From contig JAJZKP010000004.1 in the NCBI GenBank assembly GCA_021804105.1, positions 1 through 59,852 on the forward strand: a stretch of DNA of 59,852 nucleotides, read 5' to 3'. Numbering within the stretch: the first letter of the stretch is position 1; each line of letters starts with the position of its first letter. The translations under genes were made by a program, and so were the position numbers. Under the pieces are notes generated by a model. It was not told the origin of the DNA. It ran no database searches and saw only the letters and a program-made list of their open reading frames with translations. This DNA is from Candidatus Micrarchaeota archaeon (GTDB lineage: Archaea > Micrarchaeota > Micrarchaeia > Micrarchaeales > CABMGC01). Positions 1 to 59,852 of the stretch are shown one piece after another.

Positions 1-180
1 GTTGTTTCCGGCCTGTCTGGGGAGGAGATGGAGAGGACAGCAAAGGAGCTGAAGAGGATACTGGCCTGCGGCGGCACATACAAGAACGGCATGATAGAGC
101 TGCAGGGAGACCACAAGGACGCAGCTAAGAAGGCGCTGCTCCAGCTCGGATACCAGGAAGAGACAATAGACATGTCCTGA
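1..180 (+). CDS. sui1: Translation initiation factor SUI1/aIF1, 5'-truncated by the window edge
   Basis: Own translation VVSGLSGEEMERTAKELKRILACGGTYKNGMIELQGDHKDAAKKALLQLGY...*; LK..LACGGT and IELQGDH are SUI1 signature motifs. Not in the ORF track. Confidence 0.92.
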   Translation, partial: VVSGLSGEEMERTAKELKRILACGGTYKNGMIELQGDHKDAAKKALLQLGYQEETIDMS

Positions 181-191
181 TCGCCAGGCTG

Positions 192-205
192 TTCTCTTTT
201 TTCTT
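192..205 (+). terminator. Possible archaeal oligo-T terminator after sui1
   Basis: TTCTCTTTTTTCTT about 11 nt after the stop codon. Confidence 0.35.
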
Positions 206-322
206 GCACATATGCTATCCGGAGCGCATGCCAACAGGCATGACCAGGGCATCTGCAAGGATTAGTACGTACTACGCAAGGCAAGTGATAAAAGACTGCT
301 ATGGCAATCTATTCCTGAGGAG

Positions 323-2443
323 ATGAGGATAGATGAGCTAAGGGACAGGGTCCCTGCAGATTTTATAGACGCGGCGCTGAGGCAGGGCATAGAGAAGCTC
401 ACGCCTCCGCAGGAACTCGCAGTGGAGAGCGGCCTGCTAGAGGGGAGAAACATAGTCATAGCTGCGCCTACAGCAAGCGGCAAGACACTCATAGCCGAGA
501 TGGGCATCATAAAGGCAGTTGCGAAAGATCACAGGAAGGCAGTGTACATAGCGCCGATGCGCGCGCTGGTGAGCGAGAAATATTCCGACTTCAAGAAGCT
601 GTACCCGCACCTGAGGATCGCAATGTCGATAGGAGACCTGGACTCGCTGGATCACTGGCTTGCTGAGTACGACATCATACTCGCGTCTACGGAGAAGCTG
701 GACAGCCTGATCAGGCATGGAGCCGACTGGCTTGGAAGCATAGGATGCATTGTCATCGACGAGGTGCACATGCTTGACGATCCGGGGAGGGGACCCACGC
801 TAGAGGTCCTGGTCTCCAGGCTCAGGAGGATATGCAAGGATGCTCAATTCATCGCGCTGAGCGCCACTGTAGGCAATGCCAACGAGATAGCGGACTGGCT
901 TAAGGCAGGGCTCATAGAAAGCGATTACAGGCCGGTTCTCCTTGAGAAAGGCATTGTGTTTGATTCCCGCATCTATTACGTTGACAAAGAGGAGGGATTG
1001 GAAGGCACACATAGGATCCCGGAGATGAGGATAACGCAGGATACGCTGGAGAAAGGGAAACAGATACTCATTTTCTACAGCACAAAGAGGAACACCGAGT
1101 CAGGAGCGGAGAGGCTTGGCGATGTTGTACCGCAATATCTGAAGGAGAGCGAGAAGGAGGAGTTGAAGAGGCTGGCAGGTAGGGTCCTCCATTCGCTGGA
1201 CAGGCCTACGGCGCAATGCGAGAAGCTAGCCAGAGACATTGAGAAGGGCACCGCCTTCCACCACAGCGGGTTGGTAAATGAGCAGCGCAAGCTTATAGAA
1301 GACGCATTCAGGGCAGGCCTGCTGAAGGCCATATGCTCCACAACGACACTGGGCCTTGGGGTGAACCTTCCGGCCCACACAGTGGTGGTCAGGGATACCA
1401 CAAGATACAGCGAGGGCGAAGGATCCGAGAAGATAAGTGTAAACGAGGTGACGCAGCTCTTCGGGCGTGCCGGCAGGCCAAGGTATGACAAGTATGGCAG
1501 GGCGCTCCTCATAGCCAGATCAAGAAGTGAGATAGATGACCTGCAGAACAGGTACATCTCGGCGAGGCTCGAGCCAGTGGTCTCGAAACTCGGGGTCCTG
1601 CCGATACTAAGAACGCACATATTGGCATTTGTTGCCACCAAGTTCCTCACCAACGAGGATTCCATATTGGGATTCCTCAGCGAGACCCTTTACGGATACC
1701 AGTATTCCAGCATGTCGGAGTTGAGGTCGATAACCAGGGATGTGCTCACGGAGCTTGCGAAGTGGAGGTTCGTTGAGAAGAAGGGTAGTGTGTACAGCAC
1801 TACAAAGATAGGGGAGCGGGTCAGCGAACTGTACATAGATCCGCTCTCAGCGCAGTGGATACTCGACTCGCTCGTGAAGGAGCGCGATGACATAGCTAAT
1901 CTTTTCATGATAGCCAATACTGTGGAGATGAGGCCGTACATGAAGCCCACCGACGATGCTGCGGAGGCATTCATGCACTACCAGTACATGCTGAACAACA
2001 CATCCGTCAACTATGATTCCGAGGAGCTCGTTTTCTATGACCCGATAAAGCCATTGAGCACTGCGCTTATGCTCCACATGTGGATAAACGAGATAACTGA
2101 GCAGGACCTTACCAAGGCATACTCAACAACCCCGGGGGCAATCTTCGCAAAGATAACAAATGCGGACTGGCTGCTTTATGCTGCTGCTGAGCTGGGCAAG
2201 CTTGCCAGGGTGAACACGCGGCCGTTGCTAGAGCTTAGGATAAGGATGAAGTACGGGATAAAGAAGGAGCTTACGGATCTTGTGCGCCTGCAGCAGGTAG
2301 GGCGCGTAAGGGCAAGGCTCCTCTACAGCAACGGGATAAAGGGCGTTGCCGACCTCAGGAAGGATGACTCGCCTGCAATAGTGGAAAGGCTCTTTGGCAA
2401 GGAACTCTCACTCAGGATACTCGAACAGGTAAAGACCTTGTAG
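323..2443 (+). CDS. hel308: Ski2-like ATP-dependent DNA helicase Hel308/Hjm
   Basis: APTASGKT, DEVH, LSAT, FHHSGL, GVNLPA, Q..GRAGRP motifs and C-terminal HhH (VGRVRARLLY). Confidence 0.93.
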   Translation: MRIDELRDRVPADFIDAALRQGIEKLTPPQELAVESGLLEGRNIVIAAPTASGKTLIAEMGIIKAVAKDHRKAVYIAPMRALVSEKYSDFKKLYPHLRIAMSIGDLDSLDHWLAEYDIILASTEKLDSLIRHGADWLGSIGCIVIDEVHMLDDPGRGPTLEVLVSRLRRICKDAQFIALSATVGNANEIADWLKAGLIESDYRPVLLEKGIVFDSRIYYVDKEEGLEGTHRIPEMRITQDTLEKGKQILIFYSTKRNTESGAERLGDVVPQYLKESEKEELKRLAGRVLHSLDRPTAQCEKLARDIEKGTAFHHSGLVNEQRKLIEDAFRAGLLKAICSTTTLGLGVNLPAHTVVVRDTTRYSEGEGSEKISVNEVTQLFGRAGRPRYDKYGRALLIARSRSEIDDLQNRYISARLEPVVSKLGVLPILRTHILAFVATKFLTNEDSILGFLSETLYGYQYSSMSELRSITRDVLTELAKWRFVEKKGSVYSTTKIGERVSELYIDPLSAQWILDSLVKERDDIANLFMIANTVEMRPYMKPTDDAAEAFMHYQYMLNNTSVNYDSEELVFYDPIKPLSTALMLHMWINEITEQDLTKAYSTTPGAIFAKITNADWLLYAAAELGKLARVNTRPLLELRIRMKYGIKKELTDLVRLQQVGRVRARLLYSNGIKGVADLRKDDSPAIVERLFGKELSLRILEQVKTL

Positions 2444-2491
2444 GCAGGTATATGGGTTCTTATTTCTTGCGTCTGGTAGTTAATAGAGTTA

Positions 2492-3004
2492 ATGGAGCAT
2501 AGTAAGAGCATACGAAAAGCCCAGTCAGCAATCGAGTATCTTATGACCTATGGCTGGGCCCTGCTGATAATAACAATCGCCATGGGCGTGCTCTTCTACC
2601 TCGACTTCTTCAACGGCGTAGCATCAGTGCAGTCAACATGCATATCTTCGACAGGATATTTGTGTGCAGATCTTACCATGAATTCTACAGGCTATGCAAT
2701 AGTAACCTTAGGGCAGACTGGAGGATACCCAATTACAGTTACAGGGATTGCGTGCACTAATAGCACCACGCCGCCATCGACTTTTGTCTCAATTTCCGGA
2801 GCCACACTGCAGGATACAGGCACGTCCAGGTTCGTATTCCAATGCCCCGGATCGGCAGGGCCAATAGGCAAGGCATATAGAGGATACTTATGGATTGTGT
2901 ATAATACCGAATCACAATCAGATCTAGTAGTAAGAATAGCAACTTTCAGCGCACAGGTTGTCACTAATGCAGGTATGGGAACAGGTTTTGGCGCACAGAC
3001 ATGA
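2492..3004 (+). CDS. Type IV pilin-like protein with class III signal peptide
   Basis: RKAQ/SAIEYLMTYGWALLII prepilin-type N-terminus, hydrophobic helix, then a small Cys-containing beta-rich domain. Confidence 0.8.
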   Translation: MEHSKSIRKAQSAIEYLMTYGWALLIITIAMGVLFYLDFFNGVASVQSTCISSTGYLCADLTMNSTGYAIVTLGQTGGYPITVTGIACTNSTTPPSTFVSISGATLQDTGTSRFVFQCPGSAGPIGKAYRGYLWIVYNTESQSDLVVRIATFSAQVVTNAGMGTGFGAQT

Positions 3005-3186
3005 GAGGTTGGCTGGGTGTTACCCTGAGCTGGCCTGGTGCGGATTGCCCGGCATAGCAGTGCGCGCATTCTCCGACGTTATAGGCACATGGGCAGGTCT
3101 TTATCTCGGTAATTCCCCTATCACCCTCGGAGAGAAAGAATTATAAAAGCAATTGTCGTAGTAATCGCAGGCGATTGGTGATAAGA

Positions 3187-3558
3187 ATGGGAGTTTTCGA
3201 CAAGCTTGGGCAGACTTTTGGTTCTGCGAAGGAGATAAACGTAGAGGACTATATGAACTCGGTAGAGATGGATGACGTCGACTTGCTGCATGAGCCTGCA
3301 GACATGTACGTTAAGCCTGTTTCTCTGGTAAGCGAGGACGATGTGAAGCCTATAGAAGAGGAACTGGGGAAGAAGAATATCCTGCTCCTTGACATGACTG
3401 AGCTTAACAAGAGGCCTACGACAAGAGGCAACATAATATCGGAGCTGAAGAGGTATGTCGACAAGATAAACGGCGACATAGGCCAGCTTGATGCAAACAG
3501 GATACTTGTTACCCCTGCAAAGGTAAAGATAGTGAAGAGGAAGAAGGACGGCAAGTAG
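3187..3558 (+). CDS. sepF: Cell division protein SepF
   Basis: N-terminal amphipathic MGVFDKLGQTF and SepF core (EL..KNILLLD...LK.YV..INGDI....N.ILVTP..VKI). Start moved to ATG 3187, which follows GGTGAT. Confidence 0.85.
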   Translation: MGVFDKLGQTFGSAKEINVEDYMNSVEMDDVDLLHEPADMYVKPVSLVSEDDVKPIEEELGKKNILLLDMTELNKRPTTRGNIISELKRYVDKINGDIGQLDANRILVTPAKVKIVKRKKDGK

Positions 3559-4251
3559 TCATTTCAGAGCTGTTATGAGCGCGTGGACCTCCTGCCTGGC
3601 AGGTTGTGCGTTGGATATGGTTCTTCTGAACACGCTCATTACAGCCTTTCTATTCCTTATATTTTTTCCTTTCAGCGTAAGTTCAAAGAGCGAGTAGAGA
3701 TGCTCAAGCTCCTTTCTGTCCGGCATCTGCTGGTTCATCCCCGGCCTTGGCCTTGAAAAGTTTCTGCTGGTCAGGGCATAAAGCATTATTGCAAGCGCAT
3801 GAGATATGTTCAGCACAGGATATGCGGGGTTCGTGCCTATGTACGCAACAATATCGCACTTGCCCAGCTCTTCTACTGTAAGGCCCGTATCGTCCCTGCC
3901 AATGGCAAGGCCTATAGTTCCGTTCTTCCTAATCTTCCTGCCTTGCACTTTCTTTATCGCCTCTTCAAGCATATAGACCTTGTTGAAGTCAGAGCGGGCT
4001 TTCTCCCATATGCCTGTTGTTCCCAGTACAATGTCGCAATCCTTTATGGATTCGTCGAAAGTTTCATAGACCCGCGCATGGACAAGCAGCTCCCTGGCAT
4101 GCTTAGCATACATGACAGACTTTATTCCAGAGAGCTTGGCCCTGGGCTTCACGAAAGAGAGTCTCTTTATGCCGAAGTTCTTTGATACCCGCGCCATGTA
4201 TCCCAGGTTTATCTGGTACTTGGGGCTTACAGCTATGACCTTTATGTTCAC
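3559..4251 (-). CDS. trmJ: SPOUT tRNA methyltransferase, TrmJ/TrmH family
   Basis: PKYQINLGYMAR..KNFG, GRDDTGL and YPVLNISHAL motifs. Confidence 0.85.
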   Translation of the reverse strand: MNIKVIAVSPKYQINLGYMARVSKNFGIKRLSFVKPRAKLSGIKSVMYAKHARELLVHARVYETFDESIKDCDIVLGTTGIWEKARSDFNKVYMLEEAIKKVQGRKIRKNGTIGLAIGRDDTGLTVEELGKCDIVAYIGTNPAYPVLNISHALAIMLYALTSRNFSRPRPGMNQQMPDRKELEHLYSLFELTLKGKNIRNRKAVMSVFRRTISNAQPARQEVHALITALK

Positions 4252-4964
4252 GCCAGCACCATGAAGGTAAGGAGTATGGTTAATGTATTGACAAGTATGT
4301 GCGCTATGATCGAGGGATAGAGGGAATTGGTCCTCTTGTAGACATAACCTGCGAGCAGTCCGAAGATGAATGCGGCTATTACCTCTATGCCAAATGATGA
4401 ACTATAGGTCACGTGTCCCGCTGCGAAGATCAGTGCGCTCAGTATTATGCCTATCCTGGGCACGAGAAAGCCCCTGAAGAGTATCTCCTCGTTTATCGGG
4501 GCTATGAGCGAGGTAAAGACGTAGAACCATATAGGGGCTGATGCGAAAAGCACATTTACATTGCTGTTTATCGGCGTGTTGGTAACTACGCTTATTATAC
4601 CAACAATCAACTCAAGCACGAAGATTACTATGAAGAGGAGCACCCCGAGGAGTATCCTGTTTATCCCGAAGACTCCTTTCCCCTTAAGCCCCACGCTTGC
4701 TGCCATGGAGCCAAGGCTCTGCTTCTTGTAGAATACGAAATAGCAGAGAACAGACAAGGAGAATGACATTGAGAGAGTTGCATCGGATACGAACATGAGC
4801 GAGTTATAGCTCATATATCCGGAATAGTAAAAATAGAGAGCCGGAACCGTGAATATTACATTAAGTACCAGGAATATGGCCAGAAAGACAATTATGCCAA
4901 TGAATTTTCCGAGATAATCGGTTTTAGCTTTCTTCTTCATCCTCTTAGCCAATGATTTCACCAA
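4248..4964 (-). CDS. CPBP (CAAX/Abi) intramembrane metalloprotease
   Basis: EEILFRG, FAAGH and H...N motifs; multiple TM helices. Confidence 0.88.
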   Translation of the reverse strand: MVKSLAKRMKKKAKTDYLGKFIGIIVFLAIFLVLNVIFTVPALYFYYSGYMSYNSLMFVSDATLSMSFSLSVLCYFVFYKKQSLGSMAASVGLKGKGVFGINRILLGVLLFIVIFVLELIVGIISVVTNTPINSNVNVLFASAPIWFYVFTSLIAPINEEILFRGFLVPRIGIILSALIFAAGHVTYSSSFGIEVIAAFIFGLLAGYVYKRTNSLYPSIIAHILVNTLTILLTFMVLA

Positions 4965-5120
4965 TTACTTGCTGGGCTTCCATTCGGTGTAGCCGCATTT
5001 TCCGCATGCGAGCCTGTCCTTGTGGTCGGCCATCCTGGCTCCGCACTTGACGCAGAACTTTGACGCGGGCTTATACGCCTTTGGCTTCTTTTTAGGTTTT
5101 TCCTGTGATTTTTCTGGCAT
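4965..5120 (-). CDS. rps27ae: 30S ribosomal protein S27ae (eS31)
   Basis: Own translation [51 protein letters not shown] (51 aa, below the track cutoff). CxxC...MA.H.DR..CGKCGYT motif, directly after S24e. Confidence 0.92.
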
Positions 5121-5135
5121 GGATCATCACTTGTA

Positions 5136-5444
5136 TCAAGATTTTGCTTGTGCAGCTGCAGGAGCAGCCCCGGGCTTCGCCTTCTTCTCCTTCTCCTTCT
5201 TGGCAAACTTCTGAATTGCCTCCTTGCTTTTGTATGAATATGCCTTTACTTCGCTCGTCCTTACGCCATAATTCTGGTCCACGCGCACTATCTGGAACGT
5301 GTCCGGGTTCAGGTTGAGTTTCTTGCATATGCCCTCGGCTATATCCGCCTTCGTAGGCGTCTTGCCTTCATACACGGCATGAGCAGATATCTCTCTCCTC
5401 TCGAAGAGCTTGTCCTCATGGTCATCAGTTATAGTCAACTCCAT
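5136..5444 (-). CDS. rps24e: 30S ribosomal protein S24e
   Basis: KLFERREI, TPTK..I, YG......A..Y motifs; adjacent to S27ae. Start moved to MELT. Confidence 0.88.
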   Translation of the reverse strand: MELTITDDHEDKLFERREISAHAVYEGKTPTKADIAEGICKKLNLNPDTFQIVRVDQNYGVRTSEVKAYSYKSKEAIQKFAKKEKEKKAKPGAAPAAAQAKS

Positions 5445-5448
5445 ATGC

Positions 5449-5853
5449 TTATGCACCTCCTACAACTCTTGAGATCGCCCGCTTGCCCATGCTCTCGAGT
5501 ATTTCCACTTCTGCGCCGGCCTTGAGCGATCCCTTGAGGTCTTCAGGTATCGTAACTTCAAACGTGTCATAGTTCTCCAGATCCATCAACTGCACCGTGG
5601 TATCGGTCAATGAGACTATCTGGGCTTTCTTCTTCGTAATTATTGGCACTTCGACATCTGCATGGCTTGTGGCAAGCATGGTCCTCTTCTGGTTGTCGAA
5701 TACGCCAACTGCAGTGATTCTTACTTTCGCGGCCCCGTGCTTTCCAGGCGACGAGAAGTCAAGCTCAACAACCTTGCAAGGTATACCGTCTATGAGAAGG
5801 TACTTGCCTGGCTTGATGTCTTTCATCGATGAATACATTATGTCTTCCGGCAT
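5449..5853 (-). CDS. eif5a: Translation factor aIF5A
   Basis: Hypusination motif S.PGKHGAAK; IDGIPCKV; QLMDLENY. Confidence 0.95.
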   Translation of the reverse strand: MPEDIMYSSMKDIKPGKYLLIDGIPCKVVELDFSSPGKHGAAKVRITAVGVFDNQKRTMLATSHADVEVPIITKKKAQIVSLTDTTVQLMDLENYDTFEVTIPEDLKGSLKAGAEVEILESMGKRAISRVVGGA

Positions 5854-6020
5854 CTAACCATACCATCTTTTGAGCAGAATGCTCAAGATTATATGAATAG
5901 GAATCATTATTAAATATACTCCCAGACTTACGTTATCCTGTTCTCAGAGAGCACCCGCATATCATGCTCGTGCGGAGATTGTGGAAGCCGGGCTAACCGC
6001 GTGCATTTTTGTCCAGGATC

Positions 6021-7043
6021 TCAGTAGAGCCTGTCGACTCCCTCCATAGCCATTGCAGTAGCGTGCTCCTTGTACTCCTTTGGGCTGCCGAACTTGGCCT
6101 TTACACCGGTGATTATGGACATGACGCGAACCTGATCCGCAAGTTCCGGAAGCATGCGCGCTCCAAAGATCACATTTGCGTCAGGAGCAAGGGCATCAGT
6201 AACGCCTTCTCCTATCTTTGTTGCATCGCTTATGCTCAGGTTGCTTCCGCCCACAACATGAATCAGGCCACCCTTAGCCCCTTCATAGTCAACGTTGAGA
6301 AGAGGATGTGTCCTTGTAGACCTTATTGCCTGCTGCACCCTATCCGCACCGCTGCCTGATCCAAGGCTTATGACTGCAGTGCCAGTGTCCTTGACCACAT
6401 TCCTAAGATCTGCAAAGTCCAGATTGATCAGGCTCGGCAGTGTTATTGTGTCAGATATTCCTTTAACTGCATTGCCAGTTATGTTGTCAACCAGCTCGAA
6501 CGCCCTCTCGATAGGCAGGTTTGGCACGTATGAGAGAAGCTTATCGTTCTCTATCACTATCGTGCAGTCAGCCTGCTTCTGGAGTTGCTCAAGCCCCCAG
6601 TCGGCCTTGAGCTTCCTGGACCTTTCAAGTGAGAAGGGATAGGTTACTGTTGCTATGACTGTTGCGCCAAGCTCCCTTGCCACATTGGCTACTGTAGGAG
6701 CTGCACCTGTTCCGGTTCCACCGCCCATGCCTGCAGCAACAAAGACCAGGTTGTAGCCCTGAAGGGCTGCTTCAATCTCCCTGCGTGACATGTCAGCGCA
6801 CTTTGCTGCAACTTCTGGAAATCCTCCGGCGCCAAGGCCGTTGGTTATCTCCTTGCCTATAAGTATCTTCTTTTGTGCCTTGATCATGTTCAAGTGACCT
6901 ATATCGGTATTCACTGCCACAGTATCCGCGCTCTTTATGTTGTGCGAAAAGAGCCTGTTCACTAGGTTACTTCCCTGTCCACCGACACCAACTACCGCTA
7001 TTCTGGGTGTGAAGGCATCATAGTCGAATTGATTTTCTCCCAT
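6021..7043 (-). CDS. ftsZ: Cell division protein FtsZ (FtsZ2-like, second copy)
   Basis: [39 protein letters not shown]. Start moved to ATG 7043 after GGTGA. Confidence 0.95.
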   Translation of the reverse strand: MGENQFDYDAFTPRIAVVGVGGQGSNLVNRLFSHNIKSADTVAVNTDIGHLNMIKAQKKILIGKEITNGLGAGGFPEVAAKCADMSRREIEAALQGYNLVFVAAGMGGGTGTGAAPTVANVARELGATVIATVTYPFSLERSRKLKADWGLEQLQKQADCTIVIENDKLLSYVPNLPIERAFELVDNITGNAVKGISDTITLPSLINLDFADLRNVVKDTGTAVISLGSGSGADRVQQAIRSTRTHPLLNVDYEGAKGGLIHVVGGSNLSISDATKIGEGVTDALAPDANVIFGARMLPELADQVRVMSIITGVKAKFGSPKEYKEHATAMAMEGVDRLY

Positions 7044-7114
7044 CCTGGTCACCAAATATGAAAAACGGCAGGCAAGATGCCTGCCCAATCATTTCATGAA
7101 CTTGTCTTGCGAGA

Positions 7115-8161
7115 TCAAATGGTCTCTAGGCCGCTGTATGTGGGTTCCTTCTGCTCCTCGAACTTCCCTATGATGCTTGAGCCCTTCACGCCAGTGACTA
7201 TAGCCACTATCTCGAGTTGGCCCTCGTATCCAGGGATTATCCTTGCGCCCCACTTTATGTTCGCCTTCGGGTCCATGCGCTCTGTTATAACTTCACCGGC
7301 CTTTATTGCATCTCCCAATGTAAGGTCTGATGCTCCGGATATGTGTATCAGGGCGCCTTTCGCATTCTCGAAGTCTACATCGAGCAGCTTGTTCTTGAGC
7401 ACTGCCTCAGCCGCAGACATCACCTTGTCGTTGCCCTTTCCGGTTCCGACAGAAATGAATCCCACGTCGCCACTTCCCATTATTGAACGTACGTCAGCGA
7501 AGTCTATGTTGATCAGGCTCGGCTGCGTGATTGTCCAGACAAGTCCGCCTATTGCCTTTGCCAATATGTCGTCAGCAACTGCGAACGCCTCGTTCATAGG
7601 CAGGTTAGGCACAAGCTTGACAAGCCTGTTGTTGTCAAGTATTATTACGCTGTCTGCGTATTTCCTGAGCTTTGATATGCCCTCCTCGGCCTTGAGCTTC
7701 CTCACCCTTTCTAAGTCGAATGGGTAGGTTACCATCGCGACAACTATTGCACCCTGCTCTTTTGCTATCTGGGCAACAACTGGCATCGATCCAGTACCTG
7801 TTCCGCCCCCCATGCCTGCGCATAGGAAGACAAGTTGCGCGCCATAGAGCACTTCTTCAAGCACCTGCCTGTCCACTTCGGCAGCCTTTGCCCCTATGTC
7901 AGGAGCGCCTCCGGCACCGAGTCCGCGGGTTATGCTCTTTCCGATAAGTATCTTCTTTATCCTGTCGTCTATTATCTTGAAGTGCTGGACATCGGTGTTG
8001 ATTGCAACTAGGTCAGTGCCCTTGACTCCAACCTTGAGAAGCCTGTTAACGGTGTTGTTGCCACCGCCTCCGCATCCGATTGTCACTATCTTTATCTGCG
8101 GAGTGCCCGCAGAAGCATCCTCACTCTTTCCACCTAACAACTCGTTTGTAAAGTCTACCAT
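7115..8161 (-). CDS. ftsZ: Cell division protein FtsZ (FtsZ2-like, first copy)
   Basis: [27 protein letters not shown]...[17 protein letters not shown]. Start moved to MVDF. Confidence 0.95.
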
Positions 8162-8410
8162 ACCGATCGCCTGGTAATGCAATTACAATCAATAGGTTTA
8201 AATAGCTTTTGTAAATCTGCTGTTAGCGGAATGTGCTAAATTACTAGGTTTTTCAGAGATTTTCTGTATGAATTAGATTGCCAGATAACTGAACGATAAT
8301 TGCTTCCTAATGTATTTTGTAACTATGCAGGCATGTCGGCCGTATGTTGCGGAATAGCAGTAGAAAAACTATTTATATGACGAGAAACCTTTGTATATGT
8401 TAGTGGTAAG

Positions 8411-8953
8411 ATGAAGGCAAGGTCAGGAGTTAGGGCAGGATCTGCGCTTGGCAAGCAGGAGATTGCAGAGCTTGCCGCACTGCAACGTCAGCTAGAGAGC
8501 AGCAACATATTTGGCAAGAACAGAATCGCTATCATAAAGCGATGCGAGGAGATACGAGGACAGAGGCAGGACTTAGCGTCGCACACGACCACACCGATTG
8601 CCAGTGCGGACAAAAACCAGGCAAGGCAGATAGTTTCCTCGTCAGAGAGGCTTTTCAGGAACTATATGGCGCAAGATGCATCGCATAGGCAATTCGATGA
8701 ACGGGTGATCGCAGCATTCGGAATTGCAATGAGACCGCCAACAGGATGGAGATGGAACAGCAAAGCGGGCATAAAGGAAGCCAAGAGGAGGGTAGCGGCG
8801 TTTGCAGAGCGGGAGGGACGACACCCGGGCGAAGGCGAATTTGGAGGGATGCTGGGCCTTGGCGGATTCATGGACATTTACAAGAAGGCCTTGGGCAGCG
8901 CTTATTCGTACGAGTCTATGATGATGGTTCTGTCGCGCATGAATGTAGAATGA
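8411..8953 (+). CDS. Hypothetical protein
   Basis: 180-aa ORF filling the gap, with BRE/TATA-like AAAACTATTTATA about 35 nt upstream and GTGGT before the ATG. No family recognised. Confidence 0.65.
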   Translation: MKARSGVRAGSALGKQEIAELAALQRQLESSNIFGKNRIAIIKRCEEIRGQRQDLASHTTTPIASADKNQARQIVSSSERLFRNYMAQDASHRQFDERVIAAFGIAMRPPTGWRWNSKAGIKEAKRRVAAFAEREGRHPGEGEFGGMLGLGGFMDIYKKALGSAYSYESMMMVLSRMNVE

Positions 8954-8983
8954 TATTTATTTCTTTGACTCAAATGGCATATC

Positions 8984-9286
8984 ATGAGAGCTGAAGAACT
9001 GGCCAAGCGCCTTGATTCATATCCACTGACTCCGTTTCAGAAGCGCGTACTCGGGATTGTTGCGAGGATTCCAAGGGGAAAGACGCTAACATACAAGCAG
9101 GTTGCTGCCCTCGCAGGAAAGCCGAATGCATACAGGGCCGTCGGTACGGCTGTCCGGAATAACCCCTTGGCACCAATGATACCATGCCACAGGGTGGTAC
9201 GTTGTGATGGCATTGGGGATTACTCTGGAAAGGGCGGTCGCGCAGGGAAGATCAGGATGCTAAGAGCCGAGGGCGCTGTTATTTAG
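8984..9286 (+). CDS. ogt: Methylated-DNA-protein-cysteine methyltransferase (single-domain MGMT)
   Basis: IPRGKTLTY, RAVG.A...NP and active-site PCHRV. Confidence 0.9.
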   Translation: MRAEELAKRLDSYPLTPFQKRVLGIVARIPRGKTLTYKQVAALAGKPNAYRAVGTAVRNNPLAPMIPCHRVVRCDGIGDYSGKGGRAGKIRMLRAEGAVI

Positions 9287-9719
9287 GTTCTTTCTGTGCT
9301 GCACCTTTATCTGTAAGCTCAACCTCTATCCCGCCAACCCTAGGAGCGAGGAAATTGTATGCAAGCGCTCCAAACACGCCAGCTAGGAAGCCTAGTATTG
9401 CGAAGAGTATCGGCAATGCCACTATTGCAGCGATCCCTAAGAGGCCGAGAATGGGGCTTGCGCCGAATATTGGAAGGTTGGAGAATGAGCCGAGTGATCC
9501 AAGCGACCCGGGTATCGATGCCGGCACAGCAAATGGAGATGTAGGGGATAAGGCTCCCGAGGATATTGAGGATAAGTTTCCTATAGAACCCAGGAGACCC
9601 TGGAAAATAAATGAAAATGCAGCCAGCGCAAGACCGTAAAGGAGTCCTACTATGGCTCCGGCTATGGCCATCATCTTGCCCGCAGATGTTGCTGCTATCT
9701 TGCTTATCACAACAGCCAT
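9279..9719 (-). CDS. Membrane protein, DUF3566-like
   Basis: ISKI...S.GK N-terminus, two hydrophobic segments, YN.LA...GGIEVEL C-terminus. Confidence 0.6.
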   Translation of the reverse strand: MAVVISKIAATSAGKMMAIAGAIVGLLYGLALAAFSFIFQGLLGSIGNLSSISSGALSPTSPFAVPASIPGSLGSLGSFSNLPIFGASPILGLLGIAAIVALPILFAILGFLAGVFGALAYNFLAPRVGGIEVELTDKGAAQKEPK

Positions 9720-9723
9720 TCAA

Positions 9724-11487
9724 TCACTTCTCCTCTACTTTTACCCTTTTCTGCATGCCATACATTTCAATTATCTCTTTTGTAGATGTAGCATCCTCAG
9801 GGCTCTTGTCCTCTCTCACGCCATCGCTAACTATCCTTGGAAACCTCAGCGCATATCCAGTCTCTCCCTCCTTTCCGCAGGTATGCATAGGCGATTTTGT
9901 AATCTCGTCTGCCCTGACAGTAACCACATAAGTGGGTTCAACCCAGAAGTCCGGGACAACAACCGCATCTACGCGCGCAGGCTTGCCTGGTTTCTTTATC
10001 TTGTCAAGCAGTTTCTTGAAGGCCTTCATCTGCTCCTCTGAGAATCCGGTGCCAATCCTGGTTATAGTCTCGAACATGTCTCTCTTCTCGTTATATACCG
10101 CGGCCAACAGTCCGCCGAACTGGAACTCTGCACGTGAACCTCTGCCAAGATAGTATCCGACTATAACTAGATCAACAGTATCGGATAACTCGCCCTTGTA
10201 GCTTCTCTTCAGCTTTATCCAGCCGAACTTTCTTGCTCCGGCAACATATGGCGCATTGAGGTCCTTGGCCACTATCCCTTCCAGCCCCTCGGATATCTGC
10301 TCCTCGAAGTATTTCTCGAGCTCCTTAGGATTCTCCGCTATTATCCTTCCGGAAGGAATGATCGTCTTGCTTCCTCTTATTACATATTCTAGCTTCGCCC
10401 TCCTCTCGTGGTAAGGTTTCCCAAGGTAATCTTCTCCGTCTAGATACATCAGGTCAAAGGCGAATAGGTGCAGAGGCATGGTCTCGCTGAGCTCTTCTAT
10501 CCCATGCTTCCTTTTCCTCTGTATTGTCTCCTGGAACGGCCTGAACTCCCCAGTCTCTTCGTTGTACGCTATGGCCTCGCCCTCTATTATCGCGCGCTCG
10601 GCCTTGACCTCGGATAGAGCAGCTTTGGCTATTTCAGGAAGCATTGGCGTGAGCTTCTCCAGGTTCCGGGAGAATATCTCTACTTTCTTCTTGCCCTTGT
10701 CCAGGTGCACCTGCGCCCTCAGCCCGTCGTATTTTGACTCGACAGCGCACTTGCCGTGCATCTTCTCGAGTATCTCTTCCGATGTTGGAAGGCGCTCGGC
10801 CAGCGCGGGTCGGATGGGATTGAAGACTGAAACCTTGACCCTTTTTATGCCCTTCATTCCTGACTCAGCGAGCACTTCCCCGACTTTCCCAAGGTCGCCG
10901 CATATGTTGTATGCGTTCTCGAGCAGGGCCTTGGATGTCCTTTCTCCTGTGGCCGTTTTTGATAGAGCTTCGAGTATCGTGGCGTCTCCGGCGCCAAGGC
11001 GCACTTTTCCGAGCGCAAGCCTGATAATGTATCTGGCTTCCAAGGGGCTTGCAGAGGCTAGGAGCGCTGCAAGGTTGCGGATCTTGGCCTCCTGGCTGCC
11101 GGAACCGGATGTTGAGGCTGTTTTCAGCATCATAGCGAATACATCGCGCACGCTCTGCTTCCTTGAACTCATTCTCCTGAGCTTCGTCTTCCTGGCAAGG
11201 CCCTCTGCAGTGTTCCCGAGGTCTCCTGTCCTCTTCGCGTCAGCTACTACTTCCTCCTTGGTGAACCCTGTTGCTGATGCTATTGCCTGCTGGGCGAACT
11301 TCTCTGCTATTCCTATCTGTATGCCCTCGAAAGGAGGGCCGAGCAATCCCTGCGTCATATATATGAGCGGGCGAATCTCCTCTTTCTCTGCCTTACCGAA
11401 CATTTCGGCAAGTATGTCTATCATTGAGATCCTTGAAGTAACTGATTCCAGTTTCTCATAATACGATGCCGCATCCTCGAAGAGCAT
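9724..11487 (-). CDS. lig: ATP-dependent DNA ligase
   Basis: Adenylation motif ESKYDGLR, EGEA, FDLMY, EGIVAK, WIKLK, LRFPR. Start could also be 11505. Confidence 0.96.
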   Translation of the reverse strand: MLFEDAASYYEKLESVTSRISMIDILAEMFGKAEKEEIRPLIYMTQGLLGPPFEGIQIGIAEKFAQQAIASATGFTKEEVVADAKRTGDLGNTAEGLARKTKLRRMSSRKQSVRDVFAMMLKTASTSGSGSQEAKIRNLAALLASASPLEARYIIRLALGKVRLGAGDATILEALSKTATGERTSKALLENAYNICGDLGKVGEVLAESGMKGIKRVKVSVFNPIRPALAERLPTSEEILEKMHGKCAVESKYDGLRAQVHLDKGKKKVEIFSRNLEKLTPMLPEIAKAALSEVKAERAIIEGEAIAYNEETGEFRPFQETIQRKRKHGIEELSETMPLHLFAFDLMYLDGEDYLGKPYHERRAKLEYVIRGSKTIIPSGRIIAENPKELEKYFEEQISEGLEGIVAKDLNAPYVAGARKFGWIKLKRSYKGELSDTVDLVIVGYYLGRGSRAEFQFGGLLAAVYNEKRDMFETITRIGTGFSEEQMKAFKKLLDKIKKPGKPARVDAVVVPDFWVEPTYVVTVRADEITKSPMHTCGKEGETGYALRFPRIVSDGVREDKSPEDATSTKEIIEMYGMQKRVKVEEK

Positions 11488-11614
11488 CAGACCACTATTA
11501 GCCATTGCATGCAAACATTATATTGGTTGCCGTGCTTTGACTGAGACACGCTCTTGCAAGTGTCGGCGGCGGTTCCCCTTTTATATTTTGATTCTGCAAT
11601 GTTATTGTGGTCCA

Positions 11615-12262
11615 TTGCTAGAGTACAATAGCTTAAGCATAGAGACTGGCAGCAAGGTATACGTGCCTGCAGAGGATTCCCTGCTGGCGGCAAGGCTAGT
11701 CAGCGGGCACCTTGCAAAAGAGAGAAGACGCGGACTTGAAACCATAGACATTGGCACAGGCACGGGAATACTCGGGCTGGTAATGGCAATGGACAGGCAT
11801 GTCAGGAGCGTGAGGCTTTCAGACATAAATCCCGATGCAGTTGACCTGGCCAGGCGGAATTACGAAAGAAACAAGGACAAGCTTCATGCATCGTGCTTAT
11901 TCTCTGTTGCGGACATGTTCCCGATTGCAGATGAAAAGTACGATGTTATAATGTTCAATGCGCCGTACCTGAATAAAGAGAATGGGGAGAAGGGAGAGCC
12001 TTGGTGGGATGGAGGGAAAGAAGGCGTTGAAGTATCACTGCGCTTCATGGAAGGCGCAAAGATGCACATGAAATCCGGAGGATCTGTATTCCTCGTTTAC
12101 AGTTCCTTGGGGAATGAGGGGAAACTCCTCGAAGGCATAAATAAGCTTGGTTTCGTTATTCTGGAAACAAGGAGCGAGCACTATTTCTTTGAGGATATAA
12201 GAGTCTCAAGAATGGTTAAGGGGCCGAGATCCCACCGTGCCCTTTCCGGGGAAAGCGTATGA
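11615..12262 (+). CDS. HemK/PrmC-like SAM-dependent methyltransferase
   Basis: VYVPAEDS, DIGTGTG, DINP.A, FNAPY (NPPY-like), DGGKEG. Start moved to TTG 11615 after GTGGT (track start 11537). Confidence 0.85.
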   Translation: MLEYNSLSIETGSKVYVPAEDSLLAARLVSGHLAKERRRGLETIDIGTGTGILGLVMAMDRHVRSVRLSDINPDAVDLARRNYERNKDKLHASCLFSVADMFPIADEKYDVIMFNAPYLNKENGEKGEPWWDGGKEGVEVSLRFMEGAKMHMKSGGSVFLVYSSLGNEGKLLEGINKLGFVILETRSEHYFFEDIRVSRMVKGPRSHRALSGESV

Positions 12263-12689
12263 CATTGGCCCTGGACAGCGAGTCGTCGAGTTTATGAATC
12301 TCCCTTGCAAGGTCCTGCACTATGTCATGCCATGATACCTGTGCTTCAGGGCGGAGTGGGGAAAATTTCGAGTGAAGCGAGAATATTTCCACTGCAGCGC
12401 CCAAGGCATCGGTCAGGGCGATCCTCTTTTCCCCCATGTCCCTGGCCTCGTTTGCTATCTTAACAAACTCTGTGTATTCGGCGCGCTTCTGTTCTATCTT
12501 CATATTGACTTCGCCATTGCATTCGCCAAGCCATGCGCTGCGCGTATCCGGCCTTTTCAATATAATGACCTTGGCAAGAGGAGCACCTGGTAAGTCGGCT
12601 TGGTTGCCATTGCGGGGCTGCGCCGGTGCGCGTTGCCTGAACGGAAGTATCTCGGCCATTTGAGGATTCTTGCGCAATAGCCCCATCAT
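12216..12689 (-). CDS. Hypothetical protein
   Basis: 157-aa ORF overlapping the upstream gene's stop (ATGA), helical core, no family recognised. Confidence 0.55.
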   Translation of the reverse strand: MMGLLRKNPQMAEILPFRQRAPAQPRNGNQADLPGAPLAKVIILKRPDTRSAWLGECNGEVNMKIEQKRAEYTEFVKIANEARDMGEKRIALTDALGAAVEIFSLHSKFSPLRPEAQVSWHDIVQDLAREIHKLDDSLSRANVIRFPRKGHGGISAP

Positions 12690-13054
12690 ACACGCCTCAT
12701 GGCCGTGAAGTCCATTTGTCCGCTCCTGTATGCTGCTTCTATGGCCTTGCCAGGATCCCCGCTGTAATAATCGTTAAGCATTTTCGAGAGCCCGTGACGC
12801 CTGAATGCAGCCCTGCCGGGGGTCTTGCCTTTTGATGCTGCTTCAACAATGACATTGCCGATAAGGCCTATGCGCACACAGTTGTCCTTAAGATCCTCCT
12901 TGCTTGGCTTGCTGCCGTGGACTTTTTGCGAGAATCTTTTCTGACGAACAACCATGAGGCATGCTTTTCTGCAATCGAATTCAGGAGCAGTCTGCCTGCC
13001 TCCACTGATCAGGATTAACCTGCCACTAGGCCTTCCACGCGCCTGAAATTCCAC
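12686..13054 (-). CDS. Hypothetical protein
   Basis: GGAGGTG ribosome-binding site before the GTG start; no family recognised. Confidence 0.6.
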   Translation of the reverse strand: MEFQARGRPSGRLILISGGRQTAPEFDCRKACLMVVRQKRFSQKVHGSKPSKEDLKDNCVRIGLIGNVIVEAASKGKTPGRAAFRRHGLSKMLNDYYSGDPGKAIEAAYRSGQMDFTAMRRV

Positions 13055-13234
13055 TGTGACACCTCCATTTACGCTACTACTCCGTGTCTTTTAAGACTTT
13101 TCTACAAAAGTCAGGGATACTCATCCTTGAACTTAACATTCTCGGGAGCAGGCTTCCCGCATGCCTTGCAATAGATGGTCTTGTCGCCTATGTACCTGCG
13201 GAACTCCCTGCTTCCGCATTCGCACACGTATGGT

Positions 13235-14236
13235 TCAGCCTTCACTCATCTCCCTCTCGATTAAATCAATTCTGGCAAAGTATCCGCCCCTTGCAAGGTA
13301 CGTGCCAAGCTCTAGGTTTACGCCAATGCTGCTCGGGTCAATGCCGCTTTTCTTTGCAGAGTTCATCCTTGTTACCATAGGCCTGAGCATGTCCATCAAT
13401 TCGCTGGCATCCTCTCTGTACATTTCCATAGAACCAAGTTGGAGTTTCCTCCTATATAACTCGGCAAGCTCCACTTGGGTCTTGTACACGGAAAGGAGCG
13501 CTCCTGCCACCCTCATTGCCCCATCAGGTTCTCCGTAGGCCTTGCGTGCTGCCAGTATCTGTTTTCTCATAAGACCAAGGAGCATAATTTCCTGTTCTGA
13601 CAAGGCAGGGGGTGCGCGGGGCTTCTGGCTCGGAATAGCATTCTTTCTTAAGAGCTGTCGCGGCTCGATTGGATAAGGTTGTATCCTTGTGTTTAGCGTT
13701 ATGGCAGCGCAAGAGCTATCCTGCGCTTTGTCATGCACCCTGATTTCTTGATTCTTGTATTGCGTAGATGTAGCACTGGAGATTCCTTGTCTCTCTTCCC
13801 CTTGCCTTTCCCTCTGCCAGGCAAGTTCCTGTCTGGGAAGCCCGTTTGCCTTTATGGCAGCGTATATTGCACTCTTGCCATTTCCGAGCTCCCTGGCGAT
13901 CTGCGAGACAGGCATGCCGGTGCCGCGGAGCACAGCGAGCCTTGAAGCGTCTACCCTCGACGGGACTCCAAAACGCGCCTTGTTTGAATTGATGCCATAT
14001 CGCTTGTACGCGCTGCGCACTGATGATCTTGATACTTGGTATAAGCTGGCTATCTCTGGCACTGTGAGTCCGTCCTCCGTAACAGACTCGAGCTGCTCCT
14101 TGGTTATTTTAGGTATCGGACCTTTCCTACGCATGCCAGGAAGCCTGGGTCTGGACCCTTCGGTTATTGCACTGCGCATTGTGCACGCAGAAGCAGTATA
14201 AGGACTCTTGCCCTGCATGATAGATAAACCTTGCAG
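13235..14236 (-). CDS. Tandem-HTH protein with uncharacterised C-terminal helical domain
   Basis: Two HTH units (GLTVPEIASLYQVSRSSVRSA; GMPVSQIARELGNGKSAIYAA); paralog of the next gene. Start is either CTG 14236 after GGTGAT or ATG 14218. Confidence 0.7.
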   Translation of the reverse strand: MQGLSIMQGKSPYTASACTMRSAITEGSRPRLPGMRRKGPIPKITKEQLESVTEDGLTVPEIASLYQVSRSSVRSAYKRYGINSNKARFGVPSRVDASRLAVLRGTGMPVSQIARELGNGKSAIYAAIKANGLPRQELAWQRERQGEERQGISSATSTQYKNQEIRVHDKAQDSSCAAITLNTRIQPYPIEPRQLLRKNAIPSQKPRAPPALSEQEIMLLGLMRKQILAARKAYGEPDGAMRVAGALLSVYKTQVELAELYRRKLQLGSMEMYREDASELMDMLRPMVTRMNSAKKSGIDPSSIGVNLELGTYLARGGYFARIDLIEREMSEG

Positions 14237-14279
14237 TGAATCACCAAACTATTTCTCATGATCAGATTACCTTGGGCTA

Positions 14280-14291
14280 TTTATATTGCTT
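14280..14291 (-). promoter_or_regulatory. BRE/TATA-like promoter AAGCAATATAAA
   Basis: The same 12-mer lies upstream of the paralog (15310-15321). Confidence 0.5.
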
Positions 14292-14312
14292 TTCTTCGAA
14301 AATATCAGGATA

Positions 14313-15272
14313 TCAGAAGCTGCCCATCTCGTCTTCAAGATCCTGAACTTCCTTGTCTCTCCTCTGCGCGTAAGTCGTCCTATGCAGCAGGTAATCGGCT
14401 ATCTCGCGGGAAGGTCTGACTGCGGCAGGGTCCCTTCCTAGCATCTTCGAGAGCCGCATCTCTTCAAGCATGGGATTGACAAGCATGAGCATGCTCTTCC
14501 TGAGCTCCTGAGTCTCTTCTGCCCTGGAATATTCGTGTATCTTGAAGTACACATCCCCAAGTTCCTTCTGGTCCTCTGCAATTGAGAGTAGTGCACCTAC
14601 AAGTCTTATAGCGTCTTTGGCTTCGAGTGCATTTGTTGCTTCCTCGAATTGCCTTGAAGCATGATCTAGCAGGGACCTCTTTCTCGACTCGGCCGATATC
14701 CCAGAGTCTTCGTGCGTGATGGGCTTCCAGTTCTGGGTAAGATCAATTATCTGCCGGGTTGAGCGACGCTTCACTGGTCCTGCGCCATTGCTCTCTGGCG
14801 CCTTTACTGGTTTCTCCTTGGTGCGATTTGCCTGTGCTGTTTCTGTGGCATGGGCCTTCCGTTCGGATTCTTGCCTCTTTATACCATATCTCTTGCACGC
14901 ATTATAGACACTTGCCTTGGTTACCTCGAATGTCTTCGCAATCTCACGCACAGAGGTCCCAGCATCCAAGAGTTCCTGGAGCGCCTGCGGGTCTATCTTT
15001 CTGCGCGTGGATCCGCGTGGACGGGTCTCGGCAACGGTTTTTCTTTGGGAGACATACTTATTTGGAACTGAGGGCGCCGTGGCTTCTGCGACAGTGCCGT
15101 TTCCATTGTCAGACCTTGCAGCTTCGAGCAGGGCCTTAACCTTGTCCTCATGCATGTCAAGTATCTTCGCCACGTGATGCGCACTTCCGGAGACTCGCTC
15201 CAATGCCAGGAGCTTCGTTGCAGACGGGATTCCTTTCCCTGTCTTGCCAGCACGTGCAACATTTTCTCCCAG
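14313..15272 (-). CDS. HTH protein with uncharacterised C-terminal helical domain
   Basis: HTH GTSVREIAKTFEVTKASVYNACKRYGI plus an N-terminal HTH-like unit. Start proposed at CTG 15272 after GGTGAT (track start TTG 15203). Confidence 0.7.
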   Translation of the reverse strand: MGENVARAGKTGKGIPSATKLLALERVSGSAHHVAKILDMHEDKVKALLEAARSDNGNGTVAEATAPSVPNKYVSQRKTVAETRPRGSTRRKIDPQALQELLDAGTSVREIAKTFEVTKASVYNACKRYGIKRQESERKAHATETAQANRTKEKPVKAPESNGAGPVKRRSTRQIIDLTQNWKPITHEDSGISAESRKRSLLDHASRQFEEATNALEAKDAIRLVGALLSIAEDQKELGDVYFKIHEYSRAEETQELRKSMLMLVNPMLEEMRLSKMLGRDPAAVRPSREIADYLLHRTTYAQRRDKEVQDLEDEMGSF

Positions 15273-15309
15273 TAGATCACCGAATACGCGTTTAGAGTAT
15301 ATATTTACA

Positions 15310-15321
15310 TTTATATTGCTT
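15310..15321 (-). promoter_or_regulatory. BRE/TATA-like promoter AAGCAATATAAA
   Basis: Identical to 14280-14291; 38 nt upstream of the proposed start. Confidence 0.5.
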
Positions 15322-15332
15322 CACTGGAGGAT

Positions 15333-16580
15333 TCAGTCTTTGATCCTGAGAACTTTCCTTACCTTGGATATGGCGTCTACGGCCTTATCGACCTCCTCTT
15401 CCATGTTATACAGGTAGAAACTCATCCGTGCAACAGATGTCTCTTCAAGAACCTGGTTGACAAGGGGCATTGCGCAATGATGTCCTGCCCTTATTGCTAT
15501 GCCTTCACTGTCGAATATCGTTGCCACGTCATGCGGATGGGCTCCGTCTATGTTGAATGATACTACCCCTCCACGCTTATCTGCATCCTTTAAACCAGGG
15601 CCGTATACCTTGACCCCTTTGACCTCATCAAGGCGCTTCAGGGCATATCTTGCAATTTTCATCTCATGTTCGCGGATCCTTCGCATGCCTATCCTTTCGA
15701 GGTACTCTATTGCCGCAGCAAGGCCCACCCCGCCTTCCATGTTCGGGGTTCCAGACTCAAATTTCCATGGAAGTTCGTTCCAGTCAGCGGAATCGAATGT
15801 AACGCTTCGTATCATATCGCTGCCGACTATTGCAGGAGTGATTGACTCAAGGAGCTGATCCTTCCCGTAGAGCACCCCGATTCCGGCAGGGCCCAGCATC
15901 TTATGGCTCGAGAATGTAAGGAAATCGCAATCCATGTCCTTTACGTCGACAGGCATGTGCGGCACTGATTGTGCTGCGTCTATCAGGACCAGCGCTCCGG
16001 CCTTGTGCGCCAGCCGTGCCATCTCCTTGGCATCGTTTATGGTGCCAAGCACATTTGATGCATGCGTTATCGCAACCATCTTTGGCCCATGTTCCAGCTT
16101 TTCCTTGAAGTCGTCCATGTCGACGAATGATTTGTCCTTGAGCTTCGCATGCTCCAATATCGCCTTCTTCCTCTTTGCAAGCATGAGCCACGGAACTATG
16201 TTGCTGTGGTGCTCCATGTCGGTTATCAGTATGCGATCTCCCTTTTCGATATTCGGCTCGCCCCATGACAGTGCAACTATGTTTATCGCATCGGTAGTAT
16301 TCCTGCAATAGATTATGTCGCGGTATGATTCCGCGTTTATCAGTTTTGCAGAGAGTTCCTTGGAGCGCTGGTACTCTTCAGTAGATCTCATTGACAATTC
16401 GTAAAGGCCGCGATGTATGTTGGCGTTGAATGTCTTGTAGTATTCGCTTACCCGGTTTATCACATAGAGGGGCTTTTGCGAAGTGGCTGCGCTGTCCAGG
16501 TATACCAGCGGCTTTCCATGGTTTGTGGTGGAAAGTATGGGAAAGTCCTTCCTTATATCGGTTACATCAATGCCAGCCAA
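15333..16580 (-). CDS. sufS: Cysteine desulfurase SufS
   Basis: YLDSAATSQKP, EHHSN, DAAQ, SSHKM (PLP lysine), RAGHHCA. Confidence 0.96.
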   Translation of the reverse strand: MAGIDVTDIRKDFPILSTTNHGKPLVYLDSAATSQKPLYVINRVSEYYKTFNANIHRGLYELSMRSTEEYQRSKELSAKLINAESYRDIIYCRNTTDAINIVALSWGEPNIEKGDRILITDMEHHSNIVPWLMLAKRKKAILEHAKLKDKSFVDMDDFKEKLEHGPKMVAITHASNVLGTINDAKEMARLAHKAGALVLIDAAQSVPHMPVDVKDMDCDFLTFSSHKMLGPAGIGVLYGKDQLLESITPAIVGSDMIRSVTFDSADWNELPWKFESGTPNMEGGVGLAAAIEYLERIGMRRIREHEMKIARYALKRLDEVKGVKVYGPGLKDADKRGGVVSFNIDGAHPHDVATIFDSEGIAIRAGHHCAMPLVNQVLEETSVARMSFYLYNMEEEVDKAVDAISKVRKVLRIKD

Positions 16581-16584
16581 GCAA

Positions 16585-17310
16585 TCACTTTGCTTCGTAT
16601 CCTTCCTTCTCGATCTTCTCTATGAGTTCCTTGCCGCCTTCCCTAATTATCTTGCCCTCATGCATCACGTGTATGAATTGCGGTGACATATAATTAAGTA
16701 TCCTGCTGTAGTGGGTTATGACAAGAAGGCCGTTCTTCGTCTTCTCCTGCTGCTCTATTATGCTCTGGGCCACTAGTCTAACCGCATCTACGTCAAGGCC
16801 GGAGTCGGGCTCATCAAGTATTGCAAGCCGGGGTTTCAGCACTGACATCTGCAGTATTTCAGTCTTCTTTTTCTCCCCTCCGGAGAAACCGTAATTTAAC
16901 GACCTTCCGATAAGGTCTTCCTTTATCTTCAGCTTTGTCGACGTATCCTTGATCTCAGTCATAAAATCCTTGAATGACTGGGAAGTGCCAGCCGCTCCTC
17001 TCGCGGTGTTCAGGAAATTCATCAGGCCCAGGCCCTCTATCTCGGTAGGGTTCTGGAACTGCAGGAATATGCCTTTCTTGGAGCGCTCGTTGGGCTTCAG
17101 GTCCTTTATGCTCTCTCCGTCAAGCAGTATGTCTCCGCTCGTTATCTTGAGCTGCGGATGCCCCATTATGGCCTTTGCAAGAGTCGTCTTTCCGGATCCA
17201 TTCGGCCCCATAAGCACATGCTGCTCATTCTCCCTTATAGTCAGCGTGACTCCCTTTACTATCTCTTTCCCTTCAGCTTCTACGTGCAGGTCTTTTATTT
17301 CCAATAACAT
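16585..17310 (-). CDS. sufC: Fe-S assembly ATPase SufC
   Basis: MGPNGSGKT, FSGGEKK, LDEPDSGLDVD, ITHY. Confidence 0.96.
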   Translation of the reverse strand: MLLEIKDLHVEAEGKEIVKGVTLTIRENEQHVLMGPNGSGKTTLAKAIMGHPQLKITSGDILLDGESIKDLKPNERSKKGIFLQFQNPTEIEGLGLMNFLNTARGAAGTSQSFKDFMTEIKDTSTKLKIKEDLIGRSLNYGFSGGEKKKTEILQMSVLKPRLAILDEPDSGLDVDAVRLVAQSIIEQQEKTKNGLLVITHYSRILNYMSPQFIHVMHEGKIIREGGKELIEKIEKEGYEAK

Positions 17311-17314
17311 ATTC

Positions 17315-18553
17315 TCACCTTGTTGGCCTCGCCACCATCCAGATATTCCTTGGTGTTATCTCTGAAAGCGTGCCGAATGTCTTCTTGTCGAGTTTGTCAA
17401 GCATTATGGACATGGCTATCTCCCTTGCCGATGGGCTGGATATCTTTGATATGTATTTTGAGATGAATGCCGAGATAAATAGCTTTCTTGCCTGCGATTC
17501 CTCTATGCCCCTTGAAGTCAGGTAGAATAGCGCATCCTGGTCTATGGGTGTAGTGGATGCAGAATGGGATGCCTTGACTTCGTTGCTGTAGTCTATTGAT
17601 AGATCCGGCAATGCGTCCATGTGCGCATCCTTGCTCATCAATATCCCTTTCTCAACTATTGTTGAGACCGATCCCCGTGTCTTGTCGGCGACCTTCGCAA
17701 AGCCCTTTAGCATGCACTTTGAGAGGTCATCAAGGACGACGCCAGACTCGAGAAAGACAGAGCTATACGGGGTGGAATTTATTATTGCAGTGTCTATGTC
17801 AAATTGCTGTGATGAAATGCCAAACGCGAGCTCTGTGACCTCTATCCTGCTTGCCTGGCCTTTTGCATCGAGTATTGACCTGGCTTTTGTAGCATTGCTT
17901 CCGCAATAGACAGAGTTTAGGTAAAGCTTTGCCTTTTCGCCTGTGCCGCCCTTGCATAGGCTTACAACCGAGGTCCTCTCATTCTCATTATGGAATGCGT
18001 TGATTTCCATTACGGAATTCTCCGCGCATTCCACCTCGTGGAGCACTGAGATTGTTGCGCTGTCGGCTGCACTTGAGAAATAGAATTCCGATACTTCCGC
18101 CTTTGCAGACTCCCCGCTCTTTACGAATACTTCGGCGGAAAGGTGGCCAGTGGTTGCAAATAATATATTCAGTGTTGATTTTGCGTTCTTCGCAGTATTT
18201 ATCTTTATAAAATATTTTGCTTTTGAGTTTATGTATGCGGCAAGCTTATCCTCGCTGCTCTTGAAAATCTTGTTCTCAAGCATGCCCTCATCAGCATCCT
18301 CTGCCTTTGTTATCTGCACGTTCGGATTAGAGCTTCTTGCAAACGAATTTGTCACAACGGCATCAAACTTTATTCTGGTCTTTTCAGATATCTGGCTTAC
18401 CATCTTATCCAGATCCGCGTCCGCGGCACTGCCTGAATTTAGGTTGTCAGGCAGGGCTATGGCCAGGCTATACTTCTTGTACAGCTCGTTCATCTCTATT
18501 GGCAGAGACTTATAGTGCTGCATGGCTTCCTTTACGAATTCCGAGTAAGTCAT
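17315..18553 (-). CDS. sufD: Fe-S assembly protein SufD
   Basis: P.L.I...EVKASHSAS, LFYLTSRGI; lies between sufB and sufC. Start moved to MTYSEF. Confidence 0.88.
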   Translation of the reverse strand: MTYSEFVKEAMQHYKSLPIEMNELYKKYSLAIALPDNLNSGSAADADLDKMVSQISEKTRIKFDAVVTNSFARSSNPNVQITKAEDADEGMLENKIFKSSEDKLAAYINSKAKYFIKINTAKNAKSTLNILFATTGHLSAEVFVKSGESAKAEVSEFYFSSAADSATISVLHEVECAENSVMEINAFHNENERTSVVSLCKGGTGEKAKLYLNSVYCGSNATKARSILDAKGQASRIEVTELAFGISSQQFDIDTAIINSTPYSSVFLESGVVLDDLSKCMLKGFAKVADKTRGSVSTIVEKGILMSKDAHMDALPDLSIDYSNEVKASHSASTTPIDQDALFYLTSRGIEESQARKLFISAFISKYISKISSPSAREIAMSIMLDKLDKKTFGTLSEITPRNIWMVARPTR

Positions 18554-18569
18554 AAAGATCACGCTGCAA

Positions 18570-19982
18570 TCAGCCGATTCCCTTGCTTGTGTCAAGCTTT
18601 ATGAGCCTCTTAAGCTCTAGCGAGTACTCGAGAGGCAATACCTTGGTAAGATCGTCTATAAATCCGAGGACTATCATCGCTACGGCATCGTCCTCCGATA
18701 TTCCCCTTGACATTAAGTAGAATATGTCATCATCGCTTATCTTCCCGACCTTTGCCTCATGGCTTATCACTGCGTCACTCCTGTTGATCTGATTGTATGG
18801 ATACGTATTGGTTTTTGCCTTGTCGTCAAGAAGAAGTGCATCGCATGAAACATGGGCCTTTGCATTTGCAGCACTCTTTGCAACATGCATTAGTCCCCTG
18901 AACGAGGTGACCCCCGTTCCCTTAGAAACGCTCTTCGAGATTATCTTCGATGTTGTATTTGATGCGAGGTGGTAGATCTTTCCGCCAGAATCCTGGATCT
19001 GGCCGTCCCCTGCAATCGCTATCGAGAGCACTTCCCCGCTTGCACGCTCCCCCATCAGGTAGATTGACGGATACTTCATGTTGACCTTGCTGCCTATGTT
19101 TGCGTCTATCCACTCTACGCGAGCATCTTTTGAAGCGTGAGCACGCTGAGTTACAAGATTGTAAATGTTCTTTGACCAGTTCTGGATTGTAACGTATCGT
19201 ATGTGTGCGCCTTCCAGTGCAACAAGTTCGACTACAGCAGCATGAAGGGAATCTTTCTTGTATATGGGTGCAGTGCAGCCTTCAAGGTATGTGACATCTG
19301 CTCCCTCGTCTGCAATGATAAGCGTTCTCTCGAATTGGCCGGCATTCATTGCGTTGATCCTGAAATATGCATTGAGCGGCATCGGTACCTTCACCCCTTT
19401 TGGCACATATATGAAACTGCCACCCGACCAGACCGCAGTGTTTAGCGCAGCAAACTTGTTGTCCGTAGGAGGTATTATAGTGCCCCAGTACTTCTTGAAT
19501 AGTTCAGGGTACTTCTTTATTGCAGTGTCCGTATCAGTGAATATTATTCCGAGCCTGTTGAGTTCCTCATTCACGTGCGAATATACAACTCCGCTGTCAA
19601 ACTGAGCCTCTGCGCCTGAGAAGAACTTCCTCTCTGCCTCAGGGACTCCAAGCTTGTCGAACGTGTCCTTGATCTCCTTCGGAACGTCCTCCCACTTGTT
19701 TGATTCCTTCATCTTAGGCATAAGGTAGTAGTAGTATTCTGCGAAATCGATAGCGTTTAGGTCGGCTCCCCATTTTGGCATGGGCTTGCTCTCGAATACC
19801 CTGAATCCCGTGAGTCTCTTCTCAAGCATCCAGTCCGGCTCGCCCTTGAGCTTTGAGATCTTCCTGACTATATCCTCAGAGAGCCCTCTTGGAAAACTCT
19901 CGTAGTCTACAGTCTTGCTGAACCCGTACTTCTCCGCGTACTCAGTGCGTTCTACAACTTCTTCCAATCCTTCGTTTACCAT
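18570..19982 (-). CDS. sufB: Fe-S assembly protein SufB
   Basis: DNKFAALN.AVWSGGSF, GQFERTLI, YLEGCTAP, HEA.V.KI. Start moved to MVNE. Confidence 0.96.
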   Translation of the reverse strand: MVNEGLEEVVERTEYAEKYGFSKTVDYESFPRGLSEDIVRKISKLKGEPDWMLEKRLTGFRVFESKPMPKWGADLNAIDFAEYYYYLMPKMKESNKWEDVPKEIKDTFDKLGVPEAERKFFSGAEAQFDSGVVYSHVNEELNRLGIIFTDTDTAIKKYPELFKKYWGTIIPPTDNKFAALNTAVWSGGSFIYVPKGVKVPMPLNAYFRINAMNAGQFERTLIIADEGADVTYLEGCTAPIYKKDSLHAAVVELVALEGAHIRYVTIQNWSKNIYNLVTQRAHASKDARVEWIDANIGSKVNMKYPSIYLMGERASGEVLSIAIAGDGQIQDSGGKIYHLASNTTSKIISKSVSKGTGVTSFRGLMHVAKSAANAKAHVSCDALLLDDKAKTNTYPYNQINRSDAVISHEAKVGKISDDDIFYLMSRGISEDDAVAMIVLGFIDDLTKVLPLEYSLELKRLIKLDTSKGIG

Positions 19983-19987
19983 ATAAA

Positions 19988-20317
19988 TCACTCTGTCTCC
20001 GCGCTGGAGAACTTGCAGTCAAATGCGTTCTCCTTCTTGCAGACAGTACATATGGCGGAATTTGCATACTTCCTGTCCCCGCCTGCAAGCAGGCTGATCT
20101 TGCCTGCGATCCACTCCTTGCTTATCCTGCTTTCCATGTCCTTTATTCTATCAGAGTATTTCCCGGAGAGGTACTTGCTGACAGCAGCCTGGGCTATGCC
20201 CAGCCTTGCCGCTATCTCCTGCTCCGTGAGGTGATATCTTTCCTTGAGCTCCTTGGCTATTACCGACCTTGCAGCTGGTATTATCAGTTTCGATGCGCGA
20301 GTGTAACCGTTTATCAT
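19988..20317 (-). CDS. HTH transcriptional regulator with C-terminal cysteines, candidate suf regulator
   Basis: PA.R..IA.EL, HTH EQEIAARLGIAQAAVSKYL, CTVC-x7-C; first gene of the suf operon. Confidence 0.8.
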   Translation of the reverse strand: MINGYTRASKLIIPAARSVIAKELKERYHLTEQEIAARLGIAQAAVSKYLSGKYSDRIKDMESRISKEWIAGKISLLAGGDRKYANSAICTVCKKENAFDCKFSSAETE

Positions 20318-20330
20318 GACTTCCTCCTTT

Positions 20331-20347
20331 TTATAACTCAGTTATAA
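20331..20347. promoter_or_regulatory. Palindromic operator candidate TTATAAC-TCA-GTTATAA
   Basis: Perfect 7-3-7 inverted repeat between the TATA-like box (about 20364-20372, minus strand) and the GGAGG RBS of the suf operon. Confidence 0.65.
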
Positions 20348-20404
20348 TATAGGCCATGAACTATTTTATATACCTTCGTGGAAGGCAGATATCCCATTAC
20401 TGGT

Positions 20405-21646
20405 TTAGAGGGATGTGGCAGTTAAAGGCTGTAATGCGCGTTTTCTATCCTTCCCTGGTATTAGAGGTATGAATAGGGCTGACGCTACCCCGAATATTAG
20501 CATGGCCCACATGGTAGCGGTGAGGCTCACCCCCAGGTAGAGCAGGAGTGACATAACGGCAATGCCTGCAGCGCCTCCCAGTGTGTTGCCTATGCCCCAC
20601 ACCATGCCGTGTGCCGTTGTTGCAATGTCTTTTGGCACTATCTGGTTAACGTAGCCGAGCAGCACAGGGAATCCGGTAAACGAGAGGAATATGAATAATG
20701 CATAGAAAATTGTTATTAGTGCCATGTGCGAACCGGAGAGCATGAACAGCAGGAAGAAGAGCGCGGAGAATACAGTTGTTATGCCTATGGTTGCTTTGCC
20801 TCCGTATATGTCAGTGAGCTTTCCGAAGATAGGCTGCCCGAGTATGGCGGTGATGAAGCTTAACGTGAGCACGTAGCCGACCAGTATCTCCGAGCCTGTC
20901 TGGACCAGAAGGTACTCTGATATGTATGTTATTGTGCCAGAGAGGAACATAGACCTGATGAATACCATAGAGACAAGGGCAATAAGCATGGGGCGGTAGC
21001 GCTTCAGTGCAACCTTGTTGCTATATGCTTTCCTTGCAGTATCGACCTTGCGCGTTTCTTCTGCCTTGAGGAATCCAAGGCCTATGAATATAGCCCCGCC
21101 TGCAAGCATCGCATATGCGCCAAGTATCAGCAGCGCATAGAACTTTCCAACCAACAGTATTAAAGGTATGAGCACTATGGGGAGCAACGACCTTCCAACA
21201 CTGCCGAACGAGCCATTTATGCCAAGTGCAGATGCTGATTTCTTTGAGTATACTCTATTCAGGATAGAAGCCCCGAGAGGATGGTAGAAGGACTCGCCGA
21301 TGCCAAGCAGTATTGCTGCGGCAAGTATCACAGGAATGATGTAAGTGCCGGAAACGAATGAGACTGCGAAAAGCACCATTGATAGTCCGAGTATGACTAT
21401 GCCCATTGCCATCAGGATGCGGTGCGTCCTGGTCCTGTCCGCGAACCTGCCTATGGAAGTGCTAAGGAAACCGCTTATCACATTGTATGCTATTGCAATT
21501 ACGCCAAGCAGGGCAAGTCCAAGTCCGAAATCCTTGTTGTAGTATATTATGAGCACTGAGAAAAGCAATGTTGTGAAGTCGTTGCTGAAATGGCCCAGGG
21601 AGGTGAACGCCAGCGCCCTAAGTCGCATGGATCCTTCATTAGGCAT
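20405..21646 (-). CDS. MFS transporter (Fsr-like)
   Basis: GHF.ND, G.FADR, FYHP motifs; about 12 TM helices. Start moved to MPNE. Confidence 0.88.
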   Translation of the reverse strand: MPNEGSMRLRALAFTSLGHFSNDFTTLLFSVLIIYYNKDFGLGLALLGVIAIAYNVISGFLSTSIGRFADRTRTHRILMAMGIVILGLSMVLFAVSFVSGTYIIPVILAAAILLGIGESFYHPLGASILNRVYSKKSASALGINGSFGSVGRSLLPIVLIPLILLVGKFYALLILGAYAMLAGGAIFIGLGFLKAEETRKVDTARKAYSNKVALKRYRPMLIALVSMVFIRSMFLSGTITYISEYLLVQTGSEILVGYVLTLSFITAILGQPIFGKLTDIYGGKATIGITTVFSALFFLLFMLSGSHMALITIFYALFIFLSFTGFPVLLGYVNQIVPKDIATTAHGMVWGIGNTLGGAAGIAVMSLLLYLGVSLTATMWAMLIFGVASALFIPLIPGKDRKRALQPLTATSL

Positions 21647-21971
21647 AAGTCCTTTAGATATGCAGCTTCTTAATAAATAATACATTCTGCAAGGTTATTG
21701 CAATATTAGCTTCCCTGGCAATCGCTTTTTGTATGGCGGTGAATATGGCGCACGCGATGCCGATAACAATTAACATAAGTTTCCGGACCTGTCGCTTAAA
21801 TGCCTCAGGATAATACTGCATGTTGGTGTGGGCCGCGCAAGTGATTTATACCCTACGTGTGATGTATAAGAGCATGCCGCGGGAGACAGGTACAGATTTT
21901 TATAAAGTGGGCATGCGCAACGGGTCTTAATATCCTGGCATAGGGATAGAAGGCCATTAGTTGGTGGTATT

Positions 21972-22856
21972 ATGAGAAGAATTTACCTTAATGTTGCTGT
22001 ATTCCTGCTCGCAGTTATTATCGGGACTGCATTAGTAATCCTGATACCGCAGCTCTACAAGTCATCCTTAAACGGCACGGCAGTTTATGCCATGGCACTG
22101 CAGGCACTTCTGATCGTAATATTTGGCTATATAGCCACACACGCGTTGGAGTCGCTAGTAATAGCTTATGGAAAAGGGAAGCAGAGGATGGATGAGAGAT
22201 CCCTTGCCAAGGTGGCGCGAGTACTTGGTTACATAGTGATCGTTTTCATACTCCTTGTCATGTTTCAGGTGAACCTAACCGGATTATTGATTGGAGCTGG
22301 TTTCCTTGGGATAGTTGTCGGATTGGCGGCCCAGTCAACCCTGGGGAACCTCTTTTCTGGAATAAGCATGATGGCTGCAAAGCCGTTTGCTGAAGGCGAC
22401 AGGATAACATTTACCACATGGCAGTACGGAATGATGCCGCCTTCATATTCCCACCACGCCATGTTTCCGGGATTCTCAGGTGTCATAGACACTATAGGTC
22501 TCATGTATACGAAGATCAAGCTTGATGACGGACCAGTCACGTTTGTTCCTAACGCAATAATTAACCAGGCAGTGGTAATGAACTACTCGATATCGAATAG
22601 CAAGGATGTGGTAGTCAGGGTTGAGTTGGTGAAGAAGCAGTTCAAGTCCTTCTCTGAAGAGGTTATGAAGAGGATACGCGCAGATAAGAAGCTTGAGAGG
22701 CTGATAGGCGACAAGGTAGATATCCGCATAACAGACATAAACCTCAGCAACTACGGAGTTGCAGTGAGGGTCACAGTTCCGGTAAGCCAAGAGGACTTTG
22801 TAAGCAAGAGGCTCCCTGACCTTATACTCGGTGTAGCTGGCAGGTTCCAATCATGA
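21972..22856 (+). CDS. mscS: Small-conductance mechanosensitive channel
   Basis: G..G...GLAAQ.TL.N..SG, PF..GDRI, VPN motifs. Confidence 0.9.
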   Translation: MRRIYLNVAVFLLAVIIGTALVILIPQLYKSSLNGTAVYAMALQALLIVIFGYIATHALESLVIAYGKGKQRMDERSLAKVARVLGYIVIVFILLVMFQVNLTGLLIGAGFLGIVVGLAAQSTLGNLFSGISMMAAKPFAEGDRITFTTWQYGMMPPSYSHHAMFPGFSGVIDTIGLMYTKIKLDDGPVTFVPNAIINQAVVMNYSISNSKDVVVRVELVKKQFKSFSEEVMKRIRADKKLERLIGDKVDIRITDINLSNYGVAVRVTVPVSQEDFVSKRLPDLILGVAGRFQS

Positions 22857-23024
22857 ATACGTCCCAAAATAGAGATAACGAAATTTGTTGGATTATCGGT
22901 TTCCTCCATCGCTTTTTACATGCTTTCTTTTGTTGTCTGTCCTGCTATATAGGCAGCAGGGTGATAACCGCACCGATTGACTTTTAGCCCGGGGAGGGCT
23001 GCGGGCCTTTGCGTATCGTTGATG

Positions 23025-23096
23025 AGCCTCAGAAGGGGATTGAACCCTCGACCCCCAGTTTACGAAACTGGTGCTCTACCACTGAGCTACTGAGGC
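23025..23096 (-). tRNA. tRNA-Thr(CGT)
   Basis: Cloverleaf GCCTCAG...CTGAGGC-T, anticodon arm CCAGT-TT-CGT-AA-ACTGG, GGTTCAATCC T-arm; no intron, no encoded CCA. Confidence 0.96.
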
Positions 23097-23187
23097 ATAG
23101 TAGTATTAGTATATTTAATAACCGTGTAAAAGCTATATAAATCCAAATACAGATAGGCTAACTGGCTTAGGGTATGGCAGAATAGCG

Positions 23188-26100
23188 GTGCACAAGATCA
23201 TGAATAACCCTTTCGTTTCAAGGGCTCAGAGCGCTGGGGGCAGTTCGCCTGCGCCTCAGCCAGGGCCTGCGGCTCCGGGTCCCGGATCCCCAGCAAGCAT
23301 TCCGCCGGGCAATTCGCCTTCAGGGCCTACGCCGGACCGGAAGCCGGCTTACAGCTCAAGCGGCAATGCACCGTTAGAAGCGAAGCGCCTCTCTGACGAG
23401 ATGGTAAACAAGATAGACAACGCGGCGAAGAGGAACTCAGTAATCAAGCTTAGTGCTCTTGTGGTTATTATTGCGGTAGTTGCCATAGGAGGTTATCTTG
23501 CATATTCGCATTATGCTTCCACGATTACTACAACAACCGCGCTTACTACTGCATCTGCCACTACTGCGCCAACCACTACAGTGAAAGCGGTGATCGAGAA
23601 GCTCTCTTCATGCTCTACAATAACATCTCCAGGCACATATTACTTAACTTCGAGCATAAGCACGGGAATGCAGAGCGGCTCATGCATAAACATAGAGAGC
23701 AGCAATGTCAAGCTGATAGGCAACGGCAACCGGGTACAGGGCAATGGGCCTTATGTATCATCACCGCCATTCTCTTATGGAGTATTTGTAGGACAAGTAT
23801 CCAATGTGACTGTTACAGGGATCATAGTCTCCAAGTTCTCCTATAACTTCTATTTCAACGGATCTAAGGTCTCTTACCTCACCAACAGCAGTTCCAGGAA
23901 TGCTACAATATCCGGTATTTACCTCAACCGCACTTATGGGGATTACTTGATAGGAGACAACTCCTCTGGCACGGCATACAGCGGGGGCGGAATCAACTTC
24001 AATGGCGGGAGCGGCACGGCAGTAGATGACGACATAGTGCAGAACAACGCTTATTATGGGATGTACATAAATTCTTCTGGAGACTCATTCTCAGGCGATT
24101 CCTACATAAACAACCCCATAGACCTTGCTTGCATCGGAAAGAACGGATTGAGTTCAGCGAGCAAATTCTCTGCATCTTACTGCAGCATCAACCAGGAATG
24201 CAACTTCGCAAGGTGCTCCCAGACCAATATACCTTTCAACATAAGCACAATAGCGCTGGCAGGCAGAATAAGCTCGTGCGGCACAATAGCGTCATCTGGC
24301 ACTTACTCCCTTTCCAGCAGCATTAACGTGCTTGATTACATAAATACTTCATCGCAGCCAGCGCTGGCTTCCAGATGCATAAACATAGCCGCTTCAAACG
24401 TGCGCCTGGATTGCAACGGCTATTCGATTGACAATGGGGGTTATGGCGTCTATGCCTCGTCCCCTGCAGGCCTTTACAACGTTACGGTAGCAGGATGCAC
24501 GTTCTCGAACGATACGTACGGGCTTGGAATAAACCACGCATTTGAGGTAAATGTAAGCAAGATAAATGCCATAGGCGACGGTACTGGAATAATCCTGCAG
24601 AATGTCACTACGGGAGTCGTGGGCGGCGCATACATGCGCAGCAGCCGTGAAGGCATAGTCCTCAATGGCACTAGCGGAATAACTCTTACCGGAATAAACA
24701 GCAACAATAACACTTATGGCACAGAGGTGTTGAGCCCGGGACCGGATATCTATTCGAATGACACATTTGCGAACAACAAGGCAGCAGACCTCGCATGCAG
24801 CTCAAGTGCGTATAAATCTACCACGCAGACCCTGCAGGGCATTACCTGCGGAACCACTACCTGCGCGTGGGGAGCCAACTACTGCAAGGCCTACCTGCCT
24901 CCACAGCAGAACGTAAGGCCGTTGAATTCGTGCTTCACCATCACGGCGCCGGGCAACTACTCGATATCGAAGAACATTGTCTCATCGCAACCCGGGAACT
25001 GCTTTGTATTCCAGGCATCTGATGTCAACCTCTACTGCAACGGCAATACAGTCTATGGAATCAAAGGGGCAGAGGCATTTACCGCGGCAGGGGTATCAAA
25101 TGTTATAGTAAGCAACTGCAGCATAGCGGACTTCGGCACTGGCATAGCGATCAGCAACTCAAACAGCATAGCCCTAAGGAACCTCAATATCACGAACTCA
25201 ACGGTCCCGGTTCGCCTGGACGTAGGAAGCCATGACCTGGTATCCAATGTTGTGGTCTCGTATTCCCAGCAGGGACTCAACTTCACCGATGTGAACAATT
25301 CTTCCATATCCAATGATACGGTAAGGTACGTGCTTGGAGGCTACCCGGGATTCAACTTCACCGGAGCGTCAAAGGACGTGATACTGTTCAATACCGCGCT
25401 TGAGAATAGCGGCTACGGCTTCTCGTTTACCGGATCCAGGAACAACCTGGTCTCGAACAACACGGGCTCATCGAACAAGCCAGATGACTACTATTGCTCG
25501 CAGGACTCGTCAGGCTTATATGCGAACAACGGAGGCATAAATGTGGGGCTTGACAAGGTTGGCTGCAAGTGGCTCGTTGCTGTGCCAGTCTCAACCTACA
25601 CGCCGTCTTGCGAGGGCATTAACACAGTCTCGCATATAACGCTAACAACCGACCTGCTCTACACATATGGAGGCACCTGCTACACTGTATTCTCCAATGA
25701 AGGCACGTCTGGGAGCGGAACCGTCATAAATTGCGCGGGGCACACGATATACGCAACACACGGAGGCACTTTCGTCAAGGTGATTAACGCCACGAATGTT
25801 GAGGTAGAGAACTGCGTATTCAGGAACTTTACAACACCGGTGGTTTCCACCGCCTCGTATACAAAGGTAATAAACAATACATTCGGAAATGCAAACGCAT
25901 CAGTCTCGCTCTACAATGCGCAGGACCAGGAAGTGCTTAACAACAACATATTCAATTCCTCATACGGGGTATTTGCCCAGAAGGTCTCTTTCGAGACCAT
26001 ATCGAACAACAACATGACAAATACAAACGTAGGCATCTACCTGGTGAACGACACCCAGGGCAGCATAGAGAACAATACTGCTTCGGGTTCTGTGGGCATG

Positions 26101-26286
26101 TACATGGTAAACTCAAATAGGGATCAGGTATATGGCAACAGGTTCGTAAACGAATCTGCAAACGGGGTTGTCTGTGCGATGACAGCGCAGGGAGTCACTA
26201 GCGGGAACGAGGACCTTGGCAACAATGCGTGCTCAAGCAACTCCAATTGCCAGTGGATGACCACGTCAAATGCATGCAGAGTGTAG
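23188..26286 (+). CDS. Membrane-anchored surface protein with four Cys-rich parallel beta-helix (NosD/PbH1-like) modules
   Basis: Pro-rich N-terminus, one TM helix, Thr-rich stalk, repeated SC.TI..PG.Y.L...I...CI.I..SNV.L.CNG caps and N-x-I-x-N-N repeats. Confidence 0.8.
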   Translation: MHKIMNNPFVSRAQSAGGSSPAPQPGPAAPGPGSPASIPPGNSPSGPTPDRKPAYSSSGNAPLEAKRLSDEMVNKIDNAAKRNSVIKLSALVVIIAVVAIGGYLAYSHYASTITTTTALTTASATTAPTTTVKAVIEKLSSCSTITSPGTYYLTSSISTGMQSGSCINIESSNVKLIGNGNRVQGNGPYVSSPPFSYGVFVGQVSNVTVTGIIVSKFSYNFYFNGSKVSYLTNSSSRNATISGIYLNRTYGDYLIGDNSSGTAYSGGGINFNGGSGTAVDDDIVQNNAYYGMYINSSGDSFSGDSYINNPIDLACIGKNGLSSASKFSASYCSINQECNFARCSQTNIPFNISTIALAGRISSCGTIASSGTYSLSSSINVLDYINTSSQPALASRCINIAASNVRLDCNGYSIDNGGYGVYASSPAGLYNVTVAGCTFSNDTYGLGINHAFEVNVSKINAIGDGTGIILQNVTTGVVGGAYMRSSREGIVLNGTSGITLTGINSNNNTYGTEVLSPGPDIYSNDTFANNKAADLACSSSAYKSTTQTLQGITCGTTTCAWGANYCKAYLPPQQNVRPLNSCFTITAPGNYSISKNIVSSQPGNCFVFQASDVNLYCNGNTVYGIKGAEAFTAAGVSNVIVSNCSIADFGTGIAISNSNSIALRNLNITNSTVPVRLDVGSHDLVSNVVVSYSQQGLNFTDVNNSSISNDTVRYVLGGYPGFNFTGASKDVILFNTALENSGYGFSFTGSRNNLVSNNTGSSNKPDDYYCSQDSSGLYANNGGINVGLDKVGCKWLVAVPVSTYTPSCEGINTVSHITLTTDLLYTYGGTCYTVFSNEGTSGSGTVINCAGHTIYATHGGTFVKVINATNVEVENCVFRNFTTPVVSTASYTKVINNTFGNANASVSLYNAQDQEVLNNNIFNSSYGVFAQKVSFETISNNNMTNTNVGIYLVNDTQGSIENNTASGSVGMYMVNSNRDQVYGNRFVNESANGVVCAMTAQGVTSGNEDLGNNACSSNSNCQWMTTSNACRV

Positions 26287-26379
26287 TGAATAGCTGGAAA
26301 CAGCCTGTTCAACTGCCAAGTCTTTACATGAAATGATGAATGCGCAACTTAAGGCAGAATAACCAGTAGGCTCCTGGTC

Positions 26380-28131
26380 TCACGGTCTCCCTTTCCCTTT
26401 TATCTGCGATATCTGCTCAAGAAGGTCCTTTGACTCTTCGTCAAGCAGGCTCTCGAATTTATACCTCAGCGCCCTCTCGTTCTCATCATTCATGAACGTG
26501 TAGAGGATATCGTTCTCGCGTATCTGCCTCCCGTAAGTTACATCATCTATCGAGATTGCAACGCTGCTCCCCTTCTTCGCCTCCTGCATGCTTATTCCGT
26601 TGTCCTGTATCTCCTTGACCTTGCCGATTATGGTTCCGTGCTCGTTCATCATCTGGTACCCGGGCTTTATCCTCCCTTTCTGCACCTCTACGCCGAATAC
26701 GGCAGGATGTGATATCCTGAACGTGCTGTTCGGAAGAAGCTTTACCTGGCCGGGAAAGACCAATGACTTCTCAAGCACGTTCTTCTCTGCTTCCCTCTCC
26801 TTCTGCACCCAGGCCTTGTAGTCATCTATGATCTTGTAGATTATGTTGCTTCCTATCACGCTTATGCCCGTGGCTTCGCTCTCGGCCCGGGCCTCCTCGT
26901 CTACAAGAACATTGAATGCCAGCACTACAGCGCCGTACGGGTCAGTGGCCTTCATCGAGAAGGCATCGAGGATGTCTCTCTTTGTGACCTTGCCTATCTC
27001 CTTCTTGCTTATGCTTATGTTCTCGGCCTTGAGGAGCCTTGAGAGGGCCTCTATGCTGCCCATCGTATCAGCCTTGAGTATCACTCCTGCCTTTTCCACT
27101 GCAAAGATCTCGCTTATCTCGGCCTTTATTTCCTGCTGGTAGTTTGGGATCTCGGTGGAAAGGACAAGCGATCCGGGAAGCGCCTCGTCAAGTCCGCTCC
27201 CGCTGACCTTTATGCCTGATGCGGCGCTCACCGAGTCCACGTAATAGAACTTGCTTGACGACTCGCGCATTTCCTGCAGCTCTTTGGGCTTTAGTAGCGC
27301 CTTGATCTTTGTGGTTCCGAATCCAGATTGCGTGGCAAAGGCTATCGTGTCGTTTACTTTTATGGTGCCGTTGTATAATATGATGTCTATGGTAGTGCCG
27401 AGTCCCTTGTCCTCCTTCCTCTCTATGATATTCCCCCTTCCCGGGCCAGATACCTCTATCTGGAGCCTCTGCTCCAGGAACCTCTGCGCAAGGCCAGTTG
27501 CATACATGAGCAGCTCGGCTATGCCTTCACCGGTCTTTGCGCTCTCGGGGACTATTATGACCTCTGTCTTGAAGTCCTTGACCCTGTCGAAGCGTTCGCT
27601 GTTGAAGCCAAGCTCGCTCAGCTTCCCTATAAGCCCATAGATCCTTGCCTCAAGGTCATCCGCGACTTCCCTGCGCTGCTTTGATATGGACTCGGAAAAT
27701 GACTGCGTAGGCTGCGGCATCCATCCGGTAACAGCGTCGATCTTGTTTGCAGCGACTATGAACGGAGTCTTGTATTCCTTGAGTATTTCCAGTGCCTCAT
27801 AGGTCTGCGGCTCGAAACTCTTCGTTACGTCAACCACGAGTATTGCAAGGTCTGCCACTGATCCTCCTCTTCTCCTCAGGTTCGTGAATGCCTCATGGCC
27901 GGGCGTGTCTATGAAGAGCAGGCCCGGAATCGTTATGTTTATTCCGAACTTCTGGATAAGCGGGCCTACGGTCTTCTTTATCACCTCAAGCGGCACTTCG
28001 CTCGCGCCTATGTGCTGCGTTATGCCTCCGGCTTCCCTCGCGGTAATGGTGGTGCTCCGGATCCTGTCAAGCAGGCTGGTCTTGCCGTGATCCACATGGC
28101 CCATTACGCATATGATTGGCTGCCTGATCAT
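26380..28131 (-). CDS. infB: Translation initiation factor aIF5B (IF-2)
   Basis: MIRQPIICVMGHVDHGKT, GGITQHIGA, DTPGH, NKID. Real start 28131; the track extension overlaps ndk. Confidence 0.96.
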   Translation of the reverse strand: MIRQPIICVMGHVDHGKTSLLDRIRSTTITAREAGGITQHIGASEVPLEVIKKTVGPLIQKFGINITIPGLLFIDTPGHEAFTNLRRRGGSVADLAILVVDVTKSFEPQTYEALEILKEYKTPFIVAANKIDAVTGWMPQPTQSFSESISKQRREVADDLEARIYGLIGKLSELGFNSERFDRVKDFKTEVIIVPESAKTGEGIAELLMYATGLAQRFLEQRLQIEVSGPGRGNIIERKEDKGLGTTIDIILYNGTIKVNDTIAFATQSGFGTTKIKALLKPKELQEMRESSSKFYYVDSVSAASGIKVSGSGLDEALPGSLVLSTEIPNYQQEIKAEISEIFAVEKAGVILKADTMGSIEALSRLLKAENISISKKEIGKVTKRDILDAFSMKATDPYGAVVLAFNVLVDEEARAESEATGISVIGSNIIYKIIDDYKAWVQKEREAEKNVLEKSLVFPGQVKLLPNSTFRISHPAVFGVEVQKGRIKPGYQMMNEHGTIIGKVKEIQDNGISMQEAKKGSSVAISIDDVTYGRQIRENDILYTFMNDENERALRYKFESLLDEESKDLLEQISQIKGKGRP

Positions 28132-28204
28132 GGAAATCGCCAGAATAGTAGCTAATATAAATGTCAAGGATAATATAAAAAGAGATAATGTACACGGTGA
28201 GCAT

Positions 28205-28747
28205 ATGAGCCAGGAACTTATCTTTCTGAAGCCTGATGGCATAAAGCGCGGTTTGGTAGGAGTAGTAATAGGAAGATTCGAGAAAGCAGGATTCAAGATA
28301 GCCAAGATGCGGAAGGGAAGGATCTCCAAGGAGCTCTCGGAGCTGCTATACCAGGACTCGAAGGCCCAGCTGGAAGGCATGGGAGGGAAGACCCTGAAGG
28401 CCATGACAGAGAAGGGAGAGAGGGCAAAGGTAATGCAGCTCTTCGGCACTGAGGTACCTTTCGAGATAGGAAAGCAGCTTAACCAGTGGAACAGGATTTA
28501 TGCAACTTCCTCTGATGTCATTGCCGTGATACTTGAGAAGGAGGGCGATGCGGTTACTGAGGCAAGGTCCATAGTGGGCAAGACAGATCCGGCCATCTCT
28601 CCTAAAGGCACAATACGCGGGGACTTTGCCGCTGACTCAATATACAGTGCCAACATGGGAAAGAGGGCGTGCGAGAACGTGGTCCATGCTTCCGATGTTG
28701 ACACTGCGGAGATGGATATAAGGAACTTTGAGAAACACTTCTTCTGA
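28205..28747 (+). CDS. ndk: Nucleoside-diphosphate kinase
   Basis: KPDG..RGLVG, G.T.P....KGTIRGDF, N.VHASD (catalytic His). Start moved to MSQE. Confidence 0.92.
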   Translation: MSQELIFLKPDGIKRGLVGVVIGRFEKAGFKIAKMRKGRISKELSELLYQDSKAQLEGMGGKTLKAMTEKGERAKVMQLFGTEVPFEIGKQLNQWNRIYATSSDVIAVILEKEGDAVTEARSIVGKTDPAISPKGTIRGDFAADSIYSANMGKRACENVVHASDVDTAEMDIRNFEKHFF

Positions 28748-28750
28748 AGA

Positions 28751-29056
28751 TCAGACCTGCATGCTTAGCCTGACTTCCTCAGTTATCATTTCCGGGATCC
28801 ATGCAGGCTCCCAGACCAAGTCCATAGTTACCTGCCCGGCATCCTGGATATGCTCAAGACGGAGCTGGGCATCGGCAAGTATTATGCTTGTAACAGGGCA
28901 CATGGGACTTGTCATTGTAAGCCTTAATGTAATGTTATTGCTTTGGTCAATGCCTATCCAGTGGATAAGGCCCAAGTCCACTATGTTTATGCCTATCTCT
29001 GGGTCAACGCACCCCTTCAGGGCATCCACAACCTCGTTCCTGGTTATGTTATGCAT
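28751..29056 (-). CDS. sufT: Fe-S maturation factor SufT/DUF59
   Basis: DPEIGINIVDLGLI, T.TSP.CP, VWEP.W motifs. Confidence 0.9.
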   Translation of the reverse strand: MHNITRNEVVDALKGCVDPEIGINIVDLGLIHWIGIDQSNNITLRLTMTSPMCPVTSIILADAQLRLEHIQDAGQVTMDLVWEPAWIPEMITEEVRLSMQV

Positions 29057-29094
29057 GTCTTGTATATTGCAGGGGCTGTTATTTTAACGTATCG

Positions 29095-30489
29095 TCATGC
29101 CATGGAGAAGAGGTAGTTGGCTGCGTTGGTGGCCATGCTTATCATAGGCTGCGGGTACAGCCCGAGCAGCAGGGTTATCGCAAGGCATGCAAGCACAACG
29201 AAGACTATCGCGCCTTCCGGCTTGATCTTCTTGGCTGCGGCCTTGACCGCATACATGGCCATTATGGGCCTTGCGTAATAGTATATTGATATTACGCTGT
29301 TCACCACCCCGATTATGGCTAGCCAGACAAGGTTTGCATTGACCGCGCTCAGGAAGAGGAGGAACTTGCCCACAAATCCTGTTGTGAACGGCAGGCCTAT
29401 TAGAGAGAGCATGAACAATGTGGCCGCGGCTGCCATTAGCCTGCTCTCCTGGTTAAGCCCTATCAAGTCATCGATCTCGTTCCTGTTGCGCGACTCAAGC
29501 CATGCGACTATTGCGAATATGCCTATGAAGATGAATGCGTGTGCGAATATCTGGAACATAGTGGCTGCTATTCCGGCAGAGGTAGCCGCGGCTATGCCTA
29601 TCAGCATGTATCCGGCCTGCGATATAGAAGAATATGCCAGCATGCGCTTGAAACTGCGCTGCATTATGGCAACGATGTTGCCGTAGAACATTGTCAGCAC
29701 CGAGAGCATTGCAACGGCAAGGAATGCGGACTTGAACGTGGCGAAGACAAGTATGAGGACCTGCATGAGCACGATGAAGCCTACTTTCTTGTTTATGCCG
29801 CCGAGCATGGCGGTTGCGTAGGACGGGGAGCCTTCATAGACATCTGGTATAAGAACGTTGAATGGAAAGATCGATGCCTCGAATCCCAGGGATGCGACGA
29901 AAAGCGCGGCTGCGAAGAGCATCAAATCGGATTGCTGGGCATGCACGAGGGCGAAGCTGTTTGAAGCGCCGTATATGGTAACGATGGCAAATGAGAGAAG
30001 GCCTATTGAGATGGCGCTCATTATGAAGAGCTTTGCCGCGGCTTCAAGACTGCGCCTTGAGAGCAGGACTATGAATACAGTTGGTATGACCATTAGCTCA
30101 AGGCCAATGAAGATGGAAATCAGGGAATTGGCGAACGCAACAAGGTATATGCCCATCATGGAGAATGATGCCATTAGCGCGAAGTCACCGTACCGGCCTG
30201 CGTACTCATATGCAAGTATGCCGGTTAGGAGCATGGCTATGGTCAGTATCAGGACGAAGAAGAGGGAGAATGGATTGATTGAGAGCATCCCCATGGCAGT
30301 AGTAGCAAGGTCCGACGAGAGCATCGATGCGGAAAAGAGGGCAAGCAGTGAGAGCACTGCGCAATTGAAGAGGAACTGCGGAAAGTCCTTGTTGGAGAGC
30401 CTGATGACGAGGTTGCCTAGCAGGAAGAGGACGCAGAGACCGAAGAAGATATATAGCTCGGATATCAGACGATCACCAGAAAGATCCAT
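29095..30489 (-). CDS. nuoN: Complex I-like subunit N
   Basis: EAAAK.F, PF....PDVYEGSP, KRMLAYSSI, GF.GK, S.YYY motifs. Confidence 0.88.
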   Translation of the reverse strand: MDLSGDRLISELYIFFGLCVLFLLGNLVIRLSNKDFPQFLFNCAVLSLLALFSASMLSSDLATTAMGMLSINPFSLFFVLILTIAMLLTGILAYEYAGRYGDFALMASFSMMGIYLVAFANSLISIFIGLELMVIPTVFIVLLSRRSLEAAAKLFIMSAISIGLLSFAIVTIYGASNSFALVHAQQSDLMLFAAALFVASLGFEASIFPFNVLIPDVYEGSPSYATAMLGGINKKVGFIVLMQVLILVFATFKSAFLAVAMLSVLTMFYGNIVAIMQRSFKRMLAYSSISQAGYMLIGIAAATSAGIAATMFQIFAHAFIFIGIFAIVAWLESRNRNEIDDLIGLNQESRLMAAAATLFMLSLIGLPFTTGFVGKFLLFLSAVNANLVWLAIIGVVNSVISIYYYARPIMAMYAVKAAAKKIKPEGAIVFVVLACLAITLLLGLYPQPMISMATNAANYLFSMA

Positions 30490-32258
30490 GCAAGGAGCAC
30501 TGCAAAGCCAACTGCAAACACGAAAGCGTATGGGTTGATTCCGCCGACTGACATGCGCCGTATGCCCCTTGAGGCAAGCACGACGGCATGGCCCAGCCAG
30601 TCGAAGGCCTCGCTTAGGTAGAGGTCAAAAGCGCCTACTCCCTCGGATATTTCGTACACGAACCGCGCCGCACCGCCATAGAGGAGCATGAAGAACTTAT
30701 GCGTGTATGCAAGGGAAGCGAGGGCGCTTCCCTTCTTCTGCGACGGTTTAAGGAGCCTTGAAGGTTTATAGAGCGAGTAGCTTACCGCAGCGCCAACTGC
30801 AAACAGGACCGTCACGCTGACTATGTCGAGCAGGCTGACAGAGAGCTGCGGTGCGCCGGTTATGAAGGCGGGCGAAGATGACAGGAATCCGGGGATGAGG
30901 AAAAAGATTGAGGATCCGGCAAGCGTGAGCGCTGCAAGCAGGACAGCAGGGTATATCATGGCCCTTGGCAAGGCCTTGTATCTAAGCGCTGTCTCGCCGG
31001 CCTTGTCTGGCCCGGATATCATGAAGAACCACCTGAAGATGAAGAAACTTGTTCCCAGGCCAATGAGGATTATAAGCGAATATACGATTAGGTTGGTGAA
31101 GACGGAAGAGCCTATTGCGGCTGAGGCGAAGAACCCTGAGAATGGTATCATGCCGGCAACAGAGAGCACGCCGAAGAGTGTCGAGATATAGAGCAGCTTG
31201 TTAGATGACATGCCGCGTATCTTGTCTATTGATTCCTCTTCGGTAGCATGCATTACGCTTCCGGAGCTGAAGAAGAGCAGCGCCTTGTAGAAGCTCTGTA
31301 CTATGAAGAAGTAAATTGCAGCGATGAGCGCGCCGCTTGCGACAGCCACGAGCATCAGGGAGAGCTCCTGCACTGTGGAGTAGGCGATAACGCGCTTGAC
31401 CTGCTTCTCGCGCATGGCATTGAACGTGGCTATGATTGCAGTGAGCACCCCGAACCAGAGCATGAGAGCAAGCAGGTGCGCAGCTGCGAAGATAGGGAAG
31501 AGTATTATCGCGGCAAACACCCCGGCCTTTACCATGGTAGACGAGTGGAGGAATGCCGATACGGGAGTAGGGCCTTCCATCGCCTCAGGGAGCCATTCCT
31601 GGAACGGGAATTGGGCCGACTTGGTGAAGATGGCAAGAAGGAGGAGCGCAGAGCCTGCGAGAAGGCCTATGGAGACGCTGTGCGGCATGAGCGAGAGGAT
31701 GGTTGCGAAGTTGAATGTGCCAAAGGTGTTCCAGAAGATAACTATCGCGGCTATCAGCGCTATGTCTCCTATCAATACAGTGGTTATTGCAAGCCTTGCT
31801 GCACGGACTGCGCGCTCGCGGTTGTGCCAGAAGCCAATGAGCATATAGCTGAGCATGCTCAGGAATTCCCAGGCTATGAAGAGCAGGATGAAATTGCCGC
31901 TCATCGCGAACGTGGCCATTGCTATCTCGAAGGCGAGCATCTCGATGTAGAAGCGTTTCTGCTCGCTTAGGGTTTTCAGGTATCCGGTAGAATAGAGGTG
32001 TATGAGCGTGCCTATGAAGAAGACAATTGCAAGGAGTGCCATGTTCAGCGGGGCTATTGTTGTTGTTATAGCTATCGCGTCCTTGCCTATCGTGAACCAG
32101 GTTATTGTGATGCTGCCATTCTGCACAAAATACAGCAGGAGCAGGCTGGCCAGGCTGGCCGCAGAGGCAATGTAGCCGTATTTCATGCTGGGCCTCAGCA
32201 ATGCTATCGCTATCATCGCAGCGAAGAGAGGGACCAATAGCAGCAACGGGAGGAACAT
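30465..32258 (-). CDS. nuoL: Complex I-like subunit L
   Basis: WE....SY.LIGFW, KSAQFPF..WLP.AMEGPTPVSA.LHS.TMV.AG, KALLF..SG, C-terminal transverse helix. Confidence 0.92.
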   Translation of the reverse strand: MFLPLLLLVPLFAAMIAIALLRPSMKYGYIASAASLASLLLLYFVQNGSITITWFTIGKDAIAITTTIAPLNMALLAIVFFIGTLIHLYSTGYLKTLSEQKRFYIEMLAFEIAMATFAMSGNFILLFIAWEFLSMLSYMLIGFWHNRERAVRAARLAITTVLIGDIALIAAIVIFWNTFGTFNFATILSLMPHSVSIGLLAGSALLLLAIFTKSAQFPFQEWLPEAMEGPTPVSAFLHSSTMVKAGVFAAIILFPIFAAAHLLALMLWFGVLTAIIATFNAMREKQVKRVIAYSTVQELSLMLVAVASGALIAAIYFFIVQSFYKALLFFSSGSVMHATEEESIDKIRGMSSNKLLYISTLFGVLSVAGMIPFSGFFASAAIGSSVFTNLIVYSLIILIGLGTSFFIFRWFFMISGPDKAGETALRYKALPRAMIYPAVLLAALTLAGSSIFFLIPGFLSSSPAFITGAPQLSVSLLDIVSVTVLFAVGAAVSYSLYKPSRLLKPSQKKGSALASLAYTHKFFMLLYGGAARFVYEISEGVGAFDLYLSEAFDWLGHAVVLASRGIRRMSVGGINPYAFVFAVGFAVLLAWIFLVIV

Positions 32259-32259
32259 C

Positions 32260-32568
32260 TTACCACTTCATCTTTGATAATTTTGTAACGTCGAAGTCTG
32301 CACCGCGGTATTTCATGTAGACATAGAAGGCCATGAGCGTGATTATCTCAACGGCTGCAACGGCCCATATGCTTATCAGCATCACTATCGCGCCAGGATT
32401 CTGCACGGCATTGTAATCGAAGAATCCCACGAGGGCTATTGTGCTGGCAACCAGTATTAGGGCTATGCCCAACATTATGACTATGAAATGCCTGTCGGTG
32501 GCGAGACCGGCAAATGCGATCCCTATCAGAACCAGCGAAAGAGCAAATACGTAGAGCAGCATGATCAA
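32260..32568 (-). CDS. nuoK: Complex I-like subunit K
   Basis: Three TM helices, VAAVE motif, operon position. Confidence 0.8.
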   Translation of the reverse strand: MIMLLYVFALSLVLIGIAFAGLATDRHFIVIMLGIALILVASTIALVGFFDYNAVQNPGAIVMLISIWAVAAVEIITLMAFYVYMKYRGADFDVTKLSKMKW

Positions 32569-33051
32569 TTATGTCACCAGTTTTGAGAATTTCTTGATGA
32601 ATAGTACGCTTCCGAGGGCAACTGCGAAGAGCAATGCAGCTATTCCGTAGAACAGCGGATAGTATTGGGCTATTGCAACTGCGAACGTGGCATCCATGCT
32701 CGAGCCTGAAACTACCTCGGAATGCAGCGAGAGCTGCGCGAAATATGCGAACCATATGGAAAGTGCTATCACTATGGGTATGAAGAATGAGACGCGTATG
32801 TATCTCCTTCCTTTTTCCTCGTTGGCCAGCGAGACCATCAGATATGTGGAGAGGCCGCCGACGAAGACGAGGAGCTGGAGAAGCGCCACGAAAGTCTGGT
32901 TCAGTATCAGGAAGAGCACTGCACTCATGGAGAAGGCCATGGTCAGGGCAAGGACCGCATGGACAAGCTTTCTCTGTATGAAGACGAGCACGGATGAGAG
33001 GGCAGTAAGAATGGCAAATGTGTAAAAGGACAACGTATATACATCGGGCAT
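32569..33051 (-). CDS. nuoJ: Complex I-like subunit J
   Basis: VHAVL.L, F.A..Q.LV.VGG motif, operon position. Confidence 0.82.
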   Translation of the reverse strand: MPDVYTLSFYTFAILTALSSVLVFIQRKLVHAVLALTMAFSMSAVLFLILNQTFVALLQLLVFVGGLSTYLMVSLANEEKGRRYIRVSFFIPIVIALSIWFAYFAQLSLHSEVVSGSSMDATFAVAIAQYYPLFYGIAALLFAVALGSVLFIKKFSKLVT

Positions 33052-33055
33052 CTCA

Positions 33056-33418
33056 TCACTCGAGCTCCTCGGGCCTCTTCAGCAGCGCCCTCTTGTCCTC
33101 AACCTCATTGAATGAAACATCCTTCGAGAGCGTCAGGCATTTCGGCGGGCAGACTTCCTCGCATAGGGCGCAGAAAAGGCACCTTTCAAGGCCTATCTGC
33201 GGCATTACCTTTTTTCCCTTGTCAGTCATTACGTCAACCATGGTTATGGTCTTGTTTGGGCATATCCTCTCGCAGGCTCTGCAGCTGATGCACGTGCTCA
33301 TGTCAAGGCGCAGCTTCCCGCGGTAGCTGTCAGGGAGCGCCTGTTTCTCCATGGGAAAGTCTAGCGTGGACCTTTTCTCGAGTATTGCACCTGTAGATTT
33401 AGCCAACGGTCCAATCAT
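33056..33418 (-). CDS. nuoI: Complex I-like subunit I (2x[4Fe-4S])
   Basis: YRG, CISCRACERICP and CLFCALCEEVCP. Confidence 0.92.
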   Translation of the reverse strand: MIGPLAKSTGAILEKRSTLDFPMEKQALPDSYRGKLRLDMSTCISCRACERICPNKTITMVDVMTDKGKKVMPQIGLERCLFCALCEEVCPPKCLTLSKDVSFNEVEDKRALLKRPEELE

Positions 33419-33421
33419 GCT

Positions 33422-34441
33422 CTACGCCACGAATAGTATATAGACAAGTATAAGGTTTAATAAGGAAAGGGGAAGCAGCCATGTCCACCCAAGCCTGAGG
33501 ATGCGGTCTATGCGCATCCTGACAGTAGTGGCCCTTATTATTATAGTGAATAGGGCTATGATGAATGCTTTTATCAGAAGCCATGCAAGTGGGGGAAGCA
33601 GAGGCCCGCTCCATCCTCCAAAGAAGAGCAGCGCTATTATCAGGCTTGCAAGGAACATCCTCGTATAGTCTATAAACAATGCCAGGGCGTAATACGGCCC
33701 GCTATAGTCTGTCAGCCATCCCGCTATTAGTTCAGAATCGGCTTCCCTAAGGTCGAACGGAGGCCTCTCCATCTCTGCCAGCATGGTTATGAAGAAGACG
33801 ACAAATCCTATCGGCATCAGTAGGATATACCAGTGCGAGGCTGCCTGTGCCGAGACTATGCCGCTTATGCTGTACGTGCCTGAGAGCAGTGCAATTGCAG
33901 CCACGACCACAAGAAGCGGTATCTCGTAGCTTATGAGCATGAGCACGGACCTCTGCGCACTTATGTCTGCAAACTTGTTTCCGGTAGAGAACCCGGCAAG
34001 AAAGACGATGATGGGCAGAAAGGCGATGAGCACAAATATGAGAAGGAGGCCAAGGCCGAGGTTAGTTGCCTGCAGGGTAGGCGAGAACGGAAGCAGGAGA
34101 ACCATGAACGTGGTTACCGCCAGCATGAGTATGGGGCCTATCGTAAGAAGAATCCTGTCTGCATTGTCCGGAGTGATGTGCTCCTTTGAGAGAAGCTTGA
34201 CCAGGTCCGCAAGGTTCTGGAGGATCCCGAACTTACCGACAAATGTTGGGCCGTGCCTGTGCTGTATCTTGGCTATGAGCTTTCTCTCGACCCATCCGAA
34301 GATATATGCGAATATCGACGTCACTATGAGTATGAAGATTGCATAGATGAGGATTGCTATGCCGTAGAAGAGCAAACTGCTACCGTTGAGCCAACCCTGC
34401 CACGTAGACACTATTGAGAATATGATGTTATCTATCAACAC
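33422..34441 (-). CDS. nuoH: Complex I-like subunit H
   Basis: ERK..A.IQ.R.GP, AD..KL..KE, SYE, ERPPFDL.EA.SEL..G. Confidence 0.94.
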   Translation of the reverse strand: MLIDNIIFSIVSTWQGWLNGSSLLFYGIAILIYAIFILIVTSIFAYIFGWVERKLIAKIQHRHGPTFVGKFGILQNLADLVKLLSKEHITPDNADRILLTIGPILMLAVTTFMVLLLPFSPTLQATNLGLGLLLIFVLIAFLPIIVFLAGFSTGNKFADISAQRSVLMLISYEIPLLVVVAAIALLSGTYSISGIVSAQAASHWYILLMPIGFVVFFITMLAEMERPPFDLREADSELIAGWLTDYSGPYYALALFIDYTRMFLASLIIALLFFGGWSGPLLPPLAWLLIKAFIIALFTIIIRATTVRMRIDRILRLGWTWLLPLSLLNLILVYILFVA

Positions 34442-35519
34442 AGGCCATCACCAGGTCAAGCGAACCCATTATTGAGAAAAGATCCGCAAGGCGCTCCCCC
34501 TTTGCAATATGATTCAGGGCAGCGAGATTCACGAAGCATGGCGAGCGGATGGAGAGCCTGTACGGGCGCTGGGGATCAGACACCATGTACATCATGCACT
34601 CTCCCCTTGGAAGCTCCCTGCTTACCGTGACAATCTTGTTCTTCGCAGGCGGACCTATCAGTTTTATCGAGGCTCCCAGCGCATCGCCATCAGGCATCTT
34701 CTTTAGCGCATCGCGTATGAGCCTGATCGATTCGCGCAGTTCCATGATCCTTATCCTGTACCTTGCGAAGTTGTCACAGCCATGCTCCACTGCAACATGG
34801 AAATTGAGTTTCTCGTAAACATAATAGGGCTTTGCCTTCCTGACATCATAGCTTATCCCGGAAGCCCTTAGAACAGGACCTGCGACCCCAAGGCTTTTTG
34901 CGTCCTCGGCACTTAGCACGCCTATGCCCTTGGTTCTTTCCATGAAGACAGGGTTCTTTTCCAGGTATCTCTGGTACTCGCCAATCCTCTTTTCTAGGTG
35001 GCTGAGAAGCTTCATGCAGTTCTCGCCGAAGTCAGGAGGAAGATCCATGGTGACTCCGCCAAGCCTCATGTTAACGTAGAACATCCTCTGGCCCGTAGCC
35101 TCCTGGAGCAGCTCAAGGACGCGGTCACGGTCTTCGAATACCCACATGAACATTGTGAACATCTGGCCCATGTCATTGCATAGTGCGCCCAGGAAGAAGA
35201 GATGGCTTGCAATTCGCTGCAGCTCCAACTCTATTAGCCTCACGTATTGCGCGCGCTCCTTTACCTCTATTCCAAGCGCTGCTTCTACAGTTGCGACATA
35301 CGCCTCGTCGTAAGAGAGAGGCGCCACATAATCGAGCTTCTCCATGTATGGCGGGCACTGCATGTACATCCTGGTCTCGACAAGCTTTTCAACTCCCCTG
35401 TGAAGGAAGCCTATGTGGGGCTCGACGTTCTTCACAGTATCGCCATCGACATCTACAACAAGGCGCAGCACTCCGTGCGTGCTGGGATGCACAGGGCCTA
35501 TATTGATCCTGGTGCTCAA
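34428..35519 (-). CDS. nuoD: Complex I-like subunit D
   Basis: GP.HPSTHGVLR, G.LHRG.EK, LDY, EL.RI.SHL, G..GP.LR.SG; no intact CxxC NiFe motifs. Confidence 0.93.
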   Translation of the reverse strand: MSTRINIGPVHPSTHGVLRLVVDVDGDTVKNVEPHIGFLHRGVEKLVETRMYMQCPPYMEKLDYVAPLSYDEAYVATVEAALGIEVKERAQYVRLIELELQRIASHLFFLGALCNDMGQMFTMFMWVFEDRDRVLELLQEATGQRMFYVNMRLGGVTMDLPPDFGENCMKLLSHLEKRIGEYQRYLEKNPVFMERTKGIGVLSAEDAKSLGVAGPVLRASGISYDVRKAKPYYVYEKLNFHVAVEHGCDNFARYRIRIMELRESIRLIRDALKKMPDGDALGASIKLIGPPAKNKIVTVSRELPRGECMMYMVSDPQRPYRLSIRSPCFVNLAALNHIAKGERLADLFSIMGSLDLVMACVDR

Positions 35520-35900
35520 TCATTCCACCCCTGTCCTGTAGTCCTTGTCCCATTCAAAGCTCTTCCTGAAAGGAGGGTCGATTCCGTCCCATTTCTCGAG
35601 CAGTATGCGCTTTGCAATCCTGTTCTTTATCGCCACTCCGAACATCTCCATAAGTTCGCGCTCGTACCAGTCCGCTGCGGGGAAAATGTCCATGGCAGTC
35701 GGTAGCCATGCGTCATTGTACTCAAGATCTATCTCCAGGGTCTCGTCCTTGTTTTCGGCAATATTCCTCAGGAAATAGACTGCCTGTAGGCTCTTTCCAT
35801 AGTCTACAGCCGTTATCTTCACTAGGTAGTCATATCCCTGGCCCTTCATCTCTTCCAGCCTGCGTAGTAAATCCCCTCTATCACACTTCAATCTTTCCAC
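35520..35900 (-). CDS. nuoC: Complex I-like subunit C
   Basis: TAVDY, A.WYERE..EMFG, P.RK motifs. Confidence 0.9.
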
Positions 35901-36456
35901 CCAGCTTGTCCTGCAATTTCATAAGAGCTGCGAAGAGGTTCTCGGGCCTTGGAGGGCATCCGGCAACATAAACGTCCACGGGAAGCACCTGGTCTATCCC
36001 TCTTACGATATTGTAGCTCTCCCACCATGGCCCTCCGCATGTTGCGCATTCGCCGAATGCGATTACATGCCTTGGCTCGGTCATCTGCTCGTAAAGCCTC
36101 TTGACCTCTGGTACCATGCTCTTGGTTACCCATCCTGCAACAAGCATCACATCGCATTGCCTCGGAGTTGCCCTGAAGAGCAGGTACCCTTTCCTCTCGG
36201 CGTCAATCCTCGCAGCGCCGAAGTCCATGAGCTCTATGGCGCAGCATGCCAGCCCGAACTGCAGGGGCCAGAGGGAGTTCCTTCTTGACCATTTGACCAG
36301 TTTGCTAGACACAGGTATGGCCTTGACCAGGTCTGACAACTTGGCGAACATGGCATTGGGCTTGTTCTCGCTCTTCAAGGAATCCATGACAAGCTTGTCC
36401 ATCTCCTGCTTGGCATTGAGGAATTCCTGGCTTTTGCGATCTATATTCCTATCCAT
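35881..36456 (-). CDS. nuoB: Complex I-like subunit B
   Basis: [28 protein letters not shown] (N2 ligands). Confidence 0.95.
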
Positions 36457-36460
36457 TCCA

Positions 36461-36817
36461 TCATTCCCTTGCGTGCTTGGCCATGATGATTACAAGCATC
36501 TCGAATATAAAGCCAGCCACGAAAAGGCCCAGTATGGCGTAATTTGCGGTTGAACCCACCGCCTTGGCGCTTATTACCCAGACCAGCATTATGGCGATGA
36601 GGATCTCGAATACCAGGAACATAGGGAAGTAGTACAGGTATTCGCCCATCACGCTCGTCCTGGCGCCTGTGCTCTCCTCGGCGCTTTCGTAATTGCCCTT
36701 CTTGACGCGCGTCTCCCTGCTCCTGCGACGTATAAGCTTTGAAGAGAGAAGCATGAGCAACGGTTCAAGGATTGCCAATGCAATGAATATTATTATGGCT
36801 ATATAGGCGGAGACCAT
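36461..36817 (-). CDS. nuoA: Complex I-like subunit A
   Basis: Three TM helices, K...YES loop, FLVFE; first gene of the operon. Start moved to MVSAY. Confidence 0.82.
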
Positions 36818-36982
36818 GGTTCGTAATAAGAAGGTTAGTTTAATATTCGTTGCCCGCAGGCATGCTCCCGGGCATACATGGTTCACAAAGCTATGGGCAG
36901 GAAGTGCATGGCTTGATGGACGTGCACATTAGAGTGGAGGCAAAATAATATAGAAAACTTAATATGGCTGAACTTGGGATAA

Positions 36983-37384
36983 ATGAATATGCATGTCTAT
37001 GCTTTTCGACTCGCACAAGGAGCAGACCTCAAGGAAAGCATACTTGACATGGTAAAGAAGAATGGGATAAAGGCAGGATGCATTATCGCATGCATAGGAG
37101 ACCTCGGGCAGGCGACCATCAGGTTGGCAGGCGGCAAGAAGAGAAAGGTGATCAGGGAGCAACTAGAGATAGTCTCAGTGGCCGGCACCCTGGGAAACGG
37201 AGAGTGCCATGCACATATAGTTGTTGCGGATAAGAATGGAAAGTGCACCGGAGGCCACATGAAGTACGGTTGCGTAGTAGAGAAGGCTGCGGAGATAGTC
37301 ATAGGAGAGATAGATGGTTATTCCTTCTATAGGGAGCTTGATGAGGATACAGGATACAACGAACTTGTAGTAAGGAAGGCTTAA
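36983..37384 (+). CDS. PPC/DUF296 domain protein
   Basis: RL..G.DL, EIVS..GT, HAH, GGH motifs. Confidence 0.88.
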   Translation: MNMHVYAFRLAQGADLKESILDMVKKNGIKAGCIIACIGDLGQATIRLAGGKKRKVIREQLEIVSVAGTLGNGECHAHIVVADKNGKCTGGHMKYGCVVEKAAEIVIGEIDGYSFYRELDEDTGYNELVVRKA

Positions 37385-37388
37385 ATGC

Positions 37389-37463
37389 GGGCCCGTAACT
37401 CAGCATGGCTAGAGTGGCTGGCTTTTAACCAGTAAGTCGTGGGTTCAAATCCCACCGGGCCCG
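37389..37463 (+). tRNA. tRNA-Lys(TTT)
   Basis: GGGCCCG...CGGGCCC-G acceptor, GCTGG-CT-TTT-AA-CCAGT anticodon arm, GGTTCAAATCC T-arm. Confidence 0.96.
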
Positions 37464-37608
37464 TTCATGTTGCATGTGCATTACAACTAATTCCAGGTCC
37501 TGCAAGAGAGCGCGGTTTGTTAGGTTTCAAGCCGGCATTGGCACGGAAATGCGCAGGCTTACATTAATATACAAAAGGGTTATTATCCATATATAAGATA
37601 CCCTATAA

Positions 37609-39375
37609 ATGAACAAGGCTGAGCTTAGCATGGCAAAAAAGGACGAGTATAGCAGGCATGCAGAAGAATATGATATTAAGGCTGAAAAGAGGGAGACGAG
37701 ATTCGGTGTCAATTACAAGTGGATAGCGCTATCCAACACCACGCTAGGAGTCCTGATAGCCACGATAGACAGCTCCATACTGATAATCTCCTTGCCGGCA
37801 ATCTTCAATGGCCTCGGTGTCAATCCGCTCACTCCAGGAAACATAACGCTGCTCCTCTGGCTTCTTGTCGGTTACATAATAACGTCATCGGTAACTGTGG
37901 TGACGATAGGAAGGCTCTCTGACATGTTCGGCAGAGTGAAACTCTACAATCTTGGATTCCTGGTCTTCGCAATATGCTCGACCCTGCTCTGGATATCAAC
38001 ATACCTGGTCCATGGCACTGAGGGAGTCATCACGCTAGTTGTGATAAGGCTCTTCCAGGGCCTTGGAGGCGCGTTCCTGTTCGCAAATGGTACTGCCATA
38101 CTTACAGACGCATTCCCACACAATGAGAGGGGCAAGGCGCTTGGCATAAACCAGATTGCAGGTGTTTCAGGAAGCCTGATAGGGCTTGTCCTGGGAGGCA
38201 TACTTGCAGCCATTGATTGGCATCTGGTTTTCCTGGTCAGCGTACCTATCAGCGTATTTGGAACCCTCTGGGCATATTTCGCCCTGCATGAACTCGCAAC
38301 AATCAAGAAGAACCAGAAACTGGATGTCTTAGGCAATGCTGCCTTCGCTGTAGGATTGACTGTGATACTCGCTTCGCTGATATACAGCCTGCTGCCTTAT
38401 GGCAGCAGTTCGGCAGGATGGACAGACCCGTGGGTAATAGGAGGGCTGGCGATAGGCATATTCATGCTGGTCGCGTTTGCCTACATCGAGAAGAAATCCA
38501 AGGATCCCATGTTTCGCCTTGAGCTGTTCAAGATACCTACCTTTAGCCTTGGCAATCTTAGCCTTTTCTTATCAGGCATGGCAAGAGGAGGCTTGCAGTT
38601 CGTGCTGATAATATGGCTACAGGGAATTTGGCTTCCCCTTCACGGGGTAAATTTCATCAACACCCCATTCCAGGCAGGAATAGACATGACACCGCTGATA
38701 CTGGGATTCCTTGTGGCAGGTCCGCTTTTCGGAACCCTTTCGGACAAGTACGGCTCACGGCTCTTCTCAACCTTGGGAATGCTCATTGGTGTTGCAGGCT
38801 TCATAGCACTGCTCTTCCTTCCGGTAAACTTCAATTTCTATGTATTTGCGCCGATAATATTCCTGCTTGGCATAGGGCAGGGGATGTTTGCTGCACCCAA
38901 CACCGCTGCAGTGATGAACTCCGTGCCCCCGGAGACAAGAGGCGCAACTGCAGGTATGAGGTCCACGCTTATGAATGTCTCGTTCATGTTCAGCCTGGTT
39001 ATCTTCTTCTCCCTGCTCGTACTTGGAGTCTCTACAGACCTCTCCGGAGCTTTGTATCATGGGCTTGTAGCACAGAATGTCTCATCGTCAGTGGCCGTGG
39101 GCATTTCCAAGCTTCCGCCGACAACCGTCCTTTTCGCAGCGCTCCTTGGGTACAACCCGATGGAAAGCCTGCTCCCGCAATCGGTGCTCAGCAGCCTGCC
39201 TGCAACGAACAGGGATGCCATTCTTGGCACCTCTTTCTTCCCAACCCTCATATCAGGGCCATTTGTCAACGGATTGCACATTGTATTTTACATCGGCGCG
39301 GTTTTCGCCATGATTGCGGCAATAGCCTCCGCGGTGACAAGGCGCGAGAAGCTTGGGACAGGCAAAGGCAAATAG
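37609..39375 (+). CDS. MFS transporter, DHA2 (14-TM) family
   Basis: D.SI..ISLP, GRLSD.FGR, R.FQG.G, ERG.ALG, P.F.L.LF motifs. Confidence 0.9.
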   Translation: MNKAELSMAKKDEYSRHAEEYDIKAEKRETRFGVNYKWIALSNTTLGVLIATIDSSILIISLPAIFNGLGVNPLTPGNITLLLWLLVGYIITSSVTVVTIGRLSDMFGRVKLYNLGFLVFAICSTLLWISTYLVHGTEGVITLVVIRLFQGLGGAFLFANGTAILTDAFPHNERGKALGINQIAGVSGSLIGLVLGGILAAIDWHLVFLVSVPISVFGTLWAYFALHELATIKKNQKLDVLGNAAFAVGLTVILASLIYSLLPYGSSSAGWTDPWVIGGLAIGIFMLVAFAYIEKKSKDPMFRLELFKIPTFSLGNLSLFLSGMARGGLQFVLIIWLQGIWLPLHGVNFINTPFQAGIDMTPLILGFLVAGPLFGTLSDKYGSRLFSTLGMLIGVAGFIALLFLPVNFNFYVFAPIIFLLGIGQGMFAAPNTAAVMNSVPPETRGATAGMRSTLMNVSFMFSLVIFFSLLVLGVSTDLSGALYHGLVAQNVSSSVAVGISKLPPTTVLFAALLGYNPMESLLPQSVLSSLPATNRDAILGTSFFPTLISGPFVNGLHIVFYIGAVFAMIAAIASAVTRREKLGTGKGK

Positions 39376-39404
39376 TCTGCCTTGAATATAAATAAGCATC
39401 GTGC

Positions 39405-40685
39405 ATGTATATGCGTATGAGGCTTTTTAGGGCATTATTAATTGCACCTGTACTCGCGGTTATTCTCGCCATGTTCTTTTCAGACCTGGTTTATGCCCAG
39501 CTTGTCAACCCTACATTGGAGGCGAATGCAACAACACCGGTTCCAGTAGGAGTAGTGAGCTACGGCCTGTATAATATATCGCAGGATACCGGGGCATATC
39601 AGGTCGAGACCAGCACAATAGTGGGCTATTCGAGGATAAACGCGCTCTCGGCATACAACTCAGTACCGCCTGCCAATGTCTCCGCGTACGGAGCTACGGT
39701 GCAGTTGAATACGGTGATGAATATCACCGGCACCGATGGCAAACACTACTCTTATTGGCTCCAGGATGTGATGGACCTCAACACGAGCAACAGAACCGAA
39801 TTTCTTGTTGACAACGTATGGAACCTGACTGATAATAACGCAAATGTAACAAATGGGACCATAACCGGATATGGGAACTTCTCGGCTACAACATATCCCG
39901 GTACCTTCTCTAATGTAAGCCAGGAGTTCTATGGATATTACCTCAATTCCACCCAGTTCTCATATCCGCTCTTCTTCAACCCTGTAATAACCATAAGCAT
40001 GGCGAATGGATACCCGGTGGTGCATATGGGATACGACCAGAACGGCACATACAGGTTCTATGATAACATAACCTTCTATATACCCGCAAGAAGCGCATAC
40101 ATGCTTGTGACCCCGTATTACCAGTCTCCGGAGCCGTACCTTTCGCAATACAATGGGAGTTTTTACGATGCGGAAATGGTGCTGGGAGGGGAAGGAAGCG
40201 GAGAGGTATCCCAGTTCTACAACTCAAGTGCAACCATGTGGATAGGTTACCTGAATGGCAGCACAGGCAAGATTGAGCCCTTCCCCGTAGTAGCAGATTT
40301 TGGAATGGACACTGAAGAAGCTGCAATAAACCTAGCAGTGGAGCCTGAGAACGGCATGGCGAGAGTGACAAACGGGCAATTAGATTACAACGAGAGCATA
40401 ACGCAGTACGGTGTGCCTGCTGCCCTACTCAAGTCTTCTGCGAATCAGACAACACAGGGCACCACGACAGTTGCATCTACAACAACGCAGAACAACCCTT
40501 CCTCAACTGTCTCAGCCGGTAACAGCACCGAATCGGGGCAATCAAACAGCACTGCAACTGTGGCAAGCGGACCTGCAGGCATATCGCAGTACTTTGTACC
40601 CATAATTGCGGTTGTAGTGATTGCGCTGCTTGTAGCTCTTTATCTCATGGCTAAGGCGATGAGGAATTCTAACGCTTCGCGTTGA
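39405..40685 (+). CDS. Thermopsin-family (A5) acid protease with C-terminal membrane anchor
   Basis: Signal peptide, P.G...YG, QLN, YW.Q.V, DNVWN, DAE.V.GG.G.G, G.DT.E; Ser/Thr linker and terminal TM helix. Confidence 0.82.
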   Translation: MYMRMRLFRALLIAPVLAVILAMFFSDLVYAQLVNPTLEANATTPVPVGVVSYGLYNISQDTGAYQVETSTIVGYSRINALSAYNSVPPANVSAYGATVQLNTVMNITGTDGKHYSYWLQDVMDLNTSNRTEFLVDNVWNLTDNNANVTNGTITGYGNFSATTYPGTFSNVSQEFYGYYLNSTQFSYPLFFNPVITISMANGYPVVHMGYDQNGTYRFYDNITFYIPARSAYMLVTPYYQSPEPYLSQYNGSFYDAEMVLGGEGSGEVSQFYNSSATMWIGYLNGSTGKIEPFPVVADFGMDTEEAAINLAVEPENGMARVTNGQLDYNESITQYGVPAALLKSSANQTTQGTTTVASTTTQNNPSSTVSAGNSTESGQSNSTATVASGPAGISQYFVPIIAVVVIALLVALYLMAKAMRNSNASR

Positions 40686-40737
40686 TACTGCCTATATATA
40701 TTTTCCGTGCATCAATCTACCTGAAACAGGTCATCCT

Positions 40738-42189
40738 ATGGTCGACAAGTTCAAGCTGGAGAAGCTGAAGAAGCTCAGGGAGCTGGGGGTGAACCCGTAT
40801 CCGTACACTTTCTCGGTTACCCACAAGACGGTAGATGTAGTAGGCGAATTCGGAAGCCTGGAAGGCAAGGAGGTGCGCATGGCGGGAAGGATGATCAAGA
40901 GGAGAGAGATGGGCAAGCTCTTTTTCATAGACATACTTGATGGGTATGGCAAGATACAGGTCTTGATCAAGAGTGATAGCGCAAAGGAGGGTGCGCTCAA
41001 GATAGCAAGGCTCACTGACGTAGGAGACATAATAGGCGTACGCGGGCGGGTGATGAAGACCAATAAGGGCGAGATAACCGTGGATGCGGAGGAGGTCACA
41101 ATGCTGGCAAAGTCGCTCCTGACAATGCCGGAGAAGTTCCACGGCCTGACGGATATGGAATTGCGCTACAGGAAGAGGTATCTGGACCTAATAATGAATC
41201 CAGGCGTGCGCGGCTTCCTGACCATGCGGGCCAGGATACTGAAGTATCTTAGGGACTTCCTTGATTCGGAGGGCTACATAGAATTCGAGACTCCGGTGCT
41301 GCAACCCACGTATGGAGGGGCAAACGCAAAGCCGTTCCTCACTGACTACAATGCACTAAACGCCAAAGTATTCCTGAGGATATCCGACGAGCTTTATCTG
41401 AAGAGGCTTATAATAGGCGGCTTCGAGAAGGTGTACGAAGTATCAAAGGATTTCAGGAACGAGGATATAGACTCTACGCACAATCCAGAGTTCACGCAGA
41501 TAGAATTCTATGAGGCATACAAGGACTATGACGATTTCATGAGGTTCACCGAGAAGATGCTCTCCGGGCTTGTAAAGTACATATTCGGATCCTACAAGGT
41601 GGGATACCAGGGTCGCGAGATAGACTTCACGCCGCCTTTCAAGAGAGTGCCATGGGTGGAGGAACTGAAGAGGCAGGCAGGGATAGATGTCTCAATAATG
41701 ACAGATGTAGAGGCAGCCAAGGTAGCCAGGGACGAAGGATTAGACATCCCGATAAAGAACGCGTATCATGTTGCTGACGCCCTGTTCGACAAATACATAA
41801 AGCCAGACCTCTTCCATCCGACTTTTGTGATAGACTTCCCGGCGTATATGTGCCCTCTTACCAAGGACAAACGCGGTAATCCCAAGCTGAGCGAGAGGTT
41901 CGAGCTCTTCATAGCGGGCAAGGAGGAGGGGAACTGCTATTCCGAGCTCACGGATCCGCTGGAGCAGAGAAGGAAGTTTGAGGCGCAGGAGCTTGAACGG
42001 AAGAAGGGCGATTACGAAGCGCCTCCAAGCGATTCTGATTTCCTGGAAGCGATAGAATACGGAATGCCGCCAACAGCAGGCATGGGCCTTGCGATAGACA
42101 GGCTGGCCATGATACTGACAGATAACATATCAATAAAGGAAGTTATACCGTTCCCTGCCGTTAAGCCCGAGGGTAAGCCTAGCAGGTGA
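40738..42189 (+). CDS. lysS: Lysine-tRNA ligase, class II
   Basis: OB fold, RYRKRYLDL, GGA.A.PF, FRNE.ID.THNPEF, ERFE, YGMPP..G.G..IDRL. Confidence 0.96.
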   Translation: MVDKFKLEKLKKLRELGVNPYPYTFSVTHKTVDVVGEFGSLEGKEVRMAGRMIKRREMGKLFFIDILDGYGKIQVLIKSDSAKEGALKIARLTDVGDIIGVRGRVMKTNKGEITVDAEEVTMLAKSLLTMPEKFHGLTDMELRYRKRYLDLIMNPGVRGFLTMRARILKYLRDFLDSEGYIEFETPVLQPTYGGANAKPFLTDYNALNAKVFLRISDELYLKRLIIGGFEKVYEVSKDFRNEDIDSTHNPEFTQIEFYEAYKDYDDFMRFTEKMLSGLVKYIFGSYKVGYQGREIDFTPPFKRVPWVEELKRQAGIDVSIMTDVEAAKVARDEGLDIPIKNAYHVADALFDKYIKPDLFHPTFVIDFPAYMCPLTKDKRGNPKLSERFELFIAGKEEGNCYSELTDPLEQRRKFEAQELERKKGDYEAPPSDSDFLEAIEYGMPPTAGMGLAIDRLAMILTDNISIKEVIPFPAVKPEGKPSR

Positions 42190-42195
42190 TTTCCT

Positions 42196-43008
42196 TCAAT
42201 TCTTTGAGTATGCAAAGACAGCAGTAACGCTCTCCGAGATTGTGCTGGTTCCGCCATAAATTATTGGTGGAGGGGGAGATGACGAGGCTGTGCTTGCAAC
42301 ATATAGGGGGAACGGCCTGAAATAATAGCTATTCACCGATACATTCAGTACTGAGATGTTGTATCTGCCCCCAAGCGTGGCAGAAGCTTGCTCTGTTGCG
42401 TTTTGCATTGCATCAGAGAGTGCTATTGGCCTGAGCGCGGCTATCTGGGCGTTGGAGAACTTTGAATAGATGCTGCTTACGTATACGTTTGGTATGGCTG
42501 AGAGTGCGTTGACTGCTGCGCCTGCCTGCGTCTGGTTCGGCAGAAGCACAATCAGTCGCTCATCGGCTTCATATGTCACGGGATAGGAGCACTTGAATCT
42601 AGGGTATAGCGTTGACGATATCGTGTAATATGTGCCATTGCATATGGCTTCTACATTGTAAGAAGAGGTTTCTATGTTGCTGAGGTTGTCCCCCACATAC
42701 GCATAGATGGTATTGTTAAGATTCCCTATTGTGGACGAAAGATTAGCCACTGCATTTTGCGTAGTGGTGCCTGTGCCGTTTACATTGATGTACATTTGGG
42801 CCTGCGAAGGCTGGCCTCTGGCATAGCCGATCGCAGTAACCGTTATAGTATGATTATTTGTAGTGGTATTGCGCTGAGGGGGTGCGGTAGATCCGTACGA
42901 GTTACTGTGGGTAATGGATACTATAGCAATAGCGCCAAGAAGCAGCACTGCTATCAGAGTCACTAGCGGCCATGCGTTGCCTTCTTTTGTCATTTCAAAC
43001 ACAGACAT
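42196..43008 (-). CDS. SIMPL/DUF541 domain membrane-anchored protein
   Basis: N-terminal TM, ITV...G.....P..A, IETS..NV, AL..A..NA...A, terminal V...F strand. Confidence 0.8.
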   Translation of the reverse strand: MSVFEMTKEGNAWPLVTLIAVLLLGAIAIVSITHSNSYGSTAPPQRNTTTNNHTITVTAIGYARGQPSQAQMYINVNGTGTTTQNAVANLSSTIGNLNNTIYAYVGDNLSNIETSSYNVEAICNGTYYTISSTLYPRFKCSYPVTYEADERLIVLLPNQTQAGAAVNALSAIPNVYVSSIYSKFSNAQIAALRPIALSDAMQNATEQASATLGGRYNISVLNVSVNSYYFRPFPLYVASTASSSPPPPIIYGGTSTISESVTAVFAYSKN

Positions 43009-43239
43009 ATGTTTGTGAAGCTTATTATTAAAGTATTTGTTATGAGTAGGTTTTTTGTAGGTTTCTTATTCTCTGGTGCGGACATGCAGTCAAGCCACAC
43101 CGCCGTCTTTGTTATATGCTGGTGGAGCAATATCGACCGGTTGCGTTGCCATTTTATTGGGTGGTAGCCTGGGCGGGGGCATTGTGGGCATCAAGCATGG
43201 GTTATTTAAACTTTGCATTATACGTATTTTTGTGAATCC

Positions 43240-43926
43240 ATGGCAGTAAAGACTAAGAACCCGAGTCTTGGGAAGCGAGCCTTTGTTGAGGCCCTTGGAG
43301 TATTTATATTCGTGATCCTGGGCGCAGGATCGGTTGTTGCAGCCCAGTATGCAGGGTTAGGGAGCACAGGCTTGCTTGTAATAGCCCTTGGCAATGGAAT
43401 AGGTCTTGCACTTGCCATCTCATTTGCCATGAACATCTCTGGCGGCCACATAAACCCTGCGGTGTCAATAGCGGCATGGGTAAAGGGCCTGATAAGTGGC
43501 AGGGAGGCAATAATATATATAATAGCGCAGGTGATAGGCGCTATACTTGCAGGGCTGGTGCTTGTAGCGCTTTATCCTGCTTCGGCAGGGGTGCCAGTAC
43601 ACTATGGCGCACCAGCACTGGGATCCGGAGTTACGGTAGTACAGGGAATACTATTCGAGGCACTTATGACGTTCTTCCTTGTAATGATGGTTATGGGAAC
43701 CATTGTTGACAGGAGGGCACCGAAGATGGCAGGATTCGGAGTCGGGCTTGTAGTCATGCTCGATGTCTTCATAGGCGGATCATTCACCGGAGCTGCTATG
43801 AACCCTGCCAGGGCAATTGGTCCGGCCATAGCTGCGGGATTCCTGAACAACTGGTATGTCTACTGGATAGGCCCCATAGTAGGCGGAATAGTAGCTGCAC
43901 TTGTGTACAAGTATCTAGTTGAATGA
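43240..43926 (+). CDS. Aquaporin (MIP family)
   Basis: SGGHINPAV and MNPARAIGP NPA boxes. Start moved to MAVK. Confidence 0.94.
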   Translation: MAVKTKNPSLGKRAFVEALGVFIFVILGAGSVVAAQYAGLGSTGLLVIALGNGIGLALAISFAMNISGGHINPAVSIAAWVKGLISGREAIIYIIAQVIGAILAGLVLVALYPASAGVPVHYGAPALGSGVTVVQGILFEALMTFFLVMMVMGTIVDRRAPKMAGFGVGLVVMLDVFIGGSFTGAAMNPARAIGPAIAAGFLNNWYVYWIGPIVGGIVAALVYKYLVE

Positions 43927-44107
43927 GGCCTACGGGACGTATTGCTTGACTATATGTTCCCATCACGCGGAAATCCTATTTGGCCATATGTCAGATTTAT
44001 TTCGTTTAGAATACGGTAGGCAAGCCTGGCATTTGCCACTGAATCAAAGGCAGTTGGGTGGGGCAACCTTTTTATAGTCATCAGTCAATAGAATATTTGG
44101 CGATACT

Positions 44108-44248
44108 ATGGTACAAGCCTATTGCGTTAAGTGCAAAGAGAAAAGGGAAATGAAGGATGCGAAGCAGGTTACCATGAAGAATGGTAAGAAAGCGACACAG
44201 GGAGTATGTCCTGTATGCGGAACGAAGATGTTCAAGATAGGAGGCTGA
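44108..44248 (+). CDS. Small zinc-ribbon protein, DUF5679-like
   Basis: Own translation MVQAYCVKCKEKREMKDAKQVTMKNGKKATQGVCPVCGTKMFKIGG* (46 aa, not in track). Confidence 0.85.
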   Translation: MVQAYCVKCKEKREMKDAKQVTMKNGKKATQGVCPVCGTKMFKIGG

Positions 44249-44260
44249 GTTGTGCTGAGA

Positions 44261-44284
44261 CGCAGTACTCCGCGGGGTGCTGCG
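44261..44284. terminator. GC-rich stem-loop between convergent genes
   Basis: CGCAGTACTC-CGCG-GGGTGCTGCG, a 10-bp stem with two G-T pairs. Confidence 0.4.
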
Positions 44285-44337
44285 CCATCTTATTCTTCAC
44301 AGCGCATGCGGTAATTAGCGTGATGTAGCAGGAAGAC

Positions 44338-45510
44338 TTACAGTCGACGCTTATAGTCCCCGTATCCAAAGCTCTTAACGATCCTGAGCTTCCCATCAAG
44401 GCCATATATGGCTATGCTAGGCAGGCGTATGCCGTTGAATGTTGTAGTCTTGACAATAGAATAATGCGCCATGTCCAGAAATACAAGCCTATCCCCGGGC
44501 TTGAGCTTGGTAGCAAAAGAATAGTCGCCTATTACATCTCCAGCCAGGCACGTCATGCCTCCTAGGCGGTACGTATACTTATGCTCTCCGGGCTTTCCGG
44601 CGCCAATTATTTCGGGACGGTATGGCGACGCAAGGACATCCGGCATGTGTGCTTCTGCAGAGGTATCTAGTATGGCTATGTCCAGCTTGTTATGGATTAT
44701 GTCTAGCACTGTTGCTACAAGGACCCCGGAATAGAGGGCAACCGCCTCTCCAGGCTCAAGATGCACCTGCACCCCGTACTTCTCCTTGAACTTGTTCACA
44801 ATTCTGACCAACAAATCCACATCGTAATCCTTTCTCGTTATGTGGTGCCCTCCGCCGAAATTGACCCATTTCATTTGCGGTATGTACTTGCCGTATGTGC
44901 GCTCGAAGAGCCCCAGCAGCTTGGCGAGCTCTGCTGCATTCTGTTCGCATAAAGCATGGAAGTGTATGCCATCTACCCCGGCAAGGTCTTCGCCCTCAAG
45001 GTCCTCAGGCAGCATCCCAAGCCTAGACCCAGGAAGGGTCGGGTTGTATAGCCTTGTCTTTACCGTAGACCTGCCTGGATTCACTCTCAGTCCCACCTCT
45101 ATCTTGCGCTTGGATCCCTTCACCAGTCCGCGGTACTTCTTCCATTGTGCTATCGAGTTAAATATTATGACATCGGAGTACTTTATTGCCTCAACTATGT
45201 CCTTGTCAGAGTATGCAGGCGCATAGGTATGCACTTCCTTGCCAAACTCTTCCCTTCCCAGCCTTGCCTCAATTGGTCCGCTCGCACATACGCCGTCAAG
45301 ATACTTGCTCAGCAACGGAAATGTCTCGTATGTGGCAAACGCCTTCAATGCCAATAGCACCTTGGCCCCTGTTTTCTTCCTGACATGACCAAGTATCTCA
45401 AGGTTCCTCTTGAGCATGCTTTCGCTCACCACGAAGCACGGAGTCTCGACGCTGTCAGTAACGCTTTTGGGAAAGCTCTTCAATTCTTCTAGATGCATTT
45501 TCATAGTCAT
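44338..45510 (-). CDS. nspC: Carboxy(nor)spermidine decarboxylase
   Basis: TP.FV, LALKAF, GLRVNP, HFH.LCEQ, NFGGGHHIT, EPGE, TCLAGD, FNG..LP. Confidence 0.94.
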   Translation of the reverse strand: MTMKMHLEELKSFPKSVTDSVETPCFVVSESMLKRNLEILGHVRKKTGAKVLLALKAFATYETFPLLSKYLDGVCASGPIEARLGREEFGKEVHTYAPAYSDKDIVEAIKYSDVIIFNSIAQWKKYRGLVKGSKRKIEVGLRVNPGRSTVKTRLYNPTLPGSRLGMLPEDLEGEDLAGVDGIHFHALCEQNAAELAKLLGLFERTYGKYIPQMKWVNFGGGHHITRKDYDVDLLVRIVNKFKEKYGVQVHLEPGEAVALYSGVLVATVLDIIHNKLDIAILDTSAEAHMPDVLASPYRPEIIGAGKPGEHKYTYRLGGMTCLAGDVIGDYSFATKLKPGDRLVFLDMAHYSIVKTTTFNGIRLPSIAIYGLDGKLRIVKSFGYGDYKRRL

Positions 45511-46724
45511 TCCGGAAGCTTGCCTTTAAAATCAACTGCCTGCCATGGCAGGCCGTACTTGTTCAGCGCGTCCATGAACTTGTCAGGGTCGAGTTGCTCA
45601 ACATTGAATACGCCACTGCCTTTCCAGGTGCCGTTGAGCATGAGCATTGCGCCTATCATAGCCGGCACCCCAGTAGTATATGAGATTGCCTGCGCGCCGA
45701 CCTCCTTGAACGACTCTGCGTGATCGCAGACATTGTATATGTATACAGACTTCTTTTGGCCGGACTTTGTCCCGGTGAATACGTTGCCTATGACTGTCTT
45801 GCCAGTATAATTCGTGCCGATCTTGGCAGGGTCAGGAAGAAGGGCCTTTAGGAACCTCAGCGGCACCACTTTCTTTCCTTCATAGTCAACTTCATCTATC
45901 CTGGTCATGCCTACGTGCTGCAGGACCCTCAGGTGCGTAAGATAGTTCTCTGAGAAAGTCATCCAGAACCTTATCCTCTTGAGGCCCTTGATATTCATCG
46001 CAAGCGATTCCAGCTCCTCATGGTAAAGCAGGTAGCTCTCCTTCTTTCCTACTACGGGATAGTCAAAACTGAAGTGCACGCTTCGCGGATCCAGGATAGG
46101 CGGTGTCTCAACCCACTTGCCATTGTTCCAGTGCCTTACCGCCTGCGTTACCTCCCTGATGTTTATTTCTGGGTTGAAGTTTGTCGCAAAATCATAGCCG
46201 TGGCTTCCCGCATTGCAATCCAATATGTCTATATAGTTTATCTCGTCGAAGAGATGCTTCTGTGCGTACGCAGAGAAAACGTTGGATACACCAGGGTCAA
46301 ACCCGCAACCCAACACCGCCATAAGGCCCTTCTGCTTAAACCTCTCGTTGTAAGCCCATTGCTGCTTGTACTCAAAGTGGGCCAGCTCTGGGGATTCGTA
46401 ATTGGCGGTGTCAAGATAATTGACGCCTGTCTGCAGGCACGCGTCCATTATTGCCAGGTCCTGGTATGGCAATGCAACATTCAGAACAAGATCCGGGTCA
46501 TGTTCCTTTATTAGCAATACAAGATCCTTGACATTGCCTGCATCGACACGCGCGGTCTTTATCCTATGCCCGGTTCTGCCCTCTATCTCATTGGCTATCT
46601 GTTCGCACTTGGACGGAGTCCTACTGGCAAGGACTATCTCAGAAAAAGCGTCATTGGCCTGCGCGCATTTGTGCGCTACCACACGCCCCACTCCTCCCGC
46701 GCCTATTATCAGCACTTTTCCTAT
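45507..46724 (-). CDS. Carboxy(nor)spermidine dehydrogenase (saccharopine dehydrogenase family)
   Basis: IIGAGGVG, NVALPYQDL, YLDTANYE, GFDPG, FATNFNPEIN.RE, YHEELESL; coupled to nspC. Start ATA 46724 or GTG 46715. Confidence 0.92.
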   Translation of the reverse strand: MGKVLIIGAGGVGRVVAHKCAQANDAFSEIVLASRTPSKCEQIANEIEGRTGHRIKTARVDAGNVKDLVLLIKEHDPDLVLNVALPYQDLAIMDACLQTGVNYLDTANYESPELAHFEYKQQWAYNERFKQKGLMAVLGCGFDPGVSNVFSAYAQKHLFDEINYIDILDCNAGSHGYDFATNFNPEINIREVTQAVRHWNNGKWVETPPILDPRSVHFSFDYPVVGKKESYLLYHEELESLAMNIKGLKRIRFWMTFSENYLTHLRVLQHVGMTRIDEVDYEGKKVVPLRFLKALLPDPAKIGTNYTGKTVIGNVFTGTKSGQKKSVYIYNVCDHAESFKEVGAQAISYTTGVPAMIGAMLMLNGTWKGSGVFNVEQLDPDKFMDALNKYGLPWQAVDFKGKLPE

Positions 46725-46788
46725 GTTATTACCTCTTCACAGCAACGATAAATTGGGCCACTCCTCATTAATAAGATTATCCGTCTTT

Positions 46789-47310
46789 TCAGGAATTTAT
46801 GCGTTCGAGTGTTATCTTGAATACCAAAGTGTATCCTGCAAGAGGAGGATTGAAGTTTATTGTTACATTAGTAGCATTCACAGAGGTTATCCTGCCTTGC
46901 GCATAATGGCCGCTGGAATTACTTGCCACAGTCATTCCGGCCGTGACTGTGTTGTTTCCAAAATAGGATCGCGGTACCACAAGTATAAGCGAAGGATTCA
47001 CTTCGCCGTAGGCCTCGTTTGCAGGAATTGCAACAGTCTTTGTCTGGTTGACATGCATGCCAATAACCGCCAGCCCGAACCCAGGTATTATGGCATTAGA
47101 GCCCACCACAAAACTGAGTGGCGTCTGTCCGACGTTGGTGCTGAATATCGTGCCGTTTGTAAATGACCCGGTGTAGTATACACTGACGTTGTCGCCTACC
47201 TTTACCGTTGCGCCTGTGGCGCTTGCAGCAGATATGTATACCACAAGTATTATTGCTGCTACGATCACAACAGCTATGCCGTAGAGTAGTCGGTTTGCCA
47301 TCTTCTTCAT
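46789..47310 (-). CDS. Membrane-anchored SlyD-like FKBP peptidyl-prolyl isomerase
   Basis: N-terminal TM, V.V.YTG....G..F, IIPGF, AYG, insert-in-flap domain, NFNPPLAG.TL.F. Confidence 0.88.
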   Translation of the reverse strand: MKKMANRLLYGIAVVIVAAIILVVYISAASATGATVKVGDNVSVYYTGSFTNGTIFSTNVGQTPLSFVVGSNAIIPGFGLAVIGMHVNQTKTVAIPANEAYGEVNPSLILVVPRSYFGNNTVTAGMTVASNSSGHYAQGRITSVNATNVTINFNPPLAGYTLVFKITLERINS

Positions 47311-47360
47311 TGCATCACTAACAATTGCAACCAGAATGATTTAAATTTATAGGTAATAGG

Positions 47361-47744
47361 TCAGGGTTTCTGCACATGGGCATGGTGCACCTCTATTCTC
47401 AGCAATATCCTGTCGCCGTGCTGCCTGTAGTTAGCACCGGTGTATTTCTGTGAGAGTTTGTCGACATGCTCCTCTGCGCCGGCCTTTGTCATTTCCACAA
47501 CCTTGCCCCGGAGGAAGACCGCGTCATAAGGATCATCCATGCTGAATATGCTGAGTGCCACCCTGGGATCGCGTCTTACGTTCTTCGCTTTGATCCTATC
47601 CTCGGTGGTATTGACAAGTACTGTATCACCATCCCTGTCGACCCATGTCACTGTCACTTGCGGGGATCCGTCAGGCATAAGCGTGGCTATGTTAATGAAG
47701 TTCTTTCCGTCTATAAGCTTCTTCGCCTTGCTCGGGAGTTCCAT
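47361..47744 (-). CDS. PPOX-class (F420/FMN-binding split-barrel) oxidoreductase
   Basis: ATL.PDG.PQ, W, R.KAKN.RRDPRVAL motifs. Start moved to MELP. Confidence 0.85.
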   Translation of the reverse strand: MELPSKAKKLIDGKNFINIATLMPDGSPQVTVTWVDRDGDTVLVNTTEDRIKAKNVRRDPRVALSIFSMDDPYDAVFLRGKVVEMTKAGAEEHVDKLSQKYTGANYRQHGDRILLRIEVHHAHVQKP

Positions 47745-47950
47745 AAAAACACCGCATAGTAATATGCATGGCATGCTTATTAGCTTGTTGCTTGCGTGCT
47801 TCACGCCCAGTTGCTTTTGTCCACGATACTGTAATATTCCCTGGAATCCAGATGCCAGTCACGGCGAATGGGACCTTTGCCGGATCCCATACCTGCTGCT
47901 ACCTTCCCGCGTTCTAGAGCTCTTCGTATTGCAGACTTATGCAGGATTGG

Positions 47951-49399
47951 TCAATTCATGGAAGGTGGCGGCGAACGGTCTATGATCCTTAACCTCTCCA
48001 CGTATTGTATGTATGGGTCTATGGCTTCGGCAAGCTGCGACTGGGGCAGCATGCAAAGGTACTTTATCCTATGCTCGAACTGCTCTTCGGAGAGTTGGCC
48101 AAGCGAGACGCTTTGCGCCAGATACACGGTGTATGGCGCCACATAGGACCTGTAGCTCGAAGAGCCCACATGGTAATCATTATTGGATAGAAGGTCATGG
48201 ACGTGCACATTGCGCATTATCCTGAATATCTCGGCAAGCTGCGTGTTGGAAAAATTGCCTCCCGCGGCACCGCGCAAATATTCGGTAGTAAGGACCTGCT
48301 GTACAGGCCTGAGGTCCCTGTATGACGATAGTGTATCTAGCAGGGATTCACGCGAAGGTGCATAGACCAGATCGTTGTCATGGTACAGCATCTTGTCCAT
48401 GAACTCCCCGAGCATATCCGTTATTATTGTGTCGTTGCCATTGAGCAGGCTGCCGTCATCAAACGGTTCGAGTATTCTTTTCATGAAATCCCTCTGCAGC
48501 AGATGGCCAGCTTCCTCAGCCACGTCTTCGTCGATATTCATGTATCTGCCCATTAAGGAGAGCATGAACCTGGCCAGGTTTGGGTGATCCGAATAGGCCA
48601 GCACCGTGTCTGCTACTATATCGCTGCAGAATTCTTCAACGAACTTGGCCGGGGCTTCCCCCACAGCAAACATAAAGTCTTCCCTTGCCAGTTCGTCTCC
48701 TCCACGCTTCAGATACAAGGCTCCGCAATATCGTTCGATTCCATCAAGTATTACAGTTATGAGTTCGGGGATGGACTTATATTTTAGCAACGGCATTAGA
48801 ATACGGTCAAGTATGTCCATGTCCTCTATGGCCATTGCATGGTTTGCAATGACAGTATATGCACCGAAGAGCTGATTCGGATTGATGCCGCTTAGAAGCT
48901 CCATCAGTTCCCTGCCGTGATCTGTGCGTATCAGGCGGATGTATCCGGAGAACATGTCCTCGTTGTCCTCTTCCTTGTCGTGATAAACCAATGCGGCATT
49001 GCTTATCCCATTGACAACGCCATGCAGTGCTGCGCTGCCAGAGTATGATTCCACTGTCTCCAGTACATAGCCATGCCTCATTCTCTCAGAGATTAGCTCA
49101 ATGCAGTCATGGCGCCCCAGGCATTCTTCGCTGTCTTCTGAGAGCGCAACTTCGAGCATTCCAAGGACCTGGGTCACTGAATCGCCGAATCGCTTGTATG
49201 CTGAGACAAGTCCTGCTGCTTCTGCTACTGTGCTTGCGCCGTATTTCAGGGCTATTCGCTCCATGTCCTTGAGTATAATGTCATTGAGAGCGCTATCGCA
49301 AGTCAGTGCCCCTGCAACTGCGTTTTTTGCTCCAGGGCCGGCCATGCTGCCTATCCTGTCCAGAGTTGTTGCGCTTCTATCAGCGTATCTGCCCTCCAT
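47951..49399 (-). CDS. Hypothetical all-helical protein, paralog of the next gene
   Basis: 482-aa ORF, collinear similarity with 49457-50881, TATA-like TTATTTATA upstream. Confidence 0.75.
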   Translation of the reverse strand: MEGRYADRSATTLDRIGSMAGPGAKNAVAGALTCDSALNDIILKDMERIALKYGASTVAEAAGLVSAYKRFGDSVTQVLGMLEVALSEDSEECLGRHDCIELISERMRHGYVLETVESYSGSAALHGVVNGISNAALVYHDKEEDNEDMFSGYIRLIRTDHGRELMELLSGINPNQLFGAYTVIANHAMAIEDMDILDRILMPLLKYKSIPELITVILDGIERYCGALYLKRGGDELAREDFMFAVGEAPAKFVEEFCSDIVADTVLAYSDHPNLARFMLSLMGRYMNIDEDVAEEAGHLLQRDFMKRILEPFDDGSLLNGNDTIITDMLGEFMDKMLYHDNDLVYAPSRESLLDTLSSYRDLRPVQQVLTTEYLRGAAGGNFSNTQLAEIFRIMRNVHVHDLLSNNDYHVGSSSYRSYVAPYTVYLAQSVSLGQLSEEQFEHRIKYLCMLPQSQLAEAIDPYIQYVERLRIIDRSPPPSMN

Positions 49400-49456
49400 G
49401 CAATGACACAGCTCTATCAGGTTGCAATCTAGGACTATAAATAATTTACCTGCAAC

Positions 49457-50881
49457 TCAGTTCATAGATGGGGTGCCCCTAAGGCTCTCTACGTAGCTAA
49501 GCATCTGGTAACGTTCCATCTCAGCAGAAAGGCCCTTGAGCGAGAGTGCAAGCAGGTAAATCACATTTTCCTTGAAATCTTCAGGGGTAATGTCTCCCTT
49601 GGCCGTCTGCTGTGCTAGTTCCATAACGCGCTTACCTACCATGAACTGCGCGGCGAAGTTGGGCCTGTATGCTCTTTCGAGAAGGCTCTCTACGTAATCG
49701 TACTTCATCATCTTAAGCATGCTTGCAAGTTGCTCGTCGCTGTTCGTCTCATCTACTACCCTATGCATATACTCCATTGCAAGGGTCATTTGCACTTCGG
49801 GCATTCCCTCATGCTTGTCGAGCAGGTCCAGGAGTACAGCGCGCGAATCCGCGAATTGGGCTTCTGATTCGATCATCTTCGATATAAATTCTGTAATTGT
49901 CTGGTGTACCGGATTATCCTGATCCTCAAGTATGTCATAATCATCAAAGCAGCGTATTATCCTCTTCATGTAGCCCTTGCGCACCTGCTTGGAGGCCATA
50001 AAGGACGCCTCTTCCCCAAGATTTGCATAACCGACCATTATGGGGAGCATTATCCTTGCAAGGGTCTCGCTTTCCGAGTACTCAAACACGGCGCTGCTAA
50101 CAGCATCGCTCGTAGCACGCTGGAGGTATAGGACTGGAGAGGCAAGCAGGACATGCCTGGCATTCTCGTCTATGCCTCGTATCATGCCCATCATGTCCCC
50201 AAGCCGCTCTAGTGCGGTTGTTATGTCAAGCAGTATTCCAGGCATGCCTTTGTATATGGCAAGCTCGGAGAGTATTCTGTCAACAAGCCCGGGATCACCG
50301 GAGACGCGTGCATACTGCTCTACAGAAGCATGGAGCGTGAACATGGCGCCATCATCCAGCGGGCCTAGGGATCTGGAGATGTCCCTGCCGTACTCCTTGC
50401 CAAGTGTCTCAACAAGACCCAGGAATGAAGGTTTTTCCTGTATTTCCCCAAGTGTGTGGTAGAAATATGCCGCACTTGCAATGCTGCTTATGGCTCCGGA
50501 AAACGCGGCCCTATCATCCGCATACGATTTAAGAGTGCGCATGACTACGTCATTGAGCATCCATTCTGAGAGGATGCTTGCACAATCGTGGTCTTCCTTG
50601 CACCTTCCCAAGTTGTCTGGAGTTACGAGTTCGAACATCACAAGCAGGTGCTCCTCGCTTCCAGGAAGACCTCTGTAAACTGCGATGGTCCTTGCAGCAG
50701 AGATCACTGAAGACTCCCTGTTGGTTGATTGGGCCAAGTTTTCCATTACATATAATATCTTATTGTCGTTTCTCTCATCGTTGGTGAGCAGTCTCTCTAC
50801 CGCCATCCTTGCGTCGAACGTGGTTGCGGCCTGTATCCGGTTTAATGCCGCAGTAGACCTCAAGTCTCGCTTGGCCTCCAT
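49457..50881 (-). CDS. Hypothetical all-helical protein, paralog of the previous gene
   Basis: Start moved to MEAKRD by alignment with the paralog's MEGRYA. Confidence 0.75.
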   Translation of the reverse strand: MEAKRDLRSTAALNRIQAATTFDARMAVERLLTNDERNDNKILYVMENLAQSTNRESSVISAARTIAVYRGLPGSEEHLLVMFELVTPDNLGRCKEDHDCASILSEWMLNDVVMRTLKSYADDRAAFSGAISSIASAAYFYHTLGEIQEKPSFLGLVETLGKEYGRDISRSLGPLDDGAMFTLHASVEQYARVSGDPGLVDRILSELAIYKGMPGILLDITTALERLGDMMGMIRGIDENARHVLLASPVLYLQRATSDAVSSAVFEYSESETLARIMLPIMVGYANLGEEASFMASKQVRKGYMKRIIRCFDDYDILEDQDNPVHQTITEFISKMIESEAQFADSRAVLLDLLDKHEGMPEVQMTLAMEYMHRVVDETNSDEQLASMLKMMKYDYVESLLERAYRPNFAAQFMVGKRVMELAQQTAKGDITPEDFKENVIYLLALSLKGLSAEMERYQMLSYVESLRGTPSMN

Positions 50882-50952
50882 AAAATCAGAAGAATTGAAA
50901 TGAATCGAATTTGCATCTATAAATAGTTTCTCTACAACAGCGAAGGCCAGCA

Positions 50953-52278
50953 ATGGGCGTGTGGGATAAGTGTTATGGTATTTTATTCATGATATTTCAA
51001 GATCCGATAGAGAAGATGGTTGACTCTACTATAGAGATAGGGCTTACAGTATTCATCATGTTGATAGCAATAGCACAGCTTATCGCGTTAAGGCTAAGGA
51101 TTCCGTATACTCTGATGTTGGTGTTCATAGGCATAGGAATAACGGCTTTCTCTACCCTTGCCCTCAGCCCAGGGTGGATACAGTTCTCAGTAAACCAGAT
51201 AGGCGCTTTATACAACCAGCTGGTAGGCACAGGTCTCTTTGTAGGGCTGATCGTACCGCCACTTCTCTTTGAGGCCATGATACATATACGCAGGAGAGAG
51301 CTGGTAGCGGTGTTCAGGCCAGCCTTAGCACTGGCTACCGTGGGGGTGGTGGTCTCGACGGTGGTGGCAGGCATAGTAGTATGGAAGATTGCAGGTATTT
51401 CCCTTTTTTCGGCATTGCTCTTTGCAGTGATTGTAGCCCCGACAGATACAATAACCATATTGCAAGTATTCAGACGCATAAAGGTTCCGGCAAGGCTTTC
51501 CACACTAATGGAAATTGAAGCTGCCTTCAATGACGCTAGTGCCATAGTCCTTTTTAGCATACTTATCTCTTCGGCAAAGCTGATCGACGCGCTTTCAATA
51601 TTGAATGGCATAGAGATATTCGTATATAATTTCCTGGCGGGCATAGCCATAGGCATAGCGATAGCTGTTGCTGCAGGGCGGATACACGCCTGGGTGAATG
51701 ACAAGCTTGCAGAAACAACGCTTACCATAGTAGCTGTTTATGGATCGTACGTACTCGCCACAAGCATAGGTGCATCTGGACTTATAGCTGTTGCCATAGT
51801 TGGGCTTTACTTTGGCAACAGCACAATGAAACGTGCAGTATCTAAAAGCGTAAAGGCTTCCATACTGTCATTTTGGGAGATAGCTGCATTCCTAGGAAAT
51901 GCTGTCGCATTCATGCTCATAGGTTTTGAGACAAACCTGGTGCTGTTCTTCGATGCGTCATTGCTTATATTGGTTGCCTACCTTGCAACCATAATAGCGC
52001 GAGTAGTTGCCGTATACCCGACATTTGCCATATTTAAGAGGCTTGGAAACGGAATGCCATCTGCTTGGGGCAACATTGCCACCATGGGAGGAGTCAGGGG
52101 GGCCCTTTCCATAGCACTCCTGGCCACGCTTGCAGGAACTGGAATACTCCCCAGTTCCGAATTGTCAGTGATAACGACCATGGTGTTAGGGGTTGTATTC
52201 ATTTCAATAATAGCGCAAGTTCCGATTCTCTCGCGCTATGCCAAGGGCATCTTTGGTAAGAAGACCGATAGTGCATAG
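50953..52278 (+). CDS. Na+/H+ antiporter, CPA1/NhaP family
   Basis: PPLLFE, APTD, E...ND, SG, GGVRGALS motifs. True start may be 50989 or 51016. Confidence 0.9.
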   Translation: MGVWDKCYGILFMIFQDPIEKMVDSTIEIGLTVFIMLIAIAQLIALRLRIPYTLMLVFIGIGITAFSTLALSPGWIQFSVNQIGALYNQLVGTGLFVGLIVPPLLFEAMIHIRRRELVAVFRPALALATVGVVVSTVVAGIVVWKIAGISLFSALLFAVIVAPTDTITILQVFRRIKVPARLSTLMEIEAAFNDASAIVLFSILISSAKLIDALSILNGIEIFVYNFLAGIAIGIAIAVAAGRIHAWVNDKLAETTLTIVAVYGSYVLATSIGASGLIAVAIVGLYFGNSTMKRAVSKSVKASILSFWEIAAFLGNAVAFMLIGFETNLVLFFDASLLILVAYLATIIARVVAVYPTFAIFKRLGNGMPSAWGNIATMGGVRGALSIALLATLAGTGILPSSELSVITTMVLGVVFISIIAQVPILSRYAKGIFGKKTDSA

Positions 52279-52299
52279 ACGCAGGTTGAGGCATTGCTG

Positions 52300-52338
52300 C
52301 TAAACTCGGAGCTTTTTAGATAAAGCTGCGAGTTTTAG
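52300..52338. repeat. Imperfect inverted repeat (15 pairs, one mismatch, one bulge)
   Basis: CTAAACTCGGAGCTTT-TTAGAT-AAAGCTGCGAGTTTTAG. Confidence 0.6.
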
Positions 52339-52463
52339 TAGGTTTAAGAATATTGGTCAGCTATTCCCGTATGCTCCAGATCGTGTTGGAGATAATCCAT
52401 TGTAGAAGAAACAAATGATACTTTGATTTATGTGTTTTGCGTATTTGTTATAATGTGTTTGTT

Positions 52464-53390
52464 ATGATATTCATTCAGGAAGCGATATATAAGAATAAAC
52501 GATCGTCGCCATCTTTAAGTTCGAAGGGTAGACCTAAGGCCCAGTCTGCAATGGAATATCTGATGACATATGGATGGGCTATTCTCATAATAGCAATAGT
52601 TCTAGGTGTGCTCTACTACTTGGGCGTATTCAATGCCACTAATCTGGCACCGCATGCACAGCCAAGTAGTTGCCAGGTCTACAGGCCGAATGGGCCAGGG
52701 AGCCCTCAGTTCCTTTCGCTACAGGGCACATGCGGGCTTCTGCCAACGTATGTGGGTGCATTCGGTAGTGGTTCTGATATATATGGTTCTGTACCCACGC
52801 TGCAAACTGCTACAGGCACGTACGACACAGTTTCTTTCTGGATGTATTGGGCAGGGTCCAGCGGCGAAGTCGTATATGGAGAAGGCGGATCTACAGAGGA
52901 TGGATACACATTGTATTTCCCTAGCTATAACAACTGTTTTGGCTTTAACACAAACCATGGCGACCTGTATGGGGTAAACGCCTTGCCGCTTGCAAACAAG
53001 TGGGTATTTGTAACTGCAGTAATGTACAATGGTGGCTCCTACGTAGGCAATTCCCTGCTATACATAAATGGGGTAAGCCAAGCCCTGACCCAGTGCTCTG
53101 GAACAGCAGAAACCGGATTATCATATACACCATATAACATATCCTATCCAGGCTACTATTTCAATGGAAAGCTTTCTAACTTACAAGTGTATAACAGCTC
53201 GCTATCTGCAAATGACATAAAAGCGCTTTACAATGAAGGTATCGGAGGAGCCCCGCTTGATCTTGAGAATCTAGTTGCATGGATACCTCTCAATGGAAAT
53301 TCGGATGATTACTCTGGTAATCTAAATAGTGGTACGGCAACATCAGTCGCATATACAAGTTCATGGACATCTGGCTATTCTGCGCCTTAA
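52464..53390 (+). CDS. Pilin-like class III signal peptide protein with LamG/concanavalin-like domain
   Basis: KAQ/SAMEYLMTYGWA; TVSFW, W.FVT, LYING, F.G.LSNLQ.YN..LS..I..LY. Start uncertain (track 52437). Confidence 0.85.
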   Translation: MIFIQEAIYKNKRSSPSLSSKGRPKAQSAMEYLMTYGWAILIIAIVLGVLYYLGVFNATNLAPHAQPSSCQVYRPNGPGSPQFLSLQGTCGLLPTYVGAFGSGSDIYGSVPTLQTATGTYDTVSFWMYWAGSSGEVVYGEGGSTEDGYTLYFPSYNNCFGFNTNHGDLYGVNALPLANKWVFVTAVMYNGGSYVGNSLLYINGVSQALTQCSGTAETGLSYTPYNISYPGYYFNGKLSNLQVYNSSLSANDIKALYNEGIGGAPLDLENLVAWIPLNGNSDDYSGNLNSGTATSVAYTSSWTSGYSAP

Positions 53391-53490
53391 AGCAATGATC
53401 TGGAGAGCCTTAGATGCAGAGGTACTCTATAACGGTGGGTTCTAAAATAGGATATCTATTGGTGCAAGCATATCGGGGTGCTAAGTCCTA

Positions 53491-53542
53491 ACTCAAGCGC
53501 ATCGCCCGATGCACAAGATGCGCTACAGGCACATCTCCGACA
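53491..53542 (-). repeat. att-like junction 1: tRNA-Asn 3'-end core plus hairpin arm
   Basis: 53495-53513 is identical to 59728-59746 (19 nt); 53500-53542 matches 54958-55000 at 39/43. Confidence 0.85.
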
Positions 53543-53552
53543 GTGCATCTTT

Positions 53553-53610
53553 ATAATGTCTTTCAGAGAGGCAATATTTAAATATTTATGTCTTCTATAT
53601 AAGACATTAT
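53553..53610 (+). promoter_or_regulatory. Symmetric promoter/operator of the AAA+ ATPase gene
   Basis: ATAATGTCTT (53553) and AAGACATTAT (53601) are reverse complements; ATGTCTT-N6-AAGACAT at 53588-53607; palindromic AATATTTAAATATT contains the TATA box. Confidence 0.55.
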
Positions 53611-54928
53611 GAAAGAGGAGTTCCGCTACGTGGTAAGTGAATGGCTTGCTAGGAAGCTGCCTGAGACCGTAGCGAGAGATGTAAACATAGACCTAAATGC
53701 AGACAAGATAATAGCAATAGCAGGGGTAAGGCGTGCCGGCAAGACCTATCTACTTTTCGACACGATAAAGAAGCTGGCTGGAAGCGGCGTGCCTAGGGAA
53801 AACATGCTTTACATAAATTTTGATGATGATAGGCTGATGGGCCTGGCGAGTGGCGACCTTGATGACATACTAAGCGCTTACTACGAACTGGCGCAGCCTA
53901 AAAAGGATTCTGGCATTTTTTTGTTCTTGGATGAGATACAGAACGTGAAGAACTGGGAGCTGTGGGTAAGGAGAACATACGATTCGAAGAAATGCAGGAT
54001 ATTCATAACGGGATCTAGCTCTAAACTTCTAAGCAGAGAGATTGCCACTTCGCTGGTAGGAAGGAATATAACCTATGTGTTATACCCTTTCTCTTTCAGA
54101 GAGTTTCTCTCAGCAAAAGGCGTAAGGCTAGGGAAGGACATCTTGCATAGCTATGAACGTCATAGAGTAAATGCCTTGGCTAAGGAGTATATGACAAATG
54201 GCGGGTTTCCAGAAACGGCATTTGAAACGGATAGTGAGACAAAGAAGAGGACAATAAGCTCATATTACGATGCAATATTGTACAGGGATATAATAAGCAG
54301 ATATAGGGTTGAGGATGCGAACAGGCTGGAGATGGTCTTCAGATATGCAATTAACACGTATAGCAGCGGGTTCAGCACTGTGAAACTCTACAACTACTTC
54401 AAGAGCCAGAACCTTGGGATAAGCAGGCAGACTATAAGCAATTTTATCAAGTTCGGAGAACAGACGTTCCTCTTCTACCAGCTATTGCAATTCTTTAAGG
54501 GCTTCAAAAGATCCAATCAGTCCAGGAAGAAGTTATATGTTGTTGACAATGCAATAATAACTCTGCTGATATCTAGCCCAGAATACGGAAAATTGCTAGA
54601 AAATATAGTCCTGATTGAACTTCTACGTAGGAAGGAAAGAAACCCGTCTATCGAGCTAAATTACTTAAACAACAAAGAGGGTGAGGTTGATTTTGTAGTT
54701 TCAGAAGGCGGATCTATAAAAGAGCTTATACAGGTGACTTACGAACTTAATCAAAAGAACATGGAGAGGGAACTGAGACCTCTCTTAAGCGCGATGAAGG
54801 AGCTCAAGCCCGAGAGATGTGTGCTAATAACCTTCAATGCCATAGGCAGGGAAACGGTTGTGGAAAAGGGCGTAGAGGCATTGACATTTGTGCAATGGGC
54901 ACTAGGTGCTTACGATAGGAAGCTATAG
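53609..54928 (+). CDS. AAA+ ATPase, AAA_14/DUF4143 family
   Basis: GVRRAGKT, YINFDD, FLDEIQ, ITGSSS, PFSFREF, GGFPE, KKLY..D, LEN, EVDF. Confidence 0.92.
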   Translation: MKEEFRYVVSEWLARKLPETVARDVNIDLNADKIIAIAGVRRAGKTYLLFDTIKKLAGSGVPRENMLYINFDDDRLMGLASGDLDDILSAYYELAQPKKDSGIFLFLDEIQNVKNWELWVRRTYDSKKCRIFITGSSSKLLSREIATSLVGRNITYVLYPFSFREFLSAKGVRLGKDILHSYERHRVNALAKEYMTNGGFPETAFETDSETKKRTISSYYDAILYRDIISRYRVEDANRLEMVFRYAINTYSSGFSTVKLYNYFKSQNLGISRQTISNFIKFGEQTFLFYQLLQFFKGFKRSNQSRKKLYVVDNAIITLLISSPEYGKLLENIVLIELLRRKERNPSIELNYLNNKEGEVDFVVSEGGSIKELIQVTYELNQKNMERELRPLLSAMKELKPERCVLITFNAIGRETVVEKGVEALTFVQWALGAYDRKL

Positions 54929-54947
54929 CTTGTGTCATAGGAGCAGA

Positions 54948-55000
54948 ACTTGAAGGCCATCGCCCGAAGCACAAGATGTGCCACAGGCACATCCCCGACA
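54948..55000 (-). repeat. att-like junction 2: tRNA-Asn 3'-end core plus hairpin arm
   Basis: 54948-54971 matches 59723-59746 at 21/24; contains the perfect hairpin GATGTGCC-ACA-GGCACATC. Confidence 0.85.
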
Positions 55001-55113
55001 AGGAAGTTTTAAATAATGTGTTTTAATTGATGTAAATCGTATAGATTTATTTAAACATATAAGGAACGTACAGAGAAGGTAGGATACTAAAACATATTAG
55101 TATGGTCTGATTT

Positions 55114-55638
55114 ATGGCTAAAAACAAGCATTTAATTTTTACTATAGGCCACTCAACACATAAGCTTAGAGAATTTGTGAGGTTGCTGGACGCATACAAG
55201 ATAAAGGAATTAGTAGATATACGTACCATACCTAAATCTCGGGTCAATCCGCAGTTCAACGAGAAACGACTTGCTGCTGGCCTAAAGAGGCATCGCATAC
55301 GCTACATGCATATGAAAGGACTCGGAGGCCTCAGGCACCCGTTGAAGAACTCAGCCAATACATACTGGTACAATGCGTCATTCAGAGGTTTCGCAGACTA
55401 TATGCAGACCAGCGAGTTCAGAGAGAGTCTCATCGAGCTTATAAGCCTGGCAAAGAAAAGGCAGACGGCCATAATGTGTGCAGAGGCAGTGCCATGGAGA
55501 TGTCATAGATCGCTGATAGCAGATGCACTTCTCGTCAGGGGTGTGGATGTCAGACACATCTTCAGTCCAACCAATTCAAAATCACACGAGCTAACAAAAA
55601 GCGCAAGGGTGAACAGATTGAATATAGTGTATAAATAA
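55114..55638 (+). CDS. DUF488 family protein
   Basis: TIGHS, DIR..P.S, LGG.R, MCAE...W.CHR motifs. Confidence 0.9.
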   Translation: MAKNKHLIFTIGHSTHKLREFVRLLDAYKIKELVDIRTIPKSRVNPQFNEKRLAAGLKRHRIRYMHMKGLGGLRHPLKNSANTYWYNASFRGFADYMQTSEFRESLIELISLAKKRQTAIMCAEAVPWRCHRSLIADALLVRGVDVRHIFSPTNSKSHELTKSARVNRLNIVYK

Positions 55639-55643
55639 CCGGC

Positions 55644-56081
55644 ATGCAAGAGATAATCGGTGCGTTTATGGATAATGTTGCTGCAACGAGCAAGATGGTA
55701 AAGCTTTACATAGCTACGGGATTCTTGTATTTCGTAATCGGTACGATACTTCTTGCTTTTAGCATGTCAGGCGCAGTCGCTGTAAGTAGAGACCCGATAT
55801 TCATACTATTATTGTATGGCTTTGTCACACAGCTGATTTTTGGCGTTTCGTACATCTTCGTGCCTGGAGTTTCCCGACATAGCGGGGCCAATTACAAGGC
55901 AATAATTGCAGAATACATTCTTCTGAATTCAGGGATAATTGTATTTGAGGGTGTTGCACTTACTGGCCGGAAGGATGTTGTGGTGCTACTTGGAGGTCTA
56001 ATAGCGTTAATTATAGCTGTCCTGCTGCATGCAATTAACATATGGCACACGATAATTGGCAGGAAAAAAGGTACGGTGTGA
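55644..56081 (+). CDS. Four-TM membrane protein, distantly heme-copper-oxidase-subunit-I-like
   Basis: L.GF..Q.I.G..Y...P motif and four hydrophobic segments. Confidence 0.55.
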   Translation: MQEIIGAFMDNVAATSKMVKLYIATGFLYFVIGTILLAFSMSGAVAVSRDPIFILLLYGFVTQLIFGVSYIFVPGVSRHSGANYKAIIAEYILLNSGIIVFEGVALTGRKDVVVLLGGLIALIIAVLLHAINIWHTIIGRKKGTV

Positions 56082-56385
56082 TTATAACATTATGTCATCC
56101 TGTCCAACGCTTCATTCCTTGCCTTGTCATCTATATAATCGTCAATCAATGGGCATATGTCTCCCTCTCCATCTTATGATGCCCTATCGCCAGCTGCTCC
56201 AGATTCGTCTCCGGTTCATATCTCTGTTCTTTAATCTTGTAAATATTCTGTTTAAATCACACTTATCTTATGGTGCTGCAATACCTGCCCGCCTATCATT
56301 GCCGAACCTTCTTCCAGCCTCTGTTTGGCGTGAGTGGCGTATAGCAATTTAAATGGTTTAGTCGCATATTAGTATAGGGGGTTAG

Positions 56386-59300
56386 GTGGTATTGCCCATA
56401 ACCAGAAAGAGTCCAAACTACATTATTATTCTAATTGCTGCAGTGTCGGTAGCCATAATTGCTGTGTTCCTACTTACAATTAGGTTACAGGGAACACCAC
56501 AGGCAGAAAATCTTAGCATGCCAGACCCTTATACTCATCTTGGCAATGCCTCGTTCGCGCTGGTTGCTCCATATAATGTTTTGTCAGCTAATGGCAGGTT
56601 CGCATCACTGGCAAGCGAGAGATATGATTTCAGGTACACCGACGCAGCGAATTTCACAAGTGTAGAGAACTCCACATTCATAGTAATTGTAGTAAACAGT
56701 AGTAGCGGTGCGTACGCGCAACTTGCAACGAAAGCCATCAATATCACAGAGCTTGACAGTGCTCTGAATTACACAAAAGGCGCAATGATAAGCAAGTATA
56801 ATGTATGGGGTTCCGCACAGACCGTCTTTCTGTTAATAGGATATAATGCAAGCTCGCTTTCTTCAGCTCTGTTGAGTTTTTTTGTTAAAAGCCCTGTCTA
56901 CGCCCCAAAGCAGTTTAGCGTAAGGTTCGTGAATGAGAGCGGCAAGGCACCTGGTGATCCCGTAATGGATGCGGTTCTTGACGGCACTTATGAGCTCAGT
57001 CCACATGACAGCGCACTTCCATACCCCTACAGCTATTACGATAACTTTGCATACCTGATATATTATGCTCCTGTGATAACTTCGATAGTTCCTGGATTTG
57101 AAGGCAACAGTTCAGGTTCTGGATTGCCGCTGTCTGCTCCAATATGCATGCCGCCTCCTCCTCCCCCTGGAGGCGGTTCATCGATGTGCATAGGCGATTA
57201 TGCTGCGATGCCAATGCTGCAGGTAGGAAGTGCGCCCCCTTTACGTCCGCAGTGGAGCTATGATACTGGAGACTGCGAGTTCTTTGGCATAGATGACTGC
57301 ATAGATGCTGAGGGCTGGGCTGCTTCGGGCCTGAACCCGCAGCTTCCCTACAGAGAGATACCAAGCGTCTACTTCGGAGTCACTTTTACTGGAAGCCCTG
57401 TTCCTCCTTCGATGGATGGCACATTTGGCCCCGTGTCGGACAGCCTCCCAATCACCTGGTGGGTTTATGGGCCGAGCTCGTTCGGAGAATCGACCGGAGG
57501 GTTTCAATCAAGCCTATCTGGGGTTATGAACGAGTCTGAGACTGCGCTGCTGATCAACGCAGGCGTTGATATGTTCTCTGCACCCATAGGCGAAACCCCA
57601 GTCGGCAATTTTACCGTATACAACGCAACAAACTCCTCTTCTACGTATTCGTGCGGCAGCGAAATATGCGGGATGAAATTCAACTACACCATATACGCGC
57701 TCCTTAACATATCATCCACGATACCAGGGGACGCATCGGTGGCGTCTCCGCGGGGATACTCGCCAAACCCGCAGCTTAACTATTCGCCTGTGCTGGAACC
57801 TGTGTCGCTCTCCACGCCCAAGATTGTGAAAACCTCTGCGCAGACATACTACTTCAGTTACTGGAGTGTCTACTCCGAGCTGGCAGGCAACCAATACTAC
57901 AAAAAATACAGCACGTCAAATATAACATTCCAGCTTATAGGGCCCACGCAGGCCAGGGCTATATACACAACAAATACTACTGCGGCCAACGGCCCTGGCA
58001 ATGTTATAATATACAGTGATTATATTCCTATGTTCCAGTTTGGGTCATGTTCTAACAACCCTGCAAACTGCACAAAGTATGGGAGTTATTACCGGATACC
58101 AAATGTCTCTGTGTCCATATCGATACCTGGGGGGAAGGAGGTATTTTCAGGAGCCACAAACGCAACGGCAATGGCAGTTACTGGAAAGCTTGCAGGCGGG
58201 TGCTACAATATCGCAGTCTCTAAGCAGGGTTACAATCTTTTCGCAGATCCGAATCCGCTATGCGTCAACGGCGTAACATCGTTGTTCCTAGTCGATACGG
58301 ATCCCTATATATTTGATATAACGTGGCCTTCATCATATCCGTATGCACTTGCGCCTGTCAACGGCACTATACCAATTAACGTATCCGTGCGCTACGCCAG
58401 CACCGGTGCATCTGCAGGAAATTCCTCGAGGTATCTGTATGCACACACCACTTCAGGCGTAATGGAAGGATACTCTTCTGGGCGCATAGTAAACGGCTAT
58501 TCAAACCTCTCAGCAAATGGAACTGCAGACTTTTTGTGGGAGGTTGGCAAAACTCCAGGGATGCACGTGATAAACTTTACAATCGGCGTGGGATGGCCCA
58601 TACTGTCGGAATCCTACTCTATGCCGGTGGTTGCCTATTCCGGCAATTATTTGAGGACAGAGTTGAACATAAGCCTTTCAAATACAACAGAATACGCTTC
58701 TCCGGGAGAGTCTTTCGCTGACAACATAACCGTAAGACTGTGCAGAACGTATCTTATTTCAAACAGGTCGCTGCCCTGTATGCCCTTAATGCCGTATGCT
58801 TCAAACATGTCTTTGATATACGTGAATGACAGGCCGGCCAACACTACTGCAGTATTTGTACCGGATCCAGCCCCTGCAAATTCAGAATCATTAAGCGACA
58901 TGGCATCCTTACGTATATCTCTAGGCAGTGGTGTGCGAAATGGCCTGTATGTAGCCAGGATAACTTCAGTTATGCATACTTCCAATGCAACATACAATTC
59001 AACTGTGCCGCTGCTGATATATGTACCTAAAAATACATCTGCGAACAACAGCACGACAACCATACCGCCAACAAGTATATCAACCACAACAATACCTATT
59101 GTTTCAGGATATGGGGCGCTTAACATAAATGTGTTTTTCAATGGCGCTCCTGCCCCTGCTGCTGAAGTAGGTGCATTCTCGCCAGGCATACAAACTTACA
59201 GTGGATGGTACACTAATTCGAACGGCGAATACTATACTGGATATATAATACCACCTGGCAGCTACGAGGTTGATGGCACCTATCACAATATAACCAATAG

Positions 59301-59574
59301 CACGAACTATCTTAACGTCAGCGCGGGGAAAGTGACATACGTTGATATATACATTTATGGCACTGTAAACACAACTACAACGTCATCTACAACCACCACA
59401 ACTTCGATAACATCTACCTCTTCCACAAGCACTATGCCGTCTTCTACCACTACTGTGCAATCCGGCTATTACGAATGCAATGTGTGTTATAAAGTGATTG
59501 AGGCTGGATTTACCTGCCCATCAACATGCCCTACATCAGTATTGTGCAACTACGGCGGTTTTAAATGCACCTAA
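56386..59574 (+). CDS. Large membrane-anchored surface (glyco)protein
   Basis: N-terminal TM, many N-x-S/T sequons, beta-sandwich/carboxypeptidase-regulatory-like segments (Y.I.VSK.GY; TNSNG.Y...PG.Y), Thr-rich tracts, C-terminal six-Cys domain. Confidence 0.8.
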   Translation: MVLPITRKSPNYIIILIAAVSVAIIAVFLLTIRLQGTPQAENLSMPDPYTHLGNASFALVAPYNVLSANGRFASLASERYDFRYTDAANFTSVENSTFIVIVVNSSSGAYAQLATKAINITELDSALNYTKGAMISKYNVWGSAQTVFLLIGYNASSLSSALLSFFVKSPVYAPKQFSVRFVNESGKAPGDPVMDAVLDGTYELSPHDSALPYPYSYYDNFAYLIYYAPVITSIVPGFEGNSSGSGLPLSAPICMPPPPPPGGGSSMCIGDYAAMPMLQVGSAPPLRPQWSYDTGDCEFFGIDDCIDAEGWAASGLNPQLPYREIPSVYFGVTFTGSPVPPSMDGTFGPVSDSLPITWWVYGPSSFGESTGGFQSSLSGVMNESETALLINAGVDMFSAPIGETPVGNFTVYNATNSSSTYSCGSEICGMKFNYTIYALLNISSTIPGDASVASPRGYSPNPQLNYSPVLEPVSLSTPKIVKTSAQTYYFSYWSVYSELAGNQYYKKYSTSNITFQLIGPTQARAIYTTNTTAANGPGNVIIYSDYIPMFQFGSCSNNPANCTKYGSYYRIPNVSVSISIPGGKEVFSGATNATAMAVTGKLAGGCYNIAVSKQGYNLFADPNPLCVNGVTSLFLVDTDPYIFDITWPSSYPYALAPVNGTIPINVSVRYASTGASAGNSSRYLYAHTTSGVMEGYSSGRIVNGYSNLSANGTADFLWEVGKTPGMHVINFTIGVGWPILSESYSMPVVAYSGNYLRTELNISLSNTTEYASPGESFADNITVRLCRTYLISNRSLPCMPLMPYASNMSLIYVNDRPANTTAVFVPDPAPANSESLSDMASLRISLGSGVRNGLYVARITSVMHTSNATYNSTVPLLIYVPKNTSANNSTTTIPPTSISTTTIPIVSGYGALNINVFFNGAPAPAAEVGAFSPGIQTYSGWYTNSNGEYYTGYIIPPGSYEVDGTYHNITNSTNYLNVSAGKVTYVDIYIYGTVNTTTTSSTTTTTSITSTSSTSTMPSSTTTVQSGYYECNVCYKVIEAGFTCPSTCPTSVLCNYGGFKCT

Positions 59575-59735
59575 GGCGTCGGCGCGTTACGGCAGTGCAA
59601 GGCACGCGTGTAAGTTTTATGTAACGGCACATCGTTAGGCATATTGAGGTACTTTGCGCCTAGTGGCCTTATTCTGGAGACCAGCTTTTAGGGGAAGGAC
59701 GCAGAAAGGTAGTGGGGGCCGTACTTGAAGCGCAT

Positions 59736-59807
59736 CGCCCGATGCAGGGATCGAACCTGCGACATCCTGGTTAACAGCCAAGCGCTCTACCACTGAGCTA
59801 ATCGGGC
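59736..59807 (-). tRNA. tRNA-Asn(GTT)
   Basis: GCCCGAT...ATCGGGC-G acceptor, CTTGG-CT-GTT-AA-CCAGG anticodon arm, GCAGG-TTCGATC-CCTGC T-arm; no encoded CCA. Confidence 0.96.
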
Positions 59808-59852
59808 ATTTTGAAGAATGGGAACGGCTCTGCGAGCTTTACTATCTTGATG

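Follow-up and report, generated by a model that had tools for sequence, protein, structure and literature searches.

How does a tRNA gene in an archaeon come to be bordered by a row of genes separated by copies of the tRNA's own 3′ end? Few mobile elements are recognised in DPANN archaea, whose genomes are reduced. We analysed a stretch of 59,852 nt (the window) from a Candidatus Micrarchaeota genome (G000; 805 kb, 34 contigs, 75% complete), in which positions 53488-59746 form a stack of cassettes anchored at tRNA-Asn (Table 1). An earlier note had read this stack as an integron-like array of integrase-less cassettes in a DPANN archaeon. The host does belong to the DPANN, and the tRNA-anchored, recombination-type junctions and the cassette behaviour held up, but the likeness to integrons, the role given to a dyad and hairpin, and the single 4.7-kb unit did not. 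The tRNA-Asn(GTT) gene was placed on the minus strand at 59735-59808 by ARAGORN and at 59736-59807 by Rfam (72 bits), and it was the only feature above threshold in the Rfam scan of the window. The window's contig stops 45 nt beyond this gene, and contig C19 continues it via a 127-nt assembly overlap.

Table 1. Features of the tRNA-Asn cassette stack, in window positions
Feature	Position	Strand	Basis
att site 1, array-distal: core AAGCGCATCGCCCGATGCA (53495-53513) with a degenerate, P-arm-like left side, P′ arm CACAAGATGCGCTACAGGCACATCTCCGACA, TATA-like box	53488..53555	+	Profile, E=2e-19
Cassette 1 cargo: AAA_14 + DUF4143 ATPase, PADLOC candidate defence family PDC-S01	53609..54928	+	Pfam (3.5e-40 and 2.4e-18), PADLOC (6.1e-110)
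att site 2, complete P-O-P′: CTTGTG box, P arm ...ACTTGAAGGCCA, core TCGCCCGAAGCA, P′ arm, TATA-like box	54929..55013	+	Profile match 54943-55013, E=3e-22
Cassette 2a cargo: DUF488 protein, PADLOC candidate PDC-M45B	55114..55638	+	Pfam, PADLOC
Cassette 2a cargo: small membrane protein, no Pfam family	55644..56081	+	Always after DUF488 in relatives
Hemerythrin gene remnant, last ~40 of 214 residues	56093..56211	-	tblastn; Pfam of intact relative
Fusion point of cassettes 2a and 2b; expected att deleted	56325..56329	.	Homology break
Cassette 2b cargo: 1062-aa Thr-rich surface-type protein	56386..59574	+	Separate att-bounded cassette in G010
att site 3, tRNA-proximal, P arm + core: GCCGTACTTGAAGCGCA + TCGCCCGATGCA	59718..59746	+	Repeat match, profile
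tRNA-Asn(GTT); last 11 nt = right part of core	59736..59807	-	ARAGORN, Rfam

We confirmed that the 3′ end of the tRNA and its trailer recur at 53495 (19/19) and 54948 (21/24). Exact copies of the 19-mer AAGCGCATCGCCCGATGCA stand at 53495-53513 and 59728-59746, and a copy with three mismatches at 54953-54971; three matches were reached in 0 of 100 shuffles. Compared by eye, 54948-54971 agrees with 59723-59746 at 21 of 24 positions. The two copies away from the tRNA have a further arm in common (53512-53542 and 54970-55000; 39/43 over the aligned junctions), as had been described, and this arm has no other copy in any of the 34 contigs of the genome. The sole recurrence of the core outside the window, again across the whole genome, is at the end of contig C19 and is the same tRNA. 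The core of att site 2, TCGCCCGAAGCA, departs by one base from the genome's own tRNA. A lenient profile scan of the window returned exactly three att sites, and, with every filter switched off, still detected no extra att remnant on the left side of the LamG gene.

These sites belong to a family of at least 73 nt. The attP comprises a P arm of ~25-45 nt, a 12-nt tRNA core (TCGCCCGAWGCA, one base added to the tRNA's final 11 nt), and a P′ arm of ~45 nt with a TATA-like box at its end. Within the order, 35 of 248 genomes contain the exact O-P′ pattern, in 19 of 60 genera and both large families, and the reversed control gave 0 in every genome. In a species-representative collection, whose counts may overlap with those from the 248 genomes, the pattern was present in 42 stretches, 38 of which were confirmed by profile; four of the 42, from records titled as bacterial (L035, L062, L067 and L073), are chance-level matches. 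Of five stretches with the pattern in the JGI metagenomes, L075 alone is genuine. We read the remaining four as chance: their G+C is 67-70%, and they score 12-14 bits with the profile or have no reported match (L076). No stretch of the viral collection had the pattern. The window and 20 stretches from 16 relatives together hold 30 P′-arm sites, with internal sites in 11 of the 16 relatives. With respect to the tRNA, all 30 sites share a strand; the 12-nt tRNA core is retained at each internal site, and the att is conserved in sequence across two families. Wherever a stretch includes the tRNA (17 of the 38 short stretches and most compared loci), the att is downstream of tRNA-Asn.

What the family does not conserve is the folded structure first noticed in the window. 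The dyad sequence GCATCGCCCGATGC is present, beginning by eye at 53499 and 59732, but the perfect dyad and the perfect hairpin alike are local accidents. Because the tRNA-proximal core varies (GATGC in 8 of 16 genomes, GAAGC in 6, other sequences in 2), only some tRNA alleles form the dyad perfectly. Pairing in the hairpin does not covary among the 30 sites: its variable pair is complementary in 12 of 30, against ~14 expected by chance (calculated from counts), and all eight pairs are complementary in just two. We rejected both as functional structures. A further explanation would dispense with recombination and treat the repeat as a promoter or operator module (a palindrome plus TATA box), or as a small RNA gene, duplicated along with the genes it controls. 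The P′ arm does contain an imperfect palindrome, GATGYGC...GCRCATC, and its terminal TATA-like box has a purine-rich stretch before it; the next gene is on the same strand after 17 of 25 P′-bearing sites (tallied by eye). This explanation is extremely improbable given that each copy includes a tRNA 3′ end and that copies lie downstream of tRNA-Asn whenever the tRNA is on the stretch, with no Rfam family match and no hairpin covariation.

The proposal that the units are cassettes agrees with the comparison to relatives: the same boundaries recur, order and neighbours differ in other species, and units are near-identical across genera. Cassette 1 is a single gene flanked by complete sites, and its stop codon is 20 nt from the profile's P arm. 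From att to att it is 95-97% identical in G001, G003 and G009 (same genus) and in G079 and G093 (two other genera), for a total, including G000, of 6 of 248 genomes in three genera. Its left and right neighbours differ in every genome. Differences in the coding sequence (CDS) fall largely at third codon positions (538 of 718). No further ATPase copy was found within G000, and the sister genome G010 has a different ATPase allele with no blastn match. Cassette 1 fits the definition of a CIME in PMC5704250, with integration genes lost and both att sites kept.

These observations bear on the possibility that the units are dead scars, that is, remnants of plasmids or viruses that decayed in place, were inherited vertically and are now immobile. 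Integrase remnants at the ends of several cassettes and the internal deletion and fusion in the window (see below) are compatible with it, and the portion of PMC8371274 on archaeal elements records integrase loss after integration. We disfavour this account as very improbable. The att-to-att unit is 95-97% identical in three genera, against a chromosomal flank identity of 66-72% within the genus (G001, G002, G005, G006, G008 and G011; 92% for the sister G010). The sister holds its different allele at the same locus, contexts differ per genome, and independent decay would not yield identical boundaries.

The 4.7-kb stretch previously taken as one cassette is, on the evidence of homology, two cassettes fused by a deletion that removed the intervening att. 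Relatives have a cassette with DUF488, membrane protein and hemerythrin genes, to which the DUF488 cassette of the window is 84-86% identical in nucleotides (G010, G001, G018 and G023; three genera, two families). Homology to it stops near 56329, and the hemerythrin remnant corresponds to residues 175-214 of 214. Homology to the surface-protein cassette of G010, which is separately bounded by att sites in that genome, starts at 56325 and continues at 84.8% over 3168 nt. A zero-difference contig of public run X2 covers 56068-56563, across the fusion point. For the 1062-aa protein, Pfam gave only a weak CarboxypepD_reg match.

The tRNA 5′ flank is syntenic (gene clusters cl1 and cl0) in all relatives compared, and the 3′ side is variable. 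Beyond the tRNA lie two conserved genes to which no Pfam family could be assigned. In G005 and G002 the site is unoccupied, the tRNA having neither P arm nor cassettes, and G005 retains the same Na+/H+ exchanger as left neighbour. Cassette content and order differ between species and copy number varies; arrays are up to four or five units deep, and most units have one to three genes. The defence cargo that had been suspected is present as candidate genes (PDC-S01 ATPase, DUF488, AbiE, type I R-M), along with metal-resistance genes (P-type ATPase + PadR), transporters and surface proteins.

As the earlier note had observed for the window, no recombinase accompanies the array: a PF00589 search found no integrase in the window or in contig C19, and a cognate integrase was not found in the rest of G000 (75% complete), where the best tblastn match (24% identity, E=0.009) was to an integrase adjoining tRNA-Glu. 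A recombinase fitting the site does exist in relatives. This tyrosine integrase has 408 aa and a C-terminal zinc ribbon. Of its relatives with a solved structure, XerA of Pyrococcus abyssi comes nearest (E=5e-11), and inspection of that alignment by eye shows R, HxxR and Y in register. Complete elements carry the integrase gene last, beside the tRNA, with its start ~49 nt from the P arm. G006 contains a 13-kb element between a full att and the tRNA-proximal site, with the integrase (PF00589, 1.7e-21; zinc ribbon), hsdR/M/S and a wHTH protein whose PCNA matches are weak and sub-threshold. Orthologues at least 79% identical abut the tRNA-Asn P-O site in five of five further loci (G106, G215, G090, G112 and L069), and in G090 the element is 11 kb and bounded by full att. 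The arrangement is not that of an SSV-type split integrase, as the frame is whole in G006 and G106 and its start is ~49 nt outside the P arm. The integrase is full-length or nearly so in 4 of 248 genomes (G006, G106, G215 and G090) and broken in G112 and L069; among the 35 att-bearing genomes, the assembled part of two (G006 and G090) has a full-length copy. No relatives of it were detected in the viral collection or, using single-sequence peptide patterns, in the JGI metagenomes. Across genera and families the orthologues share 94-95% identity, which marks these integrases as currently mobile.

N-terminal integrase remnants of 17-97 residues (82-89% identity) lie beside P arms in L048, L054/L099, L063 and G009. 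Because these truncated N-termini sit at the same end of cassettes in several relatives, the cassettes must derive from ordinary elements that carried an integrase; decay of such islands, which had been set against the cassette reading at the outset, is thus partly in evidence. G009 (94% complete) has cassettes, a 17-residue remnant and one 216-aa PF00589-matching frame elsewhere. Its integrase-less ATPase cassette lies between the remnant and the tRNA, an order that fits a cassette arriving after an integrase-bearing element.

We compared arms and cargo among the six ATPase cassettes. Mean pairwise identity (15 pairs) is 96.4% for the CDS, 93.4% for the leader, 81.2% for the P′ arm and 67.3% for the P arm. 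Arm similarity does not track CDS similarity, as in the G009-G001 pair (CDS 98.8%, P arm 72%), and the arms have genome-specific signatures: one unusual P arm is found in three sites of G079 and another in three sites of G001. Exchange at the core only would keep arms with their cargo. Since the arms are more diverged, att copies must also undergo gene conversion or homologous recombination with one another. Homologous recombination could even be what drives cassette exchange, with the 73-95-nt att as portable homology, foreign DNA that has been taken up replacing or inserting the segment between two att copies, and the integrase responsible only for ancient first insertions. The unlinking of arms from cargo, the homogenised arms within a genome and the 33 of 35 att-bearing genomes without a full-length cognate integrase argue for this explanation, but we consider it unlikely. 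The 12-nt core and the orientation are kept at every internal site, and reshuffled order and varying copy number need insertion and excision, not replacement. All six copies of the ATPase cassette drop from high identity at the same positions, and the near-identity of integrase orthologues across genera and families indicates present mobility.

The 20 public runs consist of assembled Logan contigs, which have no starts, ends or circles and in which uncovered parts carry no meaning. These contigs, which cannot give circles, showed no circle, no read of an empty site and no excision junction. In one contig the ATPase cassette is linked to the tRNA, an arrangement of other species. The joints 53542>54960, 55015>59715 and 58880>59715 and the 45-46-nt 'goes back' joints were set aside, since their sides are short or unknown letters intervene. 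The best reading of the joints in the public runs is that they reflect repeats or arrangements in other organisms. Summed contig depth of the ATPase and DUF488 cassettes is several-fold above that of the flanks, so the path of a metagenome contig through these cassettes could be chimeric. The order of ATPase then DUF488 is also present in G093.

Taken together, the island probably grew as small circular elements with a common attP integrated site-specifically, one after another, and integrase-less derivatives are probably still mobile. As in a tandem array of integrative elements, repeats of the tRNA 3′ end in one orientation bound every unit, an intact tRNA stands at one end, the 3′ side varies against a conserved flank, some sites are unoccupied, and elements using the same att carry a cognate tyrosine integrase, in relatives and not in G000. 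Each new element would enter at the tRNA-proximal site by strand exchange inside the 12-nt core, restore the tRNA and push older units outward. Older elements would lose the integrase and keep both att sites. Integrase-less units such as the 1.46-kb ATPase cassette may still move between arrays and species, with a co-resident or transient complete element supplying the integrase in trans and the unit excised as a circle, alone or within a composite from outer sites. The G000 array would then be an orphan with three sites, one clean cassette and one deletion-fused unit of two cassettes.

The island is best read as tandem accretion of integrative elements with still-moving integrase-less derivatives, like CIMEs or tycheposon islands. 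In the ICESt1/ICESt3 model of Streptococcus thermophilus, as set out in the sections of PMC5704250 on CIMEs and tandem accretion at ICE/IME attachment sites, elements likewise integrate into a target gene's 3′ end, decay strips integration genes and leaves both att sites, and a later element entering the gene-end site creates tandems whose composites can move together. Compared with the CIMEs of those sections, the units here are archaeal, mostly have one to three genes, form stacks up to four or five deep and come with no conjugation module; individual integrase-less units are near-identical across genera, and the short att is conserved in sequence across two families. The tycheposons of Prochlorococcus, according to the relevant parts of 10.1101/2020.12.28.424599, also occur in small streamlined genomes, with each tyrosine recombinase tied to one tRNA, partial tRNA copies, fragmented integrases, niche-adaptation cargo and newcomers that push older elements inward. 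Tycheposons carry an integrase and usually a replication module, whereas the window cassettes hold neither, and most other units likewise have neither, keep a complete att and spread; the lineage here is archaeal. Archaeal tRNA elements in the descriptions given by PMC8371274 and PMC6563490 similarly have an unsplit tyrosine integrase beside a tRNA 3′ end, tandem site reuse and integrase loss. The elements reported in those descriptions are multi-gene, ~2.6-98 kb and each defined by its integrase, with no mention there of arrays built from single-gene cassettes that lack an integrase and are shared between genera.

The resemblance to integrons (for archaeal integrons see 10.1101/2022.02.06.479319) lies in mostly single-gene units in one orientation, recombination sites between them, reshuffled order and adaptive cargo. 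Unlike the IntI, attI and attC of integrons, the array has no integrase gene fixed at it and its insertion point is a tRNA end; its att is conserved in sequence, not as folded hairpins, and its cassettes may carry their own promoters, TATA-like boxes standing at the end of the P′ arm and 25 nt before the ATPase start codon. With no array-resident integrase, no structure-defined attC and no covariation in the hairpin, an integron-like system in the strict sense is not what we found. A looser version is conceivable and we hold it tentatively: a capture platform common to the lineage, in which single-gene cassettes with a short quasi-palindromic att and outward promoters are moved singly by a rare tRNA-Asn-specific integrase supplied in trans, as in an integron without a resident integrase. 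If so, the tRNA-Asn locus would be an island of defence and resistance genes exchangeable across genera and families, and the main route of gene flow in such reduced genomes.

The part of a survey that concerns Micrarchaeota records no provirus in 1356 genomes (PMC13573593). Our full-text literature search found no description of such arrays in Micrarchaeota or DPANN, and the element lists supplementing PMC6563490, PMC13573593 and the tycheposon paper might hold comparable ones. Under the preferred reading of tandem accretion, the locus is a concrete, testable route for gene exchange across genera and families in Micrarchaeota. The defined site of at least 73 nt and the named integrase form a testable pair, which could serve as a genetic tool for organisms without any. 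In relatives, paralogous integrases adjoin eight other tRNAs, those for Glu, Gln, Val, Asp, Ala, Arg, Tyr and Thr, so the habit may be general.

We assessed the recurrence of the tRNA-Asn end across the window, which corresponds to one entire contig (C18) of the genome assembly (G000; 34 contigs, 805 kb, completeness rating 75%). A 19-mer recurs at three sites, two of them exact, and three such matches were reached in 0 of 100 shuffles. The two non-tRNA junctions alone carry an extra arm and are identical at 39 of 43 aligned positions. Neither core nor arm is present elsewhere in G000, except at the same tRNA on contig C19, which shares the last 127 nt of the window and carries the chromosome onward. 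These results agree with what the earlier note had read from the sequence, and an att-profile scan of the window with all filters off returned the three sites and none beyond. The assembly break falls exactly at tRNA-Asn, and in public runs the summed contig depth over this tRNA is at least 50-fold that of the flanks; both observations fit a branch point common to many strains and species.

Coordinates and annotations of features at the tRNA-Asn locus and of related features elsewhere in G000
Feature	Contig	Position (nt)	Strand	Remark
LamG-domain protein	C18	52437-53390		left of array
att site 1	C18	53495		19-mer exact; extra arm at 53512
AAA_14+DUF4143 ATPase	C18	between att sites		PADLOC candidate defence family PDC-S01, 6e-110
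att site 2	C18	54953		three mismatches; extra arm at 54970
P'-arm 16-mer of site 2	C18	54991-55006		ATCCCCGACAAGGAAG
DUF488 protein	C18	between att sites		PADLOC candidate PDC-M45B
Small membrane protein	C18	between att sites		without family
Hemerythrin gene remnant	C18	between att sites	opposite to other cargo	
1062-aa surface-type protein	C18	between att sites		
att site 3	C18	59728		19-mer exact
C18/C19 overlap	C18	59726-59852		127 nt
tRNA-Asn(GTT)	C18	59736-59807	minus	45 nt from contig end
Tyrosine recombinase	C14	1907-2479	minus	adjoins tRNA-Glu(TTC)
Tyrosine recombinase	C23	28552-29118	plus	adjoins class II tRNA
tRNA-His	C29	9179-9251	minus	last 14 nt repeated 1294 nt downstream
Second repeat family	C4	~14336	minus	directly after intron-bearing tRNA-Ala(TGC)
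Second repeat family	C6	~20450	minus	longer, without tRNA
Second repeat family	C8	~11860	plus	longer, without tRNA

We compared the last 11.9 kb of the window with 30 relatives (genomes with G numbers). The junction sequence is 81-89% identical in relatives, even in another family, and the cassettes occur in other orders. An att profile was built from tRNA-Asn neighbourhoods of 16 relatives (20 stretches). It gave 30 sites bearing a P' arm, two of them from the window, found in 11 of the 16 relatives; ten additional matches have the tRNA-proximal or partial form. Site strand relative to the tRNA is constant, the sole opposite-strand match having E=0.09. The consensus comprises a P arm (G-N5-ACYTGAAG-SGCA), a core (TCGCCCGAWGCA) and a P' arm (CAAGATGYGC-N3-5-GGCRCATCTCCGACAAGGA, then TTTTTATA or TTTTAAA). 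Many sites also have a CTTGTG box ~37-40 nt before the core; since this box mirrors ACAAGG of the P' arm, the entire site is a quasi-palindrome of ~95 nt. The exact pattern is present in 35 of the 248 genomes of the order. Unoccupied tRNAs (G005, G002) have only TCGCCCGATGCA or CGCCCGATGCA in common with the sites, and because this match covers just 12 nt, conservative exchange must fall within it.

Two structures proposed in the earlier note were not retained as family features. The hairpin GATGTGCC-ACA-GGCACATC keeps complementarity at each of its eight pairs in 2 of 30 sites. For the variable Y:R pair the count is 12 of 30, compared with ~14 of 30 expected by chance from base frequencies, and for the last pair it is 9 of 30. 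The region is a conserved imperfect palindrome and resembles a binding site for a protein more than a hairpin under selection. The dyad GCATCG-CC-CGATGC hinges on one tRNA base, which is T in 8 and A in 6 of 16 tRNA-proximal sites. Site 2 of the window has the A form and the tRNA of G000 has T, which fits a site that formed in, or was imported from, a host whose tRNA has the alternative allele.

The two genes past the tRNA 5' end (clusters cl1 and cl0, no Pfam family) were found in all fetched relatives, and the content 3' of tRNA-Asn is different in every one. As the earlier note would predict, both cassette content and order vary. Sister genome G010 (92% flank identity) contains four cassettes: P-type ATPase, PadR and one unknown gene; surface protein and AHSA1; a different ATPase allele; and DUF488, membrane protein and hemerythrin. 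The DUF488 cassette precedes the ATPase cassette in G001, and the ATPase cassette adjoins the tRNA in G009. Four cassettes, including the DUF488 one, are present in G023 from another family, and G077 has five sites in 3 kb. Further cargo in relatives includes a CitMHS transporter, RibD_C, AHSA1, AbiEi/AbiEii, Fic and type I restriction-modification.

Sequence comparison indicates that the cassettes move. Cassette 1 (1.46 kb, the ATPase unit) is 95-97% identical from att to att in G009, G001, G003, G079 and G093; counting G000, it is carried by 6 of the order's 248 genomes, from three genera, and its neighbours differ in each genome. The chromosomal flank is 66-72% identical to that of same-genus G001, G002, G005, G006, G008 and G011. 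The cassette 1 ATPase gave no blastn hit in G010, where the allele is a different one; that second allele has 97.7% protein identity between G010 and G093. Because 538 of 718 ATPase coding differences are at third codon positions, the gene is under purifying selection. Across two families (G010, G001, G018 and G023), the DUF488 cassette keeps 84-86% identity.

The unit between site 2 and tRNA-Asn, previously taken as a single cassette, is actually two fused cassettes. Homology to the DUF488 cassette ends inside the hemerythrin gene (~56329), and homology to a surface-protein cassette, separately bounded in G010, begins at 56325. A zero-difference contig from public run X2 bridges the fusion point. 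Contigs assembled from the public runs yielded no direct evidence of excision. In one contig of run X6 the ATPase cassette is joined to the tRNA, the arrangement of G003 and G009, and in one contig each of X6 and X7 the end of the membrane gene is repeated beyond the surface gene; we read these joints as other strains' arrangements. Summed depth of assembled contigs from public runs is several-fold above the flanks for the ATPase and DUF488 cassettes, and the assembly path through them is possibly chimeric.

If cassettes moved only by exchange within the core, arms would stay linked to their cargo. Mean pairwise identity across the six near-identical ATPase cassettes (15 pairs) is 96.4% for the CDS, 93.4% for the leader, 81.2% for the P' arm and 67.3% for the P arm. 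Arm similarity does not track cargo similarity, and the arms have genome-specific signatures. This unlinking is the main support for homologous recombination as a rival explanation, and it requires att copies to undergo gene conversion or homologous exchange with one another in addition to core exchange.

The window contains no integrase. The two PF00589 genes of G000, on C14 and C23, each lie beside another tRNA and probably belong to other integrated elements. C14, 5.8 kb long, has lower G+C; for the class II tRNA on C23, ARAGORN gave Leu(CAG) as an intronless call and Ser(TGA) as an intron-containing one. A tyrosine recombinase encoded elsewhere, as anticipated earlier, emerged from a PF00589 survey of 31 genomes: in G006, an open frame of 440 aa lies 500 nt from tRNA-Asn. 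The gene encodes 408 aa with PF00589 (1.7e-21) and a zinc ribbon, and its nearest solved structure is XerA. It comes last among the genes of a 13-kb element, which is flanked by a full att and the tRNA-proximal site and also contains hsdR, hsdM, hsdS and genes for wHTH and RHH proteins. TATAAA lies ~30 nt upstream of the integrase start on the P-arm side (read by eye), and the two att ends may carry divergent promoters.

A complete or near-complete copy of this integrase is present in 4 of 248 genomes: G006, G106 (94% identity), G215 (95%; residues 1-393, ended by the contig edge) and G090 (79%). The G090 element (11 kb) has a full att at its boundary and type I R-M-like genes as well. The gene is broken or truncated in G112, G062 and a second G106 contig, and reduced to N-terminal stubs of 47-84 residues in G093, G098, G124 and G123. 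All orthologues examined adjoin the tRNA-Asn P-O site. Additional stubs lie next to P arms in G009 and in stretches L048, L054 and L063, and among the 35 att-bearing genomes only G006 and G090 have a full-length gene. Because stubs adjoin P arms, we infer that the cassettes descend from integrase-bearing elements. Distant paralogues (27-36% identity) are each at a different tRNA (Glu, Gln, Val, Asp, Ala, Arg, Tyr, Thr).

Several parts of the mechanism are known from published work: tandem reuse of a tRNA site with integrase loss in archaea (PMC8371274, PMC6563490), CIMEs and accretion in streptococci (PMC5704250), and Prochlorococcus islands that are anchored at tRNAs and contain partial tRNA copies and integrase fragments (10.1101/2020.12.28.424599). 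The comparison with integrons made in the earlier note extends to the array logic, but the tRNA-Asn arrays fail the integrons' defining parts. Full-text literature searches found, in the text they returned, no published description of such a system in DPANN. Apparently undescribed, within that same text, is the combination of cassettes that are compact and lack an integrase, an att that is short and conserved in sequence across two families, and near-identity of cassettes between genera.

Several minor observations were made. The LamG-domain protein has five paralogues in G000 (35-48% identity; C26, C16, C34, C21). The tRNA-His repeat may be another small islet. The P'-arm 16-mer of site 2 is exactly common with a second repeat family (TCACCTATCCCCGACAAGGAAGCCCAYGCTCTTTAG...), possibly the att arm of elements in a related family. 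Three stretches (L017, G003:C96; L094, G079:C32; L025, G024:C3) have partial tRNA-Asn copies within their arrays; at 44-55 nt these exceed the 11-nt core, and in two of the stretches an AbiEi/AbiEii pair follows the copy. Some elements seem to carry a longer tRNA piece. A second array in G023 (L019, G023:C34) has the native G023 tRNA-Asn trailer duplicated at its start and, at its end, P arm and core running into non-tRNA sequence; it looks like a translocated or rearranged array. Between tRNA-Lys and tRNA-Asn, L029 (G029:C1) encodes DUF488, hemerythrin, P-type ATPase and PadR with no recognisable att sites, and may be an old array with eroded sites. True att sites also occur in three genome contig stretches titled Marsarchaeota (L044, L051, L064). 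The flank gene order of L064 is that of Micrarchaeota loci (protein identity 34-55%), which makes the Marsarchaeota label or binning doubtful.
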